Shown here: piece after piece, positions 1 to 30,849 of the stretch | Numbering within the stretch: the stretch's first letter is position 1 | How the letters are laid out: every line of letters begins with the position of its first letter | Source of the DNA: a virus | Lineage: Duplodnaviria > Caudoviricetes | Length of the DNA stretch: 30,849 bases | Reading direction: 5' to 3' (one strand) | IMG/VR virus record: IMGVR_UViG_3300037479_000046 | Coordinates: 1-30,849 of that record | Program-made: the position numbers and the translations under genes | The notes under the pieces: generated by a model | Told to the model about the DNA's origin: nothing | Seen by the model: only the letters and a program-made list of their open reading frames with translations | Database searches by the model: none

Positions 1-1
1 G

Positions 2-175
2 CTGGTGCTCTTGTACGCCGCGTGGGTGGCGAGCACGGGGCGCTTCAACCGGTTCCTCGCGACGGGCATCGTCGAGGAGTGCGAGCCCTTCCCCGACGGC
101 CAGGTCTTGGTTGGCCGAGGGTCGATCATCGACGCGTGTCGGTGGCCGCACCCACTGCCGCGCACGGTGACGTGA
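2..175 (+). CDS. 3' end of a phage hypothetical protein, possibly Sm/LSm-like fold (5'-truncated by window; not in ORF track)
   Basis: Frame from position 2 reads LVLLYAAWVASTGRFNRFLATGIVEECEPFPDGQVLVGRGSIIDACRWPHPLPRTVT-stop(173-175), with ordinary protein-like composition; stop overlaps next ATG (TGATG). VLVGRGSII resembles the Sm2 strand-RG-xx-I motif (inference). Confidence 0.75.
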   Translation: MVLLYAAWVASTGRFNRFLATGIVEECEPFPDGQVLVGRGSIIDACRWPHPLPRTVT

Positions 176-291
176 TGGACGCGGCGGTTGCCCGCACCGG
201 TTGGGATCGGTCGGGGTCGGGGTCGTGGTCGCGGTCGCGGTCGGGGTCGCGGTCGCGGTCGGGGTCGGGGTCGCGCGGAGGTGCTGCGTGA
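175..291 (+). CDS. 38-aa Ser/Gly/Arg/Trp-repeat microprotein A (MDAAVARTGWDRSGSGSWSRSRSGSRSRSGSGSRGGAA)
   Basis: ATG at 175 overlaps upstream stop; corresponds to the C-terminal part of track ORF 22..291; N-terminus aligns with paralogous ORF at 288. Confidence 0.65.
   Translation: MDAAVARTGWDRSGSGSWSRSRSGSRSRSGSGSRGGAA
208..273 (+). repeat. 11 tandem copies of hexamer BGGTCG (B=C/G/T)
   Basis: CGGTCG GGGTCG GGGTCG TGGTCG CGGTCG CGGTCG GGGTCG CGGTCG CGGTCG GGGTCG GGGTCG read directly. Confidence 0.97.
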
Positions 292-374
292 GCGCTGCGT
301 TACTTCGGGAGGGCTTCGATCGGTCGGGGTCGGGGTCGTGGTCGTGGTCGGGGTCGCCGGGGTCGCCGGGGTAG
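288..374 (+). CDS. 28-aa Ser/Gly/Trp-repeat microprotein B (MSAALLREGFDRSGSGSWSWSGSPGSPG); not in ORF track
   Basis: GTG at 288 overlaps stop of microprotein A (GTGA), GGAGG at 277-281, TAG at 372-374; paralogous N-terminus. Confidence 0.65.
   Translation: MSAALLREGFDRSGSGSWSWSGSPGSPG
321..371 (+). repeat. 6 tandem BGGTCG hexamers followed by degenerate CCGGGGT units
   Basis: Read directly; 318-344 is identical to 205-231 (27 nt). Confidence 0.95.
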
Positions 375-483
375 ACTGGCATCAAGGAACGTTTGGCCTC
401 GAGCCACAAGAATACGCGCCGGAGATCGAGACGTGACGTCGGGACGGAGACGCGACAAACTGGCGACAACGGAGGTGCGGACA

Positions 484-738
484 ATGGGAGCGAACGGAGA
501 GGATGCGCCGATGACTCTCGCACAAGCGAGCGAGTACCTCGGCGGCCGGGTGAGTGAGGAGGCAGTGCGCCGCGCGCTGCACGACGGCGCACTGCGTGGG
601 CGGAACCTGGGAGGCAACGTCGGCTGGATGACGACGCGCGCCGCGGTGCTGGAGTGGATCACGCGCGGCAATGGGCCTGGCCGCGCCGAAGTCAGGACCA
701 AGGCCCTCGGAGGAGGCGAAGATGGCAAGGGTGGGTAG
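484..738 (+). CDS. Excisionase-like (MerR-type/HTH_17) DNA-binding protein
   Basis: MTLAQASEYLGGRVSEEAVRRALHDGALRGRNLGGNVGWMTTRAAVLEWI fits the excisionase HTH+wing pattern; GGAGG at 471-475 before ATG 484. Confidence 0.8.
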   Translation: MGANGEDAPMTLAQASEYLGGRVSEEAVRRALHDGALRGRNLGGNVGWMTTRAAVLEWITRGNGPGRAEVRTKALGGGEDGKGG

Positions 739-1678
739 TGAGTCCCGCGAGCGCGGTACGTACATCGGTGGGCCGGCAGCGTCGCAAATCTGCGGCCTGT
801 CGCCTTACGGGGCGGGGGCGGCAGACGCCTACGCCTCGATCGTCCACGGGACCCAGGTCCCACAGTCTCCGCGCTTGCTGCGCGGGCTGTTGTTCGAACC
901 CGGCTTGGCGGCGTGGGTCGCAGAGCAGCGCGGACGCGCACTGGAGCGCGACGTGTTCTGCTTGGACGACGCGGTCCCGTTCTTTGGCGGGAGCATCGAC
1001 GCAGTCGAAGAGGGCGGCGAAGTAATCCACGAGTTCACGACGACGACGACGCGCGGGCGCCACCTCTGGGGCGTGCCGGGCACGGATGACTGCGCGCACC
1101 ACAAGTGGGCACAGGCGCAGTGGTATATGGGCGTTGAGCCTCGTTTTCGCGAGGCGCATGTGTGGTGCTTCGTCGTCGACGGCGACGAGGAGCCGCTGCA
1201 CTACATCGTGCCGCGCAACGACGGCGCCATCGCGGCGATGCGCGAGCGCTGCGAGTCGTTCTGGTGGGACCACGTCGTCGCAAGGGTGCCGCCGCCGGGT
1301 GGCGCGTCCGACGCGCTCGACGTGCTGCACCCGCGCGCGAACGGCAAGATCGTCGAGGCGACGCCCGACCTCATTGCCGCGGCGCACCGATACGCCGTCG
1401 CGCGCGACGCAGAAAAGTCGGCAAAGGACGAAAAGGACGAGGCGGCCGGCGCGATTAAGGCGGCGCTCGGCGACGACGAGGGCGCGCGCTGGTCGGGCGG
1501 ATCGATCTCGTGGAAAGAGCGCGAGATGGGCGAGAAAGTCTCCTGGGAGGAGGTCGCGCATCAGGTGGCGTTGCGCTCGAAGATGCCCGGCGAGGTGTTT
1601 AATGAGATCGTGCGCGAGCAGACGATGGCGTCGCGCAGCGTTCGAGCGCTGCGTGTGACGGTGCAGAGGGAACGTTAA
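722..1678 (+). CDS. YqaJ-family viral recombinase exonuclease (lambda-exonuclease-like)
   Basis: IGG..S.ICGLSPY, RG..FEP, GSIDA, QAQWYMGV and FWWDHVVARVPPP motifs; GGAGG at 712-716; directly upstream of ERF. The expected E-x-K reads E-F-T. Confidence 0.9.
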   Translation: MARVGSESRERGTYIGGPAASQICGLSPYGAGAADAYASIVHGTQVPQSPRLLRGLLFEPGLAAWVAEQRGRALERDVFCLDDAVPFFGGSIDAVEEGGEVIHEFTTTTTRGRHLWGVPGTDDCAHHKWAQAQWYMGVEPRFREAHVWCFVVDGDEEPLHYIVPRNDGAIAAMRERCESFWWDHVVARVPPPGGASDALDVLHPRANGKIVEATPDLIAAAHRYAVARDAEKSAKDEKDEAAGAIKAALGDDEGARWSGGSISWKEREMGEKVSWEEVAHQVALRSKMPGEVFNEIVREQTMASRSVRALRVTVQRER

Positions 1679-1712
1679 CCGCGGCGTCCGCGCCGCACGA
1701 AGGGGCAATGCA

Positions 1713-2483
1713 ATGGAAAACCAACACGGAACGCAGGGGAACGCCACGACGTCGTCGTGGGCATCGACCAGCATCGCGGCGCTGGCGGTCGCGCTGGCGA
1801 AGGCGCAGGGGGAAATGCGCCACGCGGCGAAGGACAACGTCAATCCACACTTCAGGTCGCGTTACGCGGACCTGGCCGGCGTGATCGACGCCTGTCGGGA
1901 GCCGCTCGCAAAAAACGGACTGTCGTGGTCGCAGTTGCCGACGGTGGGTGATGGGCAGGTGCGCGTGCGCACGGTGCTCATGCACGCCTCGGGCGAATGG
2001 ATCTCGTCCGAGCTATCGTTGCCCGTCAGCAAGCACGACGCGCAGGGGATCGGCTCGGCGATCACCTACGCGCGCCGCTACGCGCTGTCCGCGATGGTTG
2101 GCGTGGCGCAGGATGACGACGACGGGAACGCGGCGGCGGCGGCGGCGCCGAAGGGACCGCCGCCCGTCGACGTGGAGGGCGCGAAGCGCGAGGCGCGCGC
2201 GGCCAATCCCGCGGCGACGAACGGCGACGGCGCGCCGCCGGAGCGCAAGAGCGCGACGGCGCGTCTCTTAGAGTTCAAGCGGGCCATCGACTCTTGCGGC
2301 GCGGAACGGGAGATCGCGGCTACGCTCGACTCGTGGGCGGCCGCGCTGGAGAGGTTCCCGTCGCAGGCGCGGAAGGTGGCGCATGCCTACGCGCGCTCGC
2401 GCTCGTGTGACCTGGCGAACTCGGACGTCGCCCCCGAAGACGCGAAACTGGTCGAGCAGCTGAACGAGCTTGCGAAGGAATGA
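1713..2483 (+). CDS. erf: ERF-family single-strand annealing protein
   Basis: NPHFRSRYADL, TVLMHASGEWI and GSAITYARRYALSAMVGVAQDDDDGN are ERF signature motifs. Confidence 0.95.
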   Translation: MENQHGTQGNATTSSWASTSIAALAVALAKAQGEMRHAAKDNVNPHFRSRYADLAGVIDACREPLAKNGLSWSQLPTVGDGQVRVRTVLMHASGEWISSELSLPVSKHDAQGIGSAITYARRYALSAMVGVAQDDDDGNAAAAAAPKGPPPVDVEGAKREARAANPAATNGDGAPPERKSATARLLEFKRAIDSCGAEREIAATLDSWAAALERFPSQARKVAHAYARSRSCDLANSDVAPEDAKLVEQLNELAKE

Positions 2484-2487
2484 CGTC

Positions 2488-2688
2488 GTGATCCTCATTT
2501 ACGACGAGCGGGCACAGTTTGGTCGTGATGCTGCGGTTGTCCTCGCGGAATGCAACCGCGTCGACGAGGTGCAGGGCGTCGTCGACGATCTCGGTGTGAC
2601 CGTGTTCGCCGCCGAGTTCGTCGAGGACGACGCGGGCATCGCATGGGTCCGCGACCTCGGCCTGTACGACCCGCGGGGCGCGCGATGA
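2488..2688 (+). CDS. Small acidic hypothetical protein
   Basis: AAGGA at 2475-2479 then GTG 2488; stop overlaps next ATG (ATGA). Confidence 0.6.
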   Translation: MILIYDERAQFGRDAAVVLAECNRVDEVQGVVDDLGVTVFAAEFVEDDAGIAWVRDLGLYDPRGAR

Positions 2689-2879
2689 CGCTGGTCGTCC
2701 GCGTGTGCCCGCGGTGCGGGCGGTCCATGCGCGCGCTCTCCTGGGCGCCCGCGTGGGCCGTCTGCGGCCCGTGTTCGGACGACGAAATGGCGCGCCAGCC
2801 GGCCCTGCCGCTGCGCAAAACTCCGCGTCCGGACGCGATCCCGCCGAAAGACGTTCCAACCCGAGACGATTCGCGGTAG
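2685..2879 (+). CDS. Small zinc-finger-like protein (CPRC...CGPC)
   Basis: ATG overlaps upstream stop; two CxxC pairs. Confidence 0.55.
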   Translation: MTLVVRVCPRCGRSMRALSWAPAWAVCGPCSDDEMARQPALPLRKTPRPDAIPPKDVPTRDDSR

Positions 2880-2886
2880 AAGTCGA

Positions 2887-2974
2887 CCCGTCGCGAGTGA
2901 TCGCGACGACGCGCGGGAGCGAGGCGGGCAGCTTCGCCCCCGGTGAGGCCCTCGCGGCGCTCCCGCGCGACGGG
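2887..2974 (+). other. Highly structured intergenic segment upstream of the replication initiator (candidate cis-regulatory RNA)
   Basis: 8-bp hairpin with GTGA tetraloop (2889-2908); perfect 12-bp stem 2910-2921/2958-2969; competing 9-bp stem 2887-2895/2966-2974. Confidence 0.4.
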
Positions 2975-3069
2975 CCGCGGCAACCTGTCTGCCCCAGGAT
3001 GCCCGGCCCAACCTTTCCCCCCTCCATCGAACAACGCAACGGCGCACCGCGCCGCCAAGGGAGACATGC

Positions 3070-4362
3070 ATGTCCGCGCCGATCAAATGTCAGACGCTCC
3101 ACGCCGCCGCCGAACTCGGCGAGCCGGTGATCGCATACAGCGGGCTCGCCGCGCGCGCGCTCGGCGACGACCCAATCGCGTCCATCATCCTCTGCCAGAT
3201 GTGGTTCTGGACGCGCGGTGGGACGCGACGATCATCAGTCGACGCCGGCTCGATCTATGGCGTCACTGGAGTGAATCCGGCGCGCCAACGACGCGCACGC
3301 CGCGCACTCAAAGGCCGCGGTTGGCTGCGCGAGAAGACCAGACGCGGCGAGGACGGCCGGCTGCACGTCACATATGCCGTCGATCGCGATCGGGCGCTGC
3401 TGGACCTGCGGGCGTTCGCGGGTGCGGAGCGCGACCGCCGCGCCGCCGCGATGGAGCTCTCCTTGTTGGCGTCGGTCGGCAACGAGCCAGGAGAGAAATC
3501 GATCATGGACTCGGCGCCATGCGAAGAAATCGATCATGGCCATATGCAGAAATCGATCATGGAACCGGTTCCGCCATGTGCAGAAATCGATCATTCTGGA
3601 GATCCGGATCCGGAAGAGATCCGGAAAGAGGAAATACAGGAGCACGGCGCTACGCGCCCGCTCTCGCTCGAGCAGCCGGAGCCGGACGCGACCCGGGTGA
3701 ACGCGCCCCCCGAGGGCAATCGATCCGACAGGGCCGGTCCCCGATCAGCGGAGTCGGAGCTCAAGCCGATCGTCGCGGCCGAGGACGTCCTCAATGGACT
3801 ATGGGACGATGATGTTCCGGGCGCGCGCGGCGTCGCTGTCCTCGCCGTCGTGCTGCGTGTCCTGTCGGAGACGTGGCACGGCCAGCCGCGCGCCGTCGTC
3901 CCGTCCAAGCAGCGGCGCAACCTCTGGTCGGATTGGGTCGATGCCGGCGGGCGCCCCAGCGACGCCATGCGCGCCATCCACGGGATGCGGCATGATGATT
4001 GGGATCGGCGCGGCGACCACGCTGACCTACGCCACCTCCTCGGGAGCGTCGATCGCTGGGTCGGACTCTACCATTCTCACCACGTCCGCGGCGTAGAGCC
4101 GCGCTGGCCGCGACGTCGCGCCGACGCGACACCCGCCGGGCTCCGACCATGGCGCGGCGTGTATCTGCCGGCGGAGCGCACCCCCACGGAGGGCGATCGC
4201 TTCGCGCTCGACGCTGGCTATGTGTTCGTGTTCGACGAGCGCGAGTGGGTCGATCCACGCGACGATCCCCGCGGCCTCGTCGCGAAGCACCGCGCCCGAT
4301 ACGGCGATGCAAACGTGAGCGAGGTCGCGCGCGCACGCATCGGAGCGGATCGTGTCGCGTGA
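3070..4362 (+). CDS. Phage replication initiator (lambda O / P22 gp18-like, N-terminal winged HTH)
   Basis: ASIILCQMWFW...TGVNPARQRRARRALKGRGWLREK HTH pattern; internal iterons; immediately upstream of and overlapping dnaB. Confidence 0.85.
   Translation: MSAPIKCQTLHAAAELGEPVIAYSGLAARALGDDPIASIILCQMWFWTRGGTRRSSVDAGSIYGVTGVNPARQRRARRALKGRGWLREKTRRGEDGRLHVTYAVDRDRALLDLRAFAGAERDRRAAAMELSLLASVGNEPGEKSIMDSAPCEEIDHGHMQKSIMEPVPPCAEIDHSGDPDPEEIRKEEIQEHGATRPLSLEQPEPDATRVNAPPEGNRSDRAGPRSAESELKPIVAAEDVLNGLWDDDVPGARGVAVLAVVLRVLSETWHGQPRAVVPSKQRRNLWSDWVDAGGRPSDAMRAIHGMRHDDWDRRGDHADLRHLLGSVDRWVGLYHSHHVRGVEPRWPRRRADATPAGLRPWRGVYLPAERTPTEGDRFALDAGYVFVFDEREWVDPRDDPRGLVAKHRARYGDANVSEVARARIGADRVA
3494..3640 (+). 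promoter_or_regulatory. Probable phage origin of replication: four iterons plus purine-rich tract
   Basis: AGAAATCGATCAT at 3494, 3525, 3548 and 3582 (copies 2-4 extend to GCCATRYGMAGAAATCGATCAT), then GATCCGGA repeats and A/G-rich GGAAAGAGGAAATACAGG; the repeats occur in different reading frames, so they are DNA-level. Confidence 0.85.
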
Positions 4363-5833
4363 CGTCGTCGATGACGACCTGATCCCGCTTGGCGTGGTCA
4401 TCGACGGCCAGGCGGACGCTCGCGCGCGCATCGCTGAGGAGGTCTACCGCGCGGAGAAGCGCCGCGTCCGAGAGCCTCCGCACGTCACACTTATCGAGCG
4501 CGCCGTTGTCGCAACGATCATCGAGTGTGGGAAGCGCGCCGTCATATGCTGTGAGGAGGTCGGGCTGTCGGCGGCGGATTTCTATGACGAAGCTGTTGGC
4601 AACGTTTACGCCGCCGCGGTCGCGGTCCATGCGCGCGGTGCCGCGCTGTCGATCACGTCGATCATCGACCAGCTAGCGCGTGTTGCGAGGCTCGACGCCA
4701 GCGGGGGGCCGCTCGTCGTCGCGGCGATGTCGGAACGCGACGCCTACGACCTGATCGAATCACTCGAGACGCGCGATGGCATCGACGAGCTGATCACAAA
4801 CGCAAAGCTGGTCATCGAGCACGCGCAGCGTCGCCGCGTCATCGAGGCGTGTCGACGTGCCGTCGGTATGGCGCACGCCGGGGCGCACGACGCGGCGACG
4901 ATCCTCGACGAGACCATGCGCACGCTGGCCGCCGTCGAGGCGGGCACGGATCGTAAGCTGGCGGACAACGCGACGATCGCCCATGCGCTATCTACGTCAT
5001 TGCCGGCATTTGGCGGCAAGAGACACGCGGTGCCGACCGGGTTTACCGATGTCGATCATCTGCTCCAGGGCGGGCTGGTGCCGGGCGACCTGATCATCCT
5101 CGCCGGGCGCCCGTCGATGGGGAAAACAGAGCTCGCGCTGAACGTGTGCGAAAAGCGCTGCCTCGATCACCGTCGGCCCGCGCTGTTCTTCTCGCTGGAA
5201 ATGGGCGCCGACCAGCTGCACACGCGCATCGCTGGCGGGCGAGCGCGCGTCAACCCGATGCGCGAGGGCGTCCCTCGCCAGATGGCCAACCGCCTATCGG
5301 CCGCTCTCGCTGAACTGGCCGACTCGCGGCTACTGATCGACGAGACGCCAGGTCTCACGGTTGGGCAACTGCGCGCGACCGCACGCGCTGTGCGCCGACA
5401 GCATCCGATCGAACTGATTGTCGTCGACTACCTCCAGCTGTTGAGCGTAGAGCGCGCATTTGACAACAAGGCGACGGAGGTTGGCGAGATTAGCAAGGCG
5501 CTTAAACAGCTGGCGCGCGAGCTACGACTCCCCGTCGTGGCGCTGTCGCAGCTGAACCGCGGCGTGGAGTCGCGTGCGGACAAACGACCGCTAATGAGCG
5601 ATCTCCGCGAGAGTGGCGCGTTAGAGCAAGACGCCGACGTGATCGCGTTCCTCTACCGCGAGGAGTATTACCTCAAGGACGCAACGCCCGGGAACAAGAT
5701 CGGCGTCGCAGAACTGATCATCGCGAAGCACCGCAACGGCCCGACGGGCGTAGCACATCTTCATTTCGGACGGCACGAGCGAGACCCGCTCGATGCGCCA
5801 CCAAGATTCGGCTCTCTGACGAGGACAACATGA
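4352..5833 (+). CDS. dnaB: Replicative DNA helicase, DnaB family
   Basis: Walker A GRPSMGKT, FFSLEM, VVDYLQL, LSQLNR, SDLRESGALEQDAD, KHRNGPTG. Confidence 0.98.
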   Translation: MSRDVVDDDLIPLGVVIDGQADARARIAEEVYRAEKRRVREPPHVTLIERAVVATIIECGKRAVICCEEVGLSAADFYDEAVGNVYAAAVAVHARGAALSITSIIDQLARVARLDASGGPLVVAAMSERDAYDLIESLETRDGIDELITNAKLVIEHAQRRRVIEACRRAVGMAHAGAHDAATILDETMRTLAAVEAGTDRKLADNATIAHALSTSLPAFGGKRHAVPTGFTDVDHLLQGGLVPGDLIILAGRPSMGKTELALNVCEKRCLDHRRPALFFSLEMGADQLHTRIAGGRARVNPMREGVPRQMANRLSAALAELADSRLLIDETPGLTVGQLRATARAVRRQHPIELIVVDYLQLLSVERAFDNKATEVGEISKALKQLARELRLPVVALSQLNRGVESRADKRPLMSDLRESGALEQDADVIAFLYREEYYLKDATPGNKIGVAELIIAKHRNGPTGVAHLHFGRHERDPLDAPPRFGSLTRTT

Positions 5834-6495
5834 TCAGTCACACCATCGCGGCGCTCTACGTCGAGCGCGACGGCGCCTACTACGGGCTCGACGACGTCGA
5901 CCCGTGGGACCGAGAGCGCGACGCGCGTCTCTACGACGGGCCGCACCCCGTCGTCGCGCATCCGCCGTGTGAGCGCTGGGGCCGCTACTGGTACGGCGGC
6001 CCGATGCTGCACGCACTCGGTCGGCGCAAGACGAAGGGCGACGACGGCGGGTGCTTTGCGATGGCCCTGCGTGCCGTCCAGCGCTTCGGCGGCGTGCTCG
6101 AGCACCCGGCCGCTTCGCACGCATGGCGCGCGTTCGACATCGTCGCGCCGCCGCACGAGGGTGGCTGGGTCCCGGCCGGCATCTTCCATCCCGGCGCCTT
6201 CACTTGCCACGTCGAGCAGGGGCACTACGGGCACCGCGCGCCGCCGGGCTTGCCGCAAGAGCAGCACGACGCTCGCAAGCGCGTGCTTGCCGATATCGGC
6301 TGGTTCACGCCCGAGCTGATGTCGAAGCGCGAGCGCTCCGCCACCCCCATCCCGTTCCGCGATGTGCTGCTCACCATCGCCCGAACCGCTTGCGCTGACG
6401 ATCCCGCCGAAGGCGCCGCGATGATCGAGATATCCCGCGACGACGAGAACGGCCTGAACGGCGCGACCGTCGCGGAGAAGGTCGACGACGAATGA
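5830..6495 (+). CDS. Phage protein resembling a degenerate C5-cytosine methyltransferase
   Basis: IAALYV..DG.Y, DPWD..RDAR.Y.GPHPVVAHPPC (PC dipeptide), VLEHP (ENV-like), VEQGHYGH (motif VIII-like) in MTase order. Confidence 0.6.
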   Translation: MISHTIAALYVERDGAYYGLDDVDPWDRERDARLYDGPHPVVAHPPCERWGRYWYGGPMLHALGRRKTKGDDGGCFAMALRAVQRFGGVLEHPAASHAWRAFDIVAPPHEGGWVPAGIFHPGAFTCHVEQGHYGHRAPPGLPQEQHDARKRVLADIGWFTPELMSKRERSATPIPFRDVLLTIARTACADDPAEGAAMIEISRDDENGLNGATVAEKVDDE

Positions 6496-7451
6496 ACGCG
6501 CCAACCCCGTTCGACGTCGTCCAGCGCTGGCGCGCGCGCCGCGACCTCTACCGCCCCGCCGGTGAGCCGATCGACGCGCATGCGTACGGCGTCGACGTTA
6601 TCGAAGAGCGCGCCGCTCGCGCCTTCGTCGTCGGGCACCACTACTCGGCGAGCTACCCCGCCGCCGTCTGCCGCGTCGGTCTCTTTCGCGCCGACGCCGG
6701 GCTCGTCGGCGTCGCCGTGTTCTCGGTGCCGTGCAACCCGGCGACGGTGCCCGCGCGCCTCGGCGTCGGCGCCGAGGCCGGCGTCGAGCTCGGCCGCTTC
6801 GTGTTGCTCGACGATGTGCCCGCCAACGGCGAAACGTGGTTCCTGCGCCGCGCGTTCGCCGTGCTGCGCGCCGAGAAGCCCGCCGTGCGCGCGGTGCTCG
6901 CGTACTCCGATCCCGAGCCGCGCACGACGCTCGACGGCGACGTCGTTATGCCCGGGCACGTCGGCACTATTTATCAGGCGCACAACGCGCGCTACCTCGG
7001 CCGCGCGCGGCGCGAACGCGTGTGGCTGACGGGCGATGGGCGCACGCTGAACCGCCGCACGCTGTCGAAGCTCCGACGCGACGAGGGCGGCGCCGCCGGC
7101 GCGTACGCGCAGATGCTCGCCGCTGGCGCGCCGCCGCGGCGTCCGCTCGAGAGCGGGCCAGCGTACGTCGAGCGAGCGCTGCGCGAGGGGCCATTCCGGA
7201 CATACATGCACCCGGGGGTTCACGCGTACGCGTGGGGGCTCGATCGGCGCGCTGAGCGTGCGCTGCCCACGGCCGTCGCGCCGACGCCGAAGCGGGGGGC
7301 AGCATCTCCGCCTGCGCGCGTACTGAACGACGGCTTAGTACCGCCGAGCAACATCGGCGACCCCGATGAGCAGCAGCATGGGCGCGAGTTATGGAGGCGC
7401 AACTCCGTTCTCGCCGCGCTGCGCGCGTGCGGGGAAGAGTGGCCGCCGTGA
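6492..7451 (+). CDS. mom: Mom-family (GNAT-fold) adenine-modification enzyme
   Basis: HHYS, LVGVAVF, VELGRFVL, ANGETWFL, AYSDP and GHVGTIYQAHNARYLG match phage Mu Mom-like motifs. Confidence 0.85.
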   Translation: MNAPTPFDVVQRWRARRDLYRPAGEPIDAHAYGVDVIEERAARAFVVGHHYSASYPAAVCRVGLFRADAGLVGVAVFSVPCNPATVPARLGVGAEAGVELGRFVLLDDVPANGETWFLRRAFAVLRAEKPAVRAVLAYSDPEPRTTLDGDVVMPGHVGTIYQAHNARYLGRARRERVWLTGDGRTLNRRTLSKLRRDEGGAAGAYAQMLAAGAPPRRPLESGPAYVERALREGPFRTYMHPGVHAYAWGLDRRAERALPTAVAPTPKRGAASPPARVLNDGLVPPSNIGDPDEQQHGRELWRRNSVLAALRACGEEWPP

Positions 7452-8128
7452 CTCGCGCAATGCTGCACCTCGGCGACTATCGCGACACGCTGGCCGACGT
7501 CTCTGCGCAAGCGGTCATCGTCGACCCGCCCTACGGGGAGCGCACGTACGTCGGCAACGCCGGGCGCGCAATCGTCGACACGGGACGGCGCCAGATCTCG
7601 TATACGTTCTGGACTCCGCTGGCCGTGCACGGGTTCGTGCAGTTCTGGTCGCCGCGGTGCTCGGGCTGGATCGCTGCGATGACGTCGGACGACCTCATAC
7701 CGGTGTGGCGCGCGGCCTATGCGGCCGTCGGGCGCCTCGACTTTGCCCCGGTGCCGATCGTCGCGCCTCGCGTGCGTCTTAGTGGCGACGGGCCGGCGAG
7801 TTCGGCGGTGTATCTGATGGTCGCGCGGCCAAGAGAAAAACGCTTCACGTCGTGGGGCGCGCTGCCCGGCTGGTACGAGGCGCCGGTCGAGCGCGACGGG
7901 CACATCGGCGGCAAGCCGATCGGGCTCATGCGCGCCATCGTGCGCGACTATTCCAGGGCCGGCGACCTCGTGTGCGATCCGTGCGCCGGCTTCGGCACGA
8001 CGCTGCTTGCCGCGCGGATCGAGGGGCGATCCTCCGTCGGCGCTGAGATCGATGCGAGCGCGCACGCCGAGGCCGTGAGGCGACTAGATGGGGCGTATGC
8101 ACCTGACCTATTCGCGGGGGTCACATGA
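7448..8128 (+). CDS. DNA amino-methyltransferase (N6-A/N4-C, beta class)
   Basis: DPPY near N-terminus; KPIGLMRAIV, GDLVCDPCAGFGTT, GAEID near C-terminus; GTG 7448 overlaps mom stop. Confidence 0.92.
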   Translation: MTRAMLHLGDYRDTLADVSAQAVIVDPPYGERTYVGNAGRAIVDTGRRQISYTFWTPLAVHGFVQFWSPRCSGWIAAMTSDDLIPVWRAAYAAVGRLDFAPVPIVAPRVRLSGDGPASSAVYLMVARPREKRFTSWGALPGWYEAPVERDGHIGGKPIGLMRAIVRDYSRAGDLVCDPCAGFGTTLLAARIEGRSSVGAEIDASAHAEAVRRLDGAYAPDLFAGVT

Positions 8129-8331
8129 CGACGACGAGGCAAACCTACAACGAGATCGTCGCCGAGCTGCAGCGCGCCTTGCGCGACGACGCCGTCGGCG
8201 ATCTGTTCGAGGCGGGCGGCTCTATTCGTCGCGCGCAAGTCCTCCTCGGCCAGTGGAGGCGTTCTGTCAACGATCGCATGGCGGCGACCATCAAAGACGA
8301 CGTCGTGCCGCCGTGGGAGCGCGCGGAATGA
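8125..8331 (+). CDS. Hypothetical protein (68 aa)
   Basis: ATGA coupling at both ends. Confidence 0.65.
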   Translation: MTTTRQTYNEIVAELQRALRDDAVGDLFEAGGSIRRAQVLLGQWRRSVNDRMAATIKDDVVPPWERAE

Positions 8332-8645
8332 TCTCCCTGAGGCAACGAGCGAACGACGTCCGCGCGATGCTCGACTTTATGTTGAGCGAACACGACGCCG
8401 AGACGCGCGACCTCGTCACGCAGATCGATCGGCTCAAGGCCGCGCTGGCGGCGATGCGCGACGAGCGCGACGCCGCGCGCGATGCGGTTGACCTCCTGCT
8501 GCCCGTCGCGCGCGCCGGCGTGCGGCACACGCCGGAGTGCCTCGCCGCGATGGATCTCACGCAGCAATGCGCGTGCGGATACGACGCGCGCGAGGCGCCG
8601 ATTCTGCGCGCGATCGATCGAATGAAGGGAACGACCAATGGGTAG
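8328..8645 (+). CDS. Hypothetical coiled-coil protein with H...C...CxC motif
   Basis: ATG 8328 overlaps upstream stop; heptad-like segment then HTPEC...CACG. Confidence 0.65.
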   Translation: MISLRQRANDVRAMLDFMLSEHDAETRDLVTQIDRLKAALAAMRDERDAARDAVDLLLPVARAGVRHTPECLAAMDLTQQCACGYDAREAPILRAIDRMKGTTNG

Positions 8646-8961
8646 AGAGACGGCGATCGAATGGACGCATCACACATTCAACCCGTGGCATGGGTGCGAC
8701 GCTGCGCCGCGGCGGTTCTTCGGCGACAACCACTGGCGCGAGCCTTTGCGCTGGGATGTCGAGGCGCGCGCGGCCGGCGTTGCATGGGCGCGCGACATCA
8801 TGGCGCAATGCGCGTTCGCGTGCGTGCCCGTGTTCGTCAAGCAGATGGGCGCTCGTCCAGTAGGCGCCGTGCTCGATGTCGTGCGGCTCGATCGCAAGGG
8901 CGGCGACCCGTCGGAATGGCCGCCTGACCTGCGTGTGCGGCAGTTACCGGGTACGGCATGA
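8638..8961 (+). pseudogene. Internally deleted Gp37Gp68/DUF5131-family gene (frame still open, 107 aa)
   Basis: Family N-terminus (TAIEWTHHTFNPWHGC) and C-terminus (WARDIMAQC..ACVPVFVKQMG...KGGDPSEWPPDLRVRQLP) are present; the Cys cluster and central core are missing. Confidence 0.75.
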
Positions 8962-9644
8962 AGCGCAAGCGCATGGCGCCAGACATCGAGCGCGCGTTTG
9001 CGCTCGCCAGCGGTTTCGCGCGGCACGGGGCTGCGTTCGTCGCGATCGACCCGGGCGCCAGCACCGGCTGGGCGATGACCTGTGCGTACGACTTGATCGA
9101 GAGCGGCCAGGACGCGCCGGCAGACGCGGCGCGGGCCGTTCTCGATACGCTCGGGGACCGCCCGATCGCGCTGCTCGCCGTCGAGGAGCCGTTCCTTGTC
9201 GGCCGCGGGGCCCAGTGGCGCCTGCCGTGGGCGGCCGGCGAGGTGCGCGGGCGACTGGCCGCACACCAAGTCGACGAGTCGTGTCTTTGGACGCCTAAGC
9301 CGGTCGTCTGGCGCGCCGTGCTCGGGTTCGCGCGCGGGAGGCGCGACGACGTCAACGCGGCGATCCATGCCTGGGCCGAGGACCGCGTCCGGGCGCCTCT
9401 GCGCCGTTCCGGCGGGGCGCCCGAGGCGGATCGAGCGAACGCGATCGCTTTGTTGTGCGCCTCGCTGGCCGTTTGCGCTACGGTTGTTGCTGGGCGGCAA
9501 CACGGAGGAAGCAATGGCGATCGGGAACACGTTCCAGGTAGTGAAGGCCCCTTGTCGGATCGAAAGCGTCACGTTCGCAAAGGCGAAGCCGAAGAGTGCG
9601 AACGACAACGGGGCGGGGGTCAAGAAACTCAAACTGTGGATTGA
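8958..9644 (+). CDS. RuvC-like Holliday junction resolvase
   Basis: VAIDPGASTGWA, LAVEEPF, P..WRAVLG and DRANAIAL in RuvC order; last 131 nt overlap the next gene. Confidence 0.8.
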   Translation: MKRKRMAPDIERAFALASGFARHGAAFVAIDPGASTGWAMTCAYDLIESGQDAPADAARAVLDTLGDRPIALLAVEEPFLVGRGAQWRLPWAAGEVRGRLAAHQVDESCLWTPKPVVWRAVLGFARGRRDDVNAAIHAWAEDRVRAPLRRSGGAPEADRANAIALLCASLAVCATVVAGRQHGGSNGDREHVPGSEGPLSDRKRHVRKGEAEECERQRGGGQETQTVD

Positions 9645-10062
9645 CGCGAGCGGTGACGACCTCGTGCGCAGCGTCGTCCCGCTGTTCGCGGGCGTGATCG
9701 ACGAGCACACGGCACACCGCGTGGCGAGCGAGGACGGACCCGGATTCGAGGTGCGCAGCAAGCGCAAGATGGGCTTGTCGAACGTGAAGGTCCACGACAC
9801 GCAGGGGGCGGTCCTATTCGAGTCCCCGATTGCGCGCGTCGAGCGGCCGAAGTTTATCATCGGCAAGAGCGCAAAGACGGCGTGGCTCGTGCTCGACGTA
9901 GAAATGGCGATCCCCAAGAGGGCGTTGTCGATCGTCGACGACTATTTCCGCGCCGACGTCCTCGCATCCATCGCAAACGCGCAGATGGATCTCGAGGACG
10001 AAGCGAAGGCGAAGGTCGACGCCGCGAAGGCAAAGAACGGCAAGCGGCGCGGGGCGAAATGA
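9514..10062 (+). CDS. Hypothetical protein, Lys-rich, basic C-terminal tail
   Basis: GGAGG at 9504-9508 then ATG 9514; protein-like composition; ATGA coupling to next gene. Confidence 0.8.
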   Translation: MAIGNTFQVVKAPCRIESVTFAKAKPKSANDNGAGVKKLKLWIDASGDDLVRSVVPLFAGVIDEHTAHRVASEDGPGFEVRSKRKMGLSNVKVHDTQGAVLFESPIARVERPKFIIGKSAKTAWLVLDVEMAIPKRALSIVDDYFRADVLASIANAQMDLEDEAKAKVDAAKAKNGKRRGAK

Positions 10063-10361
10063 TGCTGCGCCTCGGTCCTTGGATCCGCGCGCGCCGCGTC
10101 GAGCGGGGCGTTGACGTCGCCGACGCGGCGACGCGGCTGGGGCTCACGGTCGAGGCGATGACTGACGTCGAGGCCGGCGCTCGGCTCATGCCGCATCCGG
10201 CGCTCGTCGACTACGCGGCGCTCGCGCAGCTGCTCCTCGACGAGCCGACGCTTGATGCCGTCGTCGTGCTCCGCGCAGAAATGTACGCTCTCTATGACGA
10301 GGATAGGCGCCGATGGGACAAGCGAGACGCGAGCCGCCCGCGGCCGACGGACGACCGCTGA
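10059..10361 (+). CDS. XRE/Cro-family HTH protein
   Basis: LGPWIRARRVERGVDVADAATRLGLTVEAMTDVEAG is a typical XRE HTH. Confidence 0.85.
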   Translation: MMLRLGPWIRARRVERGVDVADAATRLGLTVEAMTDVEAGARLMPHPALVDYAALAQLLLDEPTLDAVVVLRAEMYALYDEDRRRWDKRDASRPRPTDDR

Positions 10362-10510
10362 CGCATCAGCAGCGACGGTGCCTCGGGCTCCTGCGAGCGG
10401 GGCGACGCGATCTGATCCGCGAGATCGTCGGATGGCAAAAGACGATTCGCAGCCTCGCCGCTCGTGGGCTCGTTTCCCACGACACCATCGACCGGATCAA
10501 CGCTCACTGA
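10313..10510 (+). CDS. Small putative winged-helix protein
   Basis: LTHQQRRCLGLL...KTIRSLAARGLV pattern; GAGG upstream. Confidence 0.5.
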   Translation: MGQARREPPAADGRPLTHQQRRCLGLLRAGRRDLIREIVGWQKTIRSLAARGLVSHDTIDRINAH

Positions 10511-10808
10511 GCCGTCGCATGCGCGTCAGTAGCGCCGCGCGGGACCTGTCGACCAGCTCCTCGGCGGCTCGCACGTTGCCTGCGTGCGCTCGCAGGCGTG
10601 TCTGGAGCGCAAGGATCTCGTCGAGTTGTTCTCGTGTGATCGCGCCTATGAATACGAGCGCATCGCCGATACGTCGCCCCTCCCTCGCGGCGACGTCGGA
10701 TGCCATCGCGAGGACGTCGTCGTCGACGAGGCAGAGTCGTTGCGCGAGCGCTCCGACGTCGACCATTGCGCGCATCGCCGCGTCTGCTTTGCGTCGCTCG
10801 TCGTTCAC
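10497..10808 (-). CDS. Stand-alone MshEN-motif protein (candidate c-di-GMP binder)
   Basis: Residues 46-69 RIGDALVFIGAITREQLDEILALQ fit the 24-aa MshEN consensus; preceded by a 5-aa linker and a degenerate 24-aa copy; AGAGGTG RBS. Confidence 0.78.
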   Translation of the reverse strand: MNDERRKADAAMRAMVDVGALAQRLCLVDDDVLAMASDVAAREGRRIGDALVFIGAITREQLDEILALQTRLRAHAGNVRAAEELVDRSRAALLTRMRRLSER

Positions 10809-10811
10809 GGC

Positions 10812-11144
10812 TCACCTCTTGAGCACGACGACGTCCAGAACTCGTTCGATCATTTCCTCGTTGCGCTTGAGCGTGCGCGTCATTTCGACGAACACCTCGG
10901 TCTGCTTGACCGCCATGTCGAGGAACTTCGTGCCGGCCATCTGGACCTGTCGGTACAGGTACCAGATGACGACCCCCTCCAATACGACGAGCGCGCCCAG
11001 GATCCCCTGTTTCAGCAGCTCCGCGGCGGCGGACGTCGCGACTTGCTCCGGGCCGGCGACGGGCTGAGCCCACGCGGGGCTGGCCGCGATGGCGGCGATG
11101 CACACGTTGATGATCGCGAGTGCGATCACGGGCCAGCGCTTCAC
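10812..11144 (-). CDS. Membrane protein, putative holin (BhlA-like) with N-terminal signal-peptide-like segment
   Basis: MKRW+hydrophobic run+AWA, second TM LLKQGILGALVVLEGVVIWYLYR, charged helical tail; lies at distal end of tail module; GGAGG RBS. Confidence 0.6.
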   Translation of the reverse strand: MKRWPVIALAIINVCIAAIAASPAWAQPVAGPEQVATSAAAELLKQGILGALVVLEGVVIWYLYRQVQMAGTKFLDMAVKQTEVFVEMTRTLKRNEEMIERVLDVVVLKR

Positions 11145-11152
11145 CGGTTACA

Positions 11153-11207
11153 CCCTCCGCTCCAACGTCGATCGTGATAGACGCGCGACGCAGACGCAAG
11201 CGGAGGG
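11153..11207. promoter_or_regulatory. 9-bp inverted repeat formed by the two divergent ribosome-binding sites
   Basis: CCCTCCGCT (11153-11161) and AGCGGAGGG (11199-11207), 37 nt apart. Confidence 0.5.
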
Positions 11208-11211
11208 ACGC

Positions 11212-12072
11212 ATGGGGACCGGATACTGGTACGCGCTTCCGGGGGCTGGGACTGCCCTCGGCGTCGTCGCGGGAGCTCTCGAGCGCCTCTTGCCCGTCGC
11301 CCCTGGTCTCGGGTTCGGCGGTACGAGCGGCGGCGGCCTCGTTGCCTTGGCGCTCGCCAGCGGCATGTCAGCGACCGAGATCGGCGACGTGCTGGACACG
11401 CTTCTGCGCCGAAAGGACCTGCTGGACAAGGGCTGGCCGTTCGACCAGTCGCCCGGGCTTTATCGTGGTGCGCGTATCGAGGGTTTTGCGCGCGATGTGT
11501 TCGGCGCCGAGACGCGGCTAGGCGACCTCAAGCATCCGGCGCGCGTATGCGCGTGGGATGCCTGGACATGCGAGCCGTGCGTCTTCGATAGCGTCGCACA
11601 CCGCGACGTTCTCGTGTGGCGCGCCGCGCGCGCGACGATGGCGATCGAGTTTTTCTTTGACCTCGTCCGCGCGCGCGCCGACAACGCAAGGCTCTACGGC
11701 GACGGCGGCCTCGTCGTAAACGTCCCGCACGGGCTCTGGGACGACAAGCCGGAACCGACGATCGGCGTGCGGTTCTCCGGGCAACACGCTGCGTTCGAGG
11801 TCGCAGCGCTGATCGAGAGTGCGTCGGGCAAGGCGCACCCGGCCCGCGTCTGCCCGGTGCGGACGTGGGCCGACCTCGTTCCAGCGGTCGCGCGCACGGC
11901 GCTGCGCACCGCGTCCGCGTCGTGGCCGTCTAAGAAAGCGGCGTTCCAGGAGGTCGTGCTGGAGAGCGCGGCCGACGGCATGGCGTTTGGGCTCGCCGCG
12001 CCAGAGGTCGAGCGCAGGCGCGACAGCGGACGTCGCTCCGGCGAGCGCGCGGCCGAACGATTCAAGTCGTGA
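11212..12072 (+). CDS. Patatin-like phospholipase
   Basis: Nucleophile elbow GTSGG, catalytic DGG (YGDGGLVVNVP), Gly-rich N-terminal loop; GGAGG at 11202-11206. Confidence 0.9.
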   Translation: MGTGYWYALPGAGTALGVVAGALERLLPVAPGLGFGGTSGGGLVALALASGMSATEIGDVLDTLLRRKDLLDKGWPFDQSPGLYRGARIEGFARDVFGAETRLGDLKHPARVCAWDAWTCEPCVFDSVAHRDVLVWRAARATMAIEFFFDLVRARADNARLYGDGGLVVNVPHGLWDDKPEPTIGVRFSGQHAAFEVAALIESASGKAHPARVCPVRTWADLVPAVARTALRTASASWPSKKAAFQEVVLESAADGMAFGLAAPEVERRRDSGRRSGERAAERFKS

Positions 12073-12622
12073 TTGCCCGCGCGCTGGCGATCGTCACGCC
12101 GGGGTCTGCGGCGATCAGAGTCTCGCGCTGCACAGTCACGGCGAGCGCGGCCTCCGCCGTCTGCGCCGATAGGATCTGCGCGATCCCCTCGTAGTATCCA
12201 TCGATCGCGAGGTTGATCCACGACCAACACGTTTCGATGTGCGCGGCGCGATCGACGAGCGGCGGGACGAGAGACGTCGCCTCCGCGAACATAAAAGTTA
12301 ACGTGCGTTGTGTCGTGTCGAGATAGCGCTCTTCAACGAGCGCGCGCGTCGTCCAATACAGTCGCTCTGCGGCGATCCATTGCGCAGTCTGGAGGTCTGG
12401 CTCACCCAGCGCGGCGCCATCGTCGCTTCGTATGTCGTCATTCGACGGCGGCCCATCGAGAAGCTCCCACGGTGGCGCAATGTCGTCGGACCATGATCCG
12501 CCGGTTGTGTCTGCATCGAGTCCGAGGTCAGGCGCAGGCAAAGAGCGCGGGTGATCCTCGGCCGGGGCGCCACGCTCCGCAAGCATGGCATTGATCACCT
12601 CGTGCGGGTTTCCTCGGTCCAT
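12062..12622 (-). CDS. Putative tail-fibre assembly/chaperone-like protein
   Basis: Position after tail-tip gene; helical C-terminus ending ...QILSAQTAEAALAV as in tail assembly proteins. Confidence 0.5.
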   Translation of the reverse strand: MDRGNPHEVINAMLAERGAPAEDHPRSLPAPDLGLDADTTGGSWSDDIAPPWELLDGPPSNDDIRSDDGAALGEPDLQTAQWIAAERLYWTTRALVEERYLDTTQRTLTFMFAEATSLVPPLVDRAAHIETCWSWINLAIDGYYEGIAQILSAQTAEAALAVTVQRETLIAADPGVTIASARAITT

Positions 12623-12625
12623 TTA

Positions 12626-15600
12626 TCACTCCGCAAGGCCAAGACGAACATTCCACCATGTCCGCGCCTCGCCGCCTGTCGTATCGCCGAGGTGGAAGAT
12701 CGTCGCAGGCCCGAGGTTCGCGCGGAACCATTCGAGCGTCAGCCGATCACCGCGCTGGAGCTCCGCGCGCGTCGAGAGCAAAACAGGGCTGACGCTGTGA
12801 TTGGCGAACGTCGGGAGCAACAACGGGTCATAAGTGCCGGCAGGGACCCACACGCCTCCGTTTGCCTGCGCAATGACCGAGCCGCCCGTGTTGTTCGGTG
12901 ACGCGAGCGACGTGTACGTCGCGTTTCTGACAATGCGCGCCATCGGCGCGAGCGCGGCGCCTGGCGCTGTGCTGTTCACGATCAGCGCGACCGCCGCTGT
13001 GATCAGATACGTACCCGGCTCCTTCGCGTAGAAGCCGTTACCAAGGAACGTCCCTGGACCGAACAGCACCTCGACCGTCCCGTCCTCGCGCGGGATGGTC
13101 ACGCCACCCCCTCCGGAGACGAAGTGGTTGTGCCCCCAATCGTGCGTGCGAAATACGACGGTAGACCCGGGCGCACGGAGTGCGACGTTGTACCAAGCGT
13201 TTAACGGCGCCGCCGGGAGCACCCACGGATTCAGGCAGAACGTCCGGTCTTCGCGCGCGGTGCGGTAGATCGCGACGGTGTCGACGACGATAGCGGTCGG
13301 GAATGCGTGCGTGCCGTCCGTGTCGGCGCGGATGCCGATGCGCACGAAGCGCGCCGTGGACACCAGCCCAGTCGCATCGTCGATCGGACAAATGCCGTCG
13401 ACGCGCGACGTGAACCACGTCCCGTTGGCGATGACCGGCGCATCAGGGAACTGATACGGCGGCGTCGTCGCCGTGCGCGGCCGGCGCACGCATGTCGCGA
13501 CTACGGTTGTCCCGTCGGCCGCGAGCCATTCGATCAACAACTCAACACGCTTCGGCGCAGGCGGGAGCGCAAACGGGGCCGGCCACTGCCAATGCACCTC
13601 AAAGCTGTATGGCGTGTCGATCGACCCAAGGATCGGGATGTTCTGACAGCGCAGCGTCGCCGTCGCGGTGTTCAGCGACACAGCGCGGCCGCCCGACAGT
13701 GTCACGCCCTCGACGGCGCTAGCGTCCGTGCCCCACGTACCGATCGCCATCGTCCACGAGTCGGGCGGGTAGGCGTTGCCTCGAGAGAAGCGCGCGAAAT
13801 CACCGTTCTTCACCTCGACGAACTTTGTCCCGCCGAGGTAAATGCTTCGATCGACCATGTCCAGCAGACCCGGCAGCAGCGAACCGATGCCGCGTCCTGT
13901 CAGCGCCTCACCGGGGTTTCGGATCGGTGGACGCCCGTTGCGCCCTGCCTCGATTGAAAGCCACCTGTTGAACCCGGCCGCCGGCTTTCCCTGCGCGTCG
14001 AGCGACGTGCGGCACCCGTCGGCAGTGAACGTGTGGCGCACCGAACGAACGGCGCCCTCCTGATTCACCGTCGTGCGGATGCCGTCCGGTTGCATCAGCA
14101 ACACGTCGTGCGCCTCGATCTCTGGGACCCCGGCAAGGTCGTGCGTTGTCCGCCGCAGCGGGAATGCGAGGTCGTCCACGATCGCCGTCGCCATGCGCGA
14201 CGCCTCAACGGTCGTGTCGATCTGTGAAGACTGGTCCTCGATGACTTCCATTTCGCGTAGGTCGAACTGCGCGACGCTTGTCGCGTTCTGGACAAAGACG
14301 CTGTTTGGGCTGGCGAGGCCCTGGTCTGTCGGCAGGCCGACGGAAAAGCGATCGGGGAACGTCACGGTCACTTGATTGCGCACGCCGCTGGCGTCCTGCG
14401 CGCCGCGTGTCGTTCGCATGACGTCGCGTTCAGCGATGACTGCGTCACAGTCGACGCGCCCGCGTCCCGGGTCAAACATCGTCAGGCGGTGGAGCGACGT
14501 AGACGGGTCCCAGCGCGCACGGCAATCCCATCCGATCTGGCCGGCGAGCGTGCGCAGCGTCGGGAGAAGATGCCCGCGGGGCACGTTCCGCGCGTCTGGC
14601 GTAGGCGGGACCATGCAACTCTGCGTGGGGATCGGCGTGTAGAGCGTCGCGAACGCTCCGAACGCTCCTGCGCCGCCGTTGTCGTCGATCACGCGCTGCA
14701 TGACGGTCTCGCGTCCGCCGGCCGTCGGCCCGCACCCGTTCGAGCCGAGGTCGCCCGTGGCCGGGTACGAGCGCTCCGCGTTGATGTACCGCTCTGCCAT
14801 GCGCGCGCCCTCGTCGCGGCACGAGATCGTAACGCGCTCGCCGCCGTCGTCGATCTCGTCGATGCGGCCTTCAAACCGCGTCTCCCAATCCGTCGCGGTC
14901 GGCGTGATCCATGTTGGCACGCGCGCCGCGTCCAACCGCGCCGGTCTCCACACACCGAGAAACGGTGTGAAGCTGGGTGAGAGTGACGGGTTGTTGAGCA
15001 CCGAGTCACCGCGCAGCGGAGCAAGCGAAATGTCTCCGCTCTCACGGAACATGGTTGCGACGATTTGATCGGTCTGGTCGTCGATTGAAGTCGTGTACTC
15101 GACGGATTCAACGAAGTCGTCGCCGACAACGGTTGGGTCGGTGAGGTCTCGGTAAACGGCGCTCTGATCCTGAACGAATAGCCGAGCGTATTGAGCCGTC
15201 GGGAGCGCGAGCCCGGCTCCACGACGCCAGATTTCTTCAACCTCCGGGTTCGACATGACGCCGGACTGCGCGTGCCACGAGCACACATGCCCCGTGATAC
15301 CCCTGGCTATGAGGATGCCGGTGGCATTGACGACACCGCCGACGGTCCAGCGCTGCGTCGCGAGCGCTGCGGAGCTGCTATTTGCCTGTGCCGTGAACGT
15401 CTGGACCACGCGGCCATTCACGAGACACTCGTAAGTGAACGGAGCCCCGACGCTCTTTCGCCATGTCAGCAGAATCCAGCGCCCAAGAAAGCGGCGGAAG
15501 TCGACCGTGGTCACGAGCGCGCTGTGATCGACCCCGGCACCATCTTCCCAAAAGAGACGAGCACGCACCTCGCCGTTCGCGCCGGGATACGGAACAACGC

Positions 15601-16006
15601 TCGCGTCTCTGACTAACTCAAACGCGAACTGTACGTTGTCGTCGGCCACGCCGCCGTCGACCCCGTCGCGGCCGCCAAGCGCGACGATGACAACTGACGC
15701 GCCAGCGCCCCCGGGAAACGAAAGCATGCGGACCCATACACTGATCGTCCATGTCCCTTGCGCGAACGTCATGTCGGCCGCGGTGGCCGATCGACCAAGC
15801 AGTTGCGTGCCAGTGAACGACCGCGCGCGCCCGATCCGACCCGTGGTCAACGTTGGCAACGGGATCGCGGCGACGGCCGTCAGCGGACGCTGATTGAGCA
15901 CGGAATCGTTGGCTGGAGACGTCGACACATCGTCGAAGTGCCAGTGCGCGAACGTCGAAGCGTCGACGCGCGGGTGAATCCCTCTCCCGTTGCTTGGCAT
16001 CCGCAC
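12626..16006 (-). CDS. Large tail tip / host-specificity protein (N-terminal LamG-like, central hub, C-terminal carbohydrate-binding-like and beta-sandwich domains)
   Basis: AHWHFDD...WTISVWVR LamG pattern; FEGRIDEI...VTISCRD and VRNQVTV hub motifs; VKNGDF...PDSW CBM-like start; PGTYLITAAV...LQRGDRLTL C-terminus. Confidence 0.82.
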   Translation of the reverse strand: MRMPSNGRGIHPRVDASTFAHWHFDDVSTSPANDSVLNQRPLTAVAAIPLPTLTTGRIGRARSFTGTQLLGRSATAADMTFAQGTWTISVWVRMLSFPGGAGASVVIVALGGRDGVDGGVADDNVQFAFELVRDASVVPYPGANGEVRARLFWEDGAGVDHSALVTTVDFRRFLGRWILLTWRKSVGAPFTYECLVNGRVVQTFTAQANSSSAALATQRWTVGGVVNATGILIARGITGHVCSWHAQSGVMSNPEVEEIWRRGAGLALPTAQYARLFVQDQSAVYRDLTDPTVVGDDFVESVEYTTSIDDQTDQIVATMFRESGDISLAPLRGDSVLNNPSLSPSFTPFLGVWRPARLDAARVPTWITPTATDWETRFEGRIDEIDDGGERVTISCRDEGARMAERYINAERSYPATGDLGSNGCGPTAGGRETVMQRVIDDNGGAGAFGAFATLYTPIPTQSCMVPPTPDARNVPRGHLLPTLRTLAGQIGWDCRARWDPSTSLHRLTMFDPGRGRVDCDAVIAERDVMRTTRGAQDASGVRNQVTVTFPDRFSVGLPTDQGLASPNSVFVQNATSVAQFDLREMEVIEDQSSQIDTTVEASRMATAIVDDLAFPLRRTTHDLAGVPEIEAHDVLLMQPDGIRTTVNQEGAVRSVRHTFTADGCRTSLDAQGKPAAGFNRWLSIEAGRNGRPPIRNPGEALTGRGIGSLLPGLLDMVDRSIYLGGTKFVEVKNGDFARFSRGNAYPPDSWTMAIGTWGTDASAVEGVTLSGGRAVSLNTATATLRCQNIPILGSIDTPYSFEVHWQWPAPFALPPAPKRVELLIEWLAADGTTVVATCVRRPRTATTPPYQFPDAPVIANGTWFTSRVDGICPIDDATGLVSTARFVRIGIRADTDGTHAFPTAIVVDTVAIYRTAREDRTFCLNPWVLPAAPLNAWYNVALRAPGSTVVFRTHDWGHNHFVSGGGGVTIPREDGTVEVLFGPGTFLGNGFYAKEPGTYLITAAVALIVNSTAPGAALAPMARIVRNATYTSLASPNNTGGSVIAQANGGVWVPAGTYDPLLLPTFANHSVSPVLLSTRAELQRGDRLTLEWFRANLGPATIFHLGDTTGGEARTWWNVRLGLAE

Positions 16007-16010
16007 CGTT

Positions 16011-17540
16011 CTACCCCGCGAAGCGCGCCGCCTGACGGCGCGACGCCAGGCGAAAGAGCTCGTAAACCTCTCCAGACGAGAGGTGTTCCAACCAGAATCC
16101 GACCTCGTCGAGATCGGCGCTCAGGGGCAGGCCGGCGCCGCCGCTGTTGCCGAAGCGCGCCGCGATGGCGTTCGCCTGGGCGCCCGGTGACGTATTCAGG
16201 ACGGAGGCGCCGACGCGCGCCCCGTTGACGTACAGATGCAGCCCGGCGGTGTCTCCGCGGCCGTCGTACGTGGCGACGACGTGAGCCCACTCGTCGGCTC
16301 GGAATGCGTCCGACGCCTCGACACGTCGGCCAGCGGTGAGCGCAGCGTTCGTCATCCAAAGCCCAACAGTGCAGAGGTTCGACGCGGAACGAGTAACATA
16401 GAAAAACAGCGTTGGCGTGACGCCGAGCGTGCCCTTGGCGTAGATCGATCGATCCGACCCCGCCGGTTGCGTAGGGGACACGCGCACTGACGCAGAGATC
16501 GCAAACGGGTCTGTGTCCTCTCGATCGGGGATCGCTGCTGCCCCATCTACGATCGCGTCCGCGCCACCTCGAAACCCCGCGCCGTCATCGACCTGCGCCG
16601 CCACCACATCGAGTGCGCCGCTTGTTGTGAACGTCGAGCGCGGCAGGGCGCTGTCGATGGGACCGGCGAAGTAGGGCGGCTCGAAAGAGAAGTAAACGAG
16701 CGGATGCGGCACCGAAAGCCTCGGGGCCACGCGCGCCTGCTGCAGCGTGAACGGAACGCGACGCGCGTTGTTCCGCCAGAACGTTCCATCCGGCAACGCG
16801 ACGCCGTTGCTCATGCCGACGTGGCGTTCTGCACCGTCGATCGCGCCGATCGCCTCCAGAGAGCGGCCACCGAACAGGTCGCCCTCGACGTCGAGACGCG
16901 GGAGCGACGAGAACGGGATGCGATCGTCTCGCATGCGCGAAGCCCACGCGATGCACTGGTCATCGTCGGCACAAAACGCCAGCGCGATCAGCTCGTCGAA
17001 TCGCGTCGGCGCCCCGAACACGCCGAGGAACCCATCGAACACGGACAGCCACGCCGATACGTCAACGGAGTCGTCACGAACACCCTCGTAGAACACCGCG
17101 CCGTCGCTGCGAACGATGTAGTGCCGGAACGCCCCCGCCTCTTCGCGAAACGCCATGACGGTCCAGCGATCGGCGAACGGCATCGGGCCGATCGCGAGGT
17201 CATAGACCAGCGTCGTCACACTCGCACAGAAGCCGCCGAACACGCCGCCCGCAACGATCGACGCGCCAGCCGTCGAGAGCGGCCCGCGCCCGCGCGTGGA
17301 AAAGAGGTTTGCGTCGAACGGGAAACGATGGCCGAGCCCGCACACGATCCCCTCGAGCGCGTCCGCCGTCTGCTGCGTCAGCGGCTTTGACTGCGCCTTC
17401 CACGACAGAATGGGTCGCGAGCGCCCGAAGATCGGAGCCGCCTGTTCCGACGTCGCGTCCGCTCCGACGACAAGGCGATTCTCCGACGCGGAGCCCTCCT
17501 CGACTCCGACAGCCCATCCATTGATTCGGAGGAACGACAC
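16011..17540 (-). CDS. Minor tail protein with C-terminal LamG-like domain (paralog 2)
   Basis: Start reassigned to GTG 17540 (GGAGGG 7 nt upstream); WAHVVATYDG..LHLYVNG...LDEVGFW LamG motifs. Confidence 0.82.
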   Translation of the reverse strand: MSFLRINGWAVGVEEGSASENRLVVGADATSEQAAPIFGRSRPILSWKAQSKPLTQQTADALEGIVCGLGHRFPFDANLFSTRGRGPLSTAGASIVAGGVFGGFCASVTTLVYDLAIGPMPFADRWTVMAFREEAGAFRHYIVRSDGAVFYEGVRDDSVDVSAWLSVFDGFLGVFGAPTRFDELIALAFCADDDQCIAWASRMRDDRIPFSSLPRLDVEGDLFGGRSLEAIGAIDGAERHVGMSNGVALPDGTFWRNNARRVPFTLQQARVAPRLSVPHPLVYFSFEPPYFAGPIDSALPRSTFTTSGALDVVAAQVDDGAGFRGGADAIVDGAAAIPDREDTDPFAISASVRVSPTQPAGSDRSIYAKGTLGVTPTLFFYVTRSASNLCTVGLWMTNAALTAGRRVEASDAFRADEWAHVVATYDGRGDTAGLHLYVNGARVGASVLNTSPGAQANAIAARFGNSGGAGLPLSADLDEVGFWLEHLSSGEVYELFRLASRRQAARFAG

Positions 17541-17542
17541 GG

Positions 17543-19135
17543 TCACGCCCTCCGAAGCGGATGCCCGCGCTTGGTCAGGAGGTAGACGATCCGCTGTTGT
17601 TCCGTCGTGAGCGCAGACGTCCAGCACGCCCATTGCGCAACGTGTGCATTTACACCTGTCCCTGGGTCACTCTGCCCGGCCGCATGCAGAAGCGCGGCAG
17701 ATGTCGTCATGCCAGCAAATGCTCCGACGGTGACAAGAGACGAGAACACAGGACGGCCATTAAGGAAGATCCGCACCCGCGAGCCAGGCGCCCTGGCGGC
17801 GTCGTAGTCAAAAGACACAAACGTCCAGAACGAGGCAGAAAGCTGTGCGGAAGTCGTGTAGCGCTCTGACGCTGTGCCGTCGCCATTGCTCACCTCGACG
17901 ACGACAGAGCCAACGCCGTTGTCTCGGACGCGCCACTCACGCGCGTTGCCGACCTCGTTCCAGCGAGACCAGAACGTCTGCGACATGATTGCATTTGGGC
18001 GAACCCATCCCGCAACGGTCAACTTGGCGGACGACCCGACTGCGCTTCCTTCTGTTCCAAGCCGAAATGCGCGATCGCCAACCGTGCCGCCGAACGTCGT
18101 CGCCGTCCCCAGGTTTCCATCAGGCCCAGCGGCGCTCCCGTGCGCACTGCCAGGGTCTGTAAGATCAAGCCCGGAGACGCGCTCGACGAACTTGGGAAAC
18201 GAGTAGAATGCCGCGCCCATCGGCACGTAAAGCAGCGGGAGCGGCAGGAGATCGACGCTCGCGACGCGGCCGACCTCGACGAGCTCTAGATCCTGGATGA
18301 GCGCGTTGTTTAGGAACTCGTCGTCGACAACGAATGGTGCTCTAGGACGTGGCGTCGCGAGCGCCCCGCGCATGGCGCGCCTCGATGAACGCGACACGAC
18401 CCTTGCTCGATCGGCCTTGCCCGCAACGAGGATACCCAACGGCGATTCTACGACGTCACCAACGAGGTGGACGATCGGAGCCGGGCCGAGGGGTTGTTCC
18501 CACGACAAGAGCTCGATCAGCTGATCGTCTGGTATTCGCCACGGGAAGATCGCCAGCTCGTCGACGATAAGTTCGGCCGCCACGCCGTCAATGCGCTTGC
18601 CGTACAACGTGACGATTCCAGACGCGACCGAACACAGATTCGCGCCGATGCCGACGATCAACTCGACGGCGTCGATCCACTCGCGCCCGTCGTGCGTCAC
18701 CGCACCAATGCGCCACGGTGATCCAGTCAGCGTCGCGTCACGAAACCGAAACGTCACGGTCCACTCATCGGAGAGCTGCGCATCGAATGAGATCGAGCCG
18801 CCGGAGCGCACCACGAGCGCGTCACCATCCCATCCATCACCCGGGGCGAGGTGTGCATCGTGTCCGGCTGTCGTTGGGCCTAGCGATGTACTGGCGGCGA
18901 TTTCCCCGTTGAACGAGAACACATGCGCGAGACCGATCGCCATATGCGCGAGCCCGCGGGCCTGCTCGTGCGTCATATGAGAGAGCTTGAGGTTGAACTT
19001 CCGGCGCGCCTGTCGACGATGATCGACCGCGTTGCCTCGCGCGCTGCGCTCCACGTCGCCGCGCCACTCAAGCGTTCGCTCCGACCCGCCATCCTCGACG
19101 AGACACACAACGCCGTTTAGTCGCGCAAACGGCAT
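17543..19135 (-). CDS. Minor tail protein (distal-tail position) with C-terminal LamG-like domain (paralog 1)
   Basis: ATG 19135 overlaps tape-measure stop; LTVAGWVRP...WTFVSF.YD...RIFLNG LamG motifs. Confidence 0.82.
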   Translation of the reverse strand: MPFARLNGVVCLVEDGGSERTLEWRGDVERSARGNAVDHRRQARRKFNLKLSHMTHEQARGLAHMAIGLAHVFSFNGEIAASTSLGPTTAGHDAHLAPGDGWDGDALVVRSGGSISFDAQLSDEWTVTFRFRDATLTGSPWRIGAVTHDGREWIDAVELIVGIGANLCSVASGIVTLYGKRIDGVAAELIVDELAIFPWRIPDDQLIELLSWEQPLGPAPIVHLVGDVVESPLGILVAGKADRARVVSRSSRRAMRGALATPRPRAPFVVDDEFLNNALIQDLELVEVGRVASVDLLPLPLLYVPMGAAFYSFPKFVERVSGLDLTDPGSAHGSAAGPDGNLGTATTFGGTVGDRAFRLGTEGSAVGSSAKLTVAGWVRPNAIMSQTFWSRWNEVGNAREWRVRDNGVGSVVVEVSNGDGTASERYTTSAQLSASFWTFVSFDYDAARAPGSRVRIFLNGRPVFSSLVTVGAFAGMTTSAALLHAAGQSDPGTGVNAHVAQWACWTSALTTEQQRIVYLLTKRGHPLRRA

Positions 19136-22100
19136 CAGCCCTCCCAACGCCCGCCGTAGCCGCCGTCATTGCGCCCGGTGTTCGTGCCTCGTCGGCGGAT
19201 GTTTCCGCGCCGCGTCTGGTCTTGGAGTTTCTGCGCGAGGTCGAGCGGGTCGTCCGCTTGTATGAGCGCAGACTCCATGATGAACTGAATCAACTGACCA
19301 CCAGACGGTATCCCAAACAACTCCGACCCACCCGCGATGGTCCCGCCCCCGCCGACAACCGATTGCGCCTCGAATCGGTACGCGGCGACCTTGAAATCCG
19401 ACGCAGCGTTGCGCACCTCCTCGTTCAACTCGCGCATGTTCTCGGCGGCCTCGCTGGTCTCTTCACCGAGCGCTTCGGTGCCGTCACAGGCAGCGGCAGC
19501 GCATTGTGCGACGTCGTCGAGTCCGGATGATGCCGCATCGAGCTCAACGCCGAACCCGCCGACGTCGACGTGTTGCAACTCAACGCCAAACTGCTCGAAC
19601 CCTGGCACCTTTCGGATGTTCTCGATCACGCCATTGATCAGATCGATCAGCGAGTTCACGAGCCTCTGCAGGTTGTAGACGAATGCGTCAACCCAGAATG
19701 TCGCCGCGATAAACTGTGTGCGCAGGAGCGTCGTCACCTGCGCGATGGCTGCTGCAAGCGACAGGAACACGGTGGCGACCAAGACGACAACCTGCACGAT
19801 TCGAGACACGACAACGATCAACTCCGCCAGATTGACCGCGAAGATTTCGACCAGCGGCGAGGCGGCAACGAACAGCTGGCCGAGGGCGCGAAACAGTGGT
19901 CTCAATGCGACCACCGCAGGCTCAAGCGCTTCAAGCGCTACCGCCACGCCATCGAAAAGAGGCGACACAACGGACAGATCGTCGACTATGTCCTGTAGGA
20001 GATCGCCAAAGATCGTCCCGAGCAACGCGCCGATCGTTCCGCCAAGGGCTCCGGTCGGTTCGCCCGCTGCGACGCCGACGGCTGCCCCGATCGCTCCACC
20101 TACCGCCGCACTGGCACCAGACACATTGCCCGTCGCCGCTTGCAGTGCGCCAACGATCAGGGCGTTACGCAGCTCTCTCGCTTGATCGTCAACCGCAGAC
20201 ACGAACTCGTCGACCGTCTCCGTCGCGTTTTCGATAGCGTCGGCGAAGCCATCAGTGAAAACGCCAGTCCTGTCCGCCGTGGCTGCGAGCGCATCGCTCT
20301 CGCGCACGACGTCGGTCAGGGTCAGGCCGAGCGCGCCGAGGATCTCCTCCGCTTCTGCCATAGCAGCGACGAAATCGTCCGCTTGCGCGATCGCGTCTCC
20401 GAGCGATCGCAGGAAGAGACGATCGATCTCGTTGGCGACCCCGGCGAGCGCCGCCTCGGCCCCGACGCCGCTCACAGCGGCCCCGAGCCGCTCTGCTTCC
20501 TGAATGCGGTTCTCTCGCTCGACGAGTGCGGCGCCGATCGCCTCCGTCCGGAAGTCGAGCGCAGCGACCTCGTCTTGCAGTTTCTTCGCGAACTCCGTCA
20601 GGCGCTCGAACGCCTTCGCTTGCTCGTCGATCGCCCTTGCTTGCTCATTGATTGCCTTCGCGTGCGCTTTCGCAGCCCTCTCGCCTTCCCTTTGCTTTTC
20701 GTTCAGGAACTCGGCGGCTTCCGCGGTGTCGGCGAGAGGTGCGTCGGTCGCGACGAGAGATTCACGCAACTCGTCGATGGCTCCGGTCGACCCATCGGCG
20801 ACTTCTCGCAGGTCGGCGGACACCGCCAACTCATCCAACTGTTGCGCGACGCGGTCGAAGCCCTCCGACTCGTCGATCATCGACTGGAAGTGTTCGTTGA
20901 GCGAGTCGACCTCGTCGCGCAGGTCGACAAGACCGGCTGTCGAAACGAACACCGCGGCGGCGCCGACGGCGAGCACTGTCGACGCCACGTTGAGCAGTGT
21001 GCGCTGCAAGCCTTTGCCGCTCGACGTCGCCTGCACGAAGGCGTCCTTCAACTCGCCGAACACCGACACGTTTTGCGGCACGGATCGGTAGCCGACGAGG
21101 TCGAGGATCTCCCGAGTTGCCGCATACGTCGCCGTGAACGTCGCGGCCAGGACGGTCAGTTTGCCCAGCGCGACAGTGAGGCCCAGCAACGCAGCCTTGA
21201 CCCCAGCGGCGGTTACACCGAGCTGCGTCAGGACCAGGACGACGCTGGCGACGCCTTGCGCGACGGTCGCGAGCGAGAACACAATCGCCCCCAAGCCGGC
21301 CGCGAGCGCTCCTACGGTGACCACGGCTTTCTTGGAGCCATCGCTCAGGCCGCGGAAGCCGGAGACGAGGTCGCGCGCAACGCCGACAAGCGACGTCGCA
21401 ACCGGAAGGAGCACGTCGCCAATCTCGCGGCCAAGGTTCTTCAACTCCGCATTGAGCGTAGATGCCCTGCCGCTAAAGCTCTCTGATTCGGCCGCGGCGG
21501 CTCCGACGAGGTCTTTCGTCTGGCGGAAGATCGCCGACAGGCGGAGCGTCGTCTTTTCTTGCTCCGTCATCTGCGCGGTAGATTTCGCAAAACCGAGGCG
21601 CAATGCCTCTTGCTTCAATGCCGCATCGCCGATGAACACGTTGAGCTTTTCGATCGCCTCAGTCTCGCCGCGCAGACCGGATTGAACTCGCTGGAGCGTC
21701 TCCGCGAACGGAATGTTTTGCGCCGCGGAAATGTCGGCGGCCAGCTTGATGATCGCTTCGCTCTGAGAGCGCGCGGCGGTCGTGTCACCAAGTGAGTTCT
21801 TGAGTTGCGCGCCTATGCTGACGAGTCCCTCGCGTGTCTCTTGGAGCGAAAGACCGAGCTCCGACGACGTGACGCGCGCGAAGTCCTCGACGCCGGCCGC
21901 GCCGTCGGCAAACACGCGCTCGATCAGGCTGCCCGTCTGCTCAAAGTCGCTGGCTGATGTGACCGCGCCGCGCCCGAAGTCGACGAGCGACGACGTGATC
22001 GCCTTCGCCGACGCGGCGACGCTGCCGAGAGCCTCGTTCAGCGCCAGGAAGTTCGCCGCCAGCTTCGGGCCGAAGCCGAACGACTGGAGCGCCTGCGAGA

Positions 22101-22218
22101 GCTTGTCCGCCTCGGACGTGAAGCGACCGAGCACGTCGCGCGCTTGATCGACGCCTCGCTTGAACCCGGACGAGTCTGCGGTCAGTTCCGCCTGGACGCT
22201 GTCGATCGTCGTCGGCAC
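19135..22218 (-). CDS. Tail tape measure protein
   Basis: 1027 aa, Ala/Gly-rich helical, ELTADSSGF N-terminus, SGLRGETEAIEKL motif, hydrophobic stretches; follows chaperones. Confidence 0.95.
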   Translation of the reverse strand: MPTTIDSVQAELTADSSGFKRGVDQARDVLGRFTSEADKLSQALQSFGFGPKLAANFLALNEALGSVAASAKAITSSLVDFGRGAVTSASDFEQTGSLIERVFADGAAGVEDFARVTSSELGLSLQETREGLVSIGAQLKNSLGDTTAARSQSEAIIKLAADISAAQNIPFAETLQRVQSGLRGETEAIEKLNVFIGDAALKQEALRLGFAKSTAQMTEQEKTTLRLSAIFRQTKDLVGAAAAESESFSGRASTLNAELKNLGREIGDVLLPVATSLVGVARDLVSGFRGLSDGSKKAVVTVGALAAGLGAIVFSLATVAQGVASVVLVLTQLGVTAAGVKAALLGLTVALGKLTVLAATFTATYAATREILDLVGYRSVPQNVSVFGELKDAFVQATSSGKGLQRTLLNVASTVLAVGAAAVFVSTAGLVDLRDEVDSLNEHFQSMIDESEGFDRVAQQLDELAVSADLREVADGSTGAIDELRESLVATDAPLADTAEAAEFLNEKQREGERAAKAHAKAINEQARAIDEQAKAFERLTEFAKKLQDEVAALDFRTEAIGAALVERENRIQEAERLGAAVSGVGAEAALAGVANEIDRLFLRSLGDAIAQADDFVAAMAEAEEILGALGLTLTDVVRESDALAATADRTGVFTDGFADAIENATETVDEFVSAVDDQARELRNALIVGALQAATGNVSGASAAVGGAIGAAVGVAAGEPTGALGGTIGALLGTIFGDLLQDIVDDLSVVSPLFDGVAVALEALEPAVVALRPLFRALGQLFVAASPLVEIFAVNLAELIVVVSRIVQVVVLVATVFLSLAAAIAQVTTLLRTQFIAATFWVDAFVYNLQRLVNSLIDLINGVIENIRKVPGFEQFGVELQHVDVGGFGVELDAASSGLDDVAQCAAAACDGTEALGEETSEAAENMRELNEEVRNAASDFKVAAYRFEAQSVVGGGGTIAGGSELFGIPSGGQLIQFIMESALIQADDPLDLAQKLQDQTRRGNIRRRGTNTGRNDGGYGGRWEG

Positions 22219-22220
22219 GC

Positions 22221-22766
22221 TCAGGCCCCGGGCTTGCCGCGTCGTGCGGCGATCTGGTCCCGCGTCGCGCGCATGCGCGCCCGGAACTCCTCCATGTTAG
22301 CGCTCGCGATGGCTGGTGGGACAGGGGCGTCACCCGGCTTGGCGCGGGCGACGACCTCGCCGCGCGGTCTGTTCGCGTCCACGCGCATGCGCTCGACGTC
22401 GTCGTCCGTGACCCGGACGCCGGTCTGGGGCGTTGGCGGGGCGCCGCGTTGGGCGATCGCCTCGAGGAGACCGGCCGCTATCGCGTTCTGGCGCACTTGC
22501 TCGTCGCGCGGAGCATCCGGCGGCGTTCGACGTAGGAGCTTGTCGATCGTGACCTTTGGTTTCGCGCCCGCGATGTTCGCCACGGACGCAATGATCCATG
22601 CGGCGTTTTCGCGATCGAACTCGGCGGCGGCGCGAAACGCCTCGACGTGCGCCATGGCGTCGTCGAGCGACAAATCCCAGAAGCGATCCGCCGGACAGCC
22701 GCCGCGGATGGCGTCGATCCTCAGGCGCCGCCAGTCGAGGGGGCGGGCCGGCTCGTAGGGCGGACA
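22221..22766 (-). CDS. Tail assembly chaperone, frameshift-extension (gpT-like) frame
   Basis: Frame open 22766-22221; the chaperone-like DWRRL...GGCPADRFWDLS lies upstream of the first start codon (TTG 22673); frame is -1 relative to upstream chaperone. Confidence 0.8.
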   Translation of the reverse strand, partial: CPPYEPARPLDWRRLRIDAIRGGCPADRFWDLSLDDAMAHVEAFRAAAEFDRENAAWIIASVANIAGAKPKVTIDKLLRRTPPDAPRDEQVRQNAIAAGLLEAIAQRGAPPTPQTGVRVTDDDVERMRVDANRPRGEVVARAKPGDAPVPPAIASANMEEFRARMRATRDQIAARRGKPGA

Positions 22767-23149
22767 TCATCGGGCCTCTCGTCCGCCGCCGGCCTCACGC
22801 CCGGCATACCGCCGCGCAAGGCCACAGCGATCTTCGCGCCGAGCGTGCGAAGAGTGTCCGGCGCGCCCTGAGCCGCCTCGTCTTCCTTCGGCATCTGGTC
22901 GAACCAGTCCTCCACAAGCGACAGATCGAACTCGCCAGGCTTGGGCTCGAAGCGCCGCCTGAACTCCGGCAGGTGCGAGAGCCCTGCGGCCGTCGCGAGC
23001 ACGAGGAAGCTCACGCCCCCGCGCGTCGCCGCCTCCGAGAAGCTCTGTCCGCTCGCGCGCTCGATGAAACAGATCGCGCGCGTGCCGTAGAAAAGCTCCC
23101 GCTTGTGACCGCCAAGGACCACGTTGCAGGTGTTGTCGCCCAAGCCCAT
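22721..23149 (-). CDS. Tail assembly chaperone (gpG-like)
   Basis: Between tail tube and tape measure; GGAGG then ATG 23149. Confidence 0.85.
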   Translation of the reverse strand: MGLGDNTCNVVLGGHKRELFYGTRAICFIERASGQSFSEAATRGGVSFLVLATAAGLSHLPEFRRRFEPKPGEFDLSLVEDWFDQMPKEDEAAQGAPDTLRTLGAKIAVALRGGMPGVRPAADERPDDVRPTSRPAPSTGGA

Positions 23150-23260
23150 CGCGTCGCCTCCGTGTTGGGGCGGCAAACGTAGCACGCAACGCGAGCAAAC
23201 GCGCCGGCAAAACGAGCCGCTGGTTCACTGCCCTCGGCCGTCACCACCGAAGGCGCGCGA

Positions 23261-23680
23261 TCAGGTCTGATAGCCGAGTGTCGGTTTGCTGATCCGCAAC
23301 GTGCCGTCGAAGCTGGCGAGGTCGTCGTTGGGCGAGTTTGCGGTGAGCGTCGTCGCGAACGCCTCGCCCTCGAACACTTTCGCGCCCGTCAGCGTTTGGA
23401 GCGAGAATCGCGCTCGGAAAACCGTCTTGGCGAACATGGCCAGGAGCACGATCGACTGCCCGACGTCGAAGTCATCCCAGAGGTTCGAGAAGTCGATCGT
23501 GATGTCGTGGTAGTTCGGCACGAACTCGCGCGCGCCGCCGCTGTCGTGGTTCGTGCACTCCAGCTCGTCGACGGCGAGATTGAGAGTCGCCTCGCGCAGC
23601 CCGCCCATTGGCACGTAGGTCGTGCCGCCGTCGTTGCTCACTTCCAGTGTTCCGAGTCTGCCGAGGACGCAAGAGGACAT
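23261..23680 (-). CDS. Major tail tube protein
   Basis: ECTNHDSGGAREFVP, FEGEAFATTLTANSPNDDLASFDGTL typical of siphovirus tube proteins; position. Confidence 0.9.
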   Translation of the reverse strand: MSSCVLGRLGTLEVSNDGGTTYVPMGGLREATLNLAVDELECTNHDSGGAREFVPNYHDITIDFSNLWDDFDVGQSIVLLAMFAKTVFRARFSLQTLTGAKVFEGEAFATTLTANSPNDDLASFDGTLRISKPTLGYQT

Positions 23681-23708
23681 TTCTCGTCTCCTTCGCTGGC
23701 GTCAGGGA

Positions 23709-24071
23709 TCAGTCACGGAAGCGCGCAGCGTACAGGCGGAGCGACGTCGCCGCGGAGACGTCGACGTTGACCTTGCTACCGCCGCCCTGGTTCCAGATCG
23801 CCGGCAGGAACGGGCCGATCATCGCCTTGCCCGGGACGCCGCCGGCCGCCGCCGGCACGACGTGGACCGTGTTTCCCGTGCGACCGAACGGATCGGCGAC
23901 GGAAACGACGGTAACGGTCTTGGTCGCAGCGTCCTCATTCTCCGCGAGGAGAAACGTCTTACCGTCGTTGACGAACTCGTGTTGATTCGTCGCGTCGGCC
24001 GCGACGCCGGTCAGCGTGACGGCGCCGCCGTTCAGCGGGAGGTTGTCGATCGGGATGTTCGTTCGGGCCAC
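23709..24071 (-). CDS. Small beta-rich virion structural protein
   Basis: F.NDGKTFL..N.....TVTV...IGPF.PA.WNQ pattern; lies in neck/tail operon. Confidence 0.65.
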   Translation of the reverse strand: MARTNIPIDNLPLNGGAVTLTGVAADATNQHEFVNDGKTFLLAENEDAATKTVTVVSVADPFGRTGNTVHVVPAAAGGVPGKAMIGPFLPAIWNQGGGSKVNVDVSAATSLRLYAARFRD

Positions 24072-24089
24072 GTTGCAACTCCTGTTGGG

Positions 24090-24842
24090 TCACAGCACCT
24101 TGACGATGTGTGCCCCAGCGGCGACGGCCGCGGTTGAAGCGTGTACATCGTAGAGCACGGCGGCGCCGTGTACCAGTACTGATACCCCTGACGCCATGAG
24201 CGTCGTCGCCAGCGGCGTTCGGGACGTGAGCCCGTCGTACATTCGGAATGGCGCGGCGACCGGCCCGCTGAACGTTTGCGGGAACGCCGCCCATAGTCTG
24301 TGGCCGGACAGCGCCGTCGCAGCGTGCGTGAGGTTGCGACGCCCGCGCGGTACGTCGACGAGTGTTGCGTCTAGCCACGCCTGATCGATCACGCCCGGGA
24401 CGGCGGCGGCTCCACAGTAGATCGGGAACTGCTCGACGCAGCCGCGCAGTCTCGCGTTGATCGACACACGAGGAAATCCGTCGTCATCGCGACCGAGGTT
24501 GAGCGCCGCGCCGCCTGATACGCGGCACTCTGCCCACGGGCCGATCGTCGCCATATCCAACACGTCGACGAGCAACGTCGCGACGGCATGAAGCGTGAGC
24601 GCGTCGTCCTTGTCGCCGCGCACGCGCACGTTGACGCTGGGTCGCTCCACGCGCGACTTTTTCCCGCCGTCGACGAAGGGCTCTGCGTCAATGCCTGGCG
24701 TATCACTGACGTTGATCACGAGCGCGTCTCGCCCGGTGGCGACGGGGATATCTTCGTCGCCGACCTTGAGATTCACACCGAGGACGAAGCCAGCGACGTT
24801 ATCGGCTATGTATTGTGCGACGTCGTGGGCCGGCGTTGTCAT
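24090..24842 (-). CDS. Tail terminator / tail completion protein with C-terminal extension
   Basis: ERPSVNVRVRG...LGRDDDGFPRVSIN terminator motifs in first ~135 aa. Confidence 0.75.
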   Translation of the reverse strand: MTTPAHDVAQYIADNVAGFVLGVNLKVGDEDIPVATGRDALVINVSDTPGIDAEPFVDGGKKSRVERPSVNVRVRGDKDDALTLHAVATLLVDVLDMATIGPWAECRVSGGAALNLGRDDDGFPRVSINARLRGCVEQFPIYCGAAAVPGVIDQAWLDATLVDVPRGRRNLTHAATALSGHRLWAAFPQTFSGPVAAPFRMYDGLTSRTPLATTLMASGVSVLVHGAAVLYDVHASTAAVAAGAHIVKVL

Positions 24843-25210
24843 CGTGTCGCCTCGACGATGCGCCGCGCAAGACGACGCGCCATACCGGAGAGCGCCGCGT
24901 TGAGGGCGCGCTCCAGAAACTTAGATTTCGTCGCGTGCGTCTCGTGGACGACGAGCGCGTACGGCGCGAGAAACTGCACGTTGATCCGCGGGTCGCGCTC
25001 GCTGGGCCAGTACGCACGACCGCTGCGATACAGACGTCCGGTTCGGTACGGCGCGAGCGACTTCGCGCGCTCGATGATCTGTTCCGCCTCCGCGAACAAC
25101 GCGCGGCGGAACTTGAGCGGGTATTGCTCCGACAGGTTCAGCAAGCGCTCAGTTAGATTTTTGACGTCGCCCCGTCTGATCTCGAACTTGAGGGCGAACT
25201 CGCGAGCCAC
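24839..25210 (-). CDS. HK97 gp10-like neck protein
   Basis: AKSLAPYRTGRLYRS, APYALVVHE, KFLERAL; start reassigned to GTG 25210 with GGAGG upstream. Confidence 0.85.
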   Translation of the reverse strand: MAREFALKFEIRRGDVKNLTERLLNLSEQYPLKFRRALFAEAEQIIERAKSLAPYRTGRLYRSGRAYWPSERDPRINVQFLAPYALVVHETHATKSKFLERALNAALSGMARRLARRIVEATR

Positions 25211-25223
25211 AGCGAGCCTCCGC

Positions 25224-25583
25224 TCAGACCGAAAACTCGACGTGCCCACCAGAGCCCGCCATGCGCCGCGCATTGACGAGACGACGTGGGCTCCGAGCGT
25301 CGGCATCGTAGAACACGAAGCCGGGCGGGAACGTGCGCGGTGTGTCGTGGCCTGCGAACGGGGCAGTCCATACCCGATCGCGCTCGACGACCGTGGCCCT
25401 TGTCGCAACGTCGGTCTCGGTCGTGATCGTCGTGCCGTCCGCACGGCGCAGCTCGCGCCGACGCTCTTCGATGCGCGCCGGCACGACGACGGGAGCAAGG
25501 TACGTTGGGATCTGGTCCACGTTATCGTCGTCGACGAAGGAAGCGACCGCGATCTCGTCGATCATGTAGTCGTCAAATGTCAT
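25224..25583 (-). CDS. Head closure / head-tail joining protein
   Basis: Size, position, ARIEERRRELRRADGTTI motif. Confidence 0.7.
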   Translation of the reverse strand: MTFDDYMIDEIAVASFVDDDNVDQIPTYLAPVVVPARIEERRRELRRADGTTITTETDVATRATVVERDRVWTAPFAGHDTPRTFPPGFVFYDADARSPRRLVNARRMAGSGGHVEFSV

Positions 25584-26278
25584 GCCTGCACCACTCGCCG
25601 ACGCCTACGCAAGAGAGCTGCGCCCTCCGACGTAAATCCAGGCAGACCGTAATCTGCGCCGTCGTCGCGCGCGTATGTGACGGCGTGGCTCAAGAGGCGC
25701 TCGCTCTCGACGGTGCGATCGGCGCCTCTGTTGCGATACGCGGTCGACGACGCGAGCGTCACGGCGCGACGAATGTCCGACGGAAGATCGGCGATCGGCG
25801 GGGCAAGCGCAGGCTTGGCGCCCATGTTCGGCAACCACCAGCCGGCATCATAGGTGACCTCGATCCCGGTCTCTGCCTCGGTGTCCGCGTACGGGTCGCC
25901 GGCCGACACTCCCGGCGTGCGAACGCCGGTGAACGGCCAGGCGTCGCGGAAATATACGATGCCGGTGCGCCCCTCGCTCTCGACGATGTATCGATCGGGG
26001 TCGACGATCGACTCCTCGAACTTCACCTCGTCGACGACGCGGATCGGCGTCCGGCGCAGGCGGATCCGCGGCCACGCGCGCCCACGCGGGAACTCGACGA
26101 CGTCTGCGGCGTACGCCAGCGGCCCGCGGCCTAGGTAGACCTCCGCGGCCTGCGACAGCGCATCGATCGTCGCCTCGAGGAACGCCAGCGCATCGCCAGT
26201 GATCGACCCGACCGTGACGCCGAGCTCTCGCTCAACGTCGGCGACGGTGCAGAGGGCGAGGGTTGGTGTGACGGGCAC
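25580..26278 (-). CDS. Head-tail adaptor (gp6/gp15-like)
   Basis: LCTVADVERELG, SQAAEVYLGR, IEVTYDAGW, LPSDIRRAV, ESERL..HAVTY. Confidence 0.88.
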   Translation of the reverse strand: MPVTPTLALCTVADVERELGVTVGSITGDALAFLEATIDALSQAAEVYLGRGPLAYAADVVEFPRGRAWPRIRLRRTPIRVVDEVKFEESIVDPDRYIVESEGRTGIVYFRDAWPFTGVRTPGVSAGDPYADTEAETGIEVTYDAGWWLPNMGAKPALAPPIADLPSDIRRAVTLASSTAYRNRGADRTVESERLLSHAVTYARDDGADYGLPGFTSEGAALLRRRRRVVQA

Positions 26279-26290
26279 ACCGACGTCGTA

Positions 26291-26800
26291 TCACGTCGGA
26301 GAGACCAGCGGCCAGCGGGCGAGCCCCCACAACTCGGGCGCGGACAGCGGGCGCTTCACGCGGGTGACGGCATCGGACCAGTTCCCGTCGATGGAACAGA
26401 TCACGCCATCCTCGAACCGCTCGACGACACCGACGTGGTGACCGCGCCGGCCGATGTCCGATAGCCCGTCTGGGCCGAGAAACACGAGGTCCCCGGGGCG
26501 CGGGCGGGCGGCTGGCGCCCCGACGCCGTCGGCGATGAAGGCGCGCGCGGCCTCGATCGGGATGAAGGCACCCAAGTCGCCCAGAGCACGCTGGAGCTCG
26601 ACGACCGAGGGGATCAACCACTGGTTGCCCGGAAGCGGATGACCGATCGCGGAAAAGCCGGCGCGGACGAACCTGGCGCACCACGCTGCGGGGCGCTCGC
26701 CAGGCAGGGCGTATCGCCTCATGGGCTCGCCGTCGTTGCTGCGCGGCGGGTCCTCGCGCACGCCGACCTGTGAGGCGGCCCACTCGACGATCGTCGTCAC
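26291..26800 (-). CDS. CHAP-domain peptidoglycan hydrolase (probable endolysin)
   Basis: AASQVGVRE..SN.G, WCARFV (Cys), PRPGDLVF, HVGVVE (His), IDGN. Confidence 0.9.
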   Translation of the reverse strand: MTTIVEWAASQVGVREDPPRSNDGEPMRRYALPGERPAAWCARFVRAGFSAIGHPLPGNQWLIPSVVELQRALGDLGAFIPIEAARAFIADGVGAPAARPRPGDLVFLGPDGLSDIGRRGHHVGVVERFEDGVICSIDGNWSDAVTRVKRPLSAPELWGLARWPLVSPT

Positions 26801-27087
26801 CTCTTCGCCGCCTCAGTGCGTTCAAGCGCGGCGAGCGCGCCCTCTGCCTTGTCGGCGCGGCGGCGCAGCGCCTCGACGGCGCTCGTCGCGTCGTTGTCGC
26901 GCGAGCGCGGCTTTGGCACGCCGTCGAGGTGCAACACGGCAACCGGTGGACGGACGCCCTGCGCATTGAGTACCGATTGCGCCATTTCCACCGGCAGGGC
27001 AGCCACCTCGTCCTTCGCATAAGGCGCGCACGCTTGCGTGAACCGCACGAGCACCTTCTCTGAACGTCGCTTCGCCGTCGACGACAT
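26797..27087 (-). CDS. Hypothetical head-module protein
   Basis: GGAGG RBS; VRFTQACAPYAKDEVAALP motif then coiled coil; GTGA coupling to CHAP gene. Confidence 0.7.
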   Translation of the reverse strand: MSSTAKRRSEKVLVRFTQACAPYAKDEVAALPVEMAQSVLNAQGVRPPVAVLHLDGVPKPRSRDNDATSAVEALRRRADKAEGALAALERTEAAKR

Positions 27088-27100
27088 AAACGCCTCCGTG

Positions 27101-27132
27101 GAAACGTAACGGGCGCCGACGCGGCGCCCGTT
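27101..27132 (-). terminator. Putative intrinsic terminator/stabilising hairpin after capsid and decoration genes
   Basis: Perfect 11-bp stem AACGGGCGCCG-ACG-CGGCGCCCGTT (27108-27132); on - strand it runs into TTACGTTTC (weak U tract). Confidence 0.65.
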
Positions 27133-27171
27133 CGTAGCAGCGTTGTACCCCGCGCGCTGTCGACTCGTCTA

Positions 27172-27735
27172 TCAGGTCGTTTTGTAGGTCGCCTGCCACG
27201 TCTCGACGCGCGTCGGGGTCTTGTGAGGACCGCCGAGGATTGCGACCTCTTGGATCCTCACGATGTCGCCAGCGCCAGCGGGCCCGCCGAACACAGGCAG
27301 GGGGATGTTGAACCGGACGTGGCGGTGGAGCTCCACGAGCCGGAGATCGTATGCGAGCGTCTCCTGCGCTGCGGCGCCCGTGCCGTTGATCGTCTGTGTC
27401 GCGCTCGCCGTCGACGGCTGATGCGACGCAGGGACGTTGGCGAACGCCCCCGGCGTCGCGCCGGTCGGGTCGGTCGCATAGTCCGGCGCCGCGTGCTCCG
27501 GGTCCAGTTGGAGCGCGACCGACACGCCGACGGCCATCGTGTGTTGCACCGTCACGATCAGCTTGCACGACTCGAACATCTGCGCGCTGGCGTCTCCGCC
27601 ACCGCTGGGGATGCGGTCGATGGAGGCGCCGGTCAACGCCGCGGGCGCCGCGCCGGTCATTTCTTGTCGTCCGGCCGAGCGGTGTTCGAGGCCGGCGCCA
27701 ACGTCCTTGAGGTTTGCGAGTCCACCGAGGGTCAT
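27172..27735 (-). CDS. Probable capsid decoration / head protein
   Basis: Directly after capsid gene; TGASIDR...FESCKL...RHVRF...AILGG beta-rich pattern. Confidence 0.7.
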   Translation of the reverse strand: MTLGGLANLKDVGAGLEHRSAGRQEMTGAAPAALTGASIDRIPSGGGDASAQMFESCKLIVTVQHTMAVGVSVALQLDPEHAAPDYATDPTGATPGAFANVPASHQPSTASATQTINGTGAAAQETLAYDLRLVELHRHVRFNIPLPVFGGPAGAGDIVRIQEVAILGGPHKTPTRVETWQATYKTT

Positions 27736-27763
27736 CTGGTCGTCTCCTTTTGCGGCGCCTGGA

Positions 27764-29062
27764 TCAGTACCAGTCGACCGACGTGATGATCGTGATCTCG
27801 CGCCCGCGGAACCGGGCGTTGATGTCGTGGGCCATGAGAGCCCGAACCAGCGTCTCGTCCTGCTGGAACCCGTTCTGCTGGCCGTTCTGCGTGAACGACG
27901 CCTGATCGCTCACCACGATCTCGAGGTCGAACGCCTCGCCGACGATGATCGAGGCGAAATCCACAAGGTAGATTTCCGACTCGTCGCCACCGACACCGAG
28001 GTTCGTCGGGATGTTCGTCGTGGTTCGGAACGGGAGTCCCTCGATCGTGCCGGCGCGCATTTCATCGCGATACACGCGATTGCCGTTGCCGTCGCGCAGC
28101 TTCATCAGGAAGTTCTTCGTGCGCGGGTGCATGAGCCATCCGGGCCGGACCATGCGGATGTTCGCCGACTCGAGGCGGTCGATCGCGTTGACGAGATCGT
28201 CGGTGACCGTCTCGAGGGTCACGTTGCCGGCGTCGAGGGTGCGCGCGACGACGTTGGCGGCCGGCGCAAGCCAGCGCAGGCCCTTCGGCGTGTCCTGAGA
28301 GCCGTCGTCTCGGATGAGGGCGAGGTCTTTGCGGACGGAGAGTGTCTGCACGAGGTCGTCGCGGATCAGCTGATTCGCCTGCGGCACTGCATATCGCAGG
28401 AAATCATTCGAGACCGGGACGAGCGCTCCGAGTTTCTTCGCCGACAGCTTGAGCCGGCCGAACGTCGGCTGCGACGGCGTGATCGGTGCGACCTCGCCGA
28501 GATACTGCGCCGTCGCGCCCGTCTCCTGATGGTTCAACGACAGGTTGCCGTTTGGCATTGGGACCATCGCGGCTCCCGACGCCTCGATCACGACGGCGGC
28601 GCGAAGCAACTCCGTCACCTCGGCCATGATCGGCTCCGGCACGAGCAGACCGGCGCTCGCGGCGTCCTGCGCCTGGATCGCCTTTTCGATGTGCGCGACC
28701 GTCGCGTCGCGCTTCCACTCCTTGGCGATCTGGAGCGGCGTCACCATGACACCGCGCTGCTGCGTGTGGAACTTCGCGGCGGCGATGACACGAAGGAAGT
28801 CAGCCGCGGCAAGGCCACGCTTCTCATTCGGGTGGATCGACACACCGCCGTCGTGCGCCATGACCGCCGGCGCGCCCTCGCGCAGAACATCGATCGCGCG
28901 CTTGTTGTGCGCGGCGAGCTTGTCGTCGATCGACTTGCTGTGCGTCGCCAGCTTCGTGTTGAGCAAATGCTCGAAGCGCGAGAGCACGTCGACGCCCGCG
29001 CCGGCTCCGGCTCCGGCCCCCTCGGTACCAGCGGCAGTTTCCTTGACGTGCTTCGGGAACAT
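27764..29062 (-). CDS. Major capsid protein, HK97 fold
   Basis: AGLLVPE, PTFGRLKLSAKKLGALVPVSNDFL, GSQDTPKGL, WLMHPRT..L.KLRDGNG. Confidence 0.97.
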   Translation of the reverse strand: MFPKHVKETAAGTEGAGAGAGAGVDVLSRFEHLLNTKLATHSKSIDDKLAAHNKRAIDVLREGAPAVMAHDGGVSIHPNEKRGLAAADFLRVIAAAKFHTQQRGVMVTPLQIAKEWKRDATVAHIEKAIQAQDAASAGLLVPEPIMAEVTELLRAAVVIEASGAAMVPMPNGNLSLNHQETGATAQYLGEVAPITPSQPTFGRLKLSAKKLGALVPVSNDFLRYAVPQANQLIRDDLVQTLSVRKDLALIRDDGSQDTPKGLRWLAPAANVVARTLDAGNVTLETVTDDLVNAIDRLESANIRMVRPGWLMHPRTKNFLMKLRDGNGNRVYRDEMRAGTIEGLPFRTTTNIPTNLGVGGDESEIYLVDFASIIVGEAFDLEIVVSDQASFTQNGQQNGFQQDETLVRALMAHDINARFRGREITIITSVDWY

Positions 29063-29089
29063 TCGGCGTCTCCTTCGATCCGTGTTGAC

Positions 29090-30688
29090 CTACGCGAGCA
29101 CGCGCTCCGCGAGGGAAATCAGACGTTCGAGGTCGACCGGCTGAGCGGTCGTCCCTTGTTGCGTGGCATCTTCTCGTTTCTGCGCCTCGCTGTCCATGTT
29201 GTCATCACCCCTATCGCTCTCCTGCGATTCGCCTTCGGCCCGTTCCGCTTCGGTCAACATGGCGTTGGCGCTCGCTTGCGACGCGCTGGCGTCTCTCTCG
29301 CGCGCCTCTTGCTCCTCCGCGCTGCGCCCGTAGATGTTTGCGCGGACAGCGCGGGCGAACTCCTCCGCGCCAGACACCGCGCCAAGCGAGACGGCCACAC
29401 CCAGCCAGTCGATCACGTCCGGCGGGTACGGCGCATCGGCGATCGCCTTCTCGCCGGCCTCGTCCACTGTTCTGAACTCCGGCGGCTCCGCGCCGAAGTC
29501 GTCGCGGTAGTGCCGCGCGAGGTGCGCATACACGCCGCGACGGTCGGCCATCGGGACGTCGACGCCGCCGCGCGCGCCGAGCAGCGCACCCATCGCCGCC
29601 GTCAGCCCGCGCCACACGAGCGTGTGGTCGACGTTCGCGCGATGGTGCGGGAGCTTGTAGGAGCTCTTTGCATCCGGCTCATCGCTGTCGAACCATGCGC
29701 ACATGACGCGCAGATCATCGACGTCGGCGTCCGCCACCTCTGCGCCGCCATCCCACTCCGCGCCGCGCGCCGCGACGGGAGTCCCGCGCCGATGCGCGCT
29801 CGCGTACGTGATCGCTCCGCGTGTGGATTCGGCCCGGGCGGCGTCGCGTCTCTCCTTCGCCGTCGCTTCGCGTCCGAGACGATCCGTCTCCTCGCGTAGC
29901 GCCGGCAGCGAGAACACGCGCCCCGGCGCAATCAGTCGCCACGTCTCCGCGACGGCGTCGTCCCGCTTCTCGTCAAGCATTCGCTCCGTCACGCGCAGAG
30001 CTGGAGCGATGTCGATGCCGAGCCCGCGCGCTTGGACAAGAGCGTTTCGGTTGCTGGGCACGTTGACCGCGCTGTACTCGATCAGCTCCCACGCGAGGTA
30101 TCTCATCGCGAGCGGGCCGCGCTCCGACTCGAACACCCACTCCTTCGGGATGAAGCCGATCGAGAGCGCGCGCATGATGCGCTCCTCGAACATGCGACCG
30201 ATCATGTTCCCGAACTCGTCGACGTCCGGCGGGTTGAACGTCGCGACAGATCGCATCTGATTGCCGGCCGGGTGCGTGCCGAAGCCGTTCCCGATCGCCG
30301 GGATCGAGTGGTTGTGTCCAAAGAGAAGGACCGGGTTCTCTCGGTAGTGCGCGAGGTCGCCACCGCCGGGCTCGACGACATCGCGGTCGCGGTCCTCGCT
30401 GTCGTCGGTGATCACGACGGGGATCGCGATGCGTTCCATCGAGCCGAGGTCGTCACGGGCCGCGTCCTTCACGTCTTGCGCAGCGCCGGACAGAAAGCTC
30501 ATGGCGTCGTCGACGGAGCGCAGGCGTCGGCCGGCGAGCGCCGCGCCGTGCGACCGCGTGAGTACGTATTCCGTCGCGTCGGCCGGGAGTCCCGCGCCTG
30601 CCGGGATGACAACGCCGTTCGACGTGGCACGCGCGGCGTCCTTCCACAGAGAGACGAGCTTCGGGTCGATCAGATATGCGCGGGACAT
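29090..30688 (-). CDS. Prohead maturation protease (HK97-type) with additional C-terminal domain
   Basis: DRDRDVV, YRENPVLLFGHNH, ALSIGF, WELIEYSAVNVPSNRNAL; extra YKLPHH...GARGGVDVP...HLARHY domain. Confidence 0.93.
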   Translation of the reverse strand: MSRAYLIDPKLVSLWKDAARATSNGVVIPAGAGLPADATEYVLTRSHGAALAGRRLRSVDDAMSFLSGAAQDVKDAARDDLGSMERIAIPVVITDDSEDRDRDVVEPGGGDLAHYRENPVLLFGHNHSIPAIGNGFGTHPAGNQMRSVATFNPPDVDEFGNMIGRMFEERIMRALSIGFIPKEWVFESERGPLAMRYLAWELIEYSAVNVPSNRNALVQARGLGIDIAPALRVTERMLDEKRDDAVAETWRLIAPGRVFSLPALREETDRLGREATAKERRDAARAESTRGAITYASAHRRGTPVAARGAEWDGGAEVADADVDDLRVMCAWFDSDEPDAKSSYKLPHHRANVDHTLVWRGLTAAMGALLGARGGVDVPMADRRGVYAHLARHYRDDFGAEPPEFRTVDEAGEKAIADAPYPPDVIDWLGVAVSLGAVSGAEEFARAVRANIYGRSAEEQEARERDASASQASANAMLTEAERAEGESQESDRGDDNMDSEAQKREDATQQGTTAQPVDLERLISLAERVLA

Positions 30689-30699
30689 TGGACCTCCGA

Positions 30700-30849
30700 T
30701 CAGATGACCGTTTCGAGTTTGCTCAGGACGGCGCGCTCTTGCTCGCGCAGCGCCCGCACGAGTGCTTCGTTCATTTGGCGCTCGTGTCTGGCGGCGCTGC
30801 GATCAAATGCACGCCAGACGTCGGCGTAGTCTTTCTCGTCGCGCGCCGC
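30700..30849 (-). CDS. 3' end of portal or head-morphogenesis protein (truncated by window; not in ORF track)
   Basis: Reads AARDEKDYADVWRAFDRSAARHERQMNEALVRALREQERAVLSKLETVI-stop, ending 11 nt before the protease start. Confidence 0.6.
   Translation of the reverse strand, partial: AARDEKDYADVWRAFDRSAARHERQMNEALVRALREQERAVLSKLETVI

Follow-up and report, generated by a model that had tools for sequence, protein, structure and literature searches.

A phage MshEN-fold protein coupled to a holin-like membrane gene: a proposed lysis accessory pair

What does a phage do with a small protein that has the predicted fold of a bacterial c-di-GMP receptor and is encoded directly behind a holin-like gene? 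The question is raised by one ORF in a linear virus record of 30,849 nt (completeness 66%), the whole of which was analysed and is called the window here. The sequence-only reading saw in this ORF a stand-alone MshEN protein that might sense c-di-GMP, sequester cyclic dinucleotides or jam pilus assembly. The ORF belongs to a real phage module built from a known domain and apparently undescribed. The reading preferred here, which we hold about as readily as we doubt it, is a late, membrane-anchored lysis accessory pair, in which the MshEN-fold protein docks on or regulates its partner and binds c-di-GMP weakly or not at all.

Table 1 Features of the window around the gene pair, and the candidate endolysin
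Feature	Positions	Strand	Remarks
103-aa MshEN_N-fold protein	10497..10808	-	Helix 2-16, four-helix core 17-74, C-terminal helix 79-102
Motif 1, residues 17-40	10689..10760	-	Altered: R9>D17, L29>S37, Q32>A40; also L10>V18, with G11 and L25 kept
Motif 2, residues 46-69	10602..10673	-	Intact: R46, I47, G48, L62, L66, Q69
110-aa membrane partner	10812..11144	-	One transmembrane stretch (47-63), long C-terminal helix; holin-like anatomy
Gap between the divergent partner and patatin genes	11145..11211	.	67 bp; GGAGG ribosome site on each strand
Patatin-like phospholipase	11212..12072	+	Pfam PF01734, E 2.1e-14; intact GTSGG and DGG motifs
CHAP-type candidate endolysin	26291..26800	-	15 kb away from the pair, flanked by capsid and head-tail adaptor genes

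Gene, fold and ancestry of the MshEN protein

At the pair formed by the MshEN gene and its membrane partner, two blocks of the window converge: one for replication, running rightward (RecE-like, Erf, DnaB, Mom, methylase), and one for head and tail, running leftward (capsid, connectors, tail tube, tape measure). Among the matches listed, cultured phage records reach no more than about 44% identity to the capsid protein. The region was found in two freshwater DNA runs, and no RNA run contains it among the matches listed. One of the DNA runs, possibly the source of the record, covers the region in a single contig with zero differences; thus, an assembly error in this one record does not account for the gene order. 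In the second run, 9505-10496 contains 14 differences, whereas 10497-10749 is free of them (chance probability about 0.03), which is a weak hint of constraint on the MshEN ORF; a single change, N2T, appears in the protein at a depth of 3. No sigma-70 promoter or terminator matches were obtained in 9800-12800. On the plus strand, a Mom-family DNA modification gene (6492-7451) overlaps an N6/N4 methylase gene (7391-8128), and a short DUF5131 gene (8638-8961), which matched no more than parts of the 243-position model, seems to have an internal deletion.

The MshEN ORF begins with GTG, 3 nt past the stop of the upstream gene, exactly where it had been placed relative to a holin-like gene, and its GAGGTG ribosome site overlaps that stop. 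By codon score it ranks first of the six frames, if weakly (0.094 bits/codon vs 0.018 for the antisense frame), and a second collection also contains a 103-aa gene call (P0116). Its description as the last late gene is right for strand and position, but between the pair and the tail genes lies the plus-strand patatin gene. The protein may be called stand-alone; its gene may not, being one half of a pair that travels together.

The proposed MshEN ancestry and fold were supported. The best PDB sequence match is MshE (5HTL, E 0.017). A single-sequence AlphaFold2 model (pLDDT 92.4) has core helices at residues 18-24, 30-43, 47-53 and 59-74 and flanking helices at 2-16 and 79-102. The layout had been said to be followed only by a helical tail; the C-terminal helix is there in the model, and the N-terminal helix 2-16 comes in addition. 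With Foldseek, which had been suggested as a check against MshEN, the top structure is 5HTL (rmsd 0.8 A over 54 columns, prob 0.99, E 1.2), followed by PilF GSPII-B. VIA-align over 48,161 chains places MshE/PilF at ranks 1-3, with 5HTL at Z 8.2 (rmsd 2.0, 59 aligned); this Z is middling for a helical model, and the support for the fold comes from its agreement with the sequence. The family profile (A2) returned 14 PDB rows, all of them pilus ATPase N-domains (5HTL at E 1e-11). A search of 1.84 billion representatives gave 80 matches including the protein itself; NF053729 or NfrB-type models were found in all of the other 79, among the matches listed. Eight are small proteins aligned over almost their full length, seven of which pass NF053729. 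The window protein itself matches this NCBIfam model at E 1.8e-5 and 24.4 bits, below the curated cut-off of 38.

Other collections returned little. PF05157 did not match the protein, Pfam and PHROGs searches of the record gave no MshEN match, an Atlas search with the protein gave no match, and a word-index protein search recovered only the query. Three MshEN-family queries had no convincing match in cultured phage records, and in BFVD the single possible match was A0A516LYM6 (rmsd 7.1, prob 0.94, E 0.28). A FumaraseC_C match (E 0.03) was rejected as a look-alike helical motif. A rapid tree built from 22 family cores plus 60 other domains (59 columns) had one starred branch, with 10 changes counted vs 19.5 after shuffling; the family may or may not go back to a single origin. 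The alpha/beta MshEN_C subdomain is absent from the model, which has no strands and forms one helix at residues 79-102; in MshE, this subdomain is described as not needed to bind c-di-GMP (PMC5013675). The protein descends from MshEN_N and folds like it, yet it departs from a c-di-GMP receptor on two counts, namely its first guanine site and its score below the curated cut-off.

The predicted c-di-GMP site

The translation bears out the 24+5+24 layout at residues 17-69 (nt 10760-10602), with two 24-residue motifs (17-40 and 46-69) and a 5-residue spacer (41-45). None of 100 shuffles matched the two-motif pattern, which was itself derived from this protein family. Binding-site residues are numbered here after V. 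cholerae MshE, in which residues from both motifs jointly hold each guanine (PMC5013675). The first guanine site, R9 (or K/L), G11, L25, L29, L39 and Q32, corresponds to D17, G19, L33, S37, I47 and A40, so that three of its six residues are lost. The second, R38, G40, L10, L54, L58 and Q61, corresponds to R46, G48, V18, L62, L66 and Q69 and is complete. The lack of Arg and Gln in the first repeat, which had been pointed out before, is confirmed (D17, A40); two further losses in motif 1 had gone unmentioned, namely that of the turn Gly (replaced by C26) and that of the second of the stacking Leu residues (replaced by S37). Residues 17-45 contain six acidic vs three basic residues, and the window copy is among the most altered of the family.

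The changes follow a pattern. Of 22 family members, 18 have D, N, S or T at the R9 position, and none has one of these at the corresponding place of motif 2. The same residues occur at the R9 position in 13/16 loci found with patterns that leave this position free and in 7/226 other tandem MshEN domains (Fisher p 3.5e-14, a value inflated by kinship, and the 226 comparison domains may not all be cellular). The R9 change is systematic across the family, as judged from these sequences, and not random decay. Asp, Asn, Ser and Thr are helix-capping residues, and at the R9 position they could take up the backbone NH groups with which guanine is read. Helix capping by S, T and D is also discussed in work on PilF (PMC12002112). 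The residues G40, L58 and Q61 (G48, L66 and Q69 in the window) are invariant in 22/22 members, an invariance partly imposed by the search patterns. Elsewhere, Q32 is kept in 13/22, the L29 position is L, I or V in 16/22 and position 38 is R, K or L in 17/22.

Canonical c-di-GMP sensing is unlikely for the window copy because R9, L29 and Q32 are changed, each of them costly to MshE. L29A weakens binding 28-fold and Q32A 9-fold (PMC5013675), and R9A costs 83% of binding (PMC4624772). If these costs multiply, the KD would lie above 100 uM, beyond the cited cellular range of 0.05-10 uM. The earlier suggestion that the protein senses c-di-GMP is therefore doubtful for this copy, with three of six residues of the first half-site gone.

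The leading alternative, which we regard as possible but on the unlikely side, is a nucleotide-gated lysis switch, in which the intact second half-site still binds a host dinucleotide and signals to the membrane partner. The ligand could be c-di-GMP at micromolar affinity or, via the changed first site, asymmetric 3',3'-cGAMP or pGpG. The invariant second half-site and the retention of Q32 in 13/22 are what would be expected if the family still binds a nucleotide, and the residues kept at position 38 and the systematic R9 change on one motif only speak for it as well. MshEN binds cGAMP, albeit weakly (KD 330 uM), and c-di-GMP is bound by the N-subdomain on its own (PMC5013675). In PilF GSPII-B, R can be exchanged for K or L, and binding at 0.5-1 uM persists after single Q>E changes (PMC11731258). 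Against such a switch stand the three lost residues and the acidic surplus of the window copy, and a Ser at the motif start abolished binding in an already weakened PilF construct (PMC12002112). Moreover, no GGDEF was found in the window record or in 12 records with the pair or the L012 fusion, most of which are incomplete. The widest form of the idea is unlikely: a widespread clade of uncultured phages would have taken an MshEN receptor and rewired one guanine site, so that a host dinucleotide, cyclic or linear and possibly asymmetric such as 3',3'-cGAMP, gates lysis via the holin-like protein. If true, a viral second-messenger receptor would set when the infected cell bursts. One small MshEN-like gene of 68 aa (L007 in G016, match 4001-4069, -) has K at position 1 and no membrane neighbour; its viral record of 388 kb is the only one of 15 with a GGDEF gene (above the Pfam cut-off).

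The gene pair and its neighbourhood

A survey of phages for MshEN-only genes beside holins had been suggested, and it revealed a small MshEN gene behind a one-pass membrane gene at at least 16 other distinct loci. Degenerate patterns for motif 2 alone were used as queries over viral, metagenome and genome collections; the strict two-motif pattern found no loci in the metagenome and genome collections. In 12 of 24 viral loci, a one-pass membrane gene is followed immediately by a small gene for a tandem MshEN protein. The others are three long ORFs starting with the motif (PilB-like by inspection), two fusions of a membrane protein with a single motif, two small genes without a membrane neighbour and five chance matches. 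Pairs were also present in 5/119 metagenome loci and in at least one of the 120 genome-collection loci listed, with short flanks only at 79 of these 239. Duplicates were merged before counting (L002/L010, L005/L014, L039/L063). In the window and all other pair loci, the MshEN gene starts at -20 to +14 nt from the stop of the partner gene.

The loci do not all represent independent events, as several are related phages. The window has its 1126-aa tail protein in common with L002 and L013, its CHAP protein with L016, and the gene at 9517-10062 with L184. At L123, a MshEN protein 38% identical to that of the window is preceded by a partner gene whose product is 71% identical over 56 aa. The closest partner relative is P0123 (65% identical) and the closest MshEN relative P0004; both occur on two contigs, the longest of 10,848 nt, and they probably share one contig. 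L184 is a phage-like contig of 17.5 kb with 64% GC within a MAG, which is no proof of a host. The 181-aa product of the window gene shared with L184 (9517-10062, +) has no Pfam or NCBIfam match and is 56% identical to the L184 protein; each of the two genes precedes an HTH gene converging on the pair.

Two viral proteins, at L012 (3983-4450, -) and L015 (about 624-1301, +), combine one membrane stretch with a single C-terminal MshEN motif and could form a site by dimerising. L012 was considered as a fused form of the pair and rejected: it has no BLAST similarity to the window partner, and the architecture is only analogous.

The partner has holin-like anatomy, i.e., it is small, has a membrane stretch and lies in a lysis-gene context among homologues and analogues; in the window itself, only the patatin gene adjoins it. 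Its N-terminus appears signal-peptide-like. K and R are more frequent after than before the membrane stretch in 15/19 partner rows, and the reverse applies to none. By this charge rule, an N-out/C-in topology is predicted, which would place the long helix in the cytoplasm. An inner-membrane spanin (N-in/C-out with a periplasmic coiled coil) is disfavoured by the same charges, which follow the stretch in 15 rows and precede it in none. Holin models in Pfam, PHROGs and NCBIfam did not match the partner, whose relatives gave weak Rz-like and bacteriocin-associated PHROG rows (E 0.004-0.1). Scans of viral contigs by single protein found one relative for the partner and none for either the MshEN protein or the patatin. 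The partner can occur alone, as its homologue at L001 lies near a GH108 lysin with no MshEN gene behind it. A complex prediction for the MshEN protein with partner residues 40-110 scored 0.00 with controls that did not fold, and this score speaks neither for nor against contact.

A cell-wall hydrolase lies within 1.1 kb of the pair in 7/14 loci with enough flank, a raw proximity count. The families are M15_3 (L002, L009, L013, L045), CHAP (L016), VanY (L025) and M15_4 (L184). Patatin adjoins the pair in two of the 14 (L004, L045). Among the ORFs scanned at the remaining six (L014, L021, L022, L024, L026, L039), neither was found; three of these loci end less than 1 kb away, and the crude ORF picking missed at least one real gene. 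At L016, the homologue of the CHAP protein of the window sits 0.9 kb behind the pair. Four loci have an additional gene of 86-88 aa between the MshEN gene and the hydrolase (L002 4443-4703, L013 4173-4433, L016 about 1054-1263, L184 4185-4451). It is homologous among the first three and a different membrane protein at L184, and it could be the actual holin.

In the window, the patatin gene lies on the opposite strand within the late block and overlaps the end of the 12062-12622 gene by 11 nt. No match to it was found in cultured phage records, and its presence beside the pair varies. A signalling unit of patatin and MshEN, comparable to CapV of CBASS, was rejected as the general case, with patatin in 1/17 viral records and an NF041079 score of 44.9 bits vs 200. 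The proposed link to a holin-like neighbour and lysis genes is borne out at the level of conserved gene context rather than of function.

Proposed role and related systems

The accessory-pair reading is preferred because of the fold match, the gene coupling, the conserved gene order, the frequent hydrolase neighbours and the R9 change. The two genes would be co-translated late, and the partner would sit in the inner membrane with its C-terminal helix in the cytoplasm. The MshEN-fold protein may then dock on this helix and regulate the partner or link it to a lytic enzyme, for which high-affinity c-di-GMP would not be needed, and the pair may contribute to lysis timing or envelope breakdown. 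Physical contact, co-translation, the lysis role and the loss of high-affinity binding are all inferred. Several findings count against the proposal: six of the 14 loci have neither hydrolase nor patatin among the ORFs scanned, the endolysin candidate of the window is 15 kb distant, the partner matches no holin family and the L001 partner does without a MshEN gene.

A decidedly improbable alternative is that the protein is a decoy of the N-domain of PilB, MshE or GspE, tethered to the membrane through its partner, and prevents superinfection by jamming the assembly of pili or of the type II secretion system. The fold is common to the ATPase N-domain and a membrane anchor would bring it near the platform, and phage inhibitors of PilB exist, i.e., Tip, Aqs1 and Zip (PMC11656802). 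These are described there as PilB-binding peptides and not as MshEN mimics; furthermore, the MshEN_C subdomain is absent, and the pair is found among tail and lysis genes rather than early or immunity genes. Hardly probable, too, is a late accessory with no part in lysis or signalling (morphogenesis, membrane tether), near hydrolases since late genes cluster. The six loci whose neighbours are unannotated or tail-like instead of hydrolase or patatin, and the variable position in the window, would agree with it. Nevertheless, four hydrolase families fill the neighbouring slot in different phages, which suggests a functional rather than a positional tie. The weakest candidate, a very remote one, is a sponge that would soak up cyclic dinucleotides and so dampen CBASS or the signalling of the host: a small phage protein with a nucleotide-binding fold recalls the sponges, a class well known from phages, yet high affinity would be needed where the window copy carries binding-weakening changes, a coupled membrane gene would be superfluous and is present in 12/12 pair-type viral loci, and the family profile matches only pilus ATPase domains in the PDB. 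For the sponge and pilus-jamming roles proposed at the outset, and equally for the unrelated late accessory, no positive evidence emerged, and the two roles proposed at the outset fit poorly with the membrane-gene coupling and the late, lysis-associated position.

Among known systems, the N-subdomain of V. cholerae MshE (5HTL; PMC5013675; NF053729; PF05157) is closest, with the same four-helix bundle, the 24+5+24 layout and an intact motif 2. In contrast to MshE, the window protein is phage-encoded from a gene coupled to a membrane gene, lacks MshEN_C and the ATPase, has extra N- and C-terminal helices, carries R9>D, L29>S, Q32>A and G18>C and shows no basic patch before motif 1. Non-binding domains of the same fold with degenerate motifs are T. 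thermophilus PilF GSPII-A (PMC12002112) and the N-domain of Xanthomonas XpsE (2D28), and the structural matches of the window model include 9G1W and 2D28. GSPII-A has been proposed to be a protein landing pad (PMC12002112). Both are ATPase domains, whereas the window protein is a separate small protein; in GSPII-A, as described there, mainly motif 2 is degenerate, with the C-subdomain and a capped helix extension blocking the domain; in the window, by contrast, motif 1 is altered and motif 2 intact.

For the partner, the one-pass N-out/C-in layout of mycobacteriophage LysF1b (PMC13056207) resembles the predicted one, and in phage WO a patatin beside a holin-like gene was proposed to be a lytic cassette (PMC9203015). 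LysF1b and the phage WO protein share with the partner one membrane stretch, a charged C-terminal helix and an adjacent endolysin or patatin, a likeness of anatomy and position. The consulted parts of these two papers describe no MshEN-fold partner, and the window differs in the additional signal-peptide-like N-terminus of its partner and in its patatin on the opposite strand. The sponges Acb2, Acb4, Tad1 and Tad2 and the PilB inhibitors Tip, Aqs1 and Zip are likewise small proteins by which phages interfere with the signalling or pili of the host, with no coupled membrane gene described in the portions of the sources consulted. None of them is among the listed PDB sequence, Foldseek, VIA-align or profile matches, an absence which excludes nothing.

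No phage-encoded MshEN was found in the literature at the level of titles and abstract openings, a scope that leaves aside most subscription papers. In the supplements of PMC5013675, the word phage occurs in five places, and the two seen both concern host NfrB; supplements of other MshEN papers could list phage-encoded MshEN. Neither Pfam nor PHROGs picks up the family.

In the known cases, the timing of lysis is controlled through holin-antiholin pairs. If the accessory-pair reading is true, a holin-like protein joined to a domain derived from a host receptor would be a different kind of lysis control. Should the half-site still bind a nucleotide, the phage could read the biofilm or defence state of its host before bursting the cell; if none is bound, the pair would clearly exemplify how a receptor fold is put to new use as a protein dock. 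Family members form a natural series, with P0004, L123 and L002 at the near-intact end and the window copy at the strongly altered one.

A last observation concerns the cytoplasmic helix of the partner, in which residues 71-79 (alignment A3) follow the pattern hydrophobic-x3-hydrophobic-x2-Q in many partners. It recalls the LxxxLxxQ end of the MshEN motif and may be a mere coiled-coil repeat.
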